Positions 1-64,000 of a DNA stretch of 64,000 nucleotides are shown piece after piece; position 1 is the first letter of the stretch, and every line of letters starts with the position of its first letter. Below the pieces are notes generated by a model. That model made no database searches. It was not told where the DNA came from and worked only from the letters and a program-made list of their open reading frames with translations. The DNA lies in contig CAZVDP010000007.1 in NCBI GenBank assembly GCA_964625945.1, positions 6,135 to 70,134 on the forward strand. The letters are read 5' to 3'. The DNA is from an uncultured Dehalococcoidia bacterium. Lineage in GTDB: Bacteria; Chloroflexota; Dehalococcoidia; Lucifugimonadales; UBA1127. Position numbers and translations under genes: made by a program.

Positions 1-984
1 ATGAGTCAGATTGACCACCCGATAGAGTTGTACCTGGGGTTCGCTGGAATCCGGACTTTAGGCCAAGGAACCCTCATGCTTGCCAGTACTACGATGGTCG
101 CCGTATGGTTCGTACGACTCCGCGGCCGAGCAATGGCTATAGCGACCTTAGGGTCGGCATTAAGCTTCGCCAGCTTCCCGCCGCTGGTTCATTTTTTTAT
201 TGAACAGTTTGAATGGCGCGGTGCGTGGATCGGTCTCAGCATATTAATTTGGTGCACGCTCCCACTGATGCTCCTTGCGAGAAGGAGCCCAGAATCGATG
301 GGCCTCCTCCCAGACGGGGCCATTGCAATAGACCGCACCGGAGACACCGGAAACGATACTCTACATGCAACTCCAGAGATTTCCTTCACTCTTACCGAAG
401 CAATGAAGACCCGTTCGTTCTGGCTTCTCCTGTTTGCTAGTATGCCTCACTCCTTGATCACCACAGCCATGGTATTCCATATGGGTTCACTCATGACCTC
501 AAGAGGATTAGCGACGAGCCTTGCACCTCAGGTTTTAAGCGTCATGGCCGTTATATCATTGCTGGGCACACTCATAGCAGGTTATTTATCCGACAAGATT
601 CCTAATCGTTACCTTATCGCAGCTGGGCATATCCTGCTCGCTGTGGGTATGGTCTGGACATTCATCACCGGCCATACATGGCAAGGCTTAGCCTTGGGAG
701 CGATCATCGGGATATCGAGTGGCTTAACCCATACTGCGAACAATGTAATCTGGCCAAACTATTTCGGGAGACGCCATTTGGGTGCGATCAGAGGAGTCGC
801 GACTACCGGTATGGTAGCATTCGCCGCTGTCGGTCCATTTCCGTTTGGGGTTCTCTTCGATATGACAGGGACATACACCGTTCCACTCGTCATTTTCTTG
901 TTTCTCCCTTTGGCTTGCGCTACAGCAATCCTGCAAGCTTATCCTCCCAAGAAGAACGGATCTGAAGACATTGACAGTCAGTAA
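1..984 (+). CDS. MFS-type transporter (5' end cut by the window edge)
   Basis: The frame is open from base 1 to TAA at 982-984. The protein is multi-pass and hydrophobic, with MFS-like organisation. Confidence 0.7.
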   Translation: MSQIDHPIELYLGFAGIRTLGQGTLMLASTTMVAVWFVRLRGRAMAIATLGSALSFASFPPLVHFFIEQFEWRGAWIGLSILIWCTLPLMLLARRSPESMGLLPDGAIAIDRTGDTGNDTLHATPEISFTLTEAMKTRSFWLLLFASMPHSLITTAMVFHMGSLMTSRGLATSLAPQVLSVMAVISLLGTLIAGYLSDKIPNRYLIAAGHILLAVGMVWTFITGHTWQGLALGAIIGISSGLTHTANNVIWPNYFGRRHLGAIRGVATTGMVAFAAVGPFPFGVLFDMTGTYTVPLVIFLFLPLACATAILQAYPPKKNGSEDIDSQ

Positions 985-1040
985 AGAGGAGTCTAAAGTC
1001 AGACTACTCGATTCAATCTCGCATCCAAAAAGGAGACGTT

Positions 1041-1793
1041 ATGGGAAGCCTTGATGCACCAAAGAAACATGTTAGTGATGAACTCATTGAAACCGCGAAA
1101 AAGGCAAGTAGCGCAACCATCTCATATGAACTACAGAAGAGAGGCTTCCGTTTCGTCTATATGGCCGGAGTGCTCCCGGTCAAGGCAGGTACAATCGTGG
1201 CTGGCAGAGCCTACACACTCCGCTACCTGCCTAAGCGCGAAGATCATCCACAGTACCCGTTTACGAGAGAAGTCTCGGAGAAATATGCTGAGCATGTCGC
1301 TATTGAAGCTGTCGGCAAAGGTGATGTCTTGGTAATCGATGCGAGAGGAAATGTCGGAGCTGGCGTATTCGGTGATCGCCTGGTTGCGCGAATGGAATAC
1401 CGTGGCGCAGCTGGACTAGTTACGGACGGAGCGATCCGAGACGTGCCGTACCTGAAGGGGCAGGACTTCCCTGTGTTTATCCGCGCCCCACATGGCTATG
1501 GACACAACGCCGAACACTTCGCCATGGATGTACAACTCCCGATCTCCTGCGGAAACGTATTGGTATATCCAGGGGATCTTTTGGTAGGCGATGACGATGG
1601 AGTTGTCGTTTGCCCTCAAGCAATCGCGGAAGAAGTCATTCGAGACGCAGTTGCTCAAGAAGAAGAAGAAACATTCACTAGAGAACTAATCCAAGAAGGG
1701 GCCCATATTGTCAGTGTGCACGGCACTTTGACAGGTGACACTTTAGAGCGTTACAAGAAGTGGCGTGCAGCCCACGGCCTTCCCCCAATTTAG
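1041..1793 (+). CDS. RraA-family protein (long form; HMG/CHA aldolase / oxaloacetate decarboxylase-like)
   Basis: It has the RraA-family core 'GDVLVID...GLVTDGAIRDV...GDLLVGDDDGVVV'. AGGAGA precedes the ATG. It is a paralog of 31733..32443. Confidence 0.75.
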   Translation: MGSLDAPKKHVSDELIETAKKASSATISYELQKRGFRFVYMAGVLPVKAGTIVAGRAYTLRYLPKREDHPQYPFTREVSEKYAEHVAIEAVGKGDVLVIDARGNVGAGVFGDRLVARMEYRGAAGLVTDGAIRDVPYLKGQDFPVFIRAPHGYGHNAEHFAMDVQLPISCGNVLVYPGDLLVGDDDGVVVCPQAIAEEVIRDAVAQEEEETFTRELIQEGAHIVSVHGTLTGDTLERYKKWRAAHGLPPI

Positions 1794-1831
1794 GCCGATT
1801 TACCCTCACAAGGAGAGATGGCGTGGGCGAG

Positions 1832-2803
1832 ATGCGGATTGATGTGTTCTTCACATCAGACGACAGGAAAAAGTCGCTGATGCGGGATGTTGAGCATGGA
1901 CTTACTTCGCGACCAAAAACCTTACTCCCTAAGTATTTTTACGATGCGGTTGGGTCCGAGCTATTTGAACAGATCACAGAGCTTCCAGAATATTACTTAA
2001 CACGAACTGAATCTCAGCTTCTGTCATCCGTAGCCCGTACTACTATTTCTCGTGTATGTCCCGAAGAGGTGATAGAACTTGGATCAGGCTCATCGACAAA
2101 GGCTAAGGTCGTCCTAGAACCCGCCTACGCGACGGGGCGATTGTCCTCCTATGTTCCGTTCGATGTAAGTGAATCAGCGTTAACAATGGCAGCTGAGGAA
2201 TTGACTCAAGAATATCCTTCACTAAATGTACACGGGATCGTTGGTGACTTCGAGACAGATCTCGATAAAATCCCGCAACCCAACGGGCGGCGACTTCTGC
2301 TTCTGCTAGGAAGTACAATTGGAAATTTGAACGCGGATTCCCGACACAAATTCCTAGTAGCCATGCGGGCGATCCTAGGACCTGAGGATGCGCTCCTCCT
2401 CGGTGTAGATTTAGTAAAGAGCGTCGATATGCTGCACGCCGCCTATAATGACAAATTGGGCATTACAGCCGCGTTCAATCGGAATATTCTCGCCGTATTA
2501 AACAGAGAACTTGGTGCGAACTTCAATCCTGATGAGTTCCAACACTACGCGTTCTACAACCCTTCTTCCGCTCGAGTCGAAATGCACTTGATCCCTTATG
2601 TAAAGCAAATAGTCGCAATTGAATCGTTATGCCTTTCAATAGAAATCCAACCCAATGAAAGTATCTGGACAGAAAGTTCATACAAGTTCACCCGCGAATC
2701 AACAGTAACCATGTTGGAGACGGCGGGATTCTCACTAAAAGATTGGTCAACGGATTCTGATGAACAAGTTGGCCTAGTCCTGGCAACCCTTCAGCAACGT
2801 TAA
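1832..2803 (+). CDS. egtD: L-histidine N-alpha-methyltransferase (hercynine synthase, EgtD type)
   Basis: It is collinear with EgtD hallmark stretches: 'LPKYFYDAVGSELFEQITELPEYYLTRTE', 'ELGSGSSTK', 'LGSTIGN', 'TAAFNRNILAVLNREL'. The track ORF starts at 1760, overlapping the upstream gene. The likely start is ATG 1832, or GTG 1823 with AGGAGA at 1811-1816. Confidence 0.9.
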   Translation: MRIDVFFTSDDRKKSLMRDVEHGLTSRPKTLLPKYFYDAVGSELFEQITELPEYYLTRTESQLLSSVARTTISRVCPEEVIELGSGSSTKAKVVLEPAYATGRLSSYVPFDVSESALTMAAEELTQEYPSLNVHGIVGDFETDLDKIPQPNGRRLLLLLGSTIGNLNADSRHKFLVAMRAILGPEDALLLGVDLVKSVDMLHAAYNDKLGITAAFNRNILAVLNRELGANFNPDEFQHYAFYNPSSARVEMHLIPYVKQIVAIESLCLSIEIQPNESIWTESSYKFTRESTVTMLETAGFSLKDWSTDSDEQVGLVLATLQQR

Positions 2804-2824
2804 GCCCCTGCTAACGGGACTCGT

Positions 2825-3775
2825 TCATACGATCTCTTTGAGAAGATGTTCCCATGCTGTCATTTCGCGTTGAGGACTGAACCATGGGGCGAGATCGCGA
2901 CAGTGCTCACGCAATAGCTGTAACAAAGACCGATCGTTTTCTAGTTTCAAAAGTAATGTAGCTAAACCCTTCGTGTCACCAACCTGAAAATATGCCGGAT
3001 AGTCTGACCCTAACAATCCAACAGATCCAGGAATTTCAGAGGCGACTATTGGCACGTGATCGACGATGGCTTCAGAGATTACATTCGCTCCGCCTTCGAG
3101 TCGAGAAGATAGGACCAACACTTGGCTCCTAGCCATGATTTGTCGTGCCTGATCACGTGAACAATCGCCAAGCCACAAGAACCGAGGGTTCTTCTTCATC
3201 TCTGACGTCGCTCTCCGCGCCATTGAATCTGACATAGCACTACCTACTTGCAGAATTCGGATTCGCGATGATTTTGGCAGGAGCCGCGATGCTAAAGCCG
3301 TCCGGAAAGGATCCTTTACGGGTCTCAAATGTGCGACAACACAAACATCAAAATGCGTATCTTCGCTGCTCGTTGAATACGGCGTCGGATCTACAGATTG
3401 ATGTATCACACGCACTTTCGCACGTAAGTCAGACGGGATCTCTAATGCTGCTAGGGCTTGGAGTGTGACTAGTCTACTCGCAATATTCAACGACCGTACT
3501 GCTGAAACGCTACTGGAGATATCTTTGTAAACATCTGTACCCGTTAGAGCAACCACAATGGGAGTTTGTGGATGCAAACGGGAAAATCGTTCGATTGCAT
3601 GAGCACTACGCCTTGCGTGAAGAGCAATCATCAGGTCTGCTTCCTCTTCGTCGTAGCGTTCTGAAACCATTACCTGATGGCCTAGAGATGCCAAGATCGA
3701 TTGCCATCGTAGTGCTGTCACACGATTCCCGTGACGACTGCCCTTAGGCGCGGGAGTAATGATTTGAATTTTCAT
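2825..3775 (-). CDS. senB: Glycosyltransferase of the TIGR04348 / SenB (selenosugar synthase) type
   Basis: The N-terminus 'ITPAPKGSRHGNRVTALRW...LGHQV' and the overall GT-B-like length match my recollection of the selenium-linked TIGR04348 family. It is the last gene of an operon with EgtB-like and SelD genes. Confidence 0.7.
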   Translation of the reverse strand: MKIQIITPAPKGSRHGNRVTALRWQSILASLGHQVMVSERYDEEEADLMIALHARRSAHAIERFSRLHPQTPIVVALTGTDVYKDISSSVSAVRSLNIASRLVTLQALAALEIPSDLRAKVRVIHQSVDPTPYSTSSEDTHFDVCVVAHLRPVKDPFRTALASRLLPKSSRIRILQVGSAMSDSMARRATSEMKKNPRFLWLGDCSRDQARQIMARSQVLVLSSRLEGGANVISEAIVDHVPIVASEIPGSVGLLGSDYPAYFQVGDTKGLATLLLKLENDRSLLQLLREHCRDLAPWFSPQREMTAWEHLLKEIV

Positions 3776-3809
3776 CTCATCAGTCTCTTCCAGTCATGAC
3801 TGTCGCCTG

Positions 3810-5117
3810 TTATACGGCACATGTTCGGAATCCAGAGAATATATCATTCCGATCTGGGGTGAAAAAATTACGCCAAGTATTACGAACCAGCCTTGATCTG
3901 GTAGCCCAACACCCTCCCCTCAAAACACGGCGGTCGCCGAACCATGGGGCGGAATATTCTTTATATGGATCAAGAACAAAGCCAGGGAACGGCCAGAACC
4001 GATCCTCTACCCATTCCCACACATTGCCCAGCATCTGTCGACAACCAAACGCGCTATCGCCCTGAGGGGAACCATTAACATCGATGACCCCGCGATTACG
4101 GCCGTCAAGATTGGCATGTTCTAGCCGAGGAGCGGTATTGCCCCATGGGTATAAACGTTTTCCGGCATTTCCCGAATGCACCTCGGAGCTCGCCGCCATC
4201 TCCCATTCCGCCTCGGTGGGTAAACGGCGATGGGCCCATGCGCAAAAGGCAGTCGCCTCATACCAATTTATATGCATTACAGGGTGATCAGGAATGATTG
4301 GGGTCAATTGATCGAAGTTCCAACAACTCCAAGTGCCATCGGCATTCCTATCCCAATATCTAGGGGAGTCGACTCCTGCTCGTTGACGCCACGCCCAACC
4401 CCCAATATCCCAAAAATCTCTGTTGTTATATCCCCCGTCATCCACGAATGCCTGAAATTCAGCATTGGTTGTAGCGGTCGCAGCAATACGGAACGGTTGA
4501 ACCTCAACAGGGTGAGCCCACTTTTCGTTGTCAAACACGAAGTCTACTTTCGGATCCGCTCCCAAATAGAAAACCCCACCTGGAATCTCCACGTCCTTGC
4601 CGATAAGAGACGGATGGACTTGCTCATTGGGGGTTATAGCAAACAGAGGAGGGGCGGGATAGCGCAAGGCTTGGCGCGTGTAAGCGAGTGCTTCGGAGTG
4701 CATATCCTCATGAAACGTCGTCATTCTATAGAAATAATTCTCTCGCTCACTTAAAGCCATAGAGGAGAGGCGCTCGACACAAGCCTCCAAAACACTATCA
4801 AGATACTGTTTCGTCTCACACCGGTCTGGCAAAGCTAGATCCCAGCGCCAATCGTGAAACACTTCGAATGAATCGTAGAGGGCATCAGCATCTCGAAGCA
4901 AAGATCGACGACCATCGAGGTTGCGAAGTATCCATTTTTCCTGAAACCACGCTACATGACCAATTTCCCACATTGGCGGGTTTACGTTGGCTCCTTTCGG
5001 AACCAGAACCTGTGAGTCATCAAGATCAGAAACCATAGACAATAGCCGACGACGTGAATCTGTGACCCAGTCGATTAACTCATCTCGAACATCTGAAGGG
5101 GATTGTCCCGCAGACAT
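3810..5117 (-). CDS. senA: EgtB-like C-chalcogen bond-forming enzyme (DinB_2 N-domain + FGE-sulfatase C-domain), probably selenoneine synthase SenA
   Basis: It has a DinB-like N-terminal region with His residues. The C-terminal FGE-sulfatase signature is 'NVWEWV...RVLRGGCW'. It sits between the SelD gene and the SenB-like gene. Confidence 0.78.
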   Translation of the reverse strand: MSAGQSPSDVRDELIDWVTDSRRRLLSMVSDLDDSQVLVPKGANVNPPMWEIGHVAWFQEKWILRNLDGRRSLLRDADALYDSFEVFHDWRWDLALPDRCETKQYLDSVLEACVERLSSMALSERENYFYRMTTFHEDMHSEALAYTRQALRYPAPPLFAITPNEQVHPSLIGKDVEIPGGVFYLGADPKVDFVFDNEKWAHPVEVQPFRIAATATTNAEFQAFVDDGGYNNRDFWDIGGWAWRQRAGVDSPRYWDRNADGTWSCWNFDQLTPIIPDHPVMHINWYEATAFCAWAHRRLPTEAEWEMAASSEVHSGNAGKRLYPWGNTAPRLEHANLDGRNRGVIDVNGSPQGDSAFGCRQMLGNVWEWVEDRFWPFPGFVLDPYKEYSAPWFGDRRVLRGGCWATRSRLVRNTWRNFFTPDRNDIFSGFRTCAV

Positions 5118-5150
5118 GATTCAATTTCTTCCCAAAAACAGCAATCGCAC

Positions 5151-6194
5151 CTAAGAAACCACTCTGATCCCTGAATCTTCGCGAGAGATCACCTCTCCTA
5201 TGACAGCCGATTCCACGCCTCTCGACGACAGATTTCGGATGAGCAAATCAACCCTATCAGAGGGCAACGCTATTAGCAGGCCACCCGACGTTTGTGCATC
5301 ACAGAGGAGCACTTTTGTCTCTATCGACACAGTCGGACCCCACGCAACCTCACCTTCGAGGGCTTGAAGATTTTTTTGGGTTCCCCCAGCGACATTACCT
5401 TGTTGGAGCAATTCCCGAGTTCCCATGAGTACTGGCACACTACTCGCATCAATTACGGCCGTCACCTGACTACCATCAACCATGCCCCGAAGATGCCCTA
5501 GAAGACCGAAGCCCGTGACATCCGTGCAAGAGTGAGCACCAACAGCAATCATCGCTTCACTGGCATCCCGATTAAGTGTGGCCATAGTGGAAATTGCCAG
5601 ATCAATGACCTCCTGAGAGGCGTTCTGGGCTTTCGCCGCAGTAGTAATGATTCCGGTCCCAATTGGTTTAGTCAAAACTAAAACATCTCCCGGCTCGGCA
5701 CCAACATTTGAAACCTGTTCACCAGGCTTTACCACGCCAGTCACCGACAAACCGTACTTAGGCTCTTGATCTTGGATTGAATGACCGCCTACGATCAGGA
5801 CGCCGGCCTCCGCAGCTTTGTCAAAGCCTCCCCGCATCACGAGCGCCAATACCGACTTATCGATATCGGGGGGCCAGCACAGGATGTTCATCGCTACGAT
5901 AGGTCGACCTCCCATCGCGTAGACATCACTGAGGGAGTTTGCAACAGCAATCGCACCGTACCAGTAACCGTCGTCAACTATCGGTGGGAAAAAGTCTAGT
6001 GTTTGGATAAGAGCAACATCTTCTTGAATACGGTACACTGCCGCGTCATCTCGTGTAGCAACTCCAACGAGAAGATTCGGGTCTGTTACCGGAGGCATCG
6101 CACTCAGGACCTGTCCCAGGTCCTCGGGACTAAGCTTAGCCGCTCAGCCTGCGCAATTAGACAATGTCGTCAGGCGGAATCCCTTATCTTCCAT
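5151..6194 (-). CDS. selD: Selenide, water dikinase (selenophosphate synthetase SelD/SenC), selenocysteine-containing via in-frame TGA at 6146-6144
   Basis: The track ORF (5151..6098) lacks the SelD N-terminus. The minus strand reads GGAGGA-N6-ATG(6194) MEDKGFRLTTLSNCAG-TGA-AAKLSPEDLGQVLSAMPPVTDPNLLVG..., collinear with E. coli SelD '[25 protein letters not shown]...VDPNLLVG'. The TGA sits at the Cys17 position and the Lys20 equivalent is conserved. Confidence 0.88.
6106..6124 (-). promoter_or_regulatory. Candidate bacterial SECIS stem-loop downstream of the selD UGA
   Basis: The minus-strand RNA is AGGACCUG-GGA-CAGGUCCU, a perfect 8-bp stem with a G-rich apical loop. The stem starts 19 nt after the UGA, so the loop lies about 28-30 nt downstream. 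Confidence 0.5.
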
Positions 6195-6413
6195 GTCATT
6201 CCTCCGAGAAGGATAAATACCTACCAATAACTTATACTCCCGATCATTATAGCATCACTACTACCTTCTTAAACTACAACTGAACGCTCATTGACCGTAC
6301 CTTAAACGGATTGATACACTCGCGATGTCTTGCAACTCCCCCGAACCCTACAAAACCTAGTGAACACTACGAATGACATCGGCGAATCTTTTAAGTTCAG
6401 GACAGAATCAAAG

Positions 6414-7598
6414 ATGAGTCTAGTTTTATTCGGTGGAAATCTTTATACACCCGACTTCATAGAAGACGGCGCGGTCCTGATTCACGGCCACAAGATCTTG
6501 GCCGCCGGTGACCGTTCCCAGGTACTCTCAAATGATGAAGCTAAGAACGCTGAACTGATAGATATCCAAGGGAAGATTATAAGTCCCGGGCTTATTGACA
6601 TTCAGATCAATGGTGCAGGAGGAGCAGACTTTACAGGGAATCCCTTCCCTTCAAGTCTTCAAACCATTACAAGGCTACTCCCAGAATTTGGTTGTACGAG
6701 CTTCTTGCCAACCTTACTTTCCGCAAGCAATGAAACCATCTTGACGGCGTTACAAGCAACGAGATGGCTACGCGATAATCCCGAGAGTGGGGCACAGACC
6801 CTCGGACTCCATGTTGAAGGCCCATTTTTGAATCTCGAGCGGGCCGGGGCTCACAACACTAACCTAATCAGGGAGCCGTCGATGATTGATCTCAACCGCT
6901 GGCTGCAGGAAGCAGCCGGAGATCTCCGGCTGCTGACGTTGGCTCCCGAAATCCCAGGGGCTTCGACACTGATTCGCGAAGCCTCGCAAAGGGGGGTGCG
7001 AATCAGTTTAGGCCACACCGCAGCAACTTACCAAGAAGTAATGTCAGCATGGGATCAAGGAGCCTCCATAGTCACACACCTATTCAATGGGATGAAAGCA
7101 ATCTCTGCTAGAGAACCCGGGATCATCGGAGCAATATTCGATCATGATCAGTTCATTGCCACGATCATCGCAGATGGCATACATGTACACCCGGCGCTCC
7201 TTAGAGCTACGATCGGGATTATGGGGAGTGAAAGGGTAGTCCTGGTAACTGACGCCCTGTCGCCCGTGGGCACGAACATCGAACGTTTCCATCTCGGAAC
7301 AAGAGTCGTAGAAGTTCGAGGTGGAGCGTGCTACCTTGAAGACGGCACGCTCGCCGGAAGCATCCTTTCGATGGACCAAGCCATTAGAAATGTTGTGCGC
7401 TGGGTGGATCTACCGTTAGCGGATGCTTTCCGATTGGGAACCATAAACCCAGCGCGCGCGATCGGAGTGGAATCTTCGAAAGGGTCCTTAACTGCAGGCA
7501 AAGATGCAGACGTCGTCATTTGGACCCAAAGTCTTGAAGTAGAATTGGTCTTTACCAGGGGACTTGCAACGTATCAACGTTCAGGATTGTCGCAATGA
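6414..7598 (+). CDS. nagA: N-acetylglucosamine-6-phosphate deacetylase
   Basis: NagA/amidohydrolase motifs are present: 'PGLIDIQINGAGG', 'HVEGPFL', 'GHT', 'THLFNGM', 'ADGIHVHP', 'VTDA'. The track ORF begins at TTG 6330, but homology begins at 'MSLVLFGG' (ATG 6414). Confidence 0.85.
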   Translation: MSLVLFGGNLYTPDFIEDGAVLIHGHKILAAGDRSQVLSNDEAKNAELIDIQGKIISPGLIDIQINGAGGADFTGNPFPSSLQTITRLLPEFGCTSFLPTLLSASNETILTALQATRWLRDNPESGAQTLGLHVEGPFLNLERAGAHNTNLIREPSMIDLNRWLQEAAGDLRLLTLAPEIPGASTLIREASQRGVRISLGHTAATYQEVMSAWDQGASIVTHLFNGMKAISAREPGIIGAIFDHDQFIATIIADGIHVHPALLRATIGIMGSERVVLVTDALSPVGTNIERFHLGTRVVEVRGGACYLEDGTLAGSILSMDQAIRNVVRWVDLPLADAFRLGTINPARAIGVESSKGSLTAGKDADVVIWTQSLEVELVFTRGLATYQRSGLSQ

Positions 7599-8599
7599 AA
7601 CTAGGCGTAAGTTACTTCGGGAACCGAATACCATCGCACTACAAGAACCATGATCTACCCGAGATCCAAGCCGCCGGCTGTTCCTATGTGGTTCATACTT
7701 TTAGTGAGAACGACCTTAAATTCTACACCGGGACAATAGAGAAACTAATTGCTCTGACTCACTCCGCAGGACTTGAATCCCACATAGATCCGTGGGGCGT
7801 TGGGGGAATCTTTGGAGGTGAAGCTTTCAGCGAATTCCTCATCCTGAACCCAGATGCATGGCAGGTTCAAGTTGATGGAACACCTGTCCCTCAAGTATGC
7901 CTCCGTTCACCACGATTCCAAGAATTCATGCAAAACTGGATCAATACATCAGTCGCTATCGGCGCGGACATGTTTTTCTGGGATGAACCACAACTGATCA
8001 CAGAATCGACAGGAAAATTGGGATCTAATTCTGGGCACACCTGCTGGTGCTCAACGTGTAGGATGCTCTATGCCGACAGATATGGCGAGCCCATGCCGTA
8101 TCAGGTAACGGCACAGGTCCATGAATTCCTTCGCGAAACGGTAACCTGGTTTATCACAGATTTATGTCAATTTGGTGCAGCCCAAGGCGTACCTAGTACG
8201 GTGTGTCTTTCTCCAGCAGTTTTTGCACATCTCGGCGCTGACGCCATAGACACTATCGCCCAAATCCCAAGCGTTTCCACGCTCGGGATTACCCCATTCT
8301 GGCATCTTTGGAATCAACCCCACCGGAGGTATGTTCGAGAGCACGCGGACGCATTAGTAACTCTGTGCCGTCACTGGAAGAAAGAGCCCCAGTTATGGTT
8401 ACAAGGGTTTCTTATAGATGCTGGAAGAGAAATCGAAATCGGGGAAGCCGCAGACGAATCCATTCAAGCTGGAATTCGCAACCTGGCTGCATGGGGGTTC
8501 CAAGGTTGCGGCCATATGTCTTCAATGGCCCCGAGCCGCCCGGATGAAGTCTGGCGAGTCATCACAAAGAAATTTCAAAGACTCGAGGGCACACATTAG
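7595..8599 (+). CDS. Uncharacterised TIM-barrel / glycoside-hydrolase-like protein
   Basis: Its start ATG overlaps the nagA stop (ATGA at 7595-7598). The 'FFWDEP' segment resembles the catalytic-acid strand of clan GH-A enzymes. No specific family was recognised. Confidence 0.6.
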   Translation: MKLGVSYFGNRIPSHYKNHDLPEIQAAGCSYVVHTFSENDLKFYTGTIEKLIALTHSAGLESHIDPWGVGGIFGGEAFSEFLILNPDAWQVQVDGTPVPQVCLRSPRFQEFMQNWINTSVAIGADMFFWDEPQLITESTGKLGSNSGHTCWCSTCRMLYADRYGEPMPYQVTAQVHEFLRETVTWFITDLCQFGAAQGVPSTVCLSPAVFAHLGADAIDTIAQIPSVSTLGITPFWHLWNQPHRRYVREHADALVTLCRHWKKEPQLWLQGFLIDAGREIEIGEAADESIQAGIRNLAAWGFQGCGHMSSMAPSRPDEVWRVITKKFQRLEGTH

Positions 8600-8615
8600 C
8601 TAGCCCCTAAGTCCA

Positions 8616-9425
8616 TTATCCCCCGTTACCCGCAGCTTGCATGGCTAGAGCTTTGGGCTCCACATCAGTTGTCACAACCCGTTTAACCAAATCGATATCC
8701 ATCTCTTTCGCGATCGATGGATATCCTGCTCGCTCAAGCATCGCGCCCAGATTCCCTGACTTGAACTGGGAAAGCGTCCATGACAACGGATCGGGGACCA
8801 CTGTCATATCCCAATCAACAACCACGTTTTGGTTACGTGGACCATAGTGGTAGTGAGCGCCTCGATCAAAGCAATCGAAGGCGAGGAGCTCAATTTCTTG
8901 ACCAGCAACGTCACTGAGTACGTGGATGGCCATTCCACGCCCGATACTCAGATCGCGAAACTCAAGTCCAAACCTAACATTCCCTGCCTCGAAGACGGGG
9001 TCTCCACGGTAATGGACCGTGTGGCTTTTATGGCTTACAGCCAGAGATCGCGCGTGACTCTCGACGTTCGCGATCTCCTTTTCAAGGGTATCAGTGACGA
9101 TTTTTTTGGCCACAGAAGCATAGCCTCTTTTAGCGAGCATTTGCGGCAACCTTTCCTGTAACTGCCGAATTGTCCACCCAATGGGATTACCAGCGGTCGT
9201 CTTATCTAGCATCCATTTCTCATCCCCTGGTCCAATCCCATAATGGTAATGCGGTGCCTGATCGAAACAGTCGAAGCGCAGCAGTTCTGTCTCTGTCCCT
9301 GTGTCAGCGGTGAGTACTCGGATGGTTACACCTTGATCACCCTTGATAACCCTATGCTCAATTCCGAAACTGACAACTCCAGCATCAATCCGCTTCTCAC
9401 CACATCCCATGACTTTCTCCTCCAC
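8616..9425 (-). CDS. Hypothetical protein made of two tandem homologous domains (FDCFD...HYHYG motif)
   Basis: The 269-aa ORF has an internal duplication: approximately aa 16-125 aligns with approximately aa 146-255. No family was recognised. Confidence 0.7.
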   Translation of the reverse strand: MEEKVMGCGEKRIDAGVVSFGIEHRVIKGDQGVTIRVLTADTGTETELLRFDCFDQAPHYHYGIGPGDEKWMLDKTTAGNPIGWTIRQLQERLPQMLAKRGYASVAKKIVTDTLEKEIANVESHARSLAVSHKSHTVHYRGDPVFEAGNVRFGLEFRDLSIGRGMAIHVLSDVAGQEIELLAFDCFDRGAHYHYGPRNQNVVVDWDMTVVPDPLSWTLSQFKSGNLGAMLERAGYPSIAKEMDIDLVKRVVTTDVEPKALAMQAAGNGG

Positions 9426-9474
9426 AATGATTTGTTGAAAATACTCCGCGACCTATAACTGTCTATCAAAGCAA

Positions 9475-9546
9475 TCGGGGCGGGCGGGATCGAACCGCCG
9501 ACCTCCTGGTCCCAAACCAGGCGCCCTACCGCTGGGCCACGCCCCG
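9475..9546 (-). tRNA. tRNA-Pro (anticodon UGG)
   Basis: The reverse complement folds as a cloverleaf: acceptor CGGGGCG/CGCCCCG, anticodon arm CCTGG-TTTGGGA-CCAGG, T arm GGCGG-TTCGATC-CCGCC. CCA is not encoded. Confidence 0.9.
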
Positions 9547-9618
9547 CCAATGGTAATCATACAACCAATTGTAGATACGCTTCCTCACATTCAAACCGAT
9601 ATGGTATCTTGATACAAG

Positions 9619-9690
9619 CGCCCCTGGGGTGACTCGAACACCCGCACCCGGCTCCGGAGGCCGGTGCTCTATCCACTGAGCTACAGGGGC
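9619..9690 (-). tRNA. tRNA-Arg (anticodon CCG)
   Basis: The reverse complement gives acceptor GCCCCTG/CAGGGGC, D arm GCTC-AGTGGATA-GAGC, anticodon arm CCGGC-CTCCGGA-GCCGG and T loop TTCGAGT. Confidence 0.9.
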
Positions 9691-9806
9691 CGATCGTAAC
9701 TATCACTATAGCAGGGGCTCAGGCAGAGGCACAAGACACTGAACACAAGCATACCCCAGCTAGTGGCTAGCTTCGCCCAGACCATGTTATCCTCTATGTC
9801 GAAAGG

Positions 9807-10919
9807 GTGAGTCCAATGACACAAAAACGGGTAGTCGTAGCAATGAGTGGAGGCGTAGATTCCTCCGTAGCAGCTCTAATGCTCGCCAGACAAGGTTATG
9901 AAGTCATCGGCGTTTCGCTTCGTCTCTTCACAGATGAACGACCGGATGCAGCCCCATTAAACCGAGGATGTTGTACAGCTGAAGACATTGAGGATGCCCG
10001 GCGAGTATGCCAACTTATTGGAGCTCGCCACTACGTCGTTAACGCCGAGCGGGAATTCCGAGAATTCGTTATCAATTACTTTCTACGTGAATATCAGCGG
10101 GGACGGACGCCACACCCGTGTATCGCATGTAATGACCGGATCAAGTTCGACTTCCTGCTCGAAAGAGCATTAGCGCTCGATGCAAGCTTAATTGCCACTG
10201 GCCACTACGCGCGAATCCGGCACGAGCAGAACGGCGAATTCTCCCTTCTCCGGGCAATCGACCACACCAAAGATCAGTCGTACGTGCTGTTTGGGCTCTC
10301 ACAAGAGCAGTTGGGCCGCCTTTCATTCCCCGTCGGTGACCTGACCAAATTAGAGATACGGCAATTAGCTTTAGAAGCTAACCTCCCGGTCGCCGGCAAG
10401 CCCGATAGCCAAGAAATCTGTTTCATTCCGATGGGCGACTATAGGGAATTCCTGAAAAAGGAGCAAACTCCTATTCCAGGCAAGATCGTAGATCTTTCGG
10501 GCCAGGTGCTAGGCAACCACCCAGGTATAGGTTTCTTTACTATCGGCCAAAGGCGTGGACTCGGCGTCACATCTGAGCAGCCACTTTACGTGATCGACTT
10601 AGAGCCGGGGACCCAACGCGTAGTCGTCGGGCCGGAAGAAGCACTGTACGCCTCCGGGCTTCAGGCGAGCATGGTCAATTGGGTTGATGGCCTCCAAGAA
10701 CACGATCCTATTGATGTTCTAGTAAAAACTCGTTACAAGTCGATTGACACTCCCGCCAAGCTAATCCCTGATGGCTCGTCTATAGAGATCCGTTTCCATA
10801 CACCGCAACGCGCTATCACACCAGGCCAAGCCGTGGTGTTTTATCAAGGAGACCGTTTACTAGGAGGCGGATTCATTGACCACCCAATCCGCGTAGAGAA
10901 CGTTCTCGCTCTATCGTAA
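9807..10919 (+). CDS. mnmA: tRNA-specific 2-thiouridylase
   Basis: It has the PP-loop 'VAMSGGVDSS', 'HPCIACN', 'TGHYAR' and 'DQSYVL'. The start could be GTG 9807 or ATG 9816. Confidence 0.9.
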   Translation: MSPMTQKRVVVAMSGGVDSSVAALMLARQGYEVIGVSLRLFTDERPDAAPLNRGCCTAEDIEDARRVCQLIGARHYVVNAEREFREFVINYFLREYQRGRTPHPCIACNDRIKFDFLLERALALDASLIATGHYARIRHEQNGEFSLLRAIDHTKDQSYVLFGLSQEQLGRLSFPVGDLTKLEIRQLALEANLPVAGKPDSQEICFIPMGDYREFLKKEQTPIPGKIVDLSGQVLGNHPGIGFFTIGQRRGLGVTSEQPLYVIDLEPGTQRVVVGPEEALYASGLQASMVNWVDGLQEHDPIDVLVKTRYKSIDTPAKLIPDGSSIEIRFHTPQRAITPGQAVVFYQGDRLLGGGFIDHPIRVENVLALS

Positions 10920-11104
10920 TCGCTCTATACTCTCCTCTACCTTGAAGTGTCCGGGATTTCAGCATGGATATCGAAATCTATATCTATGCCATATGTTAAC
11001 CGTTTGGTTTTCATATAGGCAGGTTCTCTGGCCAAACCCCATAGTTACGCAGCAACTATACGGAAACCGTCCGAGGAATATGCCAGTTTTGGAGGAAAGC
11101 ATAC

Positions 11105-11734
11105 GTGGAGTTATTCCCAAATTGGACCGAAGAGGAAGTGCTATGGGCCACGGGATTCCAGAATGTCGCCGGGGTTGACGAGGTCGGTCGGGGGCCCCTT
11201 GCAGGACCCGTATTCGCCGCTGCGGTAATTATGCCTGCAAAAAGCCATGAATCGTACTTCGAGAAGATTCAAGATAGCAAGAAAGTCAACCCAAAAATGC
11301 GCCCTAAGATCGCCGAAGCAATTCACAATCAGGCAATTTGGGCAATCGGGGACGCCTCGGCACAAGAGATTGATTGCCTAGGCATCATCGAGGCGACGCA
11401 CCTAGCTATGCGCCGCGCGGTAGCTCGCCTCTCAACAATTCCCGACTACCTCTTGGTGGACGGAACTGGAATGCCCGGAACTGGAATCCCAGAAAAACCA
11501 ATGATCCGAGGCGATGCCCGTTGCATTTCCATCGCCGCCGCTTCGATAGTAGCGAAGGTCGCAAGGGACGACTTAATGCAGACCCTTGATTCAGTCTATC
11601 CAGGTTACGGATTCGCCAAGCACAAAGGATACCCTACTAAAAAGCACTTGGAGGCACTGATGAGACTGGGTCCCTCACCTATCCATCGCAGAAGTTTCGG
11701 CCCCGTTATGAGGGTCCTCGAGAAACGCAATTAG
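11105..11734 (+). CDS. rnhB: Ribonuclease HII
   Basis: It has 'GVDEVGRGPLAGPV', 'VDG...' and 'GDARCISIAAASIVAKVARD'. Confidence 0.9.
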   Translation: MELFPNWTEEEVLWATGFQNVAGVDEVGRGPLAGPVFAAAVIMPAKSHESYFEKIQDSKKVNPKMRPKIAEAIHNQAIWAIGDASAQEIDCLGIIEATHLAMRRAVARLSTIPDYLLVDGTGMPGTGIPEKPMIRGDARCISIAAASIVAKVARDDLMQTLDSVYPGYGFAKHKGYPTKKHLEALMRLGPSPIHRRSFGPVMRVLEKRN

Positions 11735-11777
11735 GTAATTCGGAAAGCTATTCCCTCTTCCTAAAGCCTGCTTGAAA

Positions 11778-12446
11778 CTACCTGTATTTCTCGAGTGCAG
11801 CAAAGATTCGCGTGGTTAACCTTCGTGCAGCGCATACAGGGTTGGGATCATCCGTGACTGAACTAATCACGGCAATTAAATCAGCTCCTGCCTCGACTAC
11901 TGCTTCAACGTTACCTTCAGTGATTCCGCCAATGGCAACGAGCGGAACTTTGGCCACTCTCCGGACGGCACGTAATGTCTCTAACCCAGCTGGACGAGTA
12001 TTAGTTTTGGTGGCAGTCGGGAACATTCTCCCTACCGCAATGTAGTCTGCGCCCAATTCCTGGGATTCTATAGCTTCCCCCAGTGTAGCGTTCGAGGTGC
12101 CTATTAAGCTATGAGACGCCATGATTGATCGCGCCTCATCAACCGGGAGATCTTTTTGCCCAACATGGAGACCATGAGCGCCTGCAGCAAGCGCTAGATC
12201 TGCGTGGTCGTTCACGATCAGCAATGAATCATAGTTCTCGCACATGCGAGCGATTTCTCTACATTCAGGTAACTGCAGTCCTTTCTCCCGAGACTTATCT
12301 CGCCACTGGAGTATCCTCGCTCCTCCCTTCAAGGCGGCCTCTGCAGTAGCAAGGACACCTGCCGGCGAGAATTCAGGATCAACGATCACATAGAGGCCCC
12401 GTAAGCCCAGATCCATCCGATTCGGACCTTCAGTATGACTCGTCAC
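11778..12446 (-). CDS. thiE: Thiamine-phosphate synthase
   Basis: It has ThiE-type TIM-barrel motifs: 'LQWRDK', 'LIVNDHADLALAAGAHGLHVGQKDL', 'IGGI'. Confidence 0.85.
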   Translation of the reverse strand: MTSHTEGPNRMDLGLRGLYVIVDPEFSPAGVLATAEAALKGGARILQWRDKSREKGLQLPECREIARMCENYDSLLIVNDHADLALAAGAHGLHVGQKDLPVDEARSIMASHSLIGTSNATLGEAIESQELGADYIAVGRMFPTATKTNTRPAGLETLRAVRRVAKVPLVAIGGITEGNVEAVVEAGADLIAVISSVTDDPNPVCAARRLTTRIFAALEKYR

Positions 12447-12778
12447 GGGAGCGGATCATCCGGTGAAATTCCTAAGTCAAGCATATCTTCCTCACCAAGG
12501 TGGCCGCTATCGTCACCCATATCAGCCCGCATCCGTCGCATCCATGACTGCATCGCTCCAGGATCATCTTCGTCGATATCCCCCATTGCCTCTGACCCGA
12601 TATCTGAGAGAGTACCGCCCCAAGATTTCATAATAGTGACACGTGACATGAGACGTCTCAAATTGGCACTGCCACATCGAACACACTTTGGTGTCTGGCG
12701 CATGCCTGCTGAGACAGATTTCACCAGAATCTCAACCCGACTTCGACAATCTTCACATCGGAATTCATAGATTGGCAC
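12443..12778 (-). CDS. FmdB-family zinc-ribbon protein
   Basis: It begins '[11 protein letters not shown]...' and has a second CxxC ('CVRCGS'), followed by an acidic tail. Its stop overlaps the thiE start by 4 nt. Confidence 0.7.
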
Positions 12779-12905
12779 GTTCCAACTCCAAATTCACTCT
12801 ATTGATCATTCTAGCACGACCTACATCCAAACCGTATTTTGCCTTGGAGTTTGCCACATACCATGTTACGCTTCCCTTAGCGATTCCACTCCATGGGAGC
12901 AAGAA

Positions 12906-14240
12906 ATGGCAGACAGCACCACGCAAGTCACTCTCGACAAGATTGTATCGCTTAGTAAGCGGCGGGGCTTTATCTTCCAAAACAGTGAAATTTATGGCGG
13001 GCTTGGCAGTACTTGGGATTACGGGCCTCTGGGAGTAGAGCTGAAGCGGAACATTAAGGAACTATGGTGGCGTGACAACGTGATGAAACGCGATGATCTT
13101 GTGGGTCTTGATGCGGCGATCTTAATGAATACGAAGGTGTGGGAAGCCAGTGGCCATCTCGATAACTTCTCGGATCCGCTCGTAGAATGTCGACTGTGCC
13201 ACCATAGATTCCGAGCTGATCACCTAGAAGCGAATGCATCCTGCCCAGATTGCGCGGGCGAACTGACCGAGCCTCAACAGTTTAACCTGATGTTCAAAAG
13301 CCACACCGGACCAGTTGAAAGTTCAGGAGGGTTAGTATATTTCCGACCTGAGACAGCGCAAGGAATATTTGTCAATTTCCTGAACGTCCTCAATGCGACT
13401 CGGAGAAAATTACCTTTCGGTATCGCACAGATAGGGAAATCATTCCGCAATGAAATTACACCCGGTAACTTTGTGTTCCGAACTCGAGAATTCGAACAAA
13501 TGGAAATCGAATACTTCGTAAAACCCGGAACTGACGAGGAATGGCACAACCATTGGCTCGAGAAGCGTCGAGATTGGTACATGCAGTATGGAATAGATCC
13601 GAATCACATTCGAATCCGGCGTCATGGTGAAGATGAACTCTCCCACTATGCAAAAGCAACCTCTGATATTGAATACCTTTTCCCTTGGGGATGGGGTGAA
13701 TTGGAAGGTGTAGCTAACCGCACTGATTTCGACCTTCGACGTCACTCAGAGCACAGCGGAACACGTCTGGATTACTTCGACGAAGCATCCGGCGAGAGGA
13801 TCACCCCGTACATCATCGAACCGTCTGGTGGGGTAGACCGAGCGGCACTTACCTTCATGATAGATGCGTACCAAGAACAGGAAGCCCCGAAAGCTACAGG
13901 TGGTTCGGAGAAACGGGTGTTCTTGAAATTACACCCGAAGTTAGCGCCGATCAAAGCGGCGATACTACCGCTTAGTCGCAACCCAGAATTAACACCGCTT
14001 GCCAAAGAGGTTTACTTTGAATTGTTACAATTAGGCCGGTGGGCCATCGAATACGACGACTCCCAAAGCATCGGAAGAAGATATCGACGTTTTGATGAAA
14101 TCGGGACACCTCTATGCATAACCGTTGACTTTGAATCTATGAATGATCAAAGTGTTACCATTAGATATCGGGACACGATGAATCAAGAACGAGTCGCAAT
14201 TGCGGAATTGGAAGCACGATTAACACAACAGATCGGCTGA
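12906..14240 (+). CDS. glyQS: Glycine--tRNA ligase (dimeric class II type)
   Basis: Matching stretches include '[14 protein letters not shown]...WDYGPLG', '[10 protein letters not shown]' and '[14 protein letters not shown]'. A C-terminal anticodon-binding domain is present. Confidence 0.92.
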
Positions 14241-14362
14241 TGCGAGGCAGCTCTACTGCCACCCAAATCTCGGCTAAAGTTCCTGCGTTGCTCTTGCTTG
14301 TTCACTATGCTCTGGTATAATACCGAACTTGGGCGCGTCAGCGGAACGGATGAGGCACGAAA

Positions 14363-15313
14363 ATGACTGAGGTGATGATCGAAGCACAAGAACTGACTAA
14401 ATACTATGGCGGTTTCTTGGCAATCGAGAACATCAACTTCAAAGTGAACAAGGGCGAGATCGTTGGTTTCCTGGGCCCAAACGGTTCAGGGAAAACAACA
14501 ACGATGCGTATATTAACTGGATACATGCCACCCTCAACCGGAATAGCGCGGATAGCAGGGTCCGACGTGATAACAGATTCCCTGCAAGCGCGTCGACACA
14601 TCGGATATTTACCCGAGACCGTTCCTCTCTATACAGACATGCCCGTGAGCGATTACCTAACCTATATGGGAGCCTTGAGAGGAATGGAGCGAACTAACAT
14701 TCAGAAGCGCACTGACGAGGTCATTGAGTTAGTCCGTTTAGAGCAATATAGGTCAACCCATATCGGCAAACTTTCAAAAGGATATCGTCAGCGAGTGGGT
14801 TTAGCGCAAGCGATCCTCCACGAACCAGAGGTGTTGATCCTAGACGAGCCTACGATCGGGATCGATCCGATTCAAGTGGTCGAAACTAGGGAAGTCATTA
14901 GAGACCTTGGCCGCGAACACACCATCTTGCTTAGCAGCCATATCTTGGCCGAAGTTAGCCTCCTTTGCCAACGCGTACTGATAATTCACGACGGAACGCT
15001 CGTAGCCGAAGATGCCCCTGAGAACCTTGCAAAACGACTGAAGGGAAATGAGCGCCTTGAACTGGAAATTCGAGGTCCCGTCGAAGACGTGACAACGGCT
15101 CTTCGAGAGATTCAAGGAGTCACAAATGTCCGCAGGGAAAATGCGGAAGGGAATCACACATACGTTGTCGAGATGCAGCCCGGCACCGATATCCGAGAAA
15201 CTGTTTCACGGACGATAATTAACCGCGAGTGGGGACTCCTCAAACTCACTCCCGTAGTAATGAGCCTCGAAGAGATATTCCTCCAACTAACCAGCGGGGA
15301 TGAGGAGATTTAA
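14363..15313 (+). CDS. ABC transporter ATP-binding protein (ABC-2 / GldA-like)
   Basis: It has Walker A 'GPNGSGKTT', signature 'LSKGYRQR' and Walker B 'LILDEP'. Confidence 0.85.
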   Translation: MTEVMIEAQELTKYYGGFLAIENINFKVNKGEIVGFLGPNGSGKTTTMRILTGYMPPSTGIARIAGSDVITDSLQARRHIGYLPETVPLYTDMPVSDYLTYMGALRGMERTNIQKRTDEVIELVRLEQYRSTHIGKLSKGYRQRVGLAQAILHEPEVLILDEPTIGIDPIQVVETREVIRDLGREHTILLSSHILAEVSLLCQRVLIIHDGTLVAEDAPENLAKRLKGNERLELEIRGPVEDVTTALREIQGVTNVRRENAEGNHTYVVEMQPGTDIRETVSRTIINREWGLLKLTPVVMSLEEIFLQLTSGDEEI

Positions 15314-15316
15314 CCT

Positions 15317-16030
15317 TTGGGTAACACGCTTACAATTGCTTGGAAAGAAACTCGGACGTACTTCTCATCGCCGATGGGCTACATAATTGGTGGGGTATTT
15401 CTAGCACTAACCGGTTATCTTTTCGCTCAAAGCGTAAGCGCACCATTCGCCGAGGCGAGTATCCGGAACTGGATCGGTAGCGCGACCATGCTGTTTACTC
15501 TATGGTCTCCGGTGCTTACCATGAGGCTCTTAGCAGAAGAGCAGAAACTTGGGACGTTAGAACTACTCATGACGTCCCCGGTTCGAGATTTTGAAATCGT
15601 CGTTGGTAAGTATCTCGCATCATTGGTGATGCTGCTAAGCATCTTAGCCCTTACGGCCTTCTACGCTCTTTTACTTTTGTTATTTGGCGATCCAGACATT
15701 GGCCCATTGCTTGCAGGATACCTAGGGCTCGTCCTTTTTGGTGCTGCGACTTTGGCGGTTGGCGTCCTAGCCTCATCACTGACTAGTAACCAAATTGTTG
15801 CCGCGGTGATTAGTTTTGGTATCCTTTTGTTCCTGACATTGCTTGAGCAAGCTGCAGACGTTACTCCAGGAACTCCTGCTGTTCTATTGGAGCAACTATC
15901 TTTGACCGGTCACTTTAACGACTTTGCTCGAGGCGTCATTGACACGAACAACATTATCTACTACCTCAGCTTTATCTTTGTTACCCTTTTCCTCGCTATC
16001 CGAAACTTAGAATCTAAACGGTGGAGATAG
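15317..16030 (+). CDS. ABC-2 type permease (GldF-like)
   Basis: It is a six-TM hydrophobic protein directly after the ATPase, with a 3-nt gap. Confidence 0.8.
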   Translation: MGNTLTIAWKETRTYFSSPMGYIIGGVFLALTGYLFAQSVSAPFAEASIRNWIGSATMLFTLWSPVLTMRLLAEEQKLGTLELLMTSPVRDFEIVVGKYLASLVMLLSILALTAFYALLLLLFGDPDIGPLLAGYLGLVLFGAATLAVGVLASSLTSNQIVAAVISFGILLFLTLLEQAADVTPGTPAVLLEQLSLTGHFNDFARGVIDTNNIIYYLSFIFVTLFLAIRNLESKRWR

Positions 16031-16031
16031 A

Positions 16032-17774
16032 ATGGTCCATCCAACACCCCAAGAGGAAGAACAGCTAGGGCCAGTACGAACATCGATCTGGGATCGGGTT
16101 CAGTCTATAGCCAAAACTTTATCGCTACCCCTAGCAATCCTAGGTGGAATCGGGTTCGCCTCAGGTGGTCTTTTATACATACTTGAAGATGAACTTCGGA
16201 ACTTCGGCCTGATCCTTCTTGCAGTAGGATCTTCACTTCTATTTGTTGCCTTGCTAGCATCCTTCGTTCTGGTTCGAACGATACTCACAGATGCGCGAGG
16301 TCGCTACGCTGGCAACGCGATTGCAATCATAGTGTTGTTCCTATCGATAGCATTGCTCGTCAACTTTATTAGTTTCCAAAACTCTGAACGATTCGATACC
16401 ACATACACGCGCCACTTCACTCTTTCGCCCCAAACTTTGCAGGTCCTAGATGGACTGCAAGGAGAAGTAAGAGCCACAGGATTTTTCGTGCCTAATCGGC
16501 GTGAGCAGGTCGTCTTACGACAGCAAGCTGATGATCTCCTGTCCGAATTCCAGCGGCGCTCAAACCGAAAGTTCACCTATCGATTCTTTGACCCCGAGAT
16601 TGAACCCGCCCAAGCTACTCGCTACCAAGTAACTCGCTACCCAACGATTGTATTCGAGGAAGTCGGGAAAGATCGCCAATACCAACTTTCTCTCCCTCCA
16701 CTATCGGAACAAGATCTAACTAGTGCGCTCCTGATTCTAACCGGCGAAAAACGCAAGAAAATTTACTTCCTCACTGGGCACGGCGAAAAAGACCTTCTTG
16801 AAGCGGACGAGAAGAGTACCTCCGGATACCGGCTGCTTGCTGAAGGAATCCTCCGGGAAAACTATCATGTAGAGCCTCTCAACCTAAGCCAGCAGCGCGC
16901 CACGCCGTGGCAGGACGATGTCGCTGTCTTGGTGATAGCAGGACCCAAGAACGAACTGTTCTCGGACGAGTACGAGCAATTAGACGAATGGCTGCGAAAT
17001 GGTGGCCGAGCCCTGTTCCTCCTAGACCCCAAGGCCCCTGCGAGCGTCCTGAGACTACTCGTGCCTTTCGGATTACAAATGGGCACGGAAGTAATTGTGG
17101 ATTTAGGGAGCGCAGTCACTGGTGATCCCCGAACACCCCTTTTACAACGCTCATCGTATGTCTACCCAGCTCTAGGAGGCAACATTCCGTCATCCGAAAC
17201 ATCCCGCGTCAATCCATCAAAGATCACTGATATTCTTGATGTAACATTCTTCCCCGAAGCCACTCCGATCAATCTAATACCTGAGTTCCTCGCGGATAAC
17301 AGACAGATCCCACCGTGGGTTAAATACTTTCCACTAGCTTTTACTACAGGAAATAGCTGGGCCACTAATGATGCTGAGAGAAACAGTTTTGGCGGCGCAG
17401 ACAGCCCTGGGCCACATACAATCTCACTTGCTCTAGAAGCTCTGTGCCCCACCGATATGGACAACTGTGAGGCGTTCTCCAACCCCGCACCGGGTGGTGT
17501 TGCAACACGCAAGACGAGCCTCGTAGTTTTCGGGGACTCTGATTTCGTGACGAATCGCTATTTCTCAGCCTATTCCAACTCAGACTTCCTATTGAATTCG
17601 GTCAACTGGCTATCGGAAGACTACGACCTGATTTCCATTCGTCCAAAACCATTCGCATTTAGAGAGCTAGTAGTAACTCGTCGTGAACTAAACTTCATGC
17701 GCTACACGAGTTGGTTCTTCCTTCCATCCATAGTTGGATTCCTAGCCCTTTTGGCATGGTGGCGTAGAAGGTAG
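16032..17774 (+). CDS. GldG-like ABC-system auxiliary protein
   Basis: It has N- and C-terminal TM anchors flanking a large extracytoplasmic domain. This is the typical third gene of GldA/F/G-type systems. Confidence 0.7.
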   Translation: MVHPTPQEEEQLGPVRTSIWDRVQSIAKTLSLPLAILGGIGFASGGLLYILEDELRNFGLILLAVGSSLLFVALLASFVLVRTILTDARGRYAGNAIAIIVLFLSIALLVNFISFQNSERFDTTYTRHFTLSPQTLQVLDGLQGEVRATGFFVPNRREQVVLRQQADDLLSEFQRRSNRKFTYRFFDPEIEPAQATRYQVTRYPTIVFEEVGKDRQYQLSLPPLSEQDLTSALLILTGEKRKKIYFLTGHGEKDLLEADEKSTSGYRLLAEGILRENYHVEPLNLSQQRATPWQDDVAVLVIAGPKNELFSDEYEQLDEWLRNGGRALFLLDPKAPASVLRLLVPFGLQMGTEVIVDLGSAVTGDPRTPLLQRSSYVYPALGGNIPSSETSRVNPSKITDILDVTFFPEATPINLIPEFLADNRQIPPWVKYFPLAFTTGNSWATNDAERNSFGGADSPGPHTISLALEALCPTDMDNCEAFSNPAPGGVATRKTSLVVFGDSDFVTNRYFSAYSNSDFLLNSVNWLSEDYDLISIRPKPFAFRELVVTRRELNFMRYTSWFFLPSIVGFLALLAWWRRR

Positions 17775-17785
17775 GGAAAATCTCA

Positions 17786-18760
17786 ATGAGTATCCGCACC
17801 ACCTTTGTTCTGGCAGTTGTTCTTAGCCTTGTTGCAGGTTACTTTCTAATGGCACGGGACCGTGACTTCACCTTATTGCCCGAAGACCAACCTTGGTTCT
17901 ACACGATCACCGAAAAAGATATTGACAACATATCGATTACTCGAGGTGAAAGGAACGAGACTTTCATTAAGACACAAACGGGATGGGTGTTCGATCGGCT
18001 CCACCAGATCCCAGTCGACCTATCTCGCTGGGGCGGTGTCACACTTCTACTGAGCGGCCCCAAAAGCCATCGGGTATTTGCGGAGGAAGCAGAAGACCTA
18101 GCAACGATGGGGTTAGTCACGCCTCAAACAATCGTTGATATGACTCTACGGGGCGATCGCAAAGTGCGTCTATCAATCGGAGATTGGACACCCGACCGCG
18201 CATACAATTATTCCATCAACAGGGGAGATCCACGCCTATACCTAGTCGATTCATCTTGGGGATTGGTATTAGGTGGATTAGCCATGTCCCCACCATTCCC
18301 AAAATGGTATTTTGACGTAGACCCAGCTCGAGCTCGCTTCGTGCAGATCAAACACGATGGAAAAGAAGCTGAGTTTTTCTTTGAACTTGTCAGCGAGGAG
18401 TGGAGGATTTCGGGTGACCAGAGTATAGCCGTAGACAAGACGTACTGGGCCAATGTTTACCCGCACTTAGGAGGGCCGGCTGGCCTTAAGATTATCGAGC
18501 CAAGCATCGGACTCGACGAGTTCGCAAAATATGGCCTTGATAACCCCATTGCTACCATCAGTGTTCACGTCACACCGCCTCCCACTATAGAAGAAGGAGT
18601 GCGCGCGATCACAACTGAAATTGGATCGCCACTCCCAGACGGCACAGGATATTACGCAAAAGTTCAGGGGCAATCATACTTACTTTCCGTAGATAATGAA
18701 TGGTATAGCACGATGACCGACCTAGTTCTTAACCCACCACCAGCGGAGAAGAAATCATAG
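17786..18760 (+). CDS. DUF4340-like membrane-anchored protein
   Basis: It has an N-terminal TM anchor and the position that commonly follows GldG-like genes. The domain assignment is from memory only. Confidence 0.55.
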   Translation: MSIRTTFVLAVVLSLVAGYFLMARDRDFTLLPEDQPWFYTITEKDIDNISITRGERNETFIKTQTGWVFDRLHQIPVDLSRWGGVTLLLSGPKSHRVFAEEAEDLATMGLVTPQTIVDMTLRGDRKVRLSIGDWTPDRAYNYSINRGDPRLYLVDSSWGLVLGGLAMSPPFPKWYFDVDPARARFVQIKHDGKEAEFFFELVSEEWRISGDQSIAVDKTYWANVYPHLGGPAGLKIIEPSIGLDEFAKYGLDNPIATISVHVTPPPTIEEGVRAITTEIGSPLPDGTGYYAKVQGQSYLLSVDNEWYSTMTDLVLNPPPAEKKS

Positions 18761-18853
18761 CGCTATGTCTCTCACACCATTAGAATCGTCTGGTTACTAC
18801 AGACCCATCTCTGACACCACTGTAACCCGATTGACCGATCCTTTAGGGGGAAC

Positions 18854-20089
18854 GTGCGCGCTGAAATCCTAGCCTGTGGAACCGAACTGTTGATGGGGGA
18901 ATTGGTAGATACTAATTCCTCTTACATAGCAGGACGTCTGCCAGCGATTGGGGTGGACCTTCGTTACGTCACTCTCGTTGGAGACAACTTCGACGACCTT
19001 GTAGAAACTATCCGAAGAGCGTTCCATCGGTCGGACATTATCTTCATCACGGGCGGACTTGGCCCCACGCCAGACGACCTAACTCGCGAGGCGATTGCCG
19101 CTGCTCTTGATGAGAAACTTGCTGTCGACCCCCAAATGCTTGAGCATCTGCAATCTACCTTCCGTTCACGAGGGACACCAATGCCTGAAGGCAACATCAA
19201 GCAAGCGACGAGGACACCATCCACGAATCCCATCTCTAACCCGATGGGGACGGCACCCGGATGGTGGAGTGAAAAAGACAAAACCATCATCGTAGCTATG
19301 CCCGGAGTGCCTTCTGAATTGAAACGTATGTGGGAACAGGAAGTCGAACCAATCTTGAAAAAGCGACAGAACGGCACGGTTATTCTCTCTCGAACATTGA
19401 AAACTTTTGGCTACGCTGAATCAGCTATCAGTGACCAACTCAATCCTCTCTTTAAGACCGAGAATCCGTACCTAGGTATCTACGCCAAACAAGATGGGAT
19501 CCAGCTAAGAATCATAGCTAGAGGTGCAAATACGGAGTTGGCTCGTAAGCTCATTGATCCACTCGAATCCGAGATTAGACAAATCCTCGGCGAAGCTATA
19601 TGGGGCACCGATGACGAGACGATGGAAGGGCGCCTCGCCCAGATTCTCAAATCCCGACGGTTAACTGTAGCAGTGATGGAGTCCTGTACAGGCGGGCTTT
19701 TGGCAAGTTGTCTCACAGATCTCCCTGGAAGCTCATACTATTTCCGGGGCGGCATAGTCACGTACACCAATGATGTCAAGATCGCACACGGAATAGACGC
19801 GGAGCTGATACGGAAGCATGGTGTAGTAAGCTCTCCTGTGGCTGAAGCGATGGCCAAAGCAGTACGCTCGCAATTTCAATCTGACATTGGTGTGGCTGTA
19901 ACTGGGGTAACGGGCCCTGACCCCCTTGAAGGGGTCGCTCCTGGCAATATCTACACCGGAGTTGCTTGGCTGGACAAATCCTCTAGTACCAGCAACCGGT
20001 ATCCGCCAACTAGACTTCTCGTAAAACGGCGTGCTGTCCATCAAGCCCTACTGCTCGCATATGAAACCGTCCAGAACTCCAGTTTATAG
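18854..20089 (+). CDS. cinA: CinA-family protein (MoCF-binding domain + nicotinamide-nucleotide amidohydrolase PncC domain)
   Basis: The GTG start gives 'MRAEILACGTELLMGELVDTNS'. Also present are 'ITGGLGPTPDDLT' and the C-terminal 'ESCTGGLL'. Confidence 0.85.
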   Translation: MRAEILACGTELLMGELVDTNSSYIAGRLPAIGVDLRYVTLVGDNFDDLVETIRRAFHRSDIIFITGGLGPTPDDLTREAIAAALDEKLAVDPQMLEHLQSTFRSRGTPMPEGNIKQATRTPSTNPISNPMGTAPGWWSEKDKTIIVAMPGVPSELKRMWEQEVEPILKKRQNGTVILSRTLKTFGYAESAISDQLNPLFKTENPYLGIYAKQDGIQLRIIARGANTELARKLIDPLESEIRQILGEAIWGTDDETMEGRLAQILKSRRLTVAVMESCTGGLLASCLTDLPGSSYYFRGGIVTYTNDVKIAHGIDAELIRKHGVVSSPVAEAMAKAVRSQFQSDIGVAVTGVTGPDPLEGVAPGNIYTGVAWLDKSSSTSNRYPPTRLLVKRRAVHQALLLAYETVQNSSL

Positions 20090-20172
20090 GGCGTATCCTT
20101 GCTGCGTTCTACTCATCCACGTATACTTATAGAACTAAATTCAGACGTGGAGATAACTCACTAGAGCCCCTT

Positions 20173-21204
20173 ATGAAAGTCGGAATTCTGAACATCACTG
20201 GTTATGCTGGACTAGAATTAGCACGTATTCTCACGCGCCATAGAGAAGTCGACCTAGTCGTTGCTACTGGCCGAAGCGAAGCTGGCAAGCCCCTCGGAGA
20301 CGTATTCCCACATCTGGGGTCACTTGGACTTACCATACAGGAAGAAATAACCGAGAACGTAGACTTAGTGTTCTCAGCTCTCCCACATCAAGCAAGTGCA
20401 GAAATATGCGTTCCACTCCTCGACAAGGGAGTCCGTGTCATTGACATCAGCGCTGACTTCCGCCTGAGAAGTCAGGATCAATACGAACTATGGTACGGCG
20501 TTAAGCACCCCTCTCCGAAACATCTGAATCAAGCAGTTTATGGCCTTCCGGAGATTTATAGGTCGCAAATCTCAAGTGGCACTCTAATCGCCAACCCAGG
20601 GTGCTATCCGACGAGTATAATCTTGGGCCTCGTTCCCGCTCTCAAGGCGGGCATCATAGATCCGGAAATCATAGCAGACAGTAAATCTGGGGTTTCAGGA
20701 GCCGGGAGAAGCGGCAACGTCGCCTACAACTTCTCCGAAGTAAATGAGAGCGTCCGTGCCTATGGATTAGAAGGACACCGACACCTCCCTGAGATCGTTC
20801 AGGAACTTAATGCGGTGTCAGAAGAGCAAACGCGCGTGACATTCGTCCCCCACCTAATACCAATGACTAGAGGGATTTTAAGTGCCTGTTATGCACCGAT
20901 CCGAGATAGTATAGTAGGTGATGGGGAGAAAGAACTAAAAATGGTGCGAGACCTCTACCGTGAATTCTATGAGAATGAACCCTTTGTCACGGTTGCTGAA
21001 CAGCCACCAGCGACCAAACTCACAGCCGGTAACAACCAATGTATCATATACCCTACGATAGACCACCGGACAAACCGACTCATCGTAATTAGCTGCTTAG
21101 ACAACCTTGTCAAAGGGGCTGCAGGTCAAGCTGTACAGAACATGAACTTGATGCTGAAGTTGCCTGAGACAGAAGGGCTGGAAGCCCTCGCTCTATACCC
21201 GTAG
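20173..21204 (+). CDS. argC: N-acetyl-gamma-glutamyl-phosphate reductase
   Basis: It has 'GYAGLEL', the active site 'NPGCYPTS' and 'DNLVKGAAGQAVQNMN'. Confidence 0.92.
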   Translation: MKVGILNITGYAGLELARILTRHREVDLVVATGRSEAGKPLGDVFPHLGSLGLTIQEEITENVDLVFSALPHQASAEICVPLLDKGVRVIDISADFRLRSQDQYELWYGVKHPSPKHLNQAVYGLPEIYRSQISSGTLIANPGCYPTSIILGLVPALKAGIIDPEIIADSKSGVSGAGRSGNVAYNFSEVNESVRAYGLEGHRHLPEIVQELNAVSEEQTRVTFVPHLIPMTRGILSACYAPIRDSIVGDGEKELKMVRDLYREFYENEPFVTVAEQPPATKLTAGNNQCIIYPTIDHRTNRLIVISCLDNLVKGAAGQAVQNMNLMLKLPETEGLEALALYP

Positions 21205-21259
21205 GGAGGCACGCAACCTAGGATTATCCATTATCCAACAAGTAATTCACTGCACCGCC

Positions 21260-21336
21260 GCCCCCATAGTCTAGCGGCCCAGGACGCCACCCTTTCAAGG
21301 TGGAGATCGCGGGTTCGAATCCCGCTGGGGGCACCA
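21260..21336 (+). tRNA. tRNA-Glu (anticodon UUC), CCA encoded
   Basis: It folds with acceptor GCCCCCA/TGGGGGC, anticodon arm CCACC-CTTTCAA-GGTGG, T arm GCGGG-TTCGAAT-CCCGC and a terminal ACCA. Confidence 0.9.
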
Positions 21337-21477
21337 TTTCGCTCAAGACACTCCGCGGGCCTCCCCGAACTTGATGTTTGAACATAAATTAACTTCACGC
21401 ACCCGCTTCGCGTCACCTTGCTAGATGCTTACAACATGTGCGAGACTCTGCGCAATTGACTAACAGGAGGTCATCAC

Positions 21478-21900
21478 ATGGTACCCAATTCTCCGTCCCA
21501 GACAGATGAGGTCGTACGATGCCTAAAGACGATACGAGATGCAGTTGACCGCCTCCAACAGATTCTAGAAGCTCCGCAAGAGGAGACGATGGAACGATAC
21601 TATCGACGTCGGAGAGAGCTACTTACTCGGATTTTTGCCGCCGGAGGTTTAGATCAACGAGGACTCTTCGATCTTCTAGACGAGCACGATACTCCTCATC
21701 AATGGATTGGCCAACAGGTCAAAGCGAAGTTTCTCGAGATGGTGCCGTGGCCTGGAGAATCGGATCGATACGTCGCAACTCGAAAAGCCGTACAAGAGTT
21801 TGACCTCCAGCGCGAAGCTGAAGCGCTTGCCAGCATGTCAGAACAAGTACTGGACACCGATTGGGACGCCGAGGAGGACATGAAATATGACCACGCGTAA
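21478..21900 (+). CDS. Hypothetical protein, possible antitoxin partner of the downstream MazF-like toxin
   Basis: AGGAGG lies 7 nt before the ATG. Its 3' end overlaps the toxin gene by 14 nt and the protein has an acidic C-terminus. No known antitoxin fold was recognised. Confidence 0.5.
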   Translation: MVPNSPSQTDEVVRCLKTIRDAVDRLQQILEAPQEETMERYYRRRRELLTRIFAAGGLDQRGLFDLLDEHDTPHQWIGQQVKAKFLEMVPWPGESDRYVATRKAVQEFDLQREAEALASMSEQVLDTDWDAEEDMKYDHA

Positions 21901-22234
21901 CGCCCGCCACTCTGACGTAATACTCGTGCCTTATCCCATCAGTGGAGTAACAACCACTAAACGGCGGCCTGCCGTGGTCATAAGTAGCGACCATTACAAT
22001 ACTAGCACCGGCGAAGTAATGATTGCACCGATCACCTCGCGAGGGAATTCTATGCCTCGGGTAGGAGATTACAGCATTGTAGACTGGAGGCAATCCGGAT
22101 TACTTGGGCCAGCCACTGTACGATCAAGGATTATTACTATCAGGGCCTCGCACGTTCTTAAAGTTCTAGGATCGCTAACCCGCCGGGATGTAGACGGACT
22201 TGCGGGATGGATCAGGAGAGTGTTAGACCTTTAG
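21887..22234 (+). CDS. PemK/MazF-family type II toxin (endoribonuclease)
   Basis: It has 'DVILVPYP...KRRPAVVISSD...MIAPITSR', which is typical of the MazF/PemK SH3-like barrel. Confidence 0.75.
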   Translation: MTTRNARHSDVILVPYPISGVTTTKRRPAVVISSDHYNTSTGEVMIAPITSRGNSMPRVGDYSIVDWRQSGLLGPATVRSRIITIRASHVLKVLGSLTRRDVDGLAGWIRRVLDL

Positions 22235-22373
22235 TAGGGTGCGAAATCCGCCAAGAACTACAGCCCAATGGTACAATAACCCGGCAAGTGGTCGTCTAGC
22301 ACGCTGCTTGCTGTAAACGATCCGGCGCCTAGATTATTTTGTTGGGGTTCGCATACTACGTAGGTGATTATAC

Positions 22374-23666
22374 TTGCGCATCTTACACTTCTCCGATATC
22401 CATATAGGGATGGAAAACTACGGCCGTCCTGCGACCGAGGATGATCTGTCCGCACTCCCAGAATACTTCGCTCCGGGTGTGGACCATAACATCTACCTAG
22501 GCCTTTCGACCCGTTTATTGGACTTTCTATGCGCCTTCGATCAGATTGTCGATCACGCATTGAATACAAACGTTGACCTCATAGTGTTTAGTGGAGATGC
22601 CTACAAGACACGTGAGCCTTCTCCAACACATCAGCGAGAATTTGCCCGGAGGGTGGCAGCTCTGACTAAACATGGAATACCAGTATTCCTCTTAGTTGGG
22701 AATCACGATATACCCCACGCGCTAGGAAGAGCCAACGCTCTCGAAATTTTTCCAACTCTATCCGTGGAGAGTGTAACAGTAGCAGAGAATATCGGGACCC
22801 ACCTCATTAATACTCGAGCAGGACATATTCAAATCGTAGCCCTTCCGTGGCCCCGGTGGAGGAATCTCCTATCTAGTGAAGAACATCGAGGGAAATCGTT
22901 TGAGGAATTGACCTCATATGTTGAAGCGGAACTCGCCCGCCGCCTCCTTATGGAATTCGACGCTATCAACCCAGCAATCCCCGCACTGCTATGCGGACAT
23001 GTCACCATAGCAGGCGCGACCACGAGTTCAGAAAGATCAATGACCTTGGGAAGAGACCACGTGCTCCAGCACAGTACGGTGTCTGCGCCTGCACTCGACT
23101 ATGTCGCGCTAGGCCACATTCATAGACATCAGGTTTTAGGAGACTTTCCGCCGATCGTTTACCCGGGGAGCGTACAAACCATAGACTTCGGCGAGCAAGA
23201 CGACATCAAAGGGTTTTGCATAGTTGATATTGATCCCGCGAAACCTCCTGGGCGCAGAGCGAATTGGGAATTTATCCCTGTACATAATCGGCGCTTCCAC
23301 ACGATAGACGTCAAGATACCTGAGCGTGAAGAAGATCCGACGAAACTTGTTCTACAACATATCGATAAGGTAAACATTGACGATGGCATCGTCCGGGTCC
23401 ACGTCCAAGGATCTGAGGAACTTATCTCACTCTTAGACATGCGCCAGATAAAACAATCACTGGCCGCAGCGCATCTAACTGCGAGTATCAAGAAGGAAGT
23501 TACGCAGACACATCGTGTTCGTCTAGGCAGATCTACACGCGGGATCGCTCCGGACCAAGCGTTACGTTTGTACTTGAAACAACAGGATTCCATAGATTCT
23601 AAAGTCAAGGGTCAAGTCCTCAACCGGGGATTGGAGCTGATAGCCGAAGAAGATATTCAAACCTAG
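22374..23666 (+). CDS. SbcD/Mre11-family metallophosphoesterase nuclease
   Basis: It has 'ILHFSDIHIG', 'SGDAYK', 'GNHD' and 'GHIH' phosphoesterase motifs, with a TTG start. Confidence 0.8.
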   Translation: MRILHFSDIHIGMENYGRPATEDDLSALPEYFAPGVDHNIYLGLSTRLLDFLCAFDQIVDHALNTNVDLIVFSGDAYKTREPSPTHQREFARRVAALTKHGIPVFLLVGNHDIPHALGRANALEIFPTLSVESVTVAENIGTHLINTRAGHIQIVALPWPRWRNLLSSEEHRGKSFEELTSYVEAELARRLLMEFDAINPAIPALLCGHVTIAGATTSSERSMTLGRDHVLQHSTVSAPALDYVALGHIHRHQVLGDFPPIVYPGSVQTIDFGEQDDIKGFCIVDIDPAKPPGRRANWEFIPVHNRRFHTIDVKIPEREEDPTKLVLQHIDKVNIDDGIVRVHVQGSEELISLLDMRQIKQSLAAAHLTASIKKEVTQTHRVRLGRSTRGIAPDQALRLYLKQQDSIDSKVKGQVLNRGLELIAEEDIQT

Positions 23667-23765
23667 CAGGCCCGATGTTGACCATACTAGACGCGGAGTC
23701 CTAAAATCGAAATCGCCAAGAGAGGTTAGCGCGTAGCATTTCCTTACCTCTATAAACGAGTAGAA

Positions 23766-24263
23766 ATGGCGAAAAGAGCTTTCATTACCGGTGTTCTGGG
23801 ATTAGCCTTAATGACTAGCTGTGCCATCAACATTACCGATCCAGGCACAATCCCTGAAACAACATTCGCTCTATACGACGATTTCCGCGGTGAAAATATC
23901 CTTTCTTTGCGCAGTTTGGAAGGAAGTCCGATCATTATAAATTTCTGGGGGACATGGTGCCCTCCTTGCAGGGCAGAAATGCCTGACATTCAAACGTTGT
24001 GGGAAGAACTCGGAGACGAGAATCTTATCGTCATTGGGGTAAACACACATGACCAAGAAGAATCCGCTCGAACCTTTATGCGTGAAATTGGGATTACGTA
24101 TCCCGTCGCTAAGGACGCCTCGGGCGATATTGCCGCGGATTTCAAGGTGCTTGGGTTCCCAGCGACTTTCTTTATCGATCAATCAGGAACCGTTCGTAAC
24201 ACTTGGACTGGATTTATGACACTCGAACAACTCCGAGAAAATGCCCAATTAATTCTTGAATAG
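23766..24263 (+). CDS. TlpA/ResA-family thiol:disulfide oxidoreductase (lipoprotein)
   Basis: It has the 'WGTWCPPC' thioredoxin motif and a lipobox-like 'LMTSC' near the N-terminus. Confidence 0.85.
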   Translation: MAKRAFITGVLGLALMTSCAINITDPGTIPETTFALYDDFRGENILSLRSLEGSPIIINFWGTWCPPCRAEMPDIQTLWEELGDENLIVIGVNTHDQEESARTFMREIGITYPVAKDASGDIAADFKVLGFPATFFIDQSGTVRNTWTGFMTLEQLRENAQLILE

Positions 24264-24295
24264 AGCAGCAAATGGAGCATCCGTGGTGAAGGGTA

Positions 24296-24805
24296 TTGAG
24301 CGTGAACTTTAGCGAAGTGTTTCTGTTACTCGTCCTTTGGTTACACATGCTATCTGCCACGGCATGGGTTGGCGGGAGCATATTTTATTTATTGGTTCTC
24401 AGACCAACGGTTCGTCGTGTCGAACCTTCCTCCCTATTTACTGCCGAAACAGCTAGAGAATTTAAAAGCTTAGTCGGCTTATGTATCGTGTTTTTAATCA
24501 TCACAGGTGTCATCCTAACGTTTGACCGTCTTACTTCTCCGTATACCGACGGAACGTACGTTTCGGTCCTAGCGATGAAGATAACTCTTGCATTGATAAT
24601 GTTCGCTTTAGCGCGATCCCGGCGGCGGCGAAATCGCCAGATTGAACTTCGCGCGGAAGACCGGGGAACACCAGTAGCATTGTTCCGACGATCGTACCAA
24701 GCTATCTCAACCGGGAGTGTGATCCTGATCATCGGAGGTATTGTATTGTTACTCGCCGATGTACTTCGAATGGTATATGAAATGAACTTAGGGAAAGGCG
24801 ATTAA
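24296..24805 (+). CDS. CopD-domain-like integral membrane protein
   Basis: It has four predicted TM segments, and 'LHMLSATAWVGGSIFY' resembles the CopD motif. Confidence 0.5.
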   Translation: MSVNFSEVFLLLVLWLHMLSATAWVGGSIFYLLVLRPTVRRVEPSSLFTAETAREFKSLVGLCIVFLIITGVILTFDRLTSPYTDGTYVSVLAMKITLALIMFALARSRRRRNRQIELRAEDRGTPVALFRRSYQAISTGSVILIIGGIVLLLADVLRMVYEMNLGKGD

Positions 24806-24878
24806 ACCCCACAGAAGTTGCAAGAAATGCCTTCATCCTTCAAAATAGTGCAACCTCGATCGTCTAGAAGAGGAAGCC

Positions 24879-25067
24879 ATGCGTCGAGAACTAGTGGATA
24901 TCTTAGCCTGCCCGATGTGTAAAGGGGATCTCGAACTGACCGTTGAGCAGGAAGAAAACGGTGAGGTCATTGCTGGGAGATTAGACTGCCCGACCTGCCC
25001 AGAAACCTACCCGATAGAAGAATCTATCCCCAACCTGCTGCCACCAGGCTTGCGCGATTCCGCCTGA
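24879..25067 (+). CDS. Trm112-family small zinc-ribbon protein
   Basis: It has 'LVDILACPMCKGDL...CPTCPETYPIEESIPNLL'. Confidence 0.75.
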   Translation: MRRELVDILACPMCKGDLELTVEQEENGEVIAGRLDCPTCPETYPIEESIPNLLPPGLRDSA

Positions 25068-25180
25068 CGATTCTCAGAATTATCTTCTAACCACCGTCCG
25101 GTACCGACAAACGCAAGCTCTGATTTTGTAGAGTAGCATCACAGGCGAGACCTTTACAATGTACCGCACGTTCACCATCC

Positions 25181-25702
25181 CTAGGTTGACTCTGACGTCC
25201 CTCTTCTCCGTATGGTCTCTGGCCCACTACTTAAGCCCACCAAGGTTTGCCGGACTGTCAATTTCGTGACGGGATCCTCAAGACACGGAGCCAGGTCAGC
25301 CAATGGCGCAAGAACGAAGGCCCGGCTAAACATCCGGGGATGTGGAATAGTCAACTCGCCAACATTAACTTCATAATCTCCATAAAGAAGTATGTCGATA
25401 TCCAAAACGCGAGACGAATAAGAATCACTCACAAATCTCCCTCTGTCTCGCTCAATACTTTTGACAGCTTGAAGAAGAGTCAAAGGAGCTAGGCGGGTTT
25501 CGCAGTGACAGACAGCATTTAAAAAGAGACCAGCTTCAGGGTGCATCCCGACGGGAGATGTTTCATAAATTTGTGATATTTGGGTGACTCGAATGCCTTT
25601 TCTAGGCAGTTCTCTTAAACACCAGCGGATATGCGCTTCTCTGTCTCCCATATTGGACCCAAGACCAAGATATATATCTTTGCCGCCCTTCAATCTCGCC
25701 AT
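25181..25702 (-). CDS. folK: 2-amino-4-hydroxy-6-hydroxymethyldihydropteridine diphosphokinase
   Basis: It has 'LGSNMGDR', 'SQIYETSPVG' and 'RVLDIDILLYG...LTIPHPRM'. It overlaps folP by 13 nt. Confidence 0.88.
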   Translation of the reverse strand: MARLKGGKDIYLGLGSNMGDREAHIRWCLRELPRKGIRVTQISQIYETSPVGMHPEAGLFLNAVCHCETRLAPLTLLQAVKSIERDRGRFVSDSYSSRVLDIDILLYGDYEVNVGELTIPHPRMFSRAFVLAPLADLAPCLEDPVTKLTVRQTLVGLSSGPETIRRRGTSEST

Positions 25703-26532
25703 CCTCGGACTATTGCATCACTCATTCTAGCCACGCGGCGCATCTGAAGAACATCATGGACCCTAATCATATCTACCTGTTTCGCGATAGCAAGAGCCAC
25801 TGTAGCCGCCGTCCCGTCGACACGGTCATCCGGCACTGATACCTCAGTGACTAAACCAATCGTAGACTTTCTTGAAGTTCCAATCATCACTGGGCGATGT
25901 ATTCCCAAACGAAATTCATCTAGCCGTCGAAGGATCTCCAAGTTACCTTCAGGGGTTTTCCCAAATCCGATCCCTGGGTCAATTACGATCTGGTGGATGT
26001 CGACTCCACGTTCCAGTGCAATGCCGATACTTTCTTTAAGCCCATTGATGATGTCCGGAATGATATCTGTATAGTAGGTAGTTTTCTGATTATGAGTGAG
26101 GACTAGTGGCACCTTATTCTCTGACGCGATAGAAGCGATTTCAGGATCCTTTTTTAGGCCCCATACATCATTGATTACAGTAGCCCCAGCTATGACAGCG
26201 CGATACGCAACCTCAGCTTTGTAAGTATCAATACTGATAGGAAGACTTATAGCCTCTTTAAGTCTCTGAATGACAGGTAATACAAGCCTCAATTCTTCTT
26301 GAATCGAAACTGGTGTAGCACCAACACCATAAAATCTTCCCGGGGGTCGGGTTGATTCTCCGCCTACATCGATTAGATCTGCGCCTTCTGCTTGGAGTCT
26401 CAAGGCCAGTGCCACAGCCGCTTCAACGTCATATCCGAGTCCGTCGCCCGAAAATGAGTCTGGCGAGAGATTCAGCACACCCATAACGAATGTTCTTTCG
26501 CCCCATGTGAATGACGACTGACCCACCTGCAA
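25690..26532 (-). CDS. folP: Dihydropteroate synthase
   Basis: It has 'VMGVLNLSPDSFSGDG', 'DVGGESTRP', 'ISIDTYK' and 'INDVWG'. Confidence 0.9.
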   Translation of the reverse strand: MQVGQSSFTWGERTFVMGVLNLSPDSFSGDGLGYDVEAAVALALRLQAEGADLIDVGGESTRPPGRFYGVGATPVSIQEELRLVLPVIQRLKEAISLPISIDTYKAEVAYRAVIAGATVINDVWGLKKDPEIASIASENKVPLVLTHNQKTTYYTDIIPDIINGLKESIGIALERGVDIHQIVIDPGIGFGKTPEGNLEILRRLDEFRLGIHRPVMIGTSRKSTIGLVTEVSVPDDRVDGTAATVALAIAKQVDMIRVHDVLQMRRVARMSDAIVRGWRD

Positions 26533-26591
26533 TGTGCCGAGGTCAATAATTTACGCCCCCTACTGGTGGAGAGCTCAGGCAATAAAGATAC

Positions 26592-26795
26592 TTACTCAGC
26601 AGTACCTCTTTGGACCTGTTCTAAAAGACGATCCACTGACTGCCCTAAAAGTAGGCGCCCTAAGCGACGATGGCCTAGCTTCGTATAATAACTCCTCCAC
26701 CAACGACGGACGTCGTCGGCAGTCTCGAGGTCCTTTAACCCGTCAGCTGCTGCTTCGATTTGTTCCTCTAGATCTAAAGTGCTTTCGTTCGTCAT
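26592..26795 (-). CDS. Small hypothetical protein (67 aa)
   Basis: It is on the same strand between mdh and folP and fills the gap. There is no homology that I recognise. Confidence 0.35.
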   Translation of the reverse strand: MTNESTLDLEEQIEAAADGLKDLETADDVRRWWRSYYTKLGHRRLGRLLLGQSVDRLLEQVQRGTAE

Positions 26796-26903
26796 AGCCT
26801 TGTAACCTCATTGGACAAAAATTCTCCCCAGACAATTGGTCCTATTCTAAACCCCTGCTCTCTTCCTCTCTGGAAGCAGGTCATTTCCGCGATACATGAG
26901 AGT

Positions 26904-27839
26904 TTAAACTGGGCGTTGGTGCATCGTCTCCACTAGTTCTTTGACAGCTTCAGCAGATCGACCGAGAGAATGCCTTTCTTCGTCCGTAAGCTGGATATCC
27001 ACGATCTGCTCCATCCCAGAAGCTCCTAACTTAACAGGCACACCCATAAACAGACCGTTTATACCATACTCACCCTCTAGCATCACGCAGCACGGCAGGA
27101 CTCTCTTCCGATCTAGCAAAATCGCTTCTACCATCTCAGCAACCGCAGCTGCAGGTGCATAATACGCGCTACCAGATTTCAATAAACTGACGATTTCTGC
27201 TCCACCATCTCGAGTCCGTTGCACGATCTCTTGAAGGCGCTCGGCTGGAATGAGCTGGGAGATAGGGATCCCTCCTACGTTGGTAGCTCCTACCAGAGGA
27301 ACCATCGAATCCCCGTGTCCACCGAGGACATATGCGTGAACATCTCCGACTGATACGTCAAGCTCTTGAGACAGAAAAGTGCTGAATCTAGCCGTATCCA
27401 AGATCCCGGCCATACCAATGACTTTCGCTCTGGGGAGACCAGCAACCTCGTAGACATGCTGGGCAATAGCGTCCAACGGATTAGTAACCACAACCAGAAT
27501 CGCATTGGGTGAATGCTTAATCGCCTCTCGAGCCACACTACCTGCGATATCCATGTTGGTGAACAGAAGATCATCACGGCTCATTCCTGGTTTGCGAGCC
27601 ACTCCTGATGTTATAACGACAATATCTGATCCCGCCGTGTCGTTATAATCGTTCGTCCCAACAATATATGCATCAGTCCCAACAACTGGCCCGGACTCTA
27701 AGAGATCTAGGGCCTTCCCCTGTGGAAGACCGTCCACTATATCGACTAGTACGACATCTGCGTAACCACGCTCATAAATACGCTGTGCCGTAGTTGCCCC
27801 AACGTTCCCCGCACCCACAACTGTCACTTTATTACGCAT
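26904..27839 (-). CDS. mdh: Malate dehydrogenase (LDH-like type)
   Basis: It has '[13 protein letters not shown]', '[18 protein letters not shown]' and 'GGHGDSMVP'. Confidence 0.92.
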
Positions 27840-27981
27840 CCATGCTCCTTTTCGAATCAGAAAGATTTCTGGGATAACCAGTTCGTTTCAAAACTAGGTC
27901 GGAACTTTCTCCGTCACTTCGATCTTGTAGTGACGCGTCATCACATCTCCACACGCAAAGATTATATGCCTACGTCCGAGG

Positions 27982-29886
27982 TCACACAGTCGAAATAATG
28001 GCTAAAGAATCGCCTCGACTCACTTTCGTGCCTGAATCAAAACAAAGCTGCTTAACGACTCCGTCTACAGGAGACGGGAGGGCATTCTCCATTTTCATCG
28101 CTTCCAATACTACTACCGGCTCACCTTTTTTCACTGTCTGCCCTTCCTCTACAAGGTATCGAACCACGACACCAGGCATAGGAGCCGCAACCGGCGTCCC
28201 ATCCATAGGAACTTGTGGTGATGTCGTTGGAGCGCTGTTGCCCGCGGCAGGAGCAGGATTGGGTTGCACAATAGGTTGTCCAACGACGTTACTCGCAGAT
28301 CCAGCATTCTTCGGCGAGCCGTTACCAGCATCTCGAACACCAGCGTCAGCGGGATCAACCGTAACTTGGAATGATCGGTCGCCGACATAGATGTTAAACG
28401 TTCGCGCCTGAGAGGAAACCGCGGTCCCAATTGGGGCCATCGAAGGAGCTTCTGGAACAGGAGCCGCTGCCCCACTAGCAGCCTCAGGGTTTGGATCTAA
28501 TCCATATTTGACCCTGAGGAACTTCTTTCCGGTCACCGGATAAAGAGCATAGATCAGCACATCCCCGATATCTCGAGCGAGTCCATCCGTCGCCGCTTTA
28601 GCAGCACTTAGTTCCGGTTCCAAGATGTCCGAGGGGCGCCCGGAAATCGGCTCCGATCCCAACGAGTAACCATCCAGAGCCCGATCAGTAAGTTCAGGAT
28701 CTATCGGCAACGGAGGACGCCCGTATAAACCATATATATAATCCTTGACCTGGTCCGTGATACTTTCCCAACGACCAAATAGCACATTGTTGACAGCCTG
28801 TGCAGCCAATATTTGGCTGGTCGGAGTTACCAATGGGGGTGTCCCCAGTTCGCGTCGAGTCCGCGGCAGTTCCTCCAGAACTTCCGGTAGGCGATCCAAC
28901 GCCTCTAATTCACGTAGCTGCGATGTTAAGTTGCTAATCATACCGCCAGGTACTTGATGGACGAGAGCGCCCGGATCAACTACCGCTAACTTTCCACCTG
29001 TGATATGAGGTTTTAGCTGGTCACCAAGACCTTCAAGGTATCCCCCTAAGTCCAGTAATTGATTCAAGTCCAACCCTGTATCTCGTGGTGCACCACGTAA
29101 CGCAATGACCAACGATTCGACCGCAGGCTGAGAAGTTCTCATTGCGAATGGTGCCAAGCAAGCGTCCAGAACGTCTACTCCAGCTTCCACAGCTTTTAAA
29201 GCCGTCATTGATGCCATGCCAGTGGTGTAGTGTGTATGAAGCTGGACGGGAACATTCAAGTCTTTTTTAAGTGCCTCTATTATCACGAAAGCATCGTACG
29301 GTGCCAGAATCCCAGCCATGTCCTTCAGGCAGATGCTGTCAGCGCCCATGCTCTCTAAAATTTTGGCTTTCTCCCGAAAATATTCGAGATTAAAAACCGG
29401 CCCCCCAAGCCGTCCTTCATCCGTAACGGAATAGCACACGGCAAGTTGCACATGCTTTCCAGTCGCTTTAGCAGCTCGCGTTGCTGTTTCCAAGTTCCGC
29501 TCATCATTCAACGCGTCAAAGATCCGGAAAATATCGACGCCAGAGTCAGCTGCATGTTGTACGAACGCCTCAACCACATCGTCAGGGTAATGCCGATATC
29601 CAACTAGATTCTGACCTCTCAACAACATTTGAAGAGGGGTATCCGGGAGAAGCTTCTTGAGAATTCTGGCACGTTCCCATGGGTCTTCAAAGAGGAAACG
29701 TGTCGAAACATCAAATGTCGCCCCACCCCATACCTCCATAGAGTGGAAACCTATCTTCCCCATGGCCTCAGCTATGGGTTCCATGTCCTTTGTACGCAGG
29801 CGGGTGGCCGCTATGCTCTGATGCCCATCCCGAAAGGTGGTATCTGTTATCTTGAGCCGTTTTGCCGAATTCGCAGTTGTTGGCAT
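27982..29886 (-). CDS. Pyruvate/oxaloacetate carboxyltransferase (5S / OadA / PycB type) fused to a C-terminal biotinyl carrier domain
   Basis: It has 'ITDTTFRDGHQS' and an HMGL-like TIM barrel, then a Pro/Ala-rich linker. The C-terminal 'LEAMKMEN' carries the biotinyl-lysine motif. The track ORF starts at 29958, but ATG 29886 has AGGAGG 10 nt upstream. Confidence 0.85.
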   Translation of the reverse strand: MPTTANSAKRLKITDTTFRDGHQSIAATRLRTKDMEPIAEAMGKIGFHSMEVWGGATFDVSTRFLFEDPWERARILKKLLPDTPLQMLLRGQNLVGYRHYPDDVVEAFVQHAADSGVDIFRIFDALNDERNLETATRAAKATGKHVQLAVCYSVTDEGRLGGPVFNLEYFREKAKILESMGADSICLKDMAGILAPYDAFVIIEALKKDLNVPVQLHTHYTTGMASMTALKAVEAGVDVLDACLAPFAMRTSQPAVESLVIALRGAPRDTGLDLNQLLDLGGYLEGLGDQLKPHITGGKLAVVDPGALVHQVPGGMISNLTSQLRELEALDRLPEVLEELPRTRRELGTPPLVTPTSQILAAQAVNNVLFGRWESITDQVKDYIYGLYGRPPLPIDPELTDRALDGYSLGSEPISGRPSDILEPELSAAKAATDGLARDIGDVLIYALYPVTGKKFLRVKYGLDPNPEAASGAAAPVPEAPSMAPIGTAVSSQARTFNIYVGDRSFQVTVDPADAGVRDAGNGSPKNAGSASNVVGQPIVQPNPAPAAGNSAPTTSPQVPMDGTPVAAPMPGVVVRYLVEEGQTVKKGEPVVVLEAMKMENALPSPVDGVVKQLCFDSGTKVSRGDSLAIISTV

Positions 29887-29972
29887 CCTGGTTTTGCCTC
29901 CTGAATCAAATCGAATGTCCGACGGGCTATTCTTTCCGCACGCGGACAGTAGTTTCAAGCATTCTAGCCTAA

Positions 29973-31586
29973 CTAAAGAGGTATACTACCATGCTTCTTA
30001 TGTGGCAACACATCTCTTTTGTCTTCAAGCATCGAAAGTGCCCGGATTATTTTCCATCTGGTTTCAGCGGGATCAATCACCTCATCTAGGTATCCACGAC
30101 TGGCAGCCACATACGGACTAGCAAATTTTTCGCGATATTCAGCAATTAGACGGGCTCTCGTCAGTTCCGAGTCCTCGGCATTCTTCAAAGCATCCCTATA
30201 GACGATATTAACTGCACCATCAGGGCCCATTACTGCCAACTCAGCACTCGGCCAAGCATAGTTTATATCCCCGCGAAGATGCTTACTGCTCATAACAATG
30301 TATGCTCCCCCATAGGCCTTTCGCGTAATCACACTAACCTTGGGAACCGTAGCCTCCGCGTACGCATATATAAGTTTTGCTCCATGCTTAATAATGCCGC
30401 GATGCTCTTGATCAACACCAGGCATGAACCCAGGAACATCGATGAAAGTGACAACCGGAATATTAAATGCGTCGCAAAACCGGACAAATCGAGCCGCTTT
30501 GATTGACGCATCGATATCTAGCACGCCAGCCAAATATAGAGGCTGTTGTGCCACTAAACCAATAGTATTACCATTCATCCGAGCATACGCCACGATAATG
30601 TTGGGCGCATAGTGCTCATGCACCTCCATGAAATCGCCCTCGTCGACAACCATGCGAATAACATCTTTCATGTCGTACGGTTGCGTAGAGTCAGACGGTA
30701 CCACCAAGCGAAGCTCTGATTTCGTCGCTTCAAGATCACCTGCGACAGCCATCCGAGGAGGATCCTCTGCATTATTCCTCGGCAAGAAACCGACGAGTCG
30801 ACGCACCTGTTTTAGACACTCTTCTTCACCTTCAAAAGCGAAGTGAGCCACGCCACTAGTAGTCGTGTGCGCTTCGGCGCCTCCTAGTTCTTGATGAGTG
30901 ACCTCTTCTCCAGTCACTGCCTTGATCACGTCCGGCCCAGTGATATACATCTGGCCTTGACCACGAACCATAAAAATAAAGTCAGTCAGAGCCGGGGAAT
31001 ATACTCCTCCTCCTGCAGCTGGACCCATCATCACCGAGATTTGCGGAACTACTCCAGAAGCGAGGGTATTACGAAGGAAAATGTCGCCATACCCCTTTAA
31101 ACTATCGACACCCTCTTGGATACGGGCGCCCCCAGAGTCGACCAAACCTATAACGGGGGACCCAACTTTCATGGCCAAGTCCATGATCTTGCAAATCTTG
31201 GCGCCAACGACTTCTGAAAGCGAACCTCCCATAACTGTGAAGTCTTGAGAAAACACAAACACTAGACGTCCATCGATGAGCCCGTGACCTGTAACAACGG
31301 CATCCCCAAGAATCTTCTGATCAGCTAGTCCGAACTCGGTCGCTCGATGAGTCGCCAAGCTATCTAACTCCTCAAAGGAATCAGCATCTAAAAGGATCGC
31401 AATACGTTCTCTTGCTGTTAATTTGCCGCGCGCGTGCTGCTGTTCGATCCTCCGCTCACCACCACCAAGACTAGCTTCATGGCGCATTCCCGCCAGAGCT
31501 TCTAGGGCTCGATCGGCTCCTGGGTTCGTGGTCACTTCCTGAAACTCCTTAGCTATACTAGACGTTGTCTGATTAGGATTTCCCAT
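29973..31586 (-). CDS. Acyl-CoA carboxyltransferase (methylmalonyl-CoA carboxyltransferase 12S / propionyl-CoA carboxylase beta type)
   Basis: It has the duplicated crotonase-like CT fold with 'GGARIQEG', 'MGPAAGGGVYSPALTDF', 'TFIDVPGFMPG' and 'AYGGAY'. Confidence 0.88.
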   Translation of the reverse strand: MGNPNQTTSSIAKEFQEVTTNPGADRALEALAGMRHEASLGGGERRIEQQHARGKLTARERIAILLDADSFEELDSLATHRATEFGLADQKILGDAVVTGHGLIDGRLVFVFSQDFTVMGGSLSEVVGAKICKIMDLAMKVGSPVIGLVDSGGARIQEGVDSLKGYGDIFLRNTLASGVVPQISVMMGPAAGGGVYSPALTDFIFMVRGQGQMYITGPDVIKAVTGEEVTHQELGGAEAHTTTSGVAHFAFEGEEECLKQVRRLVGFLPRNNAEDPPRMAVAGDLEATKSELRLVVPSDSTQPYDMKDVIRMVVDEGDFMEVHEHYAPNIIVAYARMNGNTIGLVAQQPLYLAGVLDIDASIKAARFVRFCDAFNIPVVTFIDVPGFMPGVDQEHRGIIKHGAKLIYAYAEATVPKVSVITRKAYGGAYIVMSSKHLRGDINYAWPSAELAVMGPDGAVNIVYRDALKNAEDSELTRARLIAEYREKFASPYVAASRGYLDEVIDPAETRWKIIRALSMLEDKRDVLPHKKHGSIPL

Positions 31587-31732
31587 GCTAGCATGGCAGG
31601 CAAGTGACGCGCAACAAAAAGCACCTTACGGTCAGTCATGACAACTCATGCTAACTCTTGACAATACCCTGACAGCCCAGTAGGTTGTTTTCACCATATT
31701 AGAGTAGATCTTCGGACAGTTGGGACCCAAGT

Positions 31733-32443
31733 ATGAGCAACCGAGACGTACCACAAAGCATCTTGACTCGATACGAAAACGTGAGTACCGCAACCATATA
31801 CACGTCCTTAAGTATTAACCAAGGGATTCGCTGTTTCCTCGAAGGTGTTCAACCCATGACCCCAGGTCGAAAAATGGCGGCGCGGGCACGGACTCTTCGT
31901 TGCCTACCACCACGCCCTGACTTCTATGAACAAGTCACAGACGGCGAAAATTCTCCAGAGTACCGAGCTATGGCCCTGTGTGGCCCCGGAGACGCACTGG
32001 TCGTAGACTTTATGCGGTGGCCTTATGCTACTGACCTAGGAGATGTGAAGCTGCTTCAGCTGCAAATGCAAGGTGCCAGCGGGTTTGTAACAGACGGGGC
32101 TATAAGAGACCTTGATGTAATCTCGACTTACGGCTTCCCAATATTCGCCCAGGCTCGGACTCCAAGCGCTTTGGAATATGGAAAGGCATTTGAAGAAAAC
32201 GTCCCTATCCAGTGCGCGGGAATCCTAGTAATGCCTGGCGACCTTGTAATCGGCGACAACGATGGAGTAGTCGTCGTACCAGCAGATCTCGCAGAATCGG
32301 TGCTCGATTGGGTAGAAGAGCATGAAAGCGCCGAGGAACACGTAAAGAGACGCATCCTAGAAACAAACTCTAATCCCGGCAAGTTCTATCCTCCCACCGA
32401 CGAACTCAAAGAGGAGCTTCGCCGCCAAAATAGCAGCAGCTAA
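31733..32443 (+). CDS. RraA-family protein (second long-form paralog)
   Basis: It has 'GDALVVD...GFVTDGAIRDL...GDLVIGDNDGVVVVP' and is collinear with 1041..1793. Confidence 0.75.
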   Translation: MSNRDVPQSILTRYENVSTATIYTSLSINQGIRCFLEGVQPMTPGRKMAARARTLRCLPPRPDFYEQVTDGENSPEYRAMALCGPGDALVVDFMRWPYATDLGDVKLLQLQMQGASGFVTDGAIRDLDVISTYGFPIFAQARTPSALEYGKAFEENVPIQCAGILVMPGDLVIGDNDGVVVVPADLAESVLDWVEEHESAEEHVKRRILETNSNPGKFYPPTDELKEELRRQNSSS

Positions 32444-32532
32444 GCAGAAGTTCTAAAATTCTACCTAGCTGGCAATCGTGCTCTGATGTTATGTTAAACT
32501 GATTCCATTCAAATGGACGGTGTCGTGTCGAA

Positions 32533-33432
32533 ATGAAAACCCACGTCAACAGTTTTCTAAACTATTTGTCTATTGAGAAGGGCTTCTCTGGAAACACTAT
32601 TGTCGCCTACCGTAATGACCTTTATAGTCTCGCAACTTTTCTCGATCAAAAATTCAGTTACTCCGCTTGGAAAGACCTTACGACCGACGCGCTTAGTGAA
32701 TTCGTTCTTGACCTACAATCTCGCGAATATTCCCGCACAACAATTGCCCGCAAAATTGCTTCGGTCAAGTCATTCTTTTCCTTCCTAATCCACGAAGGCT
32801 TGATGAGCTCGGACCCTAGTGAAACAATTCGATCCCCACGAATAGGACGGTCCATACCTAAAGCTTTATCAGAAAAGCAAGTGGAAAGACTACTCCAATC
32901 TCCCATGGCACTGAAAGATCCGGAACGCTCACGCGACAAAGCAATGCTAGAACTTCTCTACGCAACAGGTATACGAGTCACTGAATTAGTATCATTAGAC
33001 TTGCACGACCTTGATCTAGCACAAGGAATAGTCCGATGCCGAGGCAAAGGTGGCAAGGAAAGAATAGTCCCTTACCACGAGACTGCTTGGGAGGCCCTCG
33101 ATGAATACCTAGGCGTGGCGCGTCCAACCTTGCTACGACAAAAGAGGGACGAATCGGCTCTGTTCCTAAACCAAAGGGGAGATAGGCTAACGCGCCAGGG
33201 TTTCTGGCTCATCCTAAAGGCTCACGCGTCCCGCGCTGGCATAGATGCCTCTGTAACCCCTCACACTATCCGCCATAGCTTTGCGACACATATGCTTCGT
33301 GGAGGAGCTTCGCTGCGACAGGTCCAAGAGTTCCTAGGACATGCGAGTGTAGCAACCACACAAGTCTACACTCACTTGACGAATGAACACGTTCAATCCG
33401 AATACGATCGCACCCATCCTCGAGCGGACTAA
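32533..33432 (+). CDS. xerD: Tyrosine recombinase XerD-like
   Basis: The N-terminus has 'FLNYLSIEKGFSGNTIVAYRNDL'. The catalytic region has 'LLYATGIRVTELVSL', 'GKGGKERIVP', 'HTIRHSFATHML' and 'LGHASVATTQVYTH'. Confidence 0.85.
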   Translation: MKTHVNSFLNYLSIEKGFSGNTIVAYRNDLYSLATFLDQKFSYSAWKDLTTDALSEFVLDLQSREYSRTTIARKIASVKSFFSFLIHEGLMSSDPSETIRSPRIGRSIPKALSEKQVERLLQSPMALKDPERSRDKAMLELLYATGIRVTELVSLDLHDLDLAQGIVRCRGKGGKERIVPYHETAWEALDEYLGVARPTLLRQKRDESALFLNQRGDRLTRQGFWLILKAHASRAGIDASVTPHTIRHSFATHMLRGGASLRQVQEFLGHASVATTQVYTHLTNEHVQSEYDRTHPRAD

Positions 33433-33482
33433 CAGTAACATCCTTGCCAGAACCAACTACCTGACCTGCGACAGGAGGTGAA

Positions 33483-33638
33483 ATGCCAATCATCACCATC
33501 AATGGACAGGTCGGGACGGGCGTAGTAGTGGAGCCCAATGACCAAACGCTCTACCACGTCACCGTAACCCCTGAGTTTCTGGGAGTAGAGAATCCAGCAA
33601 CGCCGGTTACCTCCGCTTTACATAGATTGGCTTGGTGA
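33483..33638 (+). CDS. Possible small protein (51 aa), absent from the ORF track (below its size cutoff)
   Basis: AGGAGGTG lies 5 nt before ATG 33483, and the frame is open to TGA at 33636-33638. No homology was recognised. Confidence 0.3.
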   Translation: MPIITINGQVGTGVVVEPNDQTLYHVTVTPEFLGVENPATPVTSALHRLAW

Positions 33639-33700
33639 CAAAGTTCGGTTAATATCATAGAGTGTTCATCCTAAAACATTAAAACCGGAGGTCGAGGACC

Positions 33701-34021
33701 ATGCCTAAAGGGTCTCGGAATCCTAGCGCCAAACAACGAACCGAACGCCGTCGTCGCAGAGACTCCGGCGCATCCATACAGCATACGCCTTCTAGAACAA
33801 CGCTTAGTTCGATCCCAGAAACCTTACCGCAACAGGACGAACCTAGTGACCAAACTCTGCCTACTGTTACCCCGGTCAAACCGATTCGTTCCATGCCTCA
33901 AAACAGGTCACCTTGGACTCCAGCTTACAATCAGGTACTCATGGGAGAGCTTAAGCGTATTGGTTTGACCTCCAGTGTGGTTCTCGTTGCGTTGGTAAGC
34001 CTAGTACTATTCCTGAGATAA
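33701..34021 (+). CDS. Hypothetical protein with a basic N-terminus and a C-terminal TM anchor
   Basis: GGAGG lies 9 nt before the ATG. The N-terminus is Arg-rich and the C-terminal hydrophobic segment is 'SSVVLVALVSLVLFL'. Confidence 0.45.
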   Translation: MPKGSRNPSAKQRTERRRRRDSGASIQHTPSRTTLSSIPETLPQQDEPSDQTLPTVTPVKPIRSMPQNRSPWTPAYNQVLMGELKRIGLTSSVVLVALVSLVLFLR

Positions 34022-34036
34022 CTGAGCTAATACCCA

Positions 34037-35917
34037 ATGGTTCCGAACGACGTACTCAAGCAAAGACTAGCAGCCATTCCAGAGGAGCCAGGAGTATATC
34101 TTTTCCGAGATCAGTCCGCGAGATTCCTTTATGTAGGAAAATCGAATTCTCTCCGACCAAGGGTCCGGTCCTATTTCGGTAATCAATCTAATCTTCCTCC
34201 AAAAATCCAGAGAATGATAAAAAATGCCGCGGACTTCGAATTCTTCGTAACGGACTCTGAAACCGAGGCTCTAATTCTTGAGAATACTCTCATCAAGCGC
34301 CACCGGCCTCCCTACAATACCCGTCTCCTGGATGACAAAACCTATCCTTACATCAAAATCGACCTTTCCCAACCATTTCCTTTGGTCTCACTCACGCGTA
34401 GAGTTCTGAATGACGAAGCTCGCTATTTTGGACCATTCGCTAGTGCTCTTTCGGTTCGTCGAACCCTAGACCTCCTAAAGAAGCTTTTCCCGTATCGATC
34501 GTGCACAAAGGTCATTACCGGAAAAGATCAACGACCTTGCCTGGAATATTTCATCAACCGATGCATCGCACCCTGTGCCGGATACGCTAGTGAATCCGAA
34601 TACCAAACTGTCATCCAACAGGTTGTTTTGTTTCTGGAAGGAAGAACCGGTTCAGTGATCCGCCAATTGCGCCATCGTATGAAAGAAGCGTCTCGGGAAC
34701 TTGCGTACGAGCGAGCCGCATTGCTTCGCGATCAAATTTCGGCCATTAACCGCGTCAACGAAGAACAGAAAGTCTTCTCGACCAAGCCCGAAGACATGGA
34801 TGTCATTGCTTCCGCGGAAGGGAATATGGAAGCATGCGTCCAAGTCTTCTTTATTCGAGGAGGGAAACTCATTGGAAGAGATCAGTTCACGATGGTTGGA
34901 ACCGAATGGGATTGTAAGACCCACATTCTGAGCCGTTTCTTAGGCCAGTTCTACGAAAGAGCATCTTTCATTCCACCAGTTATTCTGGTTCAGGAAGAAT
35001 TAGATGATCCTCGGTTGATCGAAGCAGTACTGACTGAAAAGCGCGGGGCAAGAGTGAGATTACGAGTACCCACTAGAGGAAAAAGGCGACGTTTACTAGA
35101 GATGGTGGCTGAGAATGCTCTTCAAGGTCTAAAGATTGCTCAGATTAAGAGAATCTCACAAAAGGGCTCTCCGATAAAGACATTGGAAGCTCTCCAGGAA
35201 GCTTTACATCTCCCTCGACTCCCTCGCCGCATTGAATGCTATGACATCTCGAACATTCAGGGCCAAGATCCAGTGGGTAGCATGATAGTGTTCGTAGACG
35301 GACTACCTAAGAAAACACATTACCGTCGATTCAAAGTCCGAGGAGTAGAATCAATCGATGATTACGCCATGATGCGCGAAGTCTTGACCCGACGGTTCAC
35401 ACGCTTCAATCAAGGACGGAAAGCATCCGAACCGTCGGAGAATTCTCAGCCATCAAGACAACTAGTCTGGGAAATACTCCCAGATGTGGTCTTGATCGAC
35501 GGGGGCAAAGGACATCTGAATGCTGCTCATCAGGCACTCCTAGAACTAGGTGTGACCGATGATAAGGTCCCATTGATATCCATCGCTAAGCGGAACGAAG
35601 AACTTTTTGTCGTAGATGACCCTGACCCGATCGTACTAAACGATGACGACCCAGTCCTGTTCCTCCTCCAACGGGCTCGAGACGAAGCGCATCGTTTCGC
35701 CATTGGGTATCATAGGAAACTTCGATCTCGACGATCCACCAAGTCACGTCTAGACGATATTAGAGGAATAGGGCCAAACAAAAAGAAAGCGCTGATTTCC
35801 CACTTCGGTTCAATAGAGGGAATCCGAAAAGCATCCGAAGCCGAGGTCAAACGCGTCACGGGGATTACGCCTGAGATGGCAACAAGAATCAAGGACTGGA
35901 TTACAGATGAGCCGTGA
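34037..35917 (+). CDS. uvrC: Excinuclease ABC subunit C
   Basis: It has the GIY-YIG 'GVYLFRD...LYVGKS', a UVR domain, an RNase H-like endonuclease domain and a C-terminal (HhH)2 'IRGIGPNKKKALI'. Confidence 0.93.
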   Translation: MVPNDVLKQRLAAIPEEPGVYLFRDQSARFLYVGKSNSLRPRVRSYFGNQSNLPPKIQRMIKNAADFEFFVTDSETEALILENTLIKRHRPPYNTRLLDDKTYPYIKIDLSQPFPLVSLTRRVLNDEARYFGPFASALSVRRTLDLLKKLFPYRSCTKVITGKDQRPCLEYFINRCIAPCAGYASESEYQTVIQQVVLFLEGRTGSVIRQLRHRMKEASRELAYERAALLRDQISAINRVNEEQKVFSTKPEDMDVIASAEGNMEACVQVFFIRGGKLIGRDQFTMVGTEWDCKTHILSRFLGQFYERASFIPPVILVQEELDDPRLIEAVLTEKRGARVRLRVPTRGKRRRLLEMVAENALQGLKIAQIKRISQKGSPIKTLEALQEALHLPRLPRRIECYDISNIQGQDPVGSMIVFVDGLPKKTHYRRFKVRGVESIDDYAMMREVLTRRFTRFNQGRKASEPSENSQPSRQLVWEILPDVVLIDGGKGHLNAAHQALLELGVTDDKVPLISIAKRNEELFVVDDPDPIVLNDDDPVLFLLQRARDEAHRFAIGYHRKLRSRRSTKSRLDDIRGIGPNKKKALISHFGSIEGIRKASEAEVKRVTGITPEMATRIKDWITDEP

Positions 35918-35932
35918 CAGATGCGGAATACA

Positions 35933-36424
35933 TCAATTTTCGACGCCCTCTTCAGTTACCACGGGTTCAACTCTCAAGCGAAGTCGATTACGAATCTGCC
36001 AAAGAAGCATCGACGCATCACCTCGAGGGTGAGGAGTCAAGCCACGGGATTCAAGTAGCAATCGAAGCTCTCTGAGAGATCTTATGACCGCCTTAGAACC
36101 GTCCTCCATTGTGATTTCTGGGAAGCGGTCAGTGAACCATCGTGCACGACGAACCGGTTCACGCGTAGCTTCAGCACCATCCACCAAACCCTTCTCCGGA
36201 ATTGCAGAGGGATTGCTTGTACCCGTGATTAGTCGACCCGAGTCAATAATCTCGGACTGATCATCAAGCTCTTGTCGCCGAACCTCTAAAAGGCGAGACG
36301 CCAATTTTAGGTACTCAAGAGTCTCTGGGGCTTCAAGATGGACTTCACCGATTGATACTAGGATTTTGCCAGAGTAGTTGTTAGCCATGAGAGCGATTTT
36401 AGCGTCACGAGACGACTCAGTCAA
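35933..36424 (-). CDS. Hypothetical protein
   Basis: It is a 163-aa ORF convergent with uvrC. No family was recognised. Confidence 0.45.
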   Translation of the reverse strand: MTESSRDAKIALMANNYSGKILVSIGEVHLEAPETLEYLKLASRLLEVRRQELDDQSEIIDSGRLITGTSNPSAIPEKGLVDGAEATREPVRRARWFTDRFPEITMEDGSKAVIRSLRELRLLLESRGLTPHPRGDASMLLWQIRNRLRLRVEPVVTEEGVEN

Positions 36425-36519
36425 GCACTACCCGTTTGAAGGAGACGGGATCAGCATACGCTTGCTTATTGTGACGTCTCATATGAACTTTAATGTACGC
36501 CAACCACATGGTGAATCCG

Positions 36520-37788
36520 TTACTCGACGGTCATACCTGCACGATAGAACTTCCTTAGCGTCACCACCGCGTAACTACACCCGATTACAACAACAAAGAT
36601 CACTCCGGGGATGACTAGGAGCACTGGAGCACCCAATGAGTCCGCCAAACGGCCATTCACCAAGTTAAATAAAGCCATTGAGCCCCCGATGTGCAAGTTA
36701 TTCACACTAGCAACTCTCCCACGAATGGCATCGGGAATGATTGATTGAACAACGCCCGCAAAAAGTGCCATAAACGTTGATTGAGTCGCGCCCATCACTG
36801 CCGCAGCCGCGAGTGCGGTGTATAAATTAGGACTGATTGCTAGACCAATTGGCGCAACCCCACTCAGAATCCCGAGGACTAGGAGAATTTGGCCGCGATT
36901 CGATCCATGCTGTATTCCAGAAAGTCCGATTACGCCAATTAGCGCACCCGCACCAACCGCCATCATCAAATAGGTAAATCCTCCCCCTTCCGCACCTAAC
37001 TTCTCTAGCGACAGAACTGGGAGTAACGATTCAAACGACATGGTAAGCGCACAATGAGCCACGGTTAGTAATAAAAGTGGACGTAAAAACCGATGGTGAT
37101 AAAGATAACTCAATCCTTCCAATAAGTTCTGGAGGACAGAACGCTTGATATCAATAACTCCTGCAGAATGAGTCCGTATAAACAGGACTTGAACTCCCCC
37201 AAGAGCGTACAAGACCGATGAAAGGAAGAATGTCCCGGCTACGCCCGTAGTTACCACCAGTGGAGCAATCAGAAGGGGTCCCAATAGCCGTGTTCCGTGG
37301 ACAGTAGTAGCGTTAAGGGCGATTGCGTTTAAAAGTTGATCTTTTCGCACGAGATTTGGGAGTAGCGAACTGGATGCAGGAATGAGGATGGCCCTGGATG
37401 AGCCATCTATTAACGCTAGCACTACGACATATGAGACCTGTATGTCACTTAATAACACAAGCAAGGCTAAAACTAAGTTGTGAAAGAAACTCATAGCGAA
37501 AACAGTGGTAAGTACAATCTTCCGGTTGAAGCGATCACATATTAGCCCCGCGAACGGTGACAGAAAGAAGCGAGGAATCATTGCAGCAAACGTAACCCAT
37601 CCAACCCACGCGGAGGACCCTTCCATCTCAAATACGAGCCAACCTCTCGCTACAATCAAGGCCCAATGAGCCGACCCCGCACACATACTCGCTAACCACA
37701 AAGAACGGAAATCGCGCGAGGTTAAGGAATCGAGATATTTAACTCCGACGGAACGGATTCCTTGACGGACGTTCAACACGATTGTCAT
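36520..37788 (-). CDS. MFS transporter
   Basis: It has about 12 TM segments and the MFS loop motif 'GLICDRFNRK'. Confidence 0.8.
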   Translation of the reverse strand: MTIVLNVRQGIRSVGVKYLDSLTSRDFRSLWLASMCAGSAHWALIVARGWLVFEMEGSSAWVGWVTFAAMIPRFFLSPFAGLICDRFNRKIVLTTVFAMSFFHNLVLALLVLLSDIQVSYVVVLALIDGSSRAILIPASSSLLPNLVRKDQLLNAIALNATTVHGTRLLGPLLIAPLVVTTGVAGTFFLSSVLYALGGVQVLFIRTHSAGVIDIKRSVLQNLLEGLSYLYHHRFLRPLLLLTVAHCALTMSFESLLPVLSLEKLGAEGGGFTYLMMAVGAGALIGVIGLSGIQHGSNRGQILLVLGILSGVAPIGLAISPNLYTALAAAAVMGATQSTFMALFAGVVQSIIPDAIRGRVASVNNLHIGGSMALFNLVNGRLADSLGAPVLLVIPGVIFVVVIGCSYAVVTLRKFYRAGMTVE

Positions 37789-38103
37789 ACCTTAGGTGAT
37801 ATATAAGCCTAGGCCATCCTAATACGAGGCGCTGGTAGTTACTAGTGGGATGGGTAAGATAAAACGAAGTGCCGACGGGTAAAAGTCACTAGTCACCTTA
37901 TCTTTACTTTGCGTGCAATATCGCTCGCGTGTTTGTTGCTGATCCATGTACCTTTGGCTAATCCCCAATGGCGTTATGTAAAACCGATAGATGCCTCCCT
38001 CACCTAGTCCACGTCTATTCACACCACGATCCCGACAGAAAGAAGGTGCTTAGACCATAACTGCTCTGTTATACTTTCGTCGTTAACTGGCGGGAGAGCA
38101 CCT

Positions 38104-38598
38104 TTGAGAAAGCCAAGAATAGCATTTGGAACAGACCACGGTGGTTACCCTCTTGCCATAGATTTAAGAGCTTGGTTCACAACGCTAGACATTGAAGTTA
38201 TCGACCTTGGCGCACACACCTTTGATCCAGATGACGATTATCCGGATTATGCAGTATTAGTGGCCCGTACAGTTGCCAATGGGGACGCGGAAAAAGGCAT
38301 AGCAATCTGTGGGAGCGGTGTCGGCGCGTCAATGGTCGCCAACAAGATCAAGGGAATCCGTGCTTCGGTCTGCCATGATATTTATTCCGCTCATCAAGGC
38401 GTTGAGCACGACGATATGAATGTTCTTTGTATCGGAGGGCGCGTTATTGGCATAGAACTAGCTAAAGCCCTAGTTGAATCGTTCTTGGCCGCCCAATACT
38501 CCGGTGAAGAACGACACCAGCGTCGCCTCAAGAAGATTAAGACATTGGACCTAACAGATCCACCAAGTGGTCCTGACCCTAATCCTCTCTTAGATTGA
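38104..38598 (+). CDS. rpiB: Ribose-5-phosphate isomerase B
   Basis: It has the LacAB/RpiB motifs 'IAFGTDHGG', 'GIAICGSGVGASMVANK' and 'NVLCIGGRVIG'. Confidence 0.88.
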   Translation: MRKPRIAFGTDHGGYPLAIDLRAWFTTLDIEVIDLGAHTFDPDDDYPDYAVLVARTVANGDAEKGIAICGSGVGASMVANKIKGIRASVCHDIYSAHQGVEHDDMNVLCIGGRVIGIELAKALVESFLAAQYSGEERHQRRLKKIKTLDLTDPPSGPDPNPLLD

Positions 38599-38605
38599 CA
38601 CAGCT

Positions 38606-40195
38606 TTGTCTGTTCAAGAAGCCTTGCATTACATCGAACGCCATGACCTAGTCACCCGACTCTGGGACAAAGATCATGCAATCTGGGCGGCGACGCCCAG
38701 CGCGATCGCAAATAGCCTAGGCTGGTTGACGATTGCAGACCAAATGGCAGGGAATACGGGCAGCCTGTCAACATTCGCGTGCCAGATCAAAAACGATGGT
38801 TTCCGAGACATCGTCGTTCTAGGGATGGGAGGCAGCAGTTTAGTCTCAGAGGTGCTCCGGTCTGCTTTCCCGAAGCGCCAAGGATTCCCCGATCTAAAGG
38901 TGCTTGATTCCACAATCCCACACTCAATTCGACGAATGGAAGAGTTGCTCGATCTCAGGAATTCACTATTTGTGATCGCGTCTAAATCAGGAAATACTGC
39001 TGAGACGCTGTTCTTGTACCAATATTTCCGCGATCGCATCGAAACGGTAGTTGGAGCTCATAAAGCTGGCGACCACTTCGTTGCAATCACTGACCAGGGA
39101 TCCCCTCTAGAGCACTTAGCCACCGAAGAAAACTTTAGACACGTGTTCTTCTCACCTGAAGATATCGGAGGGAGATTCTCCGCTCTTTCTTACTTTGGAC
39201 TTGTCCCCGCTGCGCTCATTGGTGTCGACATCACAGTTCTTATCAAGAGAGCCCAAGATATGGCTGCGTCTTGCAAGCCTGACGTTCCTATATCCAGTAA
39301 TCCCGGCGTTTACCTTGGCTGTTTCCTAGGGAGTCATGCCCTCCATGGGCGTGACAAACTTACACTCAGTACTTCGCTCTCAATTACCGGTTTCAGCCTC
39401 TGGGTTGAGCAACTGATTGCTGAAAGCACAGGTAAATTGGGTAGAGGCATTGTGCCGATCACTTCTGAGCCACAACTAGCATTGGACGATTACGGGAACG
39501 ACCGGGTATTCATCGATCTTCGCACATCGAATGAAGATGCTGATTCTCACTTCGAGCAACTAGATTCACTCGGTCATCCATGCGAGCGATTCATCCTGCG
39601 AGATTCATATGACCTTGGTGGTGAATTCTTTCGATGGGAGTTCGCCACGGCTATCGCCAGCTCTCTTCTACGGATAAACCCATTTAGCCAGCCAAGTGTA
39701 CGGCGCATGAAGCTGGCAACTAGCAAGGTCCTAGAAAGCTACAAAATCATCGGTGAGTTACCCGAACCATCCTCCTCAGATCCTCTCGAGACCCTTGCCA
39801 AACACCTTGCAAACGGAAGCTACATAGCAATTGTTTCTTATCTCCCGCAGTCCCAAGAGTTAGACGAAGCCATCGATCACCTACGAACCACCATCACCTC
39901 TCGATACCGCGTCGCAACTACGGCCGGTTATGGACCACGTTATCTCCACTCTACAGGGCAGCTTCATAAGCAAGGCCCCAGTGATATGCTTCTCATTGAA
40001 TTAGTAGAAACCTGTTCTTCAGACCTTCAAATCCCGCGGAACCCCTACAGCTTCGGCGTTCTTACCCAAGCCCGAGCGATTGGTGACATCCAACTATTGT
40101 GTTCGTTAGGACGTAAAGCAATTCGCATTGACATTGGGAGGAATCACCAACTGGGCGTCGCTCGACTCACGGAGTCCTTGAAAAAGCATCCATAA
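38606..40195 (+). CDS. pgi: Glucose-6-phosphate isomerase (type found in Tal-Pgi fusion proteins)
   Basis: It has SIS-domain motifs 'GMGGSSL', 'ASKSGNTAET' and 'GGRFSALS'. The start is TTG. Confidence 0.8.
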   Translation: MSVQEALHYIERHDLVTRLWDKDHAIWAATPSAIANSLGWLTIADQMAGNTGSLSTFACQIKNDGFRDIVVLGMGGSSLVSEVLRSAFPKRQGFPDLKVLDSTIPHSIRRMEELLDLRNSLFVIASKSGNTAETLFLYQYFRDRIETVVGAHKAGDHFVAITDQGSPLEHLATEENFRHVFFSPEDIGGRFSALSYFGLVPAALIGVDITVLIKRAQDMAASCKPDVPISSNPGVYLGCFLGSHALHGRDKLTLSTSLSITGFSLWVEQLIAESTGKLGRGIVPITSEPQLALDDYGNDRVFIDLRTSNEDADSHFEQLDSLGHPCERFILRDSYDLGGEFFRWEFATAIASSLLRINPFSQPSVRRMKLATSKVLESYKIIGELPEPSSSDPLETLAKHLANGSYIAIVSYLPQSQELDEAIDHLRTTITSRYRVATTAGYGPRYLHSTGQLHKQGPSDMLLIELVETCSSDLQIPRNPYSFGVLTQARAIGDIQLLCSLGRKAIRIDIGRNHQLGVARLTESLKKHP

Positions 40196-40350
40196 AAAGG
40201 CTCTTTGATCGATTGAAGTGTGCATTTGGTGGGTCAGTAGTATCTTGTACGGATATCATCAAAGGGCCTTCATTGTGGACTTTAGCCAGGTTCAGTTAGA
40301 CGACCATCCCGCAAACATTCAGAAACATCAGATCTAGCGAAAGGAAGCAT

Positions 40351-41262
40351 ATGAACGTTGGAATTATCGGGGCTGGCAAGATGGGTTCCGGAATAACACG
40401 AAGACTGATCCGATCTGGTCACCGGGTCGTTATCTATGACATCGACCCGAACGCGTCTGAACTTCTCGTTCAGCAAGGCGCGTTAAAGGCGCTTGACACC
40501 CAGAATCTCGCGGAGCTTCTGCCGCCACCCCGTCTTATTTGGCTGATGTTGCCCGCCGGAAATTCAACTGAATCTACACTACAGAGCCTAATACCATTAT
40601 GCCGAAAAGGGGATATTTTCATAGACGGTAGTAATTCGCACTATGAAGACAGCCTGCGAAGATCTTTGATGCTAAAGCCTAATGGCTATGCCTTCCTCGA
40701 CGTTGGCGTAAGTGGTGGCACTTGGGGTGATGAATTCGGCTTCTGCCTTATGATAGGCGGCGACAAGCAGATATTCCGAAAGGTTGAACCAGTGTTCCGA
40801 GACCTTGCCCCAAAAGCAGAACCAGGATACGCGTATGTAGGAAATTCAGGGTCTGGGCATTTTGTGAAGATGATTCATAACGCTATCGAATATGGTTTAA
40901 TGCAATCTTACGCCGAAGGAATTGACCTTCTGGATGCCAAAAGAGACGAGTTCGACATTGACATAGGCCAGATAGCGCGCTTGTGGACATCTGGTAGTGT
41001 AATCCGCTCTTGGCTTCTTGAATTAATAGCGTCCCTATTAGTCAAGGACTCGAAGCTAGATAGCTTCAAGCCTATAGTAGCGGACTCTGGGTTAGGTCGG
41101 TGGGCAGTACTCGAGGCGGTCAATATGGGTATCCCAGCACCAAGCATAACCAGTGCTCTTGACGCGAGATTTAGTTCGCAAAGGAGCAACCCTCTCTCAG
41201 CTCGTCTGCTCTCGGCACTACGACAGGAATTTGGGGGACACCTTGCCGAAAGGAATGATTAA
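40351..41262 (+). CDS. gnd: 6-phosphogluconate dehydrogenase, decarboxylating (short ~300-aa type)
   Basis: It has the Rossmann motif 'VGIIGAGKMG', plus 'DVGVSGG' and 'GSGHFVKMIHNAIEYG'. Confidence 0.85.
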   Translation: MNVGIIGAGKMGSGITRRLIRSGHRVVIYDIDPNASELLVQQGALKALDTQNLAELLPPPRLIWLMLPAGNSTESTLQSLIPLCRKGDIFIDGSNSHYEDSLRRSLMLKPNGYAFLDVGVSGGTWGDEFGFCLMIGGDKQIFRKVEPVFRDLAPKAEPGYAYVGNSGSGHFVKMIHNAIEYGLMQSYAEGIDLLDAKRDEFDIDIGQIARLWTSGSVIRSWLLELIASLLVKDSKLDSFKPIVADSGLGRWAVLEAVNMGIPAPSITSALDARFSSQRSNPLSARLLSALRQEFGGHLAERND

Positions 41263-41300
41263 TTGATCACTAGAGAGACAGCCTACCCAAGATAAACTGT

Positions 41301-42476
41301 TTACGTTAGCATCCTTTGGCCATATAACCTTACGGAGTTATCCCAAAGGATTTTCCGTTTTGCCTGTTCAGAAATCGGCTGATCAAGTAGCGACGGTATT
41401 GCCTTGTCAGGATCGGCTGCATCAGGATGCGGATAGTCTGTATTCCAGACTATATTATCCTCGCCACTCAGTTCAACAGCAGCCTTTACTGCGGCCTCAT
41501 CCCCGTCACACGCCACAAATCCTTGCCTAAAGAAATACTCGCTCGGTTTCAGAGTCAGTGGAGGCGCATCGAAGAACACTGCCTGTCGTCGTCCCTCTAC
41601 AGCATGATCATCCAAGCGTCCAAGCCAAAACGGAAGCCATCCAGAACTCCCCTCGAGGAAGGAAACCCTCAGCTTGGGGAATCGCTCAAGAATACCGCTG
41701 TAGATAACATGACCCATCGAGATCATGTTCTCCATTGGAAACCCCATCGCGTGTTCTAGGGCGATAAACTGGCCGGGCTGTTGTTGATACCGACTTCCAA
41801 CGTGTGGGGTCCCACTCATCACCCCATGGAACGACATTGGGATATCTAACTCAACAGCTGAATTCCAGAAAGGGTCATAATACGAATCATGCCACCATTT
41901 CCCAGGTACGGACATGGGAACCGTCACTGTCACTGCTCCTAGTTGTTCGACCGCACGTCTAGTCTCGCCTACGAGACCTTCAATATCATGTTGATTCGGC
42001 AGTTCGGCTACCATCTTGATGCGCGATGGGTCTGCCGAGCAGAAATCATGTGCCCAGTTATTCCACGCCCTCGTGAGACCTGCCATCAACATTGGATCGT
42101 GTCCCAAGAGTCTCAAAGGGGCACTACCACCAGGGATACAAACCATTTTGTCCCATCCGTATGTGCCCATATCTTTTAGGCGGCTCTCCGCATTGAAGTC
42201 AGCTTCCCAAGCTGCTCCCCATTTCAAATGCATCTGATCCGTGACCTTTTGCGGCCGGAGAACCTTACTTTGTCGACCACCACCACCGCCGGTTCTACCC
42301 GGCCCAGTCCCTTCAGGGTAAAGTTCACACGGGGAATAGTGATGGAACATTTTATTTTCCCACAAATGTACCAATGGCCGCCGATCATGGAATTCGGGTT
42401 CAACGTAGCGATCCCAAATATCCCCTGGTGGCTGCATATGTGCGTCTGCATCTATCACTTGAAATCCACGATACAT
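41301..42476 (-). CDS. Amidohydrolase_2 (ACMSD/LigW-like) family metal-dependent hydrolase/decarboxylase
   Basis: It has 'VIDADAHM', a conserved His/Asp pattern and 'WNTDYPHPD' near the C-terminus. Confidence 0.72.
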   Translation of the reverse strand: MYRGFQVIDADAHMQPPGDIWDRYVEPEFHDRRPLVHLWENKMFHHYSPCELYPEGTGPGRTGGGGGRQSKVLRPQKVTDQMHLKWGAAWEADFNAESRLKDMGTYGWDKMVCIPGGSAPLRLLGHDPMLMAGLTRAWNNWAHDFCSADPSRIKMVAELPNQHDIEGLVGETRRAVEQLGAVTVTVPMSVPGKWWHDSYYDPFWNSAVELDIPMSFHGVMSGTPHVGSRYQQQPGQFIALEHAMGFPMENMISMGHVIYSGILERFPKLRVSFLEGSSGWLPFWLGRLDDHAVEGRRQAVFFDAPPLTLKPSEYFFRQGFVACDGDEAAVKAAVELSGEDNIVWNTDYPHPDAADPDKAIPSLLDQPISEQAKRKILWDNSVRLYGQRMLT

Positions 42477-42637
42477 TTTGTCCTCCTCGAGTATCCACGG
42501 ATTGTGCTGGTCACTTTAACCTAGATTAATTAACGCCAATTGTAAATACAATCCCGCCGACTGATCTCATAGGAATGCCTATTTCCCGTCCCAGAGGTTT
42601 AATCGTTAAGCAAGGAGAGCCGATCTGTCCGCCGTAC

Positions 42638-43762
42638 TCACCACTGCACAAACATAGGCATAATCACGTGAACGTAGTTATCCGAACCGAGCGGCCGGAA
42701 CACGCCAGGGCTAGACGGGTTTGTCAGCTCCACGGTTACATTCTGCTCTCCGATAACGTTGAGCACATCAATCAGGTACTTGCTACTAAAAGCGACTTTC
42801 GCTTCTTCACCTTCGATCTGTGCATCCATTTCTGATTTGTTTTCTCCAACTTCGTCGGCTCGAGCTAACATGTGTAATGATCCAGGAGAGCCAGGAGTAA
42901 GATGCAGTCGTACTATTCCGCTACCATCCCTAGCAAAGATTGCCGCCGTACGGGTAGTTCTGAGAAACCCGTCAACTTCCACTGTAGATCGAGTAGTCCA
43001 TTGTTGAGGGATAAGCTGGGTGTAATTAGGAAATGACCCTTGTATAAGTTGAGAAACCATCTCTGTGTTTTCGAGTTGGAAAAGGATCTGCCCTCGATCA
43101 GCGTCCAATCGGATCTCCACCAGTTGATCGTGATCACCGAGTAAACGATTCAATTCCGAAAAGCTTTTAGCAGGTACAATCGCGGAAACTGATTCTGAGA
43201 TTGAGTCATCGACAGGGCTGCTATGTACAGCCAATCTAAACCCGTCAGCCGCAGCCAAGGTAAACTTTCCTTCACCTAATTCCATTTGGACTCCGGTTAG
43301 AACTGGACGATCTTCTGTCGTGGCGGCTGCGAACACCACCTCAGTGACTGCTTTCCGAAGAACTTTGGAATGCACCTGGACCGAAATACCACTACTGACC
43401 ATAGGGAGTGGCGGGAATTCAACTGCATCAGTACCCATTATCCGCGCATCAAATCGCGCGCAATTTACGGTAAGCGAATAAGGATCGACCTCAGACGTAA
43501 GATTAACGTTCTCATTAGGAAGTGCTCCAACAAATTCTGACAGCAGCCTCGCGGGCACCGTCAGGGACCCTTCTTCTATAATCTCGCCAGGCACCCAAGT
43601 GCTAACGGCAATTTCGAGGTTAGTAGCAGAAAGCTTCAGCCGTGACTCATCAGTCTCAAGTAGCACGTTCTGTGTAATCGGCAAGGTTGTCCGAGAGGCA
43701 ACAGCCCTGCCAATAATGTTCAAACCCTTATAGAGATTTTCTTGCAGGCATGTAACGCGCAT
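42638..43762 (-). CDS. dnaN: DNA polymerase III subunit beta (sliding clamp)
   Basis: It has the three-domain clamp pattern 'LPITQNVLLE', 'RPVLTGV' and 'MPM' near the C-terminus. Homology begins at 'MRVTCLQENL' (ATG 43762), whereas the track ORF begins at 43822. Confidence 0.9.
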   Translation of the reverse strand: MRVTCLQENLYKGLNIIGRAVASRTTLPITQNVLLETDESRLKLSATNLEIAVSTWVPGEIIEEGSLTVPARLLSEFVGALPNENVNLTSEVDPYSLTVNCARFDARIMGTDAVEFPPLPMVSSGISVQVHSKVLRKAVTEVVFAAATTEDRPVLTGVQMELGEGKFTLAAADGFRLAVHSSPVDDSISESVSAIVPAKSFSELNRLLGDHDQLVEIRLDADRGQILFQLENTEMVSQLIQGSFPNYTQLIPQQWTTRSTVEVDGFLRTTRTAAIFARDGSGIVRLHLTPGSPGSLHMLARADEVGENKSEMDAQIEGEEAKVAFSSKYLIDVLNVIGEQNVTVELTNPSSPGVFRPLGSDNYVHVIMPMFVQW

Positions 43763-43909
43763 AAAAGACCCCGGCAAGTTGATAATTGCCGCCAGTATAC
43801 GAGCAGCACGTAATAGAGTCAACGAAATTTCTTGGCTCTTACGCCCGTATACCAGCTATAATGCCGACAACACTTCTTATACAAAGGAATCATCATAAAC
43901 ACCGAGATT

Positions 43910-44668
43910 TTGAGAGATCTCCTGACTCGTGTGAGTCAGGGAACTGTGCCTATCGACCAAGCCGTTAAGGCGTTAACCGTCCTCCCATACGAGGATATCG
44001 GGTTTGCGAAGATCGACCATCACCGCACGCTACGTAGGGGCTTTCCTGAAGTAATTTTTGGCCTTGGAAAGACTGCTAAACAGATTGGCACAATTGCACA
44101 CCGAATCACCAAGCAAGCGGATCGTGTCCTTATCACTAAAGCCAGCCCAGCGGCATTTCGGTCCGTAAGGAAACATCTTCCGGATGCAAATTACTCTGAC
44201 CTAGCCCGTATAATTACACTTGATCGTCGACACAACACATCTCTCAAGCCCGGAGTACTGGTGATTTCCGCAGGAACAGCTGACTTGCCGATTGCCGAAG
44301 AGGCCGCACTAACCGCCGAATTCTTTGGTTGCCAAGTGATCCGTATCAACGACGTCGGAGTCGCAGGGATACACAGGCTGCTTGATCAGTTGCCCACACT
44401 GCGAGAGGCACATGTCTTGATCGTTGTAGCCGGTATGGAAGGAGCGCTCCCAAGTGTGGTTGGGGGACTAGTAGATGGAGTGGTGATCGCTGTGCCAACA
44501 AGCGTCGGATATGGCGCCCATTTTGAGGGGTTATCCGCGTTGCTCAGCATGCTAAATAGCTGTGTTCCGGGGATCGCCGTGGTAAACATTGACAACGGAT
44601 TTGGAGCAGGCTACCTAGCCGCAAGTATTAACATGAAACTAGAGAAGCCTCTCGCTGAGCATCAATAG
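43910..44668 (+). CDS. larB: LarB-type (PurE-like) nickel-pincer cofactor biosynthesis carboxylase/hydrolase
   Basis: It has 'DHHRTLRRGFPEVIFGLGKT', 'SAGTADLPIAEEA', 'DVGVAGIHRL', 'AGMEGALPSVVGGL' and 'VNIDNGFGAG'. Confidence 0.78.
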   Translation: MRDLLTRVSQGTVPIDQAVKALTVLPYEDIGFAKIDHHRTLRRGFPEVIFGLGKTAKQIGTIAHRITKQADRVLITKASPAAFRSVRKHLPDANYSDLARIITLDRRHNTSLKPGVLVISAGTADLPIAEEAALTAEFFGCQVIRINDVGVAGIHRLLDQLPTLREAHVLIVVAGMEGALPSVVGGLVDGVVIAVPTSVGYGAHFEGLSALLSMLNSCVPGIAVVNIDNGFGAGYLAASINMKLEKPLAEHQ

Positions 44669-44690
44669 ATCTTAGAAGGGATCGACGCGC

Positions 44691-44918
44691 CTAGCCACTG
44701 ACTCTTTTTATCTCTAGAGTTTCTCCGGGAGCGAGCGCTACCCGCCGCATAGTAATTCCGAGTTTCAACAGCCAATAGCCCAAGACCGAGTTGCTAATCC
44801 CAAGTGCCACTGCCGTGTCCGTAAGTCCACGTTCATTGACCATTTCAGGCAACAGACGCTCCAGAGGTCTATTGAAACGATCTTCGACGGTTCGCATCAG
44901 CTTAGTTTTCCTAGCCAT
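44691..44918 (-). CDS. Small hypothetical protein with a probable helix-turn-helix
   Basis: It is a 75-aa ORF, and 'LTDTAVALGISNSVLGYWLLKLG' is HTH-like. Confidence 0.45.
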   Translation of the reverse strand: MARKTKLMRTVEDRFNRPLERLLPEMVNERGLTDTAVALGISNSVLGYWLLKLGITMRRVALAPGETLEIKRVSG

Positions 44919-45200
44919 TTTATAATACCCCCTGGATAAACAGACCAGCTAACGACCTCAAGACTAACCACTTCTTTACACAATGTCAATATATATATCT
45001 TTAATTAATCATAATTATACAAAAATATTCCAATAGTTATTCAATACCGTGTGACACTTCTGGTGTTTCTGATATGTCTCATACCCTCGCATAGGCATTT
45101 ACCCAGCCACACATCATTACTAAACTACTACTGTAGCCCAGTTTCCATGGACAGTACGAATGGCATAGCGCTATAATAGGCGATAGGAAGTGACGTCACA

Positions 45201-45593
45201 ATGAAGCTACAAACAGGCGTTGACATCATCGAACTCGACCGAATTGCCTCCGCTCTCGAGCGTTGGGGCCAGCGATTTTTGTCCCGGATATATACGGAAC
45301 ATGAGATATCGTTCGCACGTGGCCGTATCCCCCAACTTGCAGGTCGCTTCGCAGCGAAAGAAGCGGTAATGAAAGCTTTGGGGACGGGGCGCTACGGTGT
45401 ATCCTGGCGTGAAATCGGAGTTGAGCGCAAACGTGGCCAAGCACCTCAGATTGTATTAACAGGCAGAGCCTTAGCAAGATCTCTATCCATGAACCTTGGT
45501 GAGATCTCGATCTCAATCTCACATTCACGGGACTATGCAGTCGCAATAGTGGTGTGTACCAGTTATGAATATAGTCACGAAAGCAGAAATTAA
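45201..45593 (+). CDS. acpS: Holo-[acyl-carrier-protein] synthase
   Basis: It has 'GVDIIELDRI', 'FAAKEAVMKALG' and 'ISISHSRDYAVA'. Confidence 0.88.
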   Translation: MKLQTGVDIIELDRIASALERWGQRFLSRIYTEHEISFARGRIPQLAGRFAAKEAVMKALGTGRYGVSWREIGVERKRGQAPQIVLTGRALARSLSMNLGEISISISHSRDYAVAIVVCTSYEYSHESRN

Positions 45594-47193
45594 GGTTCTC
45601 GAACTTGAAGCCAATGATCTAGGTCTAAGTGAAGACACCCTGATCAATCGAGCCGGGTTACTAATCGCCTCGTTTACCCACCAACGCCTTCAACCCCCTG
45701 ATGGAGTTGTGGTCCTAGTCGGATCCGGAAACAATGGATCAGATGGGATCGTGGCAGCCTTGCATCTCCATCAGCTGGGTCATGAAGTTCTCCTCTACAT
45801 CTGTAATCACCGATCCTCACAAGATCCGTACTTGGAAGGAGCAAGAGAAACTGGAATTAACATTATTGAAGCTGTCGAAGATACCGAACAAAGCAACCTG
45901 AAACATTATGTAAACTCCTCTGCCGTCGTGATCGACGCTGTTATCGGTACCGGGCGTAATCGCCCATTGAATAAAATGACCTCTTCAGTCTTTAACGTTA
46001 TACGGCAACACAAATTGACCAATCACAGGCTCTCTGTGATTGCTATAGACTTACCATCTGGTTTGGACGCAGATACTGGCAATAAGGATGTAAATTCACT
46101 TCACGCTGATGTAACGATATCCCTCGGATACCCAAAGCGAGGCCTATTTCTCCTCCCAGGCGCCGAACTATCAGGTCAACTAGTTATTGGGAGCATCGGT
46201 TTAGATGAAACAAAGCTTCGCATGAAAGCCCCAACTCTACTCACCCCAAAATGGGTTCAAGCCCACCTCCCCGACAGATCACGATTCGCTACCAAAAGAT
46301 CCCATGGCCGTGTTCTAACAGTGGCCGGATCTAGGGAATATCCAGGGGCAGCATACCTCGCTACAATGGGCGCCGCGCGAGCAGGAGCCGGCCTGGTCAC
46401 TCTAATAACAGCACCTGAAATCCAACAAACCATGGCTAGCAAACTTGTCGAAGTAACTCACCTCATCCCTCCGCAAAATGACAAAAAGCGGTTCGGCGCT
46501 GGAACAGGCTTCTGGATCCGTCAACAGCTGGCAACGTACGACGCTCTCATAATAGGCTGTGGGCTCGGTCGATCAACCGAATCTCAAGCCGTGGTCAGTG
46601 AAACACTATTAACTACCCAGTCCGAGGCAAAGCCTACAGTAGTTGACGCGGACGCCTTAAACACGTTGGCGGTTACGCCTGAATGGTGGAAGCGGATTTC
46701 CAGTCAAACAATCCTTACCCCGCACTCACGCGAGATGAGCCGCCTTGCGGGCGTCTCACTTGAACAAGTTGATGAAAACCGCTGGGAGATTGCCCTTGAA
46801 TCTGCCTACCGTTGGGGAGTCGTCGTACTCCTAAAAGGACCATTCTCAGTTATAGCTTCACCATCCGGGGAACTCCGGATAATTCCGTTCGCAAACCCAG
46901 TCTTAGCTACCGCTGGTACCGGTGATGTTTTAGCTGGGATTATAGGAGCCATGCTCGCGCGCAATATGTCTCCGTTTGATGCAGCGACCATAGGGGCAGC
47001 CATACACGGCATAGCAGGGGAATTGTTAGAAGTAGATCTCGGGAACCAAGGAGCATTGGCCACGGACCTCCTTACACATCTACCTCGCGCTATAAGATCT
47101 ATGAACACAGCTTGGCCTGTGCGGGAATTCCAAGAAACAGGTCTTCTCCATGTCGACGCGGAACCCAGAGCCCCGACGACGTGCGTTCATTAA
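45565..47193 (+). CDS. nnr: Bifunctional NAD(P)H-hydrate repair enzyme (epimerase + ADP-dependent dehydratase)
   Basis: The YjeF N-domain has 'GSGNNGSDG' and the C-domain has 'HGRVLTVAGS..YPGAA' and 'TAGTGDVLAG'. It overlaps acpS by 29 nt. Confidence 0.88.
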   Translation: MNIVTKAEIKVLELEANDLGLSEDTLINRAGLLIASFTHQRLQPPDGVVVLVGSGNNGSDGIVAALHLHQLGHEVLLYICNHRSSQDPYLEGARETGINIIEAVEDTEQSNLKHYVNSSAVVIDAVIGTGRNRPLNKMTSSVFNVIRQHKLTNHRLSVIAIDLPSGLDADTGNKDVNSLHADVTISLGYPKRGLFLLPGAELSGQLVIGSIGLDETKLRMKAPTLLTPKWVQAHLPDRSRFATKRSHGRVLTVAGSREYPGAAYLATMGAARAGAGLVTLITAPEIQQTMASKLVEVTHLIPPQNDKKRFGAGTGFWIRQQLATYDALIIGCGLGRSTESQAVVSETLLTTQSEAKPTVVDADALNTLAVTPEWWKRISSQTILTPHSREMSRLAGVSLEQVDENRWEIALESAYRWGVVVLLKGPFSVIASPSGELRIIPFANPVLATAGTGDVLAGIIGAMLARNMSPFDAATIGAAIHGIAGELLEVDLGNQGALATDLLTHLPRAIRSMNTAWPVREFQETGLLHVDAEPRAPTTCVH

Positions 47194-47219
47194 TCCAATC
47201 CCGCTATAATATACTGACC

Positions 47220-47984
47220 ATGTTCTTAGCACTTGACATCGGGAATAGCAATATAAGTCTTGGCGTTTTCCAGGATGATGAACTTCAACACACCTGGAGA
47301 ATCGCTACGGAACCAGACAGGTTGCCAGATGAATACGACGTCCTACTACGGTCGCTTCTTTCCCTAAAAGGGATAACTGCAGATACGATTCAAGGGATCG
47401 CCATTTGTAGCGTAGTACCACAACTTACGCCAGTGTTTGAAACTGTCTCCAATAACGTATTCGAGACAAAACCTCTAGTGGTGGGAACAGGGACTCGCAC
47501 CGGTGTACGCGTACTTTGCGATAACCCCCGTGAAGTAGGCACTGACCGAATTGTCGATACGGCAGCCGCACACCACCTGTACGGAGGGCCAATAGTAATT
47601 GTAGATTTTGGCACCGCAACGGTATTTGATGCAGTTAATAGTTCCGGAGAATACCTGGGAGGGGCTATCACTCCTGGAATCAACATGGCAGCAGACGCTT
47701 TGTACCGAAAGACGGCCCAACTTCGACGTGTCGAATTGACCGCTCCTTCAAGTGCGATCGGACGGAATACCGTCACAGCTCTTCAATCAGGCCTAGTTTA
47801 TGGACACGTAGAGATGGTTGAAGGTATGGTAAACAGATTCCAGAAAGAACTGGGACCCGATACAAAGGTGGTAGCTACTGGCGGGAATGCACCATTGATT
47901 GCGCAACATACCAAGGTTTTTTCTCATGTAAATCTGGCATTGACGCTAGTAGGACTAAAACTTATTCATGCGATAAACGACTAG
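47220..47984 (+). CDS. coaX: Type III pantothenate kinase
   Basis: It has 'LALDIGNSN', 'GTDR', 'VDFGTATVFD' and 'ATGG'. The track ORF starts at 47112, overlapping nnr, but homology begins at ATG 47220. Confidence 0.9.
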   Translation: MFLALDIGNSNISLGVFQDDELQHTWRIATEPDRLPDEYDVLLRSLLSLKGITADTIQGIAICSVVPQLTPVFETVSNNVFETKPLVVGTGTRTGVRVLCDNPREVGTDRIVDTAAAHHLYGGPIVIVDFGTATVFDAVNSSGEYLGGAITPGINMAADALYRKTAQLRRVELTAPSSAIGRNTVTALQSGLVYGHVEMVEGMVNRFQKELGPDTKVVATGGNAPLIAQHTKVFSHVNLALTLVGLKLIHAIND

Positions 47985-47992
47985 GTGTACTG

Positions 47993-49195
47993 ATGGCCCA
48001 ACCATTAGATGGCAAGACCGTAGTTTTAGGAGTCACAGGCAGTATAGCGTGCTATAAAGCAGCGGACTTAGCCAGTAAACTGGTCCAATCCGGAGCAGCT
48101 GTAAAAGTGATGCTATCCCATAGTGCTCGGAAATTCGTTTCGCCTCTTACGTTCAGTGGAATCACGAACCAACCTGTAATCACTGACCTGTTTGAAGACG
48201 AACAAGGATCGGGGATCGGACACATCAATCTAGCGAACCAAGCCGATATCCTAGTAGCTGCACCAAGCACAGCGAATCTAATTGCGAAATTATCTAACGG
48301 TATCGCTGACGATGCCTTCACAACAACAGTATTAGCCAGCAAAGCCCCTCTACTACTAGCTCCAGCTATGGACGGCAACATGTATCAGAACGTAGCCTTC
48401 CAACGAAATCTCAAAGCGATTAAGCAGATGGGAGCGTATGTACTCGGGCCCGCAAAAGGGAGGCTTGCTTCTGGCATGACAGGCTATGGACGGATGGTAG
48501 AAATCCCGGAATTGCTCGAGAACATTCTTTGGATAGTCGGAAAAGACGGAGACCTAAGAGGTCGCAAAGTGGTGGTCACCGCCGGCGGCACTCAGGAAGC
48601 GATTGACCCAGTTCGCTTCATAGGCAACCGTTCATCGGGGAAGATGGGATACGCGGTCGCTATCGCTGCCAGAAATCGAGGAGCTAGTGTTGTCTTAATC
48701 TCAGCGCCCACTAATCTTCCCAAACCTGCGGGCATTGCTTTAACGAGCGTAACGACATCGCATGAAATGCTTGTCGCCGTTCTGGCTGCCACCGATAAGG
48801 CAGATGCGGTAATTATGGCTGCGGCCCCAGCAGACTTTCGCCCATCCGCAGTATCAAGAACAAAGATAAAGAAGACAATGAAGCAATGGGACCTTCCACT
48901 TGAACGAACCGAAGACATTCTCTCGCAAATCGACGATTCCGTAGTTAAAGTGGGGTTCGCCGCAGAAACCAACGATCTTATCCGATATGCCAAGTCAAAG
49001 CTCAGCAAGAAAGGTGCTCACCTGTTTGTAGCTAACGATATTACTAACCCTGGCAGCGGGTTTGGGACAGATACTAACCAAGTAACTTTGTTGGATCCTG
49101 AAGGGCACCAAGAGCGATTGCCTCTTTTGGACAAGCACGATGTTGCCGATCATATCCTCGATCGAGTGGCAAACCTATTACCGGGAGCCAACTAA
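47993..49195 (+). CDS. coaBC: Bifunctional phosphopantothenoylcysteine decarboxylase / phosphopantothenate--cysteine ligase
   Basis: The flavoprotein domain has 'GVTGSIACYKA' and 'PAMDGNMY'. The CoaB domain has 'VTAGGTQEAIDPVRFIGNRSSGKMG'. Confidence 0.92.
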   Translation: MAQPLDGKTVVLGVTGSIACYKAADLASKLVQSGAAVKVMLSHSARKFVSPLTFSGITNQPVITDLFEDEQGSGIGHINLANQADILVAAPSTANLIAKLSNGIADDAFTTTVLASKAPLLLAPAMDGNMYQNVAFQRNLKAIKQMGAYVLGPAKGRLASGMTGYGRMVEIPELLENILWIVGKDGDLRGRKVVVTAGGTQEAIDPVRFIGNRSSGKMGYAVAIAARNRGASVVLISAPTNLPKPAGIALTSVTTSHEMLVAVLAATDKADAVIMAAAPADFRPSAVSRTKIKKTMKQWDLPLERTEDILSQIDDSVVKVGFAAETNDLIRYAKSKLSKKGAHLFVANDITNPGSGFGTDTNQVTLLDPEGHQERLPLLDKHDVADHILDRVANLLPGAN

Positions 49196-49367
49196 TGCCG
49201 ATTACGGTTCATTGGTATGCTTCGAACCTTCAGCAAGAAGCACCTTCGGAGATGCACAAGCTCATCGATCTCGCTCCTGACTCTAGAGATAGAAATCTGT
49301 GCAGTCCTGAATTCAGAATATCCCATTCGACTAGACGTCAATTCATTCCTTGTATGCGTAAAATTGG

Positions 49368-52040
49368 ATGACTACTTCAAAAGATAACCGACAAATCCCA
49401 CCTACTACGTACGACTCCACACAGGTTGAACAGCGGCTCTACCAAAACTGGCTTCAGGAAGGATATTTTTCTCCTGCTCCCAATCCAGATAAAGACCCTT
49501 TTGTGATTATCCAGCCACCACCTAATGTTACAGGAGAGTTACACCTAGGGCATGCTCAGCGAGTCGCTGTTGAAGACGCACTAACTAGATGGCATCGGAT
49601 GCGCGGCGAACCGACTCTTTGGTTGCCAGGATTGGATCATGCGGGGATTGCCACTCAAGTTGTCGTGGAGCGTGAACTTGCGAAAGAAGGATTAAGTCGT
49701 CACGACCTCGGTCGCAACGAATTCGTGGATCGCGTTTGGGAATGGGTCACCCGATATCGAGGACGAATTCAAGAACAACAACAAAGGCTAGGTGCTTCCT
49801 GTGATTGGAGCCGAGAAGCCTTTACACTTGACCCGAATCCTAGTCAAGCAGTCCGTCATACCTTCGTAAACCTATACCGCAAAGGATTAATTTACAGGGG
49901 AGAACGGATTATCAATTGGTGTATTCGATGCTCCACGGCGCTGTCTGACTTAGAAGTAGAATACGAAGAAATCACCGGCGAACTTTATTACATTCGCTAT
50001 CTTTCAGAAAACAATAACGCCATCGTCGTTGCCACAACAAGACCTGAGACTATGCTTGGAGACACCGCGATTGCGGTTAATCCTGATGATACGAGATACC
50101 AAAACTTGGTAGGGGAGGTCGTATATGTCCCCATTGTAAACCGACCGATCCCAATAATTGCTGACTCTGCCGTTGACCCAGAATTCGGGACAGGAGCGCT
50201 AAAGGTAACACCGGGACACGCTATTGCAGACTTCGAAATCGGCCAACGACATGGACTAGCCATAATCAACGCTATCTCCCCTAACGGAACTATAACTCCA
50301 GAAGCAGGAGCGTTCGAAGGAATCGATAGACTACTATGTCGAACACGTGTGGCAGAAACTCTTCTGTCGGAGGGCCTGCTACAAAAGACTGAGCCCACTC
50401 AACACTCAGTTGGACATTGTCAACGCTGCAGAGAAGTCGTCGAACCTTTAATCAGTAAGCAATGGTTCCTTCAGATGGAACCGCTAGCGAAACCCGCGTT
50501 ACAAGCAGTGGAGTCAGGGGAAATCCAGATCATCCCTGACCACTTCTCACGCGTGTACAAAAATTGGATGGAGAACATCCGAGATTGGTGCATCAGCCGG
50601 CAACTTTGGTGGGGACATCGCATCCCCGTCTGGTACTGTGATGCCTGTCCTGATATTACGGTTGATTACGAGGATCCGAATGTGTGCCAAACGTGCGGCT
50701 CACCTAACATTAGCCAGGACCCGGACGTATTGGATACTTGGTTTAGTTCCGGGCTTTGGACACACTCGACACTTGGATGGCCGTTAGACACTGAAGACTT
50801 CAAAACATTCTATCCCACCACTGTAATGGAAACTGGGTACGATATCCTATTTTTTTGGGTCGCTAGAATGATCATGCTGGGCATTGAAAATACTGGTAAG
50901 ACTCCTTTTAAGACAGTTTACCTGAGCGGTTTAATCCGTGATCCTGAAGGCGTAAAAATGAGCAAGACCCGCGGGAACGTGATCGATCCTGTTGAAGCCA
51001 TCAACACGTACGGTGCAGACGCCCTACGTTTTGCGTTGACGAACGGTAACGCCGCCGGAAATGACGCTCGCCTCGGGCCAGAAAAGCTGGAATCAGCACG
51101 CAACTTCGCCAATAAGCTTTGGAATGCCACCAGATATGTGTTAAGAAATATCGATGACGCCTCGGATTCGATAGTTTGGGCGGACATGGAAACAAATCAT
51201 GTCCAAGATAAGTGGATCCTGAGTCGTCACTCCCGACTAGTTCAACGAGTCTCTCACGCTCTAAACGAATACCAGCTGGGAGAGGCAGAACAAGCTATTC
51301 ACGATTTTCTATGGGGCGATTTTTGTGACTGGTATATTGAGGTCACGAAGATTCGGTTACGAGTTGACGATCTGTCACCTCTTCCCGTCCTCGCCCACGT
51401 CCTTGAATCGACACTGCGACTATTACATCCGTTCATGCCTTTTATTACAGAGGAACTTTGGCAACACCTGACGAAGAGACTCAACGACGATCGTAAGTTC
51501 ACTGCTTCAATTGTAGTCGCACCTTATCCTGAGCCTGATGACAGTTTAATCGATGGACAAGCAGAAGATGATTTCGGGACAGTCGCGGACATTATACGAG
51601 CTATCCGTAACGTACGAGCAGAGCTCCATATCGAGCCCACGCGTCCTTTGGACGCTTTTGTGTTCGCTAAAAGCAAGCAGAAATTAATAGAAAGTGAATC
51701 CGCAACTATATGTTCCTTAGCACGCTTATCCAGACTCCAATTCTTGGAAGGGGCCGAGGCAGCACCCCCTAAAGGCGCTTTAACACTAGTGGTTGGTACG
51801 ATCGCGCTTTTCCTCCCATTAGGCGGGATCGTAGATATAAGAAGCGAACGAGAAAGATTACATAGAGATCGAGTAATCACAATAACGGAGCTAGAAAACG
51901 TCACAAAACGTGTCACCAGTAAGAATTTTCTCGACCGAGCCCCGGAAGAAGTCGTTTCCAAAGAAAAGGCGAAGGCAGAAAAGCTTCGTGAAAGGACTAA
52001 CCAGATCGATTCCTTACTCGAACGACTTGATGCAGAATGA
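49368..52040 (+). CDS. valS: Valine--tRNA ligase
   Basis: It has the HIGH motif 'PNVTGELHLGHA', the KMSKS motif 'KMSKTRGN', a CP1 editing domain and a C-terminal coiled coil. Confidence 0.95.
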   Translation: MTTSKDNRQIPPTTYDSTQVEQRLYQNWLQEGYFSPAPNPDKDPFVIIQPPPNVTGELHLGHAQRVAVEDALTRWHRMRGEPTLWLPGLDHAGIATQVVVERELAKEGLSRHDLGRNEFVDRVWEWVTRYRGRIQEQQQRLGASCDWSREAFTLDPNPSQAVRHTFVNLYRKGLIYRGERIINWCIRCSTALSDLEVEYEEITGELYYIRYLSENNNAIVVATTRPETMLGDTAIAVNPDDTRYQNLVGEVVYVPIVNRPIPIIADSAVDPEFGTGALKVTPGHAIADFEIGQRHGLAIINAISPNGTITPEAGAFEGIDRLLCRTRVAETLLSEGLLQKTEPTQHSVGHCQRCREVVEPLISKQWFLQMEPLAKPALQAVESGEIQIIPDHFSRVYKNWMENIRDWCISRQLWWGHRIPVWYCDACPDITVDYEDPNVCQTCGSPNISQDPDVLDTWFSSGLWTHSTLGWPLDTEDFKTFYPTTVMETGYDILFFWVARMIMLGIENTGKTPFKTVYLSGLIRDPEGVKMSKTRGNVIDPVEAINTYGADALRFALTNGNAAGNDARLGPEKLESARNFANKLWNATRYVLRNIDDASDSIVWADMETNHVQDKWILSRHSRLVQRVSHALNEYQLGEAEQAIHDFLWGDFCDWYIEVTKIRLRVDDLSPLPVLAHVLESTLRLLHPFMPFITEELWQHLTKRLNDDRKFTASIVVAPYPEPDDSLIDGQAEDDFGTVADIIRAIRNVRAELHIEPTRPLDAFVFAKSKQKLIESESATICSLARLSRLQFLEGAEAAPPKGALTLVVGTIALFLPLGGIVDIRSERERLHRDRVITITELENVTKRVTSKNFLDRAPEEVVSKEKAKAEKLRERTNQIDSLLERLDAE

Positions 52041-52044
52041 CTTA

Positions 52045-52539
52045 CTAGCCACTAGTAAAGTCAATGATCAGACGTATACCATCCTCAAGGTTGATCCCCA
52101 AAGGATCCTCTCCATCGCAGTCAGGGATGCTAGGAGCGGGAGAACAGAACGGTTCCCCATTCACAGACGCATTATCTACATCTAAACCCCAATACGGTCC
52201 ATCCTCGCCCCACACCTCTAAAAAGTCGCGCACAGTGAACTGTACGCCTGTAGGGCTTTCCACATGGACCACAAAGTCGTCTGCATGAGTGTGGAGAGGC
52301 CTCATGCAATTTTCACTGATACCGATACCTGCAGGTAATGCCTGAGGAAGCCGATTGAATACCGGATAAAATTCGACGTGGATGTGCACGTTTAATTTAT
52401 CGTGCTCCACACACTGACTAATAGCTTCAGTAGCATTCTGTTCACCACTAGAAGTCGCACAACCAAAAACTCCCAGAACAATAACTAGAAGAACACCATA
52501 GAAACTAAAATACTTCCCCAGCCCCATTTTCGTAGTCAA
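52045..52539 (-). CDS. Hypothetical lipoprotein with His-rich motifs
   Basis: It has a signal peptide with lipobox 'LGVFGC', plus 'HIHVEF' and 'PLHTHADDFVVHVES'. The function is unknown. Confidence 0.55.
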   Translation of the reverse strand: MTTKMGLGKYFSFYGVLLVIVLGVFGCATSSGEQNATEAISQCVEHDKLNVHIHVEFYPVFNRLPQALPAGIGISENCMRPLHTHADDFVVHVESPTGVQFTVRDFLEVWGEDGPYWGLDVDNASVNGEPFCSPAPSIPDCDGEDPLGINLEDGIRLIIDFTSG

Positions 52540-52561
52540 GATTTACCCCTCCATATAGCCA

Positions 52562-53290
52562 TTATCGCTGATTGTGAACACTCTTGTAGATTGCTCTCGG
52601 ATGATCGGATAACCAATCTAGGCCTTTTCTTGTGTCACTAGCAATCCGTTCCTTCTCACTATTCTCTAAACGCAACTTGAATAACCAATAGGTGAACTCA
52701 GCCGTCTCATCAAAATTCGTACCGATTCTTAAGTCTCTATATTTTGTAATAAGAGCGTCTTTACTCTCATCATAAATCCGTACGTACGATTCATCGTGCG
52801 GGTCCCAGTCAATGGGTAACCCTCTACTTCCACGCTCCTTACGGATTTCATCGTCTACCGCTCGCTGGATTGCTTGCTCGACAATCACCCCGTACCAGTA
52901 GTTAAGAAAGGCCCGATACTTCTCAATACCTAGAGATTTTCGTATCACACTTCGGGGGAGTTCTGCGAGAAACGATGGGACCAACGCTTTACTATCAATC
53001 GTCACAGAGGAACCCATCTCTCCTAATAACCTACGTCCGAGTAAGGGCCAGTTAAACGCTTCGTCTTGGATCAGATATCTATAATGCTGAGTCCCAACAA
53101 CCTCTTCACGTACAGTCCACAACCCCATAGCTTCGACCAACGCATGTGGCCAAGCGACGCCTTTGTCTAGAGCATCTTTCAAATGCCACACCGCTTCCTT
53201 GGAAGAGCCTAGACAGGTTCCTACGCTAAAGTCGCTGCCTATAAATCCTTTGTCGTCCCCAAAGTCACTTGCGCGACTATTACCGAACAT
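52562..53290 (-). CDS. Hypothetical protein
   Basis: It is a 242-aa ORF on the same strand as its neighbours. No family was recognised. Confidence 0.5.
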   Translation of the reverse strand: MFGNSRASDFGDDKGFIGSDFSVGTCLGSSKEAVWHLKDALDKGVAWPHALVEAMGLWTVREEVVGTQHYRYLIQDEAFNWPLLGRRLLGEMGSSVTIDSKALVPSFLAELPRSVIRKSLGIEKYRAFLNYWYGVIVEQAIQRAVDDEIRKERGSRGLPIDWDPHDESYVRIYDESKDALITKYRDLRIGTNFDETAEFTYWLFKLRLENSEKERIASDTRKGLDWLSDHPRAIYKSVHNQR

Positions 53291-53396
53291 TACCCAAAGC
53301 CTCGGCGTAGGTTCAGGTCAGGTTTGAGCCATACAATAATAAGAGAGAAGTAATTCGCATTTACACGCATGGGGATCTCATCATCAAGGACAGCTT

Positions 53397-56108
53397 TCAT
53401 GCAGAAGCTCCATGGCATCTCTTGAATTTCATCCCGCTTCCACAATGACACGGATCGTTACGACCTATTTTGCGGTTCGACATCGATGTAGCGTGATCGT
53501 GTTGAACCTTCTTGACTGGAACTCTCGAATCAATTCGACCACTGGAAAATCGTGAACGTGATCTGCCGCCGGGTGCTACTCGTCCATTTGTATTCATAGT
53601 AGCGTTAAAGACCATGCGGACCACATCAGATTGGATGTTAGCCATAATTTCCTGGAATTTCTCATGAGCCTCGGTCCGATAAACGACCAATGGGTCCCGT
53701 TGTCCATAAGCATGCAAGCCGACTCCTTGTCGCAAATTCTCCATTGCTGTCAGGTGAATCAGCCAATGTGCATCGATCGTTCTCAACATGACCAGCCGCT
53801 CCACCTCACGCATCGCTTCAGGCCCCATCGCGGCTTCTTGTATATCGTACTGCCCGTGAACATGGTTTATTACTTTATCCCGTATGTCATCAAGGGGTAT
53901 TTGCTCCAAGGCATCCCGGTGGAACTCAGACGGTAACGTCAACCACGTCTGGAGTTCACCGAGAAAGCCATCCATATTTGGCTCTTCCAGTTCCCTATTT
54001 GTTATGTATGCCTCAAACAGAATGTCTACTTCTCGTTCGAACATAGTAAGAATATTCAAACGTAAATCTGCACCTTGAAGGACTTTACGGCGCTCGCCAT
54101 AGATGACTTCTCGATGTGTGTTTATGACATCATCATACTGAACTAAGTGTTTCCGAAGTTCGAAATGGTACCCCTCAACACGACTTTGTGAACTTTCAAT
54201 CACGCGTGTTACCATCCGGTTTTCGATAGGCTGGCCCTCGTCAAGTCCAGCCCAATCCATAATGGATTTGATCCGGTCTCCCCCAAACCTACGCATCAAA
54301 TCGTCGTCTAAGGCTGCATAAAACCTCGACCCTCCTGGATCCCCTTGTCGCCCTGCTCGGCCCCTAAGTTGATTATCAATTCGTCGTGCCTCATGTTTCT
54401 CCGTCCCAACAACAAACAACCCCCCCAGTTCTACTACTCGATCGTGCTCTTCTTGCCACCCGACTTGGATTTCTTGCCTCATGGAAGTCAGCAAATCAGA
54501 GCCTGCTGTTGCCACCGACGATCCTTGTTGTTTTAGCGCTTCTTCTAAGGCTGCGTTCGGATTTCCACCAAGGACGATGTCGGTGCCCCGTCCGGCCATG
54601 TTCGTAGCGACAGTCAGTGCACCCAGTCGCCCAGCGTCTGCCACTATGCTAGCTTCTCTTTCATGTTGCTTCGCGTTCAAGATTTGGTGCACTATGCCTT
54701 GGCGTTTCAACAACATACTCAAATGTTCTGAACTCTCGATAGAAGTCGTGCCCACTAGAATAGGCTGACCAGTACTATGCCTTTCCTGTATCTCTCGGAC
54801 CAATGCCTTCCATTTACCTGAGCTAGTCTTGTAAATATGGTCAGATAAATCCTCACGGGCCATTGGCTGGTGCGTTGGAATCACGGACACCTCTAAACCA
54901 TAAATCCCGCCTAATTCTTCCGCTTCCGTGACAGCCGTTCCAGTCATTCCGGCCAACTTCGAATACATGCGAAAATAATTCTGTAACGTAATAGTCGCGT
55001 ACGTTAAACTCTCCTGTTGAACTCGAACTCCTTCTTTAGCTTCAATAGCCTGGTGTAACCCGTCCCCATATCGTCGCCCTTCCATAAGGCGACCCGTGAA
55101 TTCGTCCACAATGATAACTTGACCACGGTTTACCACGTAATCTTTATCTTTACGATATATGACCTCGGCGCGGAGAGCGTTTTCCAAATAGTGGATCAAC
55201 AATGAGTTCTGAGGGTCATAAAGGTTAGATAAATTTAGTAATCGTTCGACTCGCGCGATGCCATCGAGCGTGAGATTAACTGCTCGTTGCTTCTCTTCAA
55301 TCGTGTAGTCTTTCTCAATCTGGAGCCTAGGAACCAACCGCGCCATCATGCCATAGGTCTGGTTAGATTCTTGGGCTGGTCCGCTGATGATTAAGGGAGT
55401 CCTCGCCTCATCAATTAAGATGTAGTCGACTTCGTCGACAATCGCAAAATGATTACCACGTTGCACAACTTGAACATTTTCCACGGCCATATTATCTCGG
55501 AGATAATCGAAGCCGAAATCGTGGTTCGTGCCATAAGTGATATCGCAGTCATACGCGATTTTTCGATCTATCTGACGCAAGGACCGAACGGACGGATCCT
55601 CAGTTAAGACTTCAGGAGCGAATTGGTACGCTCCTTCGTGATATAAACTACTGACTGTCATCCCTAGTAGATGGTAAATCGGGCCCATCCACTGAACATC
55701 TCGCTTTGCCAAATAATCATTGACGGTAACAACGTGGACCCCTTTCCCTTCCAATGCGTTCAAATATGCGGGCAATGTGGCCGCCAAAGTTTTCCCTTCA
55801 CCGGTGCGCATCTCGGCGACCTTACCTTGATGGAGTATCAACCCTCCAATCAACTGGACGTCGAAATGTCGAAGCCCGATAGTGCGACGTGATGCTTCGC
55901 GGACCGCACTAAACGCCTCTGGCAGTAGTGCATCGAGGGATTCGCCGCCTAATAGCCGTTGCTTGAAAGCAATCGTCTTGCCATGGAGTTCACTATCGGC
56001 GAGACGAAGATATTGTTCCTCAAGCGCGTTGATGCGTTCCAACAGTGGACGCATCTTCTTCAGTCGTCTATCATCACTATTTCCAAAGAGCTTGGTGAAG
56101 CCAAGCAT
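53397..56108 (-). CDS. secA: Preprotein translocase ATPase SecA
   Basis: It has the DEAD-like motor 'MRTGEGKTL' and 'VDEVDYILIDEARTPLIISG', and a C-terminal zinc motif 'CHCGSGMKFKRCHG'. The likely start is 'MLGFTKLFG' (ATG 56108, with GAGGA 8 nt upstream), whereas the track start is 56123. Confidence 0.95.
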   Translation of the reverse strand: MLGFTKLFGNSDDRRLKKMRPLLERINALEEQYLRLADSELHGKTIAFKQRLLGGESLDALLPEAFSAVREASRRTIGLRHFDVQLIGGLILHQGKVAEMRTGEGKTLAATLPAYLNALEGKGVHVVTVNDYLAKRDVQWMGPIYHLLGMTVSSLYHEGAYQFAPEVLTEDPSVRSLRQIDRKIAYDCDITYGTNHDFGFDYLRDNMAVENVQVVQRGNHFAIVDEVDYILIDEARTPLIISGPAQESNQTYGMMARLVPRLQIEKDYTIEEKQRAVNLTLDGIARVERLLNLSNLYDPQNSLLIHYLENALRAEVIYRKDKDYVVNRGQVIIVDEFTGRLMEGRRYGDGLHQAIEAKEGVRVQQESLTYATITLQNYFRMYSKLAGMTGTAVTEAEELGGIYGLEVSVIPTHQPMAREDLSDHIYKTSSGKWKALVREIQERHSTGQPILVGTTSIESSEHLSMLLKRQGIVHQILNAKQHEREASIVADAGRLGALTVATNMAGRGTDIVLGGNPNAALEEALKQQGSSVATAGSDLLTSMRQEIQVGWQEEHDRVVELGGLFVVGTEKHEARRIDNQLRGRAGRQGDPGGSRFYAALDDDLMRRFGGDRIKSIMDWAGLDEGQPIENRMVTRVIESSQSRVEGYHFELRKHLVQYDDVINTHREVIYGERRKVLQGADLRLNILTMFEREVDILFEAYITNRELEEPNMDGFLGELQTWLTLPSEFHRDALEQIPLDDIRDKVINHVHGQYDIQEAAMGPEAMREVERLVMLRTIDAHWLIHLTAMENLRQGVGLHAYGQRDPLVVYRTEAHEKFQEIMANIQSDVVRMVFNATMNTNGRVAPGGRSRSRFSSGRIDSRVPVKKVQHDHATSMSNRKIGRNDPCHCGSGMKFKRCHGASA

Positions 56109-56132
56109 CGAAGCCATCCTCACAAATCAGTC

Positions 56133-57122
56133 TTACATATCGTCCCTAGCAGGACTGTATTCATTCATGGCACTCCATTCCTCGAACATCGCCCCAACAG
56201 AGGTTCCCGCATGAATCCGTCGAATAGCTTCGCCCAAGAGAGGAGCTACTGAGAGCACGCTAATCTTTCTGGTATTTCTGGTAGTCCCGATATGAGGTAG
56301 AGAGTCCGTTACTACTAATTCCTGAATATTGCTCGAATCGATCTTGTCGAGTACTGGGCCCGAAAATACGCCGTGGGTACAACACGCATATACTGCGTTT
56401 ACCCCTTGATTTTCCAAGGCGTCCACAGCGGATAACAAAGTCCCGCCTGTGTCGGTCTCATCATCGAAAGTAATAGCAGTGCGTCCACTAACATCTCCGA
56501 TTACATTCAGGCTCTCTGTGTTTTGTGAATTACCCACACGTCTCTTTTCGATAATAGCGAGCGGTGCTCCCAATAGCTCCGCAAGGTTTCTTGCTCGCTT
56601 ACTAATTCCGATATCAACCGCAACAACTACGGGATCTTTAAGCTTGATTTCTGTGAAGTGCCTTACTAGCAAAGGCAATCCGGTAAGTTCATCTACTGGG
56701 ATATTAAAGAAGCCTTGAATCTGTCCCGCGTGGAGGTCAAGCGTCAAAACACGCTGGGCCCCAGCTACTGTAATCAGATCAGCTAGTAGTCGCGCAGTGA
56801 TTGGAACTCGAGGCTGATCTTTTTTATCTGTTCTCCCATACGCCATATACGGAAGAACGGCGGTGATACGCCCGGCGGAGGCTCTCCGGGCCGCGTCGAT
56901 CATGATCAATAGTTCCATCACGTGATCGTTAACTGGGTAAGAGAAAGGCTGGATTATAAAGACATCCTGATCTCGAATGTTTTCTTGATACTGAACGAAC
57001 GTGTTATCATTTGTGAACTTAAAAACTTGTGCTTTCCCTAAAGGCATATTGAGGTAATCACAGACAGAATGAGCCAAATCGGGGTGCGCTGTTCCTGTAA
57101 AAATCTTGAGTTCGTTCGGCAT
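56133..57122 (-). CDS. prs: Ribose-phosphate diphosphokinase
   Basis: It begins 'LKIFTGTAHPDLA' and has 'DLHAGQIQGFF' and 'DDETDTGGTL'. The track ORF is extended to 57284. ATG 57122 has GGAGG about 10 nt upstream. Confidence 0.92.
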   Translation of the reverse strand: MPNELKIFTGTAHPDLAHSVCDYLNMPLGKAQVFKFTNDNTFVQYQENIRDQDVFIIQPFSYPVNDHVMELLIMIDAARRASAGRITAVLPYMAYGRTDKKDQPRVPITARLLADLITVAGAQRVLTLDLHAGQIQGFFNIPVDELTGLPLLVRHFTEIKLKDPVVVAVDIGISKRARNLAELLGAPLAIIEKRRVGNSQNTESLNVIGDVSGRTAITFDDETDTGGTLLSAVDALENQGVNAVYACCTHGVFSGPVLDKIDSSNIQELVVTDSLPHIGTTRNTRKISVLSVAPLLGEAIRRIHAGTSVGAMFEEWSAMNEYSPARDDM

Positions 57123-57327
57123 TGTTCTCATACCTCCTATTAGGGGCGCACACTTTCGCGGCTTAGAGCGCGTACTGCGCTGAGCTGCGCCGAGAATTAT
57201 ACCATAGTAACCTGTCATCCTTTCTACTTCACACATCACTGGAAACGCCTCACGATTTTGCCTTTGCAATCCTATTTGGTACAATGGGCTCGCTTCAACA
57301 TCCTGTTATAGAAAAGGAATTTGTTTA

Positions 57328-58614
57328 ATGCCCGCCTACGGAGTCATCGGAGGCCAATGGGGAGACGAGGGAAAAGGCAAGATTATAGATTACCTGGCGC
57401 AGAACGCGGATATCGTAGCAAGGTTTTCCGGAGGGAACAATGCGGGACATACTGTCCTAAACGAACAAGGAGAATTTAAGCTCCACCTTATCCCGTCAGG
57501 AATATTCGCTACCCGAGCGACCTGCGTAATCGGCAACGGCCTAGTTTTAGACATAAACGTGCTTCGGGCTGAAGTTGAGGGACTAGAAGCAAGAGGGGTT
57601 GACACCAGTCGCCTACAAGTCAGCGACCGTGCTCACATCATCATGCCATACCATATTCTCCAAGACCAATTGGAGGAAAAATCTAGAGGGCAAAATGCAC
57701 TAGGAACTACTGGCCGAGGCGTCGGGCCAGCATATGTAGACAAGACTGCTCGCTCGGGCATCAGAGTGGGCGATCTATTAAACAAGGAAGAACTGAATAC
57801 AAGGCTGCGTCAAATCGTCACAGAAAAGAATATCCTCATTCAACGCGTATATGGCGGAGAGCCGTTTTCGCCAGACGAAATCCTCGACGCCTGCTCTGAA
57901 TGGCGTGAATGGCTTGCCCCCTTCATAGCTCCCGTGGAATCGACAGTCCAAACTGCCCTAAACGAAGGGAAGAAAATCCTTCTTGAAGGGGCTCAAGGTG
58001 CCCTGCTGGATTTAGACCACGGTACGTACCCATACGTCACTTCTTCACACCCAACGATTGGTGGCGCCGCGATCGGGCTAGGAATTGGATACCGCTCCCT
58101 CAAGGGGGTAGCGGGTGTGTACAAAGCATATACAACTCGTGTGGGCTCAGGCCCAATGCCAACGGAGCTAGACGAGACAATGGGAGAGTCCATACGAGAT
58201 AAAGCGTGGGAATACGGCACGACAACCGGACGAGCACGGCGAGTGGGATGGTTCGACGGAATTGCAGCACGGCACAGTGCATCAGTGAACGAGTTCAGCG
58301 CATCCATCCTTACCCGTTTAGACGTCTTGGATGGATTTGATAAAGTTAGGATCTGCGTTGGTTATAGGCTCGACGGTCAACGAATCAACTATTTCCCAAG
58401 TAGCGCATCTAGCCTAGAAAGGTGTGAGCCTATCTATGAGGACTTTGAGGGATGGGACCAGCCGACTGCCGGCCTAACCGAATGGAAGAAGTTGCCATCT
58501 AAGGCACAGGTCTATGTCGAGCGGCTCCAAGAGGTGATTGGCTGTCCTATCGCCATCATCTCAACTGGTCCTCATCGGCACGAGACAATCCAAATTCACG
58601 AGTTCATCGCCTGA
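57328..58614 (+). CDS. purA: Adenylosuccinate synthetase
   Basis: It has 'GGQWGDEGKGK', 'GGNNAGHT', 'GTTGRGVGPAY' and 'GTTTGRARR'. Confidence 0.95.
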   Translation: MPAYGVIGGQWGDEGKGKIIDYLAQNADIVARFSGGNNAGHTVLNEQGEFKLHLIPSGIFATRATCVIGNGLVLDINVLRAEVEGLEARGVDTSRLQVSDRAHIIMPYHILQDQLEEKSRGQNALGTTGRGVGPAYVDKTARSGIRVGDLLNKEELNTRLRQIVTEKNILIQRVYGGEPFSPDEILDACSEWREWLAPFIAPVESTVQTALNEGKKILLEGAQGALLDLDHGTYPYVTSSHPTIGGAAIGLGIGYRSLKGVAGVYKAYTTRVGSGPMPTELDETMGESIRDKAWEYGTTTGRARRVGWFDGIAARHSASVNEFSASILTRLDVLDGFDKVRICVGYRLDGQRINYFPSSASSLERCEPIYEDFEGWDQPTAGLTEWKKLPSKAQVYVERLQEVIGCPIAIISTGPHRHETIQIHEFIA

Positions 58615-58625
58615 GACTTCAGTCT

Positions 58626-59756
58626 TTAGGATCTGATCGGATCGCCCTGCGGCTCAGCTCCACTCTCGCTTGTAGGGGGCAATGCTTTCGCGTCGCAGGA
58701 TTTTCTCCTGCTATCCCAGAAACAAGTGAGTATATGCTCAGGCTCGATCGAAACTCGCACTCTATCTCCCGTGTCGTAGACAGCCGTGTGAGCAACCAAA
58801 CTGTGGACAACACCGGAATCTAAGGCCACCGTATAAAGATAGTGCATGCCTTCAAATAATCGCGCAGTTATATATCCTTGACCCGACAAATCTGGTGTAA
58901 TCGTTACGCAGTCCGGCCTAACCATCACTTCTGGTGTCGCCCCAACCGGAAGCTCATCAGGGATATCAACAAACCCTATCTCAGTTTCTAAAACTCGCCC
59001 CTCAATTGAAGCAGGTAAGAAATCGGCGGTTTCCAAGAAACGAGCAACAAACGGTGATCTAGGCTGATGGAAAACCGTTTCTGGCGTATCAATTTGTTCC
59101 AGCTTTCCTTCGGTCATTACGCCAACCTGATCACCCATAAATAACGCCTCCCCTTGATCATGGGTGACGAAGATCGCAGTCACATCGTTCGACCGAAGGA
59201 TGTCTTTGACCTCGCCGCGCATCCGTTCCCGAAGTTGTGTATCTAGATTGCTAAATGGCTCGTCCAAGAACAGTGCCAAGGGACGAGTAGCCAGAGCTCG
59301 GGCCAACGCAACCCTTTGCTGTTCCCCACCAGAAAGTTGGTCAGGGTAACGACCACCGAAGTCCTTCAATCCAACTAGGACTAACAGTTCATGAACACGA
59401 TCATTGCGGTCATTACTATCCCAATTCCTAATACCGTACCCTACATTATCTGCGACAGTCTGGTGCGGAAACAAAGCGTAGTCCTGGAATACCATCCCAA
59501 TACCACGTTTCTCGGGAGGTACAGAAAAGGACGGATCTGCCACGCCTTTACCGCCAAGTACTATACGGCCCTTGCTAGGCGTCTCTAACCCCGCTAGCAT
59601 CCGCAGCAGAGTAGTTTTCCCACAACCGCTAGGTCCTAAGAGTGCGAGGATACGACCTTGATCTACAGAGAAACTTACATTATCGACAACCAGAGAATCT
59701 CCGAAGCTCTTGGAGACTTCTATGCACTCAATGACAGCTGTTTTATCCGGTGCGAT
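58626..59756 (-). CDS. ABC transporter ATP-binding protein (FbpC/PotA-like with C-terminal TOBE-like domain); start codon uncertain
   Basis: It has signature 'LSGGEQQR' and Walker B 'LFLDEP'. Walker A 'GPSGCGKTT' is encoded at about 59619-59645, upstream of the first ATG (59600). The frame is open up to stop TAA at 59786-59784 with no ATG/GTG/TTG in between. Confidence 0.75.
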   Translation of the reverse strand: MAPDKTAVIECIEVSKSFGDSLVVDNVSFSVDQGRILALLGPSGCGKTTLLRMLAGLETPSKGRIVLGGKGVADPSFSVPPEKRGIGMVFQDYALFPHQTVADNVGYGIRNWDSNDRNDRVHELLVLVGLKDFGGRYPDQLSGGEQQRVALARALATRPLALFLDEPFSNLDTQLRERMRGEVKDILRSNDVTAIFVTHDQGEALFMGDQVGVMTEGKLEQIDTPETVFHQPRSPFVARFLETADFLPASIEGRVLETEIGFVDIPDELPVGATPEVMVRPDCVTITPDLSGQGYITARLFEGMHYLYTVALDSGVVHSLVAHTAVYDTGDRVRVSIEPEHILTCFWDSRRKSCDAKALPPTSESGAEPQGDPIRS

Positions 59757-59831
59757 AACGACGTACCCCGTTCCTTTACCCGATTATTCCATTGAGTATA
59801 GCCAGTAGCCGTAAGATCACGCAAGCTCGTA

Positions 59832-61454
59832 CTAATGCCGGGAACGGTCCAAATACGTTCCAACACCCAGCACGAATGAGGAAACAACAATCAACAAAAG
59901 TGCCGGGAATGCAGCACGCGCGAAGAATGCTTCAGAGGCCGCGGCCCATATCGTTGTGGCCAACGTTTTGAAACCGATCGGGCTCAGAATCAATGTGGCC
60001 GGAAGCTCTTTGATCGTTACAAGAAACACCAAGACAAAACCAGCTATCAGGCCTGGCCTCGCCGACGGCATGACAATCGACCACAACACCTGTATCGGCC
60101 TACGGCCAAGCGTCCGAGCTGCCTCTTCGAGGCGAGGGTTCAATTGGGATAGATTAGAGCGAATTGGCGATAAAGCGACCGGGAGGAAAAGGACGAGGTA
60201 TGAGAAGGTAAGAAGTCCAAAACTTTGATATAGCCACGGAACCACATTCAATCCAAAGAAAACCAATGAAAGTGCGACTACAATTCCGGGCAAGGTATAT
60301 CCAGCATACGTTAAGCGCTCAAGCAATCTAGAGAGAGAACCAGGGTGCCGAATCAACAAACTTGCAACAGGTAGCGACATGCTAACGGCGAAGAACGCGG
60401 CTATCGCTGATGAGTACACTGAATTCATCAGCGTGCTCGATACACTTCCCAGGTTCTCCCCCATTTGCAGCCCTCGAACAACCCAGTAAGACAATACACC
60501 TAGGGGCATGACCAGGCTGACCAATACTAAACACAAGCATGCGATCAAACAAGGCCAACGCCAAGCTCCGAGTTCTGCCAATTTAGGGGTTCTCGTACCT
60601 CCTGATCCCGTGCGAGCATATCGCCCCCGGCCTCGAGATCGTGATTCCAAATTCAAAATTACCAGTGCACATCCAATCAGAATAATCGACAATGTCGCTG
60701 CCATCTCACGATTAAACGACTCATACTGTAGAAATATAGCCCAGGTAAAGGTCTCGTACCTCATCAAGGAAACTGCTCCAAAATCGCTAAGCGCATAGAG
60801 GCCAGTTAAAAGTGCTCCGGACGCGATAGCCGGACGAACAATAGGGACAGTTGATCGAAAGAATGTTTCCCTAGGCCCACTACCAAGTACTCGCGCTGAT
60901 TCCTCAAATGCAGGATCTAGGCGTAGAAGCGTCGCACGAACTGGAAGTAAAACATACGGATAACTTAAGATCGTCAAAGTCAGTGCAGCGCCAGGGAGCC
61001 CGTAGATTTCTGGAATCCTCTCTACACCAAAAGGTTCCAGAATCGTCTGTAGCATACCCTTCGGCCCCAATACCAACGCCACTACAAAAGCCCCAACATA
61101 GCTAGGGATAACGAGCGGCAACATTGTAAGAACAGCCCAAACCTGTCTAAAAGGAAGATCAGTCCGGACAGTGATCCACGCTACTGGCAGTGCAATCAGC
61201 ACTGAACCGAAAGAGACTAATGTCACCAACAGAAAAGACCTGAAGACGATCTGCAAAGTACGACCACGCTGCACATATTCCAGCATCGCTGAACCAGAAT
61301 CGATGGCTTGAAAGATCAGATAAATCAGTGGCAAGCTCATCGCGGTCGCCACAAGTCCAGCCGCGATTAAAAGATATAACGGCGGCCTATTCAGTCGAAC
61401 CGAAGACGTGCCGTACTGTTTATTAATTGTGATATCGCTACTTGGGTTTTTCAT
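59832..61454 (-). CDS. Iron(III)-type ABC transporter permease (two fused BPD-transport domains)
   Basis: It is 540 aa with about 12 TM segments and a duplicated permease architecture typical of FbpB/ThiP-type proteins. Confidence 0.82.
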   Translation of the reverse strand: MKNPSSDITINKQYGTSSVRLNRPPLYLLIAAGLVATAMSLPLIYLIFQAIDSGSAMLEYVQRGRTLQIVFRSFLLVTLVSFGSVLIALPVAWITVRTDLPFRQVWAVLTMLPLVIPSYVGAFVVALVLGPKGMLQTILEPFGVERIPEIYGLPGAALTLTILSYPYVLLPVRATLLRLDPAFEESARVLGSGPRETFFRSTVPIVRPAIASGALLTGLYALSDFGAVSLMRYETFTWAIFLQYESFNREMAATLSIILIGCALVILNLESRSRGRGRYARTGSGGTRTPKLAELGAWRWPCLIACLCLVLVSLVMPLGVLSYWVVRGLQMGENLGSVSSTLMNSVYSSAIAAFFAVSMSLPVASLLIRHPGSLSRLLERLTYAGYTLPGIVVALSLVFFGLNVVPWLYQSFGLLTFSYLVLFLPVALSPIRSNLSQLNPRLEEAARTLGRRPIQVLWSIVMPSARPGLIAGFVLVFLVTIKELPATLILSPIGFKTLATTIWAAASEAFFARAAFPALLLIVVSSFVLGVGTYLDRSRH

Positions 61455-61502
61455 TTCTGCAGGACTACTCTAGCAGATTCTTTCGTACGGGTTTTCATTC
61501 GA

Positions 61503-62513
61503 TCAGGGAATGGTCCCAGTTTCTCTAAGTAATCTTTGTGTGCCACCCATATCCATAAGATCCTCAAAGTTCAACCTTGGATGAGAGATTGAACTAAGAG
61601 ACCTTGAAGCCAATGAAGTGCGCACATCGGTTTTTAAAGGATACTCATACAGAGTATTGGAGAAATAATCTTGACTCTCAGAGGCTAGTAGGAAATTCAA
61701 GAATTCCAAGGCGTTTGCTTGATGCGATGCGGTCGACAAAACTCCCCCACCTGTAACCATAATAAGGGCACCAGGTCCGCCAGCCCTAGGATGATAGTTA
61801 GCAACAGGGAGATCAGCACCTGTTTGTGCCAACGCTTGATGTAGATAATAGTGGTTCACGAAGGCTGCATCTATCTCTCCTGAAGCGACAGCAGCTAATG
61901 CCGAGGTGTTACTAGCGAATATGTGAGTAGAATTCGCCCGCAACCCGTTGAGCCACGCCAGTGTTTTAGTTTCACCCCATAAAACACGCATAGCAGTCAC
62001 CATCACTTGGGATGAAGTACTTCTAGGGTTCCAACCCATACGGTCTTTCCATTGTCTTTCCACAAAACCCATCAAATCATCCGGCATATCAGCATCAGAG
62101 TATTTCTTGGTGTTGTACGCAACAACACGCGCTCGGGCGGATACGCCAACCCATAGACCAACGTCTGAGCGGGCCCAAGGCGGGACCTGATCTAAAATAT
62201 CTGAAGGGAGCGGGGTTAGTAGTGATAAGACTGAACCTAAAGATGCGGGATCTTGCGCAAGGAATATATCGGCCTTTGTCTTCTTCCCCTCTTCCAATAA
62301 AATAGCTGAGATGTGAGAACTTTCTCCGTACTTCACTCTCACTTTGAGCCCGGAGGCATTGCTAAACCGTTCAATGACCGGAGCTACTAATGTCTCTCTG
62401 CGGCCTGAATAGATCGTAAGGTCAGCGTCATCGGTCGAATCTAGGCAAGCCGGAGTAGTTATTACAAATAAAAAAAGCAGTATGATGGCAAACTTCGAGA
62501 GCGACCGTATCAC
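61503..62513 (-). CDS. ABC transporter periplasmic substrate-binding protein (iron(III)/FbpA-like family)
   Basis: It has a GTG start, a signal peptide with Cys ('TTPAC'), and the length and pattern of an SBP_bac_1/6-like protein. It is the first gene of the transporter operon. Confidence 0.78.
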   Translation of the reverse strand: MIRSLSKFAIILLFLFVITTPACLDSTDDADLTIYSGRRETLVAPVIERFSNASGLKVRVKYGESSHISAILLEEGKKTKADIFLAQDPASLGSVLSLLTPLPSDILDQVPPWARSDVGLWVGVSARARVVAYNTKKYSDADMPDDLMGFVERQWKDRMGWNPRSTSSQVMVTAMRVLWGETKTLAWLNGLRANSTHIFASNTSALAAVASGEIDAAFVNHYYLHQALAQTGADLPVANYHPRAGGPGALIMVTGGGVLSTASHQANALEFLNFLLASESQDYFSNTLYEYPLKTDVRTSLASRSLSSISHPRLNFEDLMDMGGTQRLLRETGTIP

Positions 62514-62748
62514 ACTTAGTCCCTAGCAGGCGGCTGGTTTTTCAGATTGGATTCACGGCGAAACCTAGGTCCCGCTACGACTATCCTAATCAGGATGAGG
62601 CTCGCCTAACTTTTCCCTGTCACCATTGTAGAGGAGGTAACGCAACGCCTCAAGAACACTCGGGGCTTAGGATCACGAGCAAACCATTCACCTGATATAC
62701 TCTGACCACCAGACTCCAATCTGATTCTCGGAGGTCAATAACGAACTC

Positions 62749-63453
62749 ATGAACCAATTTAAGCGAGCAATGGTGGTTGTGGCTCACCCAGATGACGCCG
62801 AGTTTGGCTGTTCAGGGACAGTTGCGCGCTGGAGTGCCTCTGGGGTGGAGGTCACCTACGTCTTGTGTACAGACGGTAGCAAAGGAAGCGACGACGCTCA
62901 GATGACTTCAAGTCGCCTAGCACTAACCCGTAAGCATGAACAACAAGCTGCAGCCGAAGTACTTGGTGTCAAGAATGTTGTGTTCCTAGACTACCCAGAT
63001 AGTTATCTCATCCCCAATTTGGAACTCAGACGGGACATCGCGCGTGAAATCCGTCGACACCGTCCCCAAAAAGTGATCTGTCAGAATCCAATCCGCACAC
63101 TCGCCACTGGGAGAGGAAGTGGACATCCAGACCATATCGCAGCAGGAGAAGCTACTCTTTCCGCTGTCTTCCCAACCGCTCGTGACCGTCTAACTTTCCC
63201 AGAACTCCTAGAAGAAGGCTTGGAGCCACATGCTGTTGAGGAAGTCTTTATTTTCGGTACCGATATGCCTGATTGGTGGATCGACGTTTCAGGCTCGATT
63301 GACAAAGTGGTCGAAGCAATTAAACAACATAAAAGCCAAGTAGGCGATAGACTCGAGGAACTTGATGAACGCATGCGAGCATCAAGGCATTCAGTTGGGA
63401 AACAGCATGGGATGGAATTCGGAGAGGCATTCAAACGCTTAATCTATAATTAA
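62749..63453 (+). CDS. PIG-L / LmbE-family N-acetylglucosaminyl deacetylase
   Basis: It has 'VVVAHPDDAEFGCSGT' and 'HPDH', the zinc-binding motifs of the family. Confidence 0.8.
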   Translation: MNQFKRAMVVVAHPDDAEFGCSGTVARWSASGVEVTYVLCTDGSKGSDDAQMTSSRLALTRKHEQQAAAEVLGVKNVVFLDYPDSYLIPNLELRRDIAREIRRHRPQKVICQNPIRTLATGRGSGHPDHIAAGEATLSAVFPTARDRLTFPELLEEGLEPHAVEEVFIFGTDMPDWWIDVSGSIDKVVEAIKQHKSQVGDRLEELDERMRASRHSVGKQHGMEFGEAFKRLIYN

Positions 63454-63464
63454 TGTATCTACTG

Positions 63465-64000
63465 ATGAGGAAATCGCTCGTCGTATTGTCGGGAATCCTA
63501 CTACTCCCAACACTATTATTCGCGCTTCTGTTCTTCGAAACCAACACATCCTTACTCAAGTCCGCCTTCTACATTGACGGCCTCACCGAACACAAATCTT
63601 ACGATCTACTGTCGAATTCTGTAATTCCAACGATTGCCGAACGAAAACTTGAACAAATTGAGGGTATCCCTGATGCCTTCATGCCCACCTCCGCCGAAAT
63701 TATCAGATTGTCTCACTCGCTCATTCCTGAATCTCTACTACGAGACACTGTCGAGAAGACACTGTTAGTTGTCTTGCCTTATCTCCGGAACGAGACCGAT
63801 ACCTTCATCATCACCTTGTCCAGCGAGAATATAGTGGCACCTGCGATGCGAGAGATCGAGGCATTCATAGATAACCACGAACAGGAACTCCACACTCACA
63901 TCCTTGGCGATACGGTGCCTACCATGATCGACACTTATTTCCTCGGAGAGGATGCAAATAGCCAGCAGCAAATCCTATCAGGAGAACACATAGGAGATGT
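63465..64000 (+). CDS. Hypothetical membrane-anchored protein (3' end cut by the window edge; not in the ORF track)
   Basis: ATG 63465 is followed by 'MRKSLVVLSGILLLPTLLFALLFF' (signal/TM). By manual translation there is no stop in this frame to base 64000. Confidence 0.5.
   Translation, partial: MRKSLVVLSGILLLPTLLFALLFFETNTSLLKSAFYIDGLTEHKSYDLLSNSVIPTIAERKLEQIEGIPDAFMPTSAEIIRLSHSLIPESLLRDTVEKTLLVVLPYLRNETDTFIITLSSENIVAPAMREIEAFIDNHEQELHTHILGDTVPTMIDTYFLGEDANSQQQILSGEHIGD

What the first reader, a model, noticed from the sequence alone, without database searches (positions are those of the whole stretch)
1832..6194. Complete selenoneine-type gene set: egtD converging on a selD(senC)-senA-senB operon
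The minus-strand operon runs 6194 to 2825. It encodes a selenophosphate synthetase, an EgtB-like DinB+FGE-sulfatase enzyme and a TIGR04348-like glycosyltransferase, separated by only 33- and 34-nt gaps. This is the three-gene architecture reported for selenoneine biosynthesis: SenC makes selenophosphate, SenB makes the selenosugar, and SenA forms the C-Se bond with hercynine. An unmistakable EgtD (hercynine synthase) ends 21 nt from the senB stop on the opposite strand. All four activities needed to go from histidine plus selenide to selenoneine are therefore co-located. No egtB/egtC/egtE-type sulfur-pathway genes are nearby. The same-strand MFS transporter (1..984) and RraA-like gene (1041..1793) upstream of egtD could belong to an extended locus. 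This is a specialised selenium natural-product pathway in an otherwise housekeeping region.
Basis: partly seen in the sequence, partly recalled or inferred. Interest (0 to 1): 0.8.

Follow-up and report, generated by a model that had tools for sequence, protein, structure and literature searches.

The report
Selenoneine gene cluster with its own egtD

Summary
A minus-strand operon selD(senC)-senA-senB (6194..2825, gaps of 33 and 34 nt) converges on egtD (1832..2803, 21 nt from the senB stop).

All four proteins pass NCBI's curated equivalog cut-offs:
- SenA: 492.6 bits against a cut-off of 420. The EgtB model fails, 326.7 against 360.
- SenB (TIGR04348): 386.9 against 300.
- SelD: 383 against 125.
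- EgtD: 344.5 against 291.

One rival needed real testing. The best solved-structure match of the "SenA" is OvsA, the ovoselenol enzyme. The active-site residues decide against it: at 11 diagnostic positions the protein is identical to Variovorax SenA (HHRHMHYYNFF), unlike OvsA or EgtB-I. It scores best against the OvsA-YNF mutant, which was shown experimentally to make selenoneine.

A conserved hairpin follows it.

The MFS and RraA-like genes are not conserved parts of the locus. A nagA plus unknown TIM-barrel gene pair next to selD does recur beside sen clusters in related Dehalococcoidia.

A co-localised egtD was already reported in 2022. Verdict: a new member of a known kind, of modest interest.

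The parts
5151..6194 (-). selD/senC, selenophosphate synthetase, 347 aa with selenocysteine at residue 17
   Evidence: TIGR00476 scores 383.3 bits against a cut-off of 125. It aligns full-length with E. coli SelD 3u0o at 248.6 bits, U17 matching C17 and K20 matching K20. GGAGG lies 6 nt before the ATG.
6144..6146 (-). in-frame UGA, read as selenocysteine (codon 17 of selD)
   Evidence: The same in-frame TGA is present in 12 of 18 sen-adjacent selD homologues. It is the only convincing TGA read-through candidate in the window.
6106..6124 (-). hairpin AGGACCUG-GGA-CAGGUCCU, 19 nt after the UGA; candidate bacterial SECIS
   Evidence: Folded; the 71-nt context has z = -1.9. The position is conserved in relatives, with one G-C to C-G compensatory pair. 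There is no Rfam match.
3810..5117 (-). senA, non-haem-iron selenoxide (selenoneine) synthase, 435 aa, DinB_2 + FGE-sulfatase domains
   Evidence: NF041186 scores 492.6 against 420; TIGR03440 EgtB scores 326.7, below its 360 cut-off. Pfam domains. The motif H54 H88 R91 H136 M139 H140 Y385 Y388 N417 F418 F419 equals that of V. paradoxus SenA.
2825..3775 (-). senB, selenosugar synthase (Se-glycosyltransferase), 316 aa
   Evidence: TIGR04348 scores 386.9 against 300. PDB SenB 8jjn/8fbx scores 205 bits. N17, T20, K154 and E227 (in EGGANV) match N20, T23, K158 and E231.
1832..2803 (+). egtD, histidine N-alpha-trimethyltransferase (hercynine synthase); the start may be 1823 or 1880
   Evidence: TIGR03438 scores 344.5 against 290.9. 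PF10017 hit. M. smegmatis EgtD 4uy5/4pim scores 266 bits full-length.
6414..7598 (+). nagA, GlcNAc-6-phosphate deacetylase, divergent from selD; possible accessory gene (longest ORF starts at 6330)
   Evidence: TIGR00221 scores 358.7 against 225.65. Gene callers start it at 6414. NagA homologues lie beside sen clusters in L084, L085/86 and L087.
7595..8599 (+). orf334, uncharacterised glycosidase-like TIM barrel overlapping the nagA stop by 4 nt; possible accessory gene
   Evidence: No Pfam, NCBIfam or PDB sequence hit. AF2 model pLDDT 92.7. Foldseek finds GH35/GH14/GH164/GH5-like barrels. Homologues lie next to sen/egtD in L068, L069 and L083-L087.
1041..1793 (+). RraA-like/aldolase family gene upstream of egtD; context only, not a conserved part
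   Evidence: NF006093 scores 232 against 208, and PF03737 hits. There is no homologue in 80 sen loci. A paralogue lies at 31733..32443.
1..984 (+). MFS transporter (C-terminal 327 of about 432 aa); context only, not a conserved part
   Evidence: PF07690 hits. There is no homologue in 80 sen loci or in L083-L087.

Best explanation
The locus is a self-sufficient selenoneine biosynthetic cluster of the published sen type. The proposed steps are these. SelD/SenC, itself a selenoprotein with Sec17, makes selenophosphate from selenide and ATP. SenB transfers the selenium to a UDP-sugar, most likely UDP-GlcNAc, to give 1-seleno-GlcNAc. EgtD trimethylates histidine to hercynine. SenA, with Fe(II) and O2, joins the selenosugar to C2 of hercynine as a selenoxide. 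That selenoxide eliminates the sugar as 2-acetamidoglucal and is reduced to selenoneine. What is shown here: the family membership of all four proteins, the active-site residues, the operon layout, the UGA codon and its hairpin. What is inferred from published biochemistry of homologues: the chemistry, the sugar donor and the product. The host is probably a marine SAR202-cluster (Dehalococcoidia) bacterium.
For: - All four proteins exceed NCBIfam equivalog cut-offs, while the EgtB model fails.
- SenA is identical to V. paradoxus SenA at 11 of 11 diagnostic positions. It also keeps N46/E51/R91, matching the SeGlcNAc-site residues N63/E68/R120, and F419 in place of EgtB Asp416.
- Its best PDB match is the OvsA M401Y/Q430N/A431F mutant (8ux5, 325 bits, above wild type at 316). 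That mutant was shown to make selenoneine from hercynine and SeGlcNAc.
- The SenB catalytic residues are conserved.
- About 70 of the 80 closest SenA homologues have senB adjacent, 15 have selD and about 20 have egtD. The same selD-senA-senB order occurs in Dehalococcoidia L015, L068 and L069 and in L083, L084 and L087.
- NCBI names close homologues 'selenoneine synthase SenA'.
- Gaps of 33 and 34 nt indicate one transcription unit.
- SAR202 assignment: a member of the 90% cluster is annotated SAR202.
Against: - No experiment exists on this protein set or on any member of its 'long' SenA sub-clade. It carries about 50 residues (311-363) that V. paradoxus SenA lacks, and it is only 43% identical to V. 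paradoxus SenA.
- By raw score it is nearer to OvsA and to EgtB-I than to V. paradoxus SenA.
- The sugar donor is not determined. SenB has EGGANV where characterised SenBs have EGGAHV.
- SelD needs Sec-insertion machinery (selA, selB, tRNA-Sec), and none is in the window.
- The taxon label rests on one partial protein in a 90% cluster.
Confidence: 0.9

Rival explanations
1. The cluster makes ovoselenol, not selenoneine. On this reading the NHISS is an OvsA that selenylates C5 of free histidine.
For: The best solved-structure hits are OvsA entries (8ux5 at 325 bits, 8u41 at 316 bits), above V. paradoxus SenA at 246 bits. In the tree, the OvsA clade is sister to the clade holding the window protein.
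Against: The three residues that define OvsA specificity (M401, Q430, A431) are Y388, N417 and F418 here, which is the SenA hercynine motif. The YNF mutant scores higher than wild-type OvsA. egtD is adjacent, whereas most ovs organisms lack egtD. No OvsM-type N-pi methyltransferase was found among the window's ORFs. A true OvsA-motif paralogue (L059, HHRHMHYMQAY) is only 38% identical.
Confidence: 0.03
2. The NHISS is a sulfur-specific EgtB and the locus makes ergothioneine. On this reading selD and the glycosyltransferase are unrelated neighbours.
For: Older annotations call near-identical or homologous proteins EgtB. The hit to M. thermoresistibile EgtB-I is 273 bits. egtD is shared by both pathways.
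Against: TIGR03440 scores 326.7, below its 360 cut-off, while SenA passes. The gamma-glutamylcysteine-binding residues R87 and D416, and Q137, are H, F and M here. There is no egtA, egtC or egtE in 64 kb. The gene sits in a tight operon between selD and senB, and senB is adjacent in about 70 of 80 homologous loci.
Confidence: 0.03
3. selD here is the organism's only, general-purpose selenophosphate synthetase, serving Sec and selenouridine as well, rather than a dedicated SenC paralogue. The operon simply taps the housekeeping enzyme. This refines the main explanation and does not contradict it.
For: It is a canonical full-length SelD (383 bits on the selD equivalog). It is a selenoprotein itself, so the cell must run the Sec pathway, which also needs SelD. 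Sec-type selD is the rule beside sen genes in Dehalococcoidia, Rubrobacter, Acidobacteriota and Gemmatimonadota.
Against: This cannot be judged from 64 kb; a second selD may lie elsewhere. Kayrouz et al. treat the clustered selD as SenC.
Confidence: 0.4
4. The same-strand MFS transporter and RraA-like gene belong to an extended selenoneine locus, for example for export or selenium uptake.
For: They share the egtD strand with short gaps (56 nt and about 30-38 nt). Kayrouz et al. mention a putative selenate transporter near some sen clusters. L087 has an unrelated MFS between egtD and senB.
Against: Neither has a homologue in 80 sen loci or in the five closest relatives. A second RraA-like paralogue sits 30 kb away in a housekeeping context. 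The best MFS family hits are weak, to lactate/oxalate-type carriers.
Confidence: 0.1

Closest known systems
Variovorax paradoxus senABC selenoneine cluster plus EgtD (Kayrouz et al. 2022; structures 8K5I/8K5J SenA, 8JJN/8FBX SenB)
   Same: It has the same three enzyme families plus EgtD. The SenA active-site motif is identical at 11 of 11 positions. The SenB catalytic Lys and the sugar-binding N/T/E residues are conserved. selD, the NHISS gene and the TIGR04348 gene are clustered.
   Different: SenA is only 43% identical and keeps a roughly 50-residue segment (311-363) that V. paradoxus SenA has lost. SenB has EGGANV instead of EGGAHV. The gene order is selD-senA-senB with a convergent egtD. 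SelD carries Sec rather than Cys. The host is Chloroflexota rather than a beta-proteobacterium.
Halomonas utahensis OvsA, ovoselenol pathway (8U41/8U42; YNF mutant 8UX5)
   Same: It is the closest solved structure by score (40% identity, full-length, same insertions). It uses the same selenosugar donor and shares the HxxRW, N..E and HxxMH residues.
   Different: At the three specificity positions OvsA has M, Q and A, while the window protein has Y, N and F. There is no OvsM methyltransferase, and egtD is present. The window enzyme resembles the engineered OvsA-YNF, which behaves as a SenA.
Mycobacterium thermoresistibile EgtB type I (4X8B/4X8D)
   Same: It has the same DinB + FGE fold, the three-His facial triad, the catalytic Tyr and a hercynine-binding Asn-aromatic pair. 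Identity is 38%.
   Different: R87, Q137, W415 and D416 of EgtB are H, M, F and F here. The protein is below the EgtB equivalog cut-off. No egtA, egtC or egtE is nearby.
Selenocysteine-containing bacterial SelD (selenoprotein form of E. coli SelD, 3U0O)
   Same: The in-frame UGA lies exactly at the Cys17 position, Lys20 is conserved, and a hairpin lies downstream of the UGA.
   Different: Here the Sec-SelD is the first gene of a small-molecule selenium operon. The hairpin matches no curated RNA family.

Membership tests
sen (selenoneine) biosynthetic gene cluster | SenA: an NHISS (DinB + FGE-sulfatase) that reaches the curated SenA equivalog score | tested here: met
   NF041186 scores 492.6 bits against a cut-off of 420. 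PF12867 and PF03781 both hit.
sen (selenoneine) biosynthetic gene cluster | SenA active-site composite motif: His triad, catalytic Tyr, hercynine motif Y/N/F, Phe replacing EgtB Asp416, and selenosugar-site N63/E68/R120 | tested here: met
   HHRHMHYYNFF is identical to V. paradoxus SenA. N46, E51 and R91 are present.
sen (selenoneine) biosynthetic gene cluster | SenB: a TIGR04348 glycosyltransferase with catalytic K158 and sugar-binding N20/T23/E231 | tested here: met
   386.9 bits against a cut-off of 300. K154, N17, T20 and E227 align. The motif reads EGGANV, not EGGAHV.
sen (selenoneine) biosynthetic gene cluster | SenC: a SelD homologue clustered with senA and senB | tested here: met
   TIGR00476 scores 383.3 bits. 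It lies 33 nt upstream of senA on the same strand.
sen (selenoneine) biosynthetic gene cluster | A source of hercynine (EgtD) | tested here: met
   TIGR03438 scores 344.5 against 290.9. The gene is convergent, 21 nt from the senB stop.
sen (selenoneine) biosynthetic gene cluster | Selenium-dependent production of selenoneine | not testable with these tools
   This needs expression and LC-MS.
ovs (ovoselenol) cluster | OvsA histidine-binding residues M401, Q430 and A431 | tested here: not met
   The window has Y388, N417 and F418.
ovs (ovoselenol) cluster | An associated OvsM N-pi methyltransferase, with egtD usually absent | tested here: not met
   No such methyltransferase was found among the window's annotated ORFs. 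egtD is adjacent.
EgtB type I (ergothioneine sulfoxide synthase) | Reaches the TIGR03440 equivalog cut-off | tested here: not met
   326.7 bits, below the 360 cut-off.
EgtB type I (ergothioneine sulfoxide synthase) | Gamma-glutamylcysteine-binding R87 and D416, plus Q137 | tested here: not met
   These positions are H88, F419 and M139.
Sec-containing SelD (bacterial selenoprotein) | An in-frame UGA aligned with catalytic Cys17 | tested here: met
   It recurs in 12 of 18 sen-linked selD genes.
Sec-containing SelD (bacterial selenoprotein) | A SECIS hairpin shortly downstream of the UGA | tested here: inconclusive
   An 8-bp hairpin with a GGA loop starts 19 nt after the UGA. Its position is conserved and there is one compensatory pair. 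However, z is only -1.9, the stem lies in conserved coding sequence, and no Rfam model matches.
Sec-containing SelD (bacterial selenoprotein) | selA, selB and tRNA-Sec in the genome | not testable with these tools
   None is in the 64-kb window. The rest of the genome was not available.

The most novel reading that the evidence does not exclude
In this SAR202/Dehalococcoidia lineage the sen cluster may have acquired a sugar-recycling side module. The module would be nagA plus an uncharacterised glycosidase-like TIM-barrel protein (orf334, 7595..8599), and in relatives a ROK kinase. It would salvage the GlcNAc-derived by-product of the SenA reaction. In this scheme orf334 hydrates 2-acetamidoglucal to GlcNAc, the ROK kinase phosphorylates it to GlcNAc-6-P, and NagA deacetylates it. 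No such step is part of the published pathway. The basis is that the module stays within a few kb of the sen/egtD genes in six differently arranged loci (window, L083, L084, L085/86, L087, L068/69). Against it, the wider orf334 family sits with AnmK, NamZ and NagA (peptidoglycan sugar recycling) and without sen genes, so the adjacency may be inherited synteny.
Probability: 0.15. Interest if true: 0.6.

Novelty: new member of a known kind. Interest (0 to 1): 0.3.

Why it matters
Selenoneine is the main organic selenium compound in tuna and other marine animals and is linked to methylmercury detoxification. Which ocean microbes make it is poorly documented. If the SAR202 assignment holds, a complete and self-sufficient sen + egtD cluster in a member of an abundant deep-ocean bacterial group would point to a plausible primary producer. 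I found no paper in the held library linking SAR202 and selenoneine.

It also shows that the 'long' SenA form is the widespread one across many phyla. This form is closer in sequence to OvsA and EgtB-I than to the crystallised Variovorax enzyme, and it can be told apart from them by a few residues.

Finally, the first gene of the operon is itself a selenoprotein, and gene callers truncate it (315 aa instead of 347 aa). For the biochemistry of the pathway nothing new is implied.

Tried and rejected
- **Ovoselenol reading.** It was raised by the PDB ranking and rejected on the M/Q/A versus Y/N/F residues, the presence of egtD and the lack of OvsM.
- **EgtB reading.** Rejected on the curated cut-off and the thiol-binding residues.
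- **MFS and RraA-like genes as part of the locus.** There are no homologues near 80 sen loci or the five closest relatives.
- **Promoter and terminator scan of 1..9000.** Counts were no higher than in shuffles, so it was uninformative.
- **Rfam searches for a SECIS.** Nothing was found at the gathering threshold over the whole window or at the permissive threshold over 6000..6260.
- **Other UGA-interrupted genes in the window.** Only selD is convincing.
- **Sequence search of orf334 against PDB, Pfam and NCBIfam.** No hits. Only the fold search gave information.
- **Broad test of the orf334-sen link.** In 80 metagenome loci there were no sen genes beside orf334 homologues outside the Dehalococcoidia sub-lineage. 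This lowers that hypothesis.
- **Exact organism.** The species is not among the GTDB representatives scanned; the best SenA match there is 57%. Only a 90%-cluster label 'SAR202 cluster bacterium' was obtained.

Full report
**Observation.**
- On the plus strand: MFS 1..984, RraA-like 1041..1793, egtD 1832..2803.
- On the minus strand: senB 3775..2825, the EgtB-like gene 5117..3810, and selD.
- The gaps are exactly 33, 34 and 21 nt.

The plain selD ORF is only 6098..5151 (315 aa), and that is how public gene callers annotate it. Translating further upstream gives MEDKGFRLTTLSNCAG-TGA-AAKLSPEDL..., starting from ATG 6194, which has a GGAGG 6 nt upstream. The TGA (6146..6144) aligns with catalytic Cys17 of E. 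coli SelD, and Lys20 is conserved. So selD runs 6194..5151 only if that UGA is read as selenocysteine. A scan for other UGA-interrupted genes in the window found no other convincing case.

**Family assignment.** Against NCBIfam all four proteins exceed the curated equivalog cut-offs.

| Protein | Model | Score (bits) | Cut-off (bits) |
|---|---|---|---|
| SenA | NF041186 | 492.6 | 420 |
| SenB | TIGR04348 | 386.9 | 300 |
| SelD | TIGR00476 | 383.3 | 125 |
| EgtD | TIGR03438 | 344.5 | 290.9 |

The same SenA protein scores 326.7 on EgtB TIGR03440, below that model's cut-off of 360. For SenB the next-best family reaches only 126.8 bits. Pfam gives DinB_2 + FGE-sulfatase, Glycos_transf_1, AIRS + AIRS_C and Methyltransf_33. 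Solved structures agree:
- SenB matches the V. paradoxus and Ramlibacter SenB structures at about 205 bits, against 24 bits for generic GT4 enzymes.
- EgtD matches M. smegmatis EgtD at 266 bits.
- SelD matches E. coli SelD at 249 bits.

The SenB residues shown by mutagenesis to be essential are N20, T23, K158 and E231 (PMC10891094). They align with N17, T20, K154 and E227. The surrounding motif reads EGGANV rather than EGGAHV.

**The rival that needed testing.** The best solved-structure match of the putative SenA is not SenA. It is OvsA, the ovoselenol selenoxide synthase (8ux5 at 325 bits, 8u41 at 316). Next come EgtB-I (273 bits) and only then V. paradoxus SenA (246 bits, in two pieces).

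The reason for this ranking is structural. V. paradoxus SenA lacks about 50 residues (query 311-363) that the window protein, OvsA and EgtB-I all keep. Over aligned columns the identities are 42.8% to V. paradoxus SenA, 40.4% to OvsA and 38.3% to EgtB-I.

The ovoselenol paper (PMC11030361) shows that subfamily function can be read from a few active-site residues. It also shows that three changes, M401Y/Q430N/A431F, convert OvsA into a selenoneine-forming enzyme. I aligned the window protein with the three reference sequences and 80 homologues. I read 11 diagnostic positions, in EgtB numbering: H51, R87, R90, H134, Q137, H138, Y377, Y380, N414, W415, D416.

| Protein | Residues at the 11 positions |
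|---|---|
| Window protein | HHRHMHYYNFF |
| V. paradoxus SenA | HHRHMHYYNFF |
| OvsA | HHRHMHYMQAY |
| EgtB-I | HRRHQHYYNWD |

Three further observations point the same way:
- The top PDB hit, 8ux5, is the YNF mutant, and it outscores wild-type OvsA because the window protein carries Y, N and F.
- The residues proposed to hold SeGlcNAc in SenA (N63, E68, R120) are present as N46, E51 and R91.
- The Phe that replaces Asp416 of EgtB is also present (PMC11237966).

In a neighbour-joining tree the window protein lies in a large clade of 'long' SenA-like proteins. That clade is sister to the OvsA clade, with V. paradoxus SenA and then EgtB-I outside. This agrees with the published statement that OvsA diverged recently from within the SenA family. 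Ovoselenol clusters carry OvsM and mostly lack egtD. Here egtD is adjacent, and no such methyltransferase was found among the annotated ORFs.

**Comparative context.** A scan of one genome per species returned 80 loci, 48-57% identical, all from uncultured bacteria of many phyla. tblastn with the window proteins gave these counts:
- senB adjacent in about 70 of 80 loci;
- selD adjacent in 15;
- egtD within the flanks in about 20;
- no homologues of the MFS, RraA-like or NagA proteins.

The same selD-senA-senB order occurs in three Dehalococcoidia MAGs (L015, L068, L069; SelD 54-60% identical). Closer relatives were found through exact-protein look-ups (L083, L084, L087; SenA 57-59% identical). 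They repeat the convergent layout, with egtD facing senB-senA-selD.

Kayrouz et al. [quoted passage not shown] The four-gene arrangement is therefore known. NCBI already names homologues 'selenoneine synthase SenA'.

**Selenocysteine in SelD.** Of 18 selD genes next to sen genes, 12 have an in-frame TGA at the catalytic position. These come from Dehalococcoidia, Rubrobacteraceae, Blastocatellia, Gemmatimonadaceae and Thermoanaerobaculia. The six proteobacterial genes have CGGCG, that is Cys.

In the window an 8-bp hairpin follows the UGA by 19 nt: AGGACCUG-GGA-CAGGUCCU, 6124..6106. The evidence on it is mixed:
- The closest relatives keep it with one G-C to C-G swap at the loop-closing pair.
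- More distant lineages have a different stem at nearly the same place.
- This fits a bacterial SECIS, but the 71-nt context folds with z of only -1.9.
- The stem lies in conserved coding sequence (SPEDLGQVL).
- No Rfam family matches.

I therefore rate the SECIS as probable, not shown. No selA, selB or tRNA-Sec is in the window.

**Surroundings.** The rest of the window is housekeeping. It includes:
- translation and tRNA genes: mnmA, glyS, valS;
- DNA and RNA maintenance: rnhB, sbcD, xerD, uvrC, dnaN;
- cofactor and nucleotide synthesis: thiE, folK, folP, coaX, coaBC, prs, purA;
- central metabolism: argC, mdh, carboxylase subunits, rpiB, pgi, gnd;
- secA.

There is no egtA, egtB, egtC or egtE. 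Promoter and terminator consensus scans were no better than chance.

A member of the 90%-identity cluster of the window's SenA is annotated 'SAR202 cluster bacterium', and there it is called EgtB. SAR202 belongs to the Dehalococcoidia, which is consistent with the nearest loci. The exact protein occurs in assemblies of SRR5002404 and SRR5002379.

**A side lead.** Divergent from selD lies nagA (TIGR00221, 358.7 bits). The following gene, orf334 (7595..8599), overlaps the nagA stop by 4 nt and has no Pfam, NCBIfam or PDB sequence match.

Homologues of orf334 lie within a few kb of sen/egtD genes in L068, L069, L083, L084, L085/86 and L087. The arrangements differ from locus to locus. Several include nagA, and two include a ROK kinase.

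An AlphaFold model built from 51 homologues is confident (pLDDT 92.7). It is a (beta/alpha)8 barrel. Its best Foldseek matches are GH35, GH14, GH164 and GH5 glycosidases (TM 0.60-0.67), followed by ketose epimerases. The family has an invariant FWDEPH stretch, E279 and a C-x-C-x2-C motif.

The SenA and OvsA reactions release the sugar as 2-acetamidoglucal. A salvage role is therefore conceivable: hydration, then phosphorylation, then deacetylation. That glycosidases can hydrate glycals is from my own knowledge and was not tested here.

The broader family argues for caution. In 80 metagenome loci, orf334 homologues sit beside AnmK (14 loci), NagA (12), NamZ (6) and ROK (5), and never beside sen genes. 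That set includes 48%-identical marine homologues with nagA. The general role of the family is therefore probably amino-sugar or peptidoglycan recycling. The link to sen may be inherited synteny. I give the functional link about 15%.

**Verdict.** The locus is a canonical selenoneine cluster with its own egtD, in a lineage and SenA sub-clade that have not been studied experimentally. It is a new member of a known kind. Curated models already recognise every gene, and the arrangement was reported in 2022.

Its value is mainly ecological, as a likely marine SAR202 producer of selenoneine, and practical. The practical points are that selD is mis-called because of the Sec codon, and that SenA, OvsA and EgtB can be separated by residue motif rather than by best hit.

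Noticed in passing
window 7595..8599 (+), with 6414..7598 nagA: orf334 is an uncharacterised, widespread protein family with no Pfam or NCBIfam model. It is predicted with high confidence to be a glycosidase-like TIM barrel with invariant FWDEPH, E279 and C-x-C-x2-C. Across metagenomes it sits next to AnmK, NamZ, NagA and ROK kinase genes, so it may be a new enzyme family of amino-sugar or peptidoglycan recycling.
   Followed up: partly
L084 12507..13367 and L087 12533..13387; L085/L086 13634..15028: Relatives of this cluster carry extra genes inside the sen/egtD neighbourhood. One is a class-I SAM methyltransferase plus a small zf-UBP protein upstream of egtD. Another is a 464-aa Pyr_redox_2 flavoprotein disulfide reductase between senA and egtD, a candidate diselenide reductase or Se-methylating step. 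Neither is present in the window.
   Followed up: no
L059 126..1400 (+) and 1488..2810 (-); L050 6578..7879 and 8001..9281; L067 210..1436: Some genomes carry two NHISS genes side by side. L059 (a Gammaproteobacteria MAG) has a SenA-motif gene next to an OvsA-motif gene (HHRHMHYMQAY). L050 has tandem SenA-like paralogues, the second with an unusual HRRHMHYCNFF motif. L067 has a second copy with EgtB-like R87/Q137.
   Followed up: no
L024, L034, L038, L042, L056, L062 (selD homologues beside senB): The proteobacterial sen-linked SelD homologues are only 34-38% identical to the window SelD. They use Cys (CGGCG) and appear to have long N-terminal extensions, unlike the Sec-type SelD of the other phyla. 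This suggests two different SenC lineages.
   Followed up: no
window 31733..32443 (+) and 1041..1793 (+): There are two RraA-like/aldolase-family paralogues in one window. Both hit NF006093, but only the first passes its cut-off (232 bits against 208; the second scores 170). Their function is unknown.
   Followed up: no
window 8616..9425 (-): A protein made of two DUF7700 repeats (PF24777) lies directly downstream of orf334. It is conserved in the 90%-identical metagenome contig L092 but not in more distant relatives.
   Followed up: no
window 62749..63453 (+): A PIG-L/LmbE-type GlcNAc de-N-acetylase family protein, the family that includes the mycothiol and bacillithiol deacetylases. It lies far from the sen cluster.
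   Followed up: no
window 1823..1880: The egtD start is ambiguous. The EgtD profile match begins at residue 16 of the 1832 version.
   Followed up: partly

What the first reader, a model, noticed from the sequence alone, without database searches (positions are those of the whole stretch)
6100..6194. The cluster's selenophosphate synthetase is itself a selenoprotein: in-frame TGA at the catalytic position, missed by the ORF track
The ORF track starts the SelD homolog at 6098 (MPPVTDPNLL...), which lacks the glycine-rich catalytic N-terminus. Upstream on the minus strand I read GGAGGA-N6-ATG(6194), then MEDKGFRLTTLSNCAG, then TGA (6146-6144), then AAKLSPEDLGQVLSA in the same frame. This aligns residue-for-residue with E. 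coli SelD 'SHGAG-C17-GCK20[10 protein letters not shown]'. The TGA falls on the Cys17/Sec position and the Lys20 equivalent is retained. A perfect 8-bp hairpin at 6106-6124 with a GGA apical loop begins 19 nt after the UGA, which is consistent with a bacterial SECIS. It follows that the organism must carry selA/selB/selC. It also follows that supply of selenophosphate to the sen pathway depends autocatalytically on selenium. I do not know whether a Sec-type SelD embedded in a sen cluster has been reported.
Basis: seen in the sequence. Interest (0 to 1): 0.75.

Follow-up and report, generated by a model that had tools for sequence, protein, structure and literature searches.

The report
Selenocysteine-containing SelD in selenoneine cluster
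The selenophosphate synthetase gene of this bacterium's selenoneine gene cluster does carry an in-frame UGA at its catalytic residue, best read as selenocysteine; this is a well-known feature of SelD enzymes that gene callers routinely truncate, so the finding is correct but mostly an annotation fix.

Summary
On the minus strand I read GGAGG, N6, ATG (6194), 16 sense codons, TGA (6146-6144), then the same frame through Met33 (6098) to the stop at 5151. An 8-bp perfect hairpin (6124-6106, loop GGA) starts 19 nt after the UGA.

The 347-aa read-through product is a full-length SelD (TIGR00476, 383 bits, from model position 1). Its N-terminus aligns without gaps to E. coli SelD, so the UGA falls on Cys17 and Lys20 is kept. 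SenA, SenB and EgtD lie alongside.

TGA sits at this exact codon in 69 of 80 related genomes, and TGY in the other 11. All six closest sen-linked relatives (62-93% identity) also have TGA.

The hairpin meets every constraint of the bacterial SECIS model. In its subclade it shows compensatory changes. The gene's highest synonymous-codon conservation lies just after the UGA. Cys-type homologs lack the hairpin.

TGA is an ordinary stop elsewhere in the window.

Not shown: selA, selB and tRNA-Sec are absent from the 64-kb window and from about 17 kb of extra flank.

Sec-type SelD is the second most widespread bacterial selenoprotein, so this is a new member of a known kind. Sec-type SelD linked to sen genes recurs in at least four lineages.

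The parts
6201..6205 (-). Shine-Dalgarno GGAGG, 6 nt upstream of the true start codon
   Evidence: Read in sequence. An equivalent GGAGG or GAGGAG precedes the aligned ATG in L082, L083, L084, L086 and L087. No such motif precedes Met33.
5151..6194 (-). Full-length senC/selD coding sequence: 347 codons plus stop, with Sec at codon 17
   Evidence: Translation. TIGR00476 selD scores 383 bits (cutoff 125) from model position 1, and NF002098 scores 341 bits (cutoff 299). The product aligns to E. coli SelD 3U0O, residues 2-338 against 2-337.
6144..6146 (-). In-frame UGA, codon 17, read as selenocysteine (catalytic Cys17 position of E. coli SelD)
   Evidence: The homologous codon is TGA in 69 of 80 related genomes and TGY in 11. 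It is TGA in all sen-linked close relatives.
6135..6137 (-). AAG, Lys20 equivalent of the UxxK motif
   Evidence: The UxxK motif is listed for selenoprotein SelD in PMC13188914 Table 1.
6106..6124 (-). SECIS-type hairpin A: 8-bp stem, apical loop GGA, loop starting 27 nt after the UGA
   Evidence: Fold (-11.6 kcal/mol). It meets all four bSECIS model constraints. In the 19-sequence subclade 94% of cells are paired, 3 pairs carry compensatory changes, and the covariation score is 0.160 against at most 0.077 when the partners are slid. Synonymous-site conservation peaks here.
6096..6098 (-). Met33 ATG: the spurious start chosen by the ORF track and by gene callers
   Evidence: The Met is not conserved in relatives (Leu in L082, L083, L086 and L087). 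There is no SD upstream. A protein starting here lacks the Sec/Cys17-Lys20 loop.
3810..5117 (-). senA (selenoneine synthase), 33 nt downstream of senC
   Evidence: NF041186 SenA scores 492.6 bits against a cutoff of 420.
2825..3775 (-). senB (selenosugar synthase), 34 nt downstream of senA
   Evidence: TIGR04348 SenB scores 386.9 bits against a cutoff of 300.
1760..2803 (+). egtD (histidine N-alpha-methyltransferase, makes hercynine), convergent with senB
   Evidence: TIGR03438 scores 344 bits against a cutoff of 291. The true start may lie downstream of the GTG at 1760; gene callers give 307 aa.

Best explanation
The gene at 6194-5151 (minus strand) is the selenophosphate synthetase (SelD, called SenC in this context) of a senC-senA-senB selenoneine operon, and it is itself a selenoprotein. 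Translation starts at ATG 6194. At codon 17 the UGA is decoded as selenocysteine by SelB with Sec-tRNA(Sec), recruited by the hairpin at 6124-6106 inside the coding sequence. This yields a 347-aa enzyme whose N-terminal loop carries the catalytic Sec17 and Lys20.

The enzyme makes selenophosphate from selenide and ATP. SenB uses the selenophosphate to make a selenosugar, and SenA couples that sugar to EgtD-made hercynine to give selenoneine.

Shown here: the gene structure, the homology, conservation of the UGA and its flanks, RNA-level constraint on the hairpin, and the cluster context. Inferred: actual Sec insertion, the presence of selA/selB/selC elsewhere in the genome, and enzyme activity.

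The SelD is not a dedicated paralog. It groups with the ordinary Sec-type SelDs of Dehalococcoidia/SAR202 Chloroflexota, so it may also serve the cell's other selenium pathways.
For: 1. Homology. The read-through product matches the SelD equivalog models above their cutoffs from model position 1. Its N-terminus aligns without gaps to E. coli SelD, so the UGA falls on Cys17 and K20 on Lys20.
2. Sec/Cys alternation. The aligned codon is TGA in 69 of 80 related genomes across many phyla and TGT/TGC in 11. The peptide is conserved on both sides: RLTxLxxCAG-U-AxK[LF]SxxDLxQVL.
3. Close relatives. Relatives at 93, 72, 66, 62 and 62% identity all keep SD-ATG-16 codons-TGA, and all sit in selD-senA-senB clusters.
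4. Gene-caller truncation. 119 of the 120 best database homologs are 292-328 aa and start just after the Sec position, at non-conserved starts. The one full-length hit is a Cys form.
5. SECIS geometry. The hairpin has a 3-nt loop GGA, an 8-bp stem, 27 nt between UGA and loop, and -11.6 kcal/mol. All constraints of the bSECIS model are met.
6. SECIS covariation. The subclade shows compensatory changes, for example L016 GGAUCUG/CAGAUCC and L003 GGACCUC/GAGGUCC.
7. Contrast with Cys forms. 52 of 73 TGA-type genes have at least 6 bp in this register or the neighbouring one, against 0 of 11 Cys-type genes (Fisher p = 7e-6).
8. Synonymous sites. Synonymous-codon identity is 0.64-0.69 in eight-codon windows starting at codons 17-24, which span codons 17-31, against 0.43 for the rest of the gene. 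The top 11 of 339 eight-codon windows all start at codons 13-25.
9. Genetic code. TGA terminates 10 of 29 long ORFs in the window, so the code is standard.
10. Independent assemblies and samples carry the same TGA.
11. Literature. SelD is the second most widespread prokaryotic selenoprotein family, with motif UxxK (PMC13188914; PMC1794560).
Against: - No tRNA-Sec, selA or selB was found in the 64-kb window or in the extra 10 kb at one end and about 7 kb at the other, up to the contig end.
- No second selenoprotein gene was found in the window.
- Sec decoding in this organism is therefore inferred, not observed.
- Conservation of the hairpin is partly confounded by the conserved peptide EDLxQVL that it encodes.
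- The structure tested was derived from the window sequence itself, which favours it in the sliding control.
- Across the whole family a different register (hairpin B) carries the stronger covariation, and that hairpin does not form in the window.
Confidence: 0.9

Rival explanations
1. The TGA is a real stop. Either a 16-aa leader peptide is made and SelD starts at Met33 (315 aa), or the gene is a decaying pseudogene.
For: This is what the ORF track and all automated gene callers report. No Sec machinery was seen in the sequence available.
Against: A protein starting at Met33 lacks the Sec/Cys17 and Lys20 loop. That loop is required for SelD activity according to established E. coli SelD mutagenesis (from my own knowledge). 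Met33 is not conserved and has no SD. The 16 upstream codons, the SD and the ATG are conserved at protein level down to 62% identity. The same architecture occurs in 69 of 80 related genomes, which is incompatible with decay. The rest of the gene shows intact invariant residues: D50, D67, N86, D90 and D225.
Confidence: 0.03
2. The TGA is a sequencing or assembly error for TGC/TGT.
For: A single-base difference would suffice. Cys forms exist in the family (11 of 80).
Against: The TGA is identical in two different assemblies of the source sample. It is also present in 93%-identical relatives from two other samples and in more distant sen-linked relatives. The downstream SECIS hairpin and the synonymous-site constraint co-occur only with TGA forms.
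Confidence: 0.01
3. The UGA is read through, but not as selenocysteine. Possibilities are Cys delivered on tRNA-Sec, near-cognate Trp/Cys read-through, or a local recoding signal unrelated to SelB.
For: Nothing here measures which residue is inserted. The Sec machinery is unverified.
Against: The UGA aligns with a catalytic Cys, the classic Sec/Cys pair. The hairpin fits the SelB-type bSECIS model, including G-G at the start of the loop. In Firmicutes relatives with the same UGA, selD is directly followed by selA, selB and tRNA-Sec. TGA is a normal stop elsewhere in the window.
Confidence: 0.04
4. Sec is inserted, but the functional SECIS is not the reader's hairpin. It could instead be the family-wide register 6 nt downstream (hairpin B), or a structure including the UGA-containing stem at 6149-6127.
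For: Across 69 TGA-type genes, hairpin B has the strongest covariation: 0.324 against at most 0.128 when slid, with 60 double-change cells. The whole-family signal for hairpin A is weak: 0.160 against 0.130. A stem including the UGA is predicted in the MFE fold.
Against: In the window, hairpin B forms only 3 contiguous pairs, read from alignment A2. In the 19-sequence subclade, B shows no covariation above controls, while A is 94% paired with compensatory changes. The UGA-containing stem shows no covariation.
Confidence: 0.1

Closest known systems
Selenocysteine-type bacterial SelD (for example Aquifex aeolicus SelD, PDB 2ZOD/2YYE solved as the Cys variant; Haemophilus influenzae and clostridial SelD)
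   Same: It shares the UxxK motif in the N-terminal loop, a UGA a few codons after the start, a SECIS hairpin inside the coding sequence, and the AIRS/AIRS_C fold. A. aeolicus SelD matches at E = 4e-63. SelD is listed as an experimentally verified selenoprotein family with motif UxxK.
   Different: Here the gene is the first gene of a selenoneine (sen) operon rather than standing next to selA/selB or selU. The SECIS register is shifted 6 nt upstream relative to most family members.
E. coli SelD (Cys17/Lys20; PDB 3U0O)
   Same: The proteins are the same length (347 aa) and the N-terminal alignment has no gaps. Lys20 and the Asp ligands are conserved (E = 8e-73).
   Different: E. coli has Cys at position 17 and no UGA or SECIS.
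SenC of the Variovorax paradoxus / Amycolatopsis sen cluster (Kayrouz & Seyedsayamdost; bioRxiv 10.1101/2022.04.13.486033)
   Same: It plays the same role: a SelD homolog clustered with SenA and SenB that supplies selenophosphate for selenosugar and selenoneine synthesis. egtD is co-localized, as in a subset of their clusters.
   Different: The published work does not mention Sec-type SenC. The V. paradoxus enzyme is expressed as an ordinary protein in E. coli, which implies a Cys form; that is my inference. The window's SelD groups with ordinary Chloroflexota SelDs, not with a SenC-specific clade.
E. coli fdhF-type bacterial SECIS and the bSECISearch consensus
   Same: It is a stem-loop immediately downstream of the UGA within the ORF, with G followed by G or U at the start of a small apical loop, 16-37 nt from the UGA, and MFE at or below -7.5 kcal/mol. 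All these are met.
   Different: There is no sequence similarity to the fdhF element. No bulged U is evident. SelB binding is untested.

Membership tests
SelD (selenide, water dikinase; TIGR00476 / NF002098) | Whole-protein score above the curated equivalog cutoff, covering the model from its N-terminus | tested here: met
   TIGR00476 scores 383.3 bits (cutoff 125) over model positions 1-309. NF002098 scores 341.5 bits (cutoff 299).
SelD (selenide, water dikinase; TIGR00476 / NF002098) | N-terminal catalytic loop with Cys or Sec at the E. coli position 17 and Lys at position 20 ([C/U]xxK) | tested here: met
   The ungapped alignment to 3U0O puts the UGA on Cys17 and K20 on Lys20. The motif here is U-A-A-K.
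SelD (selenide, water dikinase; TIGR00476 / NF002098) | AIRS N- and C-terminal domains with conserved Asp/Asn metal and ATP ligands | tested here: met
   PF00586 and PF02769 both hit. D50, D67, N86, D90 and D225 are invariant among homologs and align with E. coli DDAAVY, TTDFF, SDIFAMGG and TDVTGFG.
SelD (selenide, water dikinase; TIGR00476 / NF002098) | ATP-dependent selenophosphate synthesis | not testable with these tools
   This needs an enzyme assay.
Bacterial selenoprotein | In-frame UGA aligned to Cys in homologs (Sec/Cys pair), with coding conservation on both sides | tested here: met
   69 loci have TGA and 11 have TGY at the same codon. The flanking peptide is conserved on both sides.
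Bacterial selenoprotein | bSECIS element: loop of 3-9 nt, stem of 4-16 bp, G in the first two loop positions, 16-37 nt from the UGA, MFE at or below -7.5 kcal/mol | tested here: met
   The criteria come from PMC13188914. The hairpin has loop GGA, an 8-bp stem, 27 nt spacing and -11.6 kcal/mol.
Bacterial selenoprotein | Sec-decoding machinery (selA, selB, tRNA-Sec) in the same genome | not testable with these tools
   None is present in the window or in about 17 kb of added flank. In Firmicutes relatives these genes are adjacent to selD.
Bacterial selenoprotein | Selenium actually incorporated at the UGA | not testable with these tools
   This needs 75Se labelling or mass spectrometry.
sen (selenoneine) biosynthetic gene cluster | SenA (EgtB-like selenoneine synthase) above the NF041186 cutoff | tested here: met
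   492.6 bits against a cutoff of 420. EgtB TIGR03440 scores 326.7, below its cutoff of 360.
sen (selenoneine) biosynthetic gene cluster | SenB (TIGR04348 selenosugar synthase) above its cutoff | tested here: met
   386.9 bits against a cutoff of 300.
sen (selenoneine) biosynthetic gene cluster | selD homolog co-localized and co-oriented with senA and senB | tested here: met
   senC 6194-5151, senA 5117-3810 and senB 3775-2825 are all on the minus strand with gaps of 33 and 34 nt. The arrangement is conserved in L082-L087.
sen (selenoneine) biosynthetic gene cluster | Production of selenoneine | not testable with these tools
   This needs metabolite analysis.

The most novel reading that the evidence does not exclude
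In this Chloroflexota lineage senC is the first gene of the operon. The UGA at codon 17 could therefore act as a built-in selenium gate for the whole selenoneine pathway. When Sec-tRNA(Sec) is scarce, ribosomes would terminate at codon 17. The resulting untranslated senC mRNA would reduce senA and senB expression by polarity, so the cell would commit selenium to a small molecule only when selenium is plentiful. A corollary is that the costly Sec-decoding trait may be maintained here largely for SelD, which in turn serves small-molecule selenium metabolism. This would parallel the SelD-only selenoproteomes proposed to sustain selenouridine synthesis (PMC1794560). Nothing excludes this reading. 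However, the gene order is not universal: in L054 and L161 the Sec-type selD follows senA or senB. Any such gating would therefore be lineage-specific.
Probability: 0.1. Interest if true: 0.55.

Novelty: new member of a known kind. Interest (0 to 1): 0.3.

Why it matters
There are three consequences, mostly practical.

1. Annotation. The catalytic N-terminus of this SelD and of nearly all its closest database relatives is missing from predicted proteomes: 119 of the 120 best hits are truncated. Surveys of selenium metabolism and of sen clusters that rely on called proteins will misjudge these enzymes.

2. Heterologous expression. Anyone expressing sen clusters from SAR202-like or other Sec-type lineages must replace the UGA with a Cys codon or provide a compatible SelB/SECIS pair. 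Otherwise they will obtain an inactive, truncated SenC.

3. Biology. Selenoneine synthesis in these abundant marine bacteria is tied to the selenocysteine-decoding trait. 'SenC' appears to be the lineage's own SelD rather than a dedicated paralog.

None of this overturns current understanding. Sec-type SelD and its self-dependence on selenium have been known for decades.

Tried and rejected
- Rfam, at both gathering and permissive thresholds, has no family matching the hairpin. Bacterial SECIS elements are not modelled there.
- tRNA-Sec, selA and selB were sought in several ways: ARAGORN and Rfam on the window; NCBIfam on the 30 largest ORFs; tblastn with verified clostridial SelA and SelB against the window and the loci fetched up to that call, then against the later flank loci; and look-ups of the contig flanks. 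They were found only next to selD in Firmicutes loci.
- A scan for a second selenoprotein gene in the window found none. It looked for in-frame TGA with open frames on both sides and for TGA followed by a SECIS-geometry hairpin.
- The UGA-containing lower stem (6149-6127) is 75% paired across relatives but shows no covariation above shuffles. I do not claim it as part of the element.
- A small hairpin C (GUCC-CGA-GGAC, 6130-6120) shows only weak signal.
- The promoter and terminator scan of the operon gave counts no higher than in shuffled sequence.
- Literature searches for any report of a Sec-type SenC, or of selenoneine in SAR202, found nothing. The 2022 SelD family review (PubMed 36122644) is not held.
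- The conserved 334-aa neighbour has no Pfam, NCBIfam or PDB sequence match.
- The genome contigs and metagenome-contig scans were each spent on one query, so the source genome itself could not be searched.

Full report
**1. The observation**

I read the minus strand of 4900-6400 and translated 6194-5151.
- GGAGG lies at 6205-6201 and ATG at 6194-6192.
- Sixteen sense codons follow (MEDKGFRLTTLSNCAG), then TGA at 6146-6144.
- The same frame continues as AAKLSPEDLGQVLSA, then Met33 at 6098, which is the ORF-track start. It stays open to the stop at 5151, giving 347 residues.
- The only slip is the spacer. It is GGAGG-N6-ATG or GGAGGA-N5-ATG.

The hairpin AGGACCUG-GGA-CAGGUCCU occupies 6124-6106 and starts 19 nt after the UGA.

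It is unlikely to be chance. Of 2227 TGA trinucleotides on both strands of the window, six are followed by a perfect hairpin of at least 8 bp with SECIS geometry. The TGA at 6146 is the only one of these with an open reading frame on both sides.

It is also not an assembly artefact.
- The ENA scaffold that most likely is the source (ERZ23495044 scaffold_45, 184,950 bp) carries the identical sequence, and so does an independent Logan assembly of SRR5002404.
- Relatives at 93% identity from two other samples have the same TGA.

**2. What the gene is**

With U replaced by C, the read-through product matches the curated SelD equivalog models from model position 1. TIGR00476 scores 383 bits against a cutoff of 125, and NF002098 scores 341 against 299. 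The product contains both AIRS domains.

Against the PDB its best match is E. coli SelD (3U0O, E = 8e-73). The N-terminal alignment has no gaps, residues 2-338 against 2-337. Codon 17 therefore falls on Cys17 and Lys20 on Lys20. The second match is Aquifex aeolicus SelD, a naturally selenocysteine-containing enzyme. The motif U-A-A-K fits the UxxK signature listed for selenoprotein SelD (PMC13188914).

Immediately downstream on the same strand lie:
- SenA at 5117-3810 (NF041186, 493 bits against a cutoff of 420);
- SenB at 3775-2825 (TIGR04348, 387 bits against a cutoff of 300).

EgtD is convergent at 1760-2803. The 'sen cluster' context is therefore genuine.

**3. Comparative evidence for selenocysteine**

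The 120 best protein-database homologs are almost all 292-328 aa. They begin at assorted, non-conserved positions just after the Sec site. The only full-length one is a Cys form, CAGCAGK. Gene callers evidently miss this UGA systematically.

I fetched DNA for 80 related SelD genes, one genome per species. The codon aligned to window codon 17 is TGA in 69 and TGT/TGC in 11. The peptide is conserved on both sides. This is the classical Sec/Cys signature.

The window's nearest relatives, at 93, 72, 66, 62 and 62% identity, all sit in selD-senA-senB(-egtD) clusters. All keep SD, ATG, 16 codons and TGA. Met33 is replaced by Leu in L082, L083, L086 and L087, and no SD precedes it in the window.

TGA terminates 10 of 29 long ORFs in the window, including uvrC, glyS, dnaN and senB. 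A reassigned genetic code is therefore excluded.

**4. The RNA element**

The current bacterial SECIS model requires four things (PMC13188914):
- a loop of 3-9 nt on a stem of 4-16 bp;
- G in the first two loop positions, usually followed by G or U;
- 16-37 nt between the UGA and the loop;
- MFE at or below -7.5 kcal/mol.

The window hairpin has loop GGA, 8 bp, 27 nt and -11.6 kcal/mol.

Three independent lines indicate selection at the RNA level.

(a) Synonymous-codon identity among 18 relatives is 0.64-0.69 in eight-codon windows starting at codons 17-24, which together span codons 17-31. It is 0.43 for the rest of the gene. The top 11 of 339 eight-codon windows all start at codons 13-25.

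(b) In a 19-sequence alignment of the window's subclade the hairpin is 94% paired, and three pairs carry compensatory double changes. Examples are L016 and L002 with C-G changed to U-A, and L003 with G-C changed to C-G. The covariation score is 0.160 against at most 0.077 when the 3' partners are slid.

(c) 52 of 73 TGA-type genes have at least 6 contiguous pairs in this register or the adjacent one, against 0 of 11 Cys-type genes (Fisher p = 7e-6).

One refinement emerged. Across the whole family the strongest covariation belongs to a hairpin 6 nt further downstream. Its loop is the GUN of the Val codon in DLxQVL. Its covariation score is 0.324 against at most 0.128 when slid, with 60 double-change cells. 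That hairpin does not form in the window, and it shows no signal in the subclade. The SECIS has apparently shifted register between lineages while the encoded peptide stayed similar.

A stem that includes the UGA itself (6149-6127) shows no covariation.

**5. What could not be shown**

No tRNA-Sec, selA or selB is present in the 64-kb window, nor in the extra 10 kb at one end and about 7 kb at the other, up to the contig end. No second selenoprotein gene was found in the window. In Firmicutes relatives carrying the same UGA, selD is directly followed by selA, selB and tRNA-Sec. In the Chloroflexota loci it is not. Sec decoding in this organism therefore rests on strong evolutionary inference, not on direct observation.

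**6. How general the arrangement is**

An 80-locus survey seeded with SenB showed that most senA-senB pairs have no selD in the available flank. Four loci did have one:
- two are Sec-type (L129 and L161);
- one is Cys-type (L157);
- one has its N-terminus off the contig.

Among the 80 SelD loci, L054 has a bona fide SenA (510 bits) directly upstream of a Sec-type selD.

In a rough neighbour-joining tree the window clade is nested among ordinary Sec-type SelDs of Dehalococcoidia and SAR202. L054, L129 and L161 fall elsewhere, L054 and L161 beside SelDs from other phyla. 'SenC' therefore looks like the lineage's own SelD placed next to senAB, not a dedicated paralog. It is Sec-type wherever the lineage's SelD is Sec-type.

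The source organism is most likely a marine SAR202-like Chloroflexota. This is an inference from the best hits and from a GC content of about 50%.

**7. Comparison with what is known, and novelty**

SelD is the second most widespread prokaryotic selenoprotein family (PMC13188914; PMC1794560). A Sec-type SelD needs its own product to be made. The idea that the Sec trait may be kept for SelD, which then serves another selenium pathway, was already discussed for selenouridine.

The sen pathway is also known. I found no open-access text that mentions a Sec-type SenC. The 2022 SelD family review could not be read.

The finding is therefore a correct identification of a new member of a known kind. 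Its value is mainly for annotation and for heterologous expression.

The most novel reading still open is that UGA17 gates the whole senC-senA-senB operon by selenium availability. The variable gene order in other Sec-type sen loci argues against this being general.

**8. Verdict**

Interest is 0.3.

Noticed in passing
window 6099-6124 (-); alignments A2 and A4: The SECIS register differs between lineages. Family-wide, the covarying hairpin has its loop on the GUN Val codon of DLxQVL, equivalent to window 6119-6099. The window's subclade uses a hairpin 6 nt upstream (6124-6106), and the downstream one does not form.
   Followed up: yes
protein hits P0001-P0120: 119 of the 120 best homologs in the 5.8-billion-protein collection are N-terminally truncated just after the Sec codon, with non-conserved starts. 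Sec-type SelD is systematically mis-called in metagenome proteomes.
   Followed up: yes
L089-L168 (SenB-seeded metagenome loci): 76 of 80 SenB loci show no selD in the fetched flank, including roughly 20 with several kb of flank on both sides of senA-senB. Many senA-senB pairs appear unlinked to selD.
   Followed up: partly
L054, L129, L161 and L157 compared with the window clade: Sec-type selD linked to sen genes occurs in at least four separate places of a SelD neighbour-joining tree, with different gene orders (selD-senA-senB, senA-selD, senA-senB-selD). L157 is a divergent Cys-type. 'SenC' looks like each lineage's own SelD rather than a dedicated paralog.
   Followed up: partly
L129:3678-5951: Here SenB (414 bits) sits next to an enzyme that scores as EgtB (TIGR03440, 492 bits) rather than SenA (354 bits, below its cutoff). 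A Sec-type selD lies 1.5 kb upstream. This may be a variant pairing.
   Followed up: no
window 6330-10919: A block of genes next to the sen cluster recurs in whole or in part in L082, L084, L087 and L171. It comprises a NagA-like amidohydrolase (6330-7598), a 334-aa protein with no Pfam, NCBIfam or PDB match (7595-8599), DUF7700 (8616-9425), tRNA-Pro and tRNA-Arg, and MnmA (9807-10919). L087 adds a ROK kinase. This could be salvage of the GlcNAc moiety used by SenB, but that is speculation.
   Followed up: partly
window 1-1793; L171:194-7727: A second block lies on the egtD side, also seen in L082 and L084 (isochorismatases only partly): an RraA-like/aldolase, an MFS transporter, an SDR, and an HpcH/HpaI aldolase. 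In L171 these are followed by six tandem isochorismatase-family genes at the contig end. The MFS could be a transporter for a selenium compound or for hercynine/selenoneine.
   Followed up: no
window 6127-6149 (-): An 8-bp stem that includes the UGA itself (GGCUGAGC...GCUUAGUC) is predicted in the MFE fold. It is 75% paired across relatives but shows no covariation above shuffles.
   Followed up: yes
window 6246-6254 (-): TGCTATAAT, an extended -10-like motif, lies about 50 nt upstream of the senC start. The promoter scan did not call it because there is no -35 match. It was seen in sequence only.
   Followed up: no
L061, L062, L046, L075, L081, L043, L065, L070 and L077: In Firmicutes relatives the Sec-type selD lies beside selA and selB. 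L061, L065, L070, L075 and L081 also carry tRNA-Sec nearby, which makes a compact Sec operon. No Chloroflexota locus has this arrangement.
   Followed up: yes
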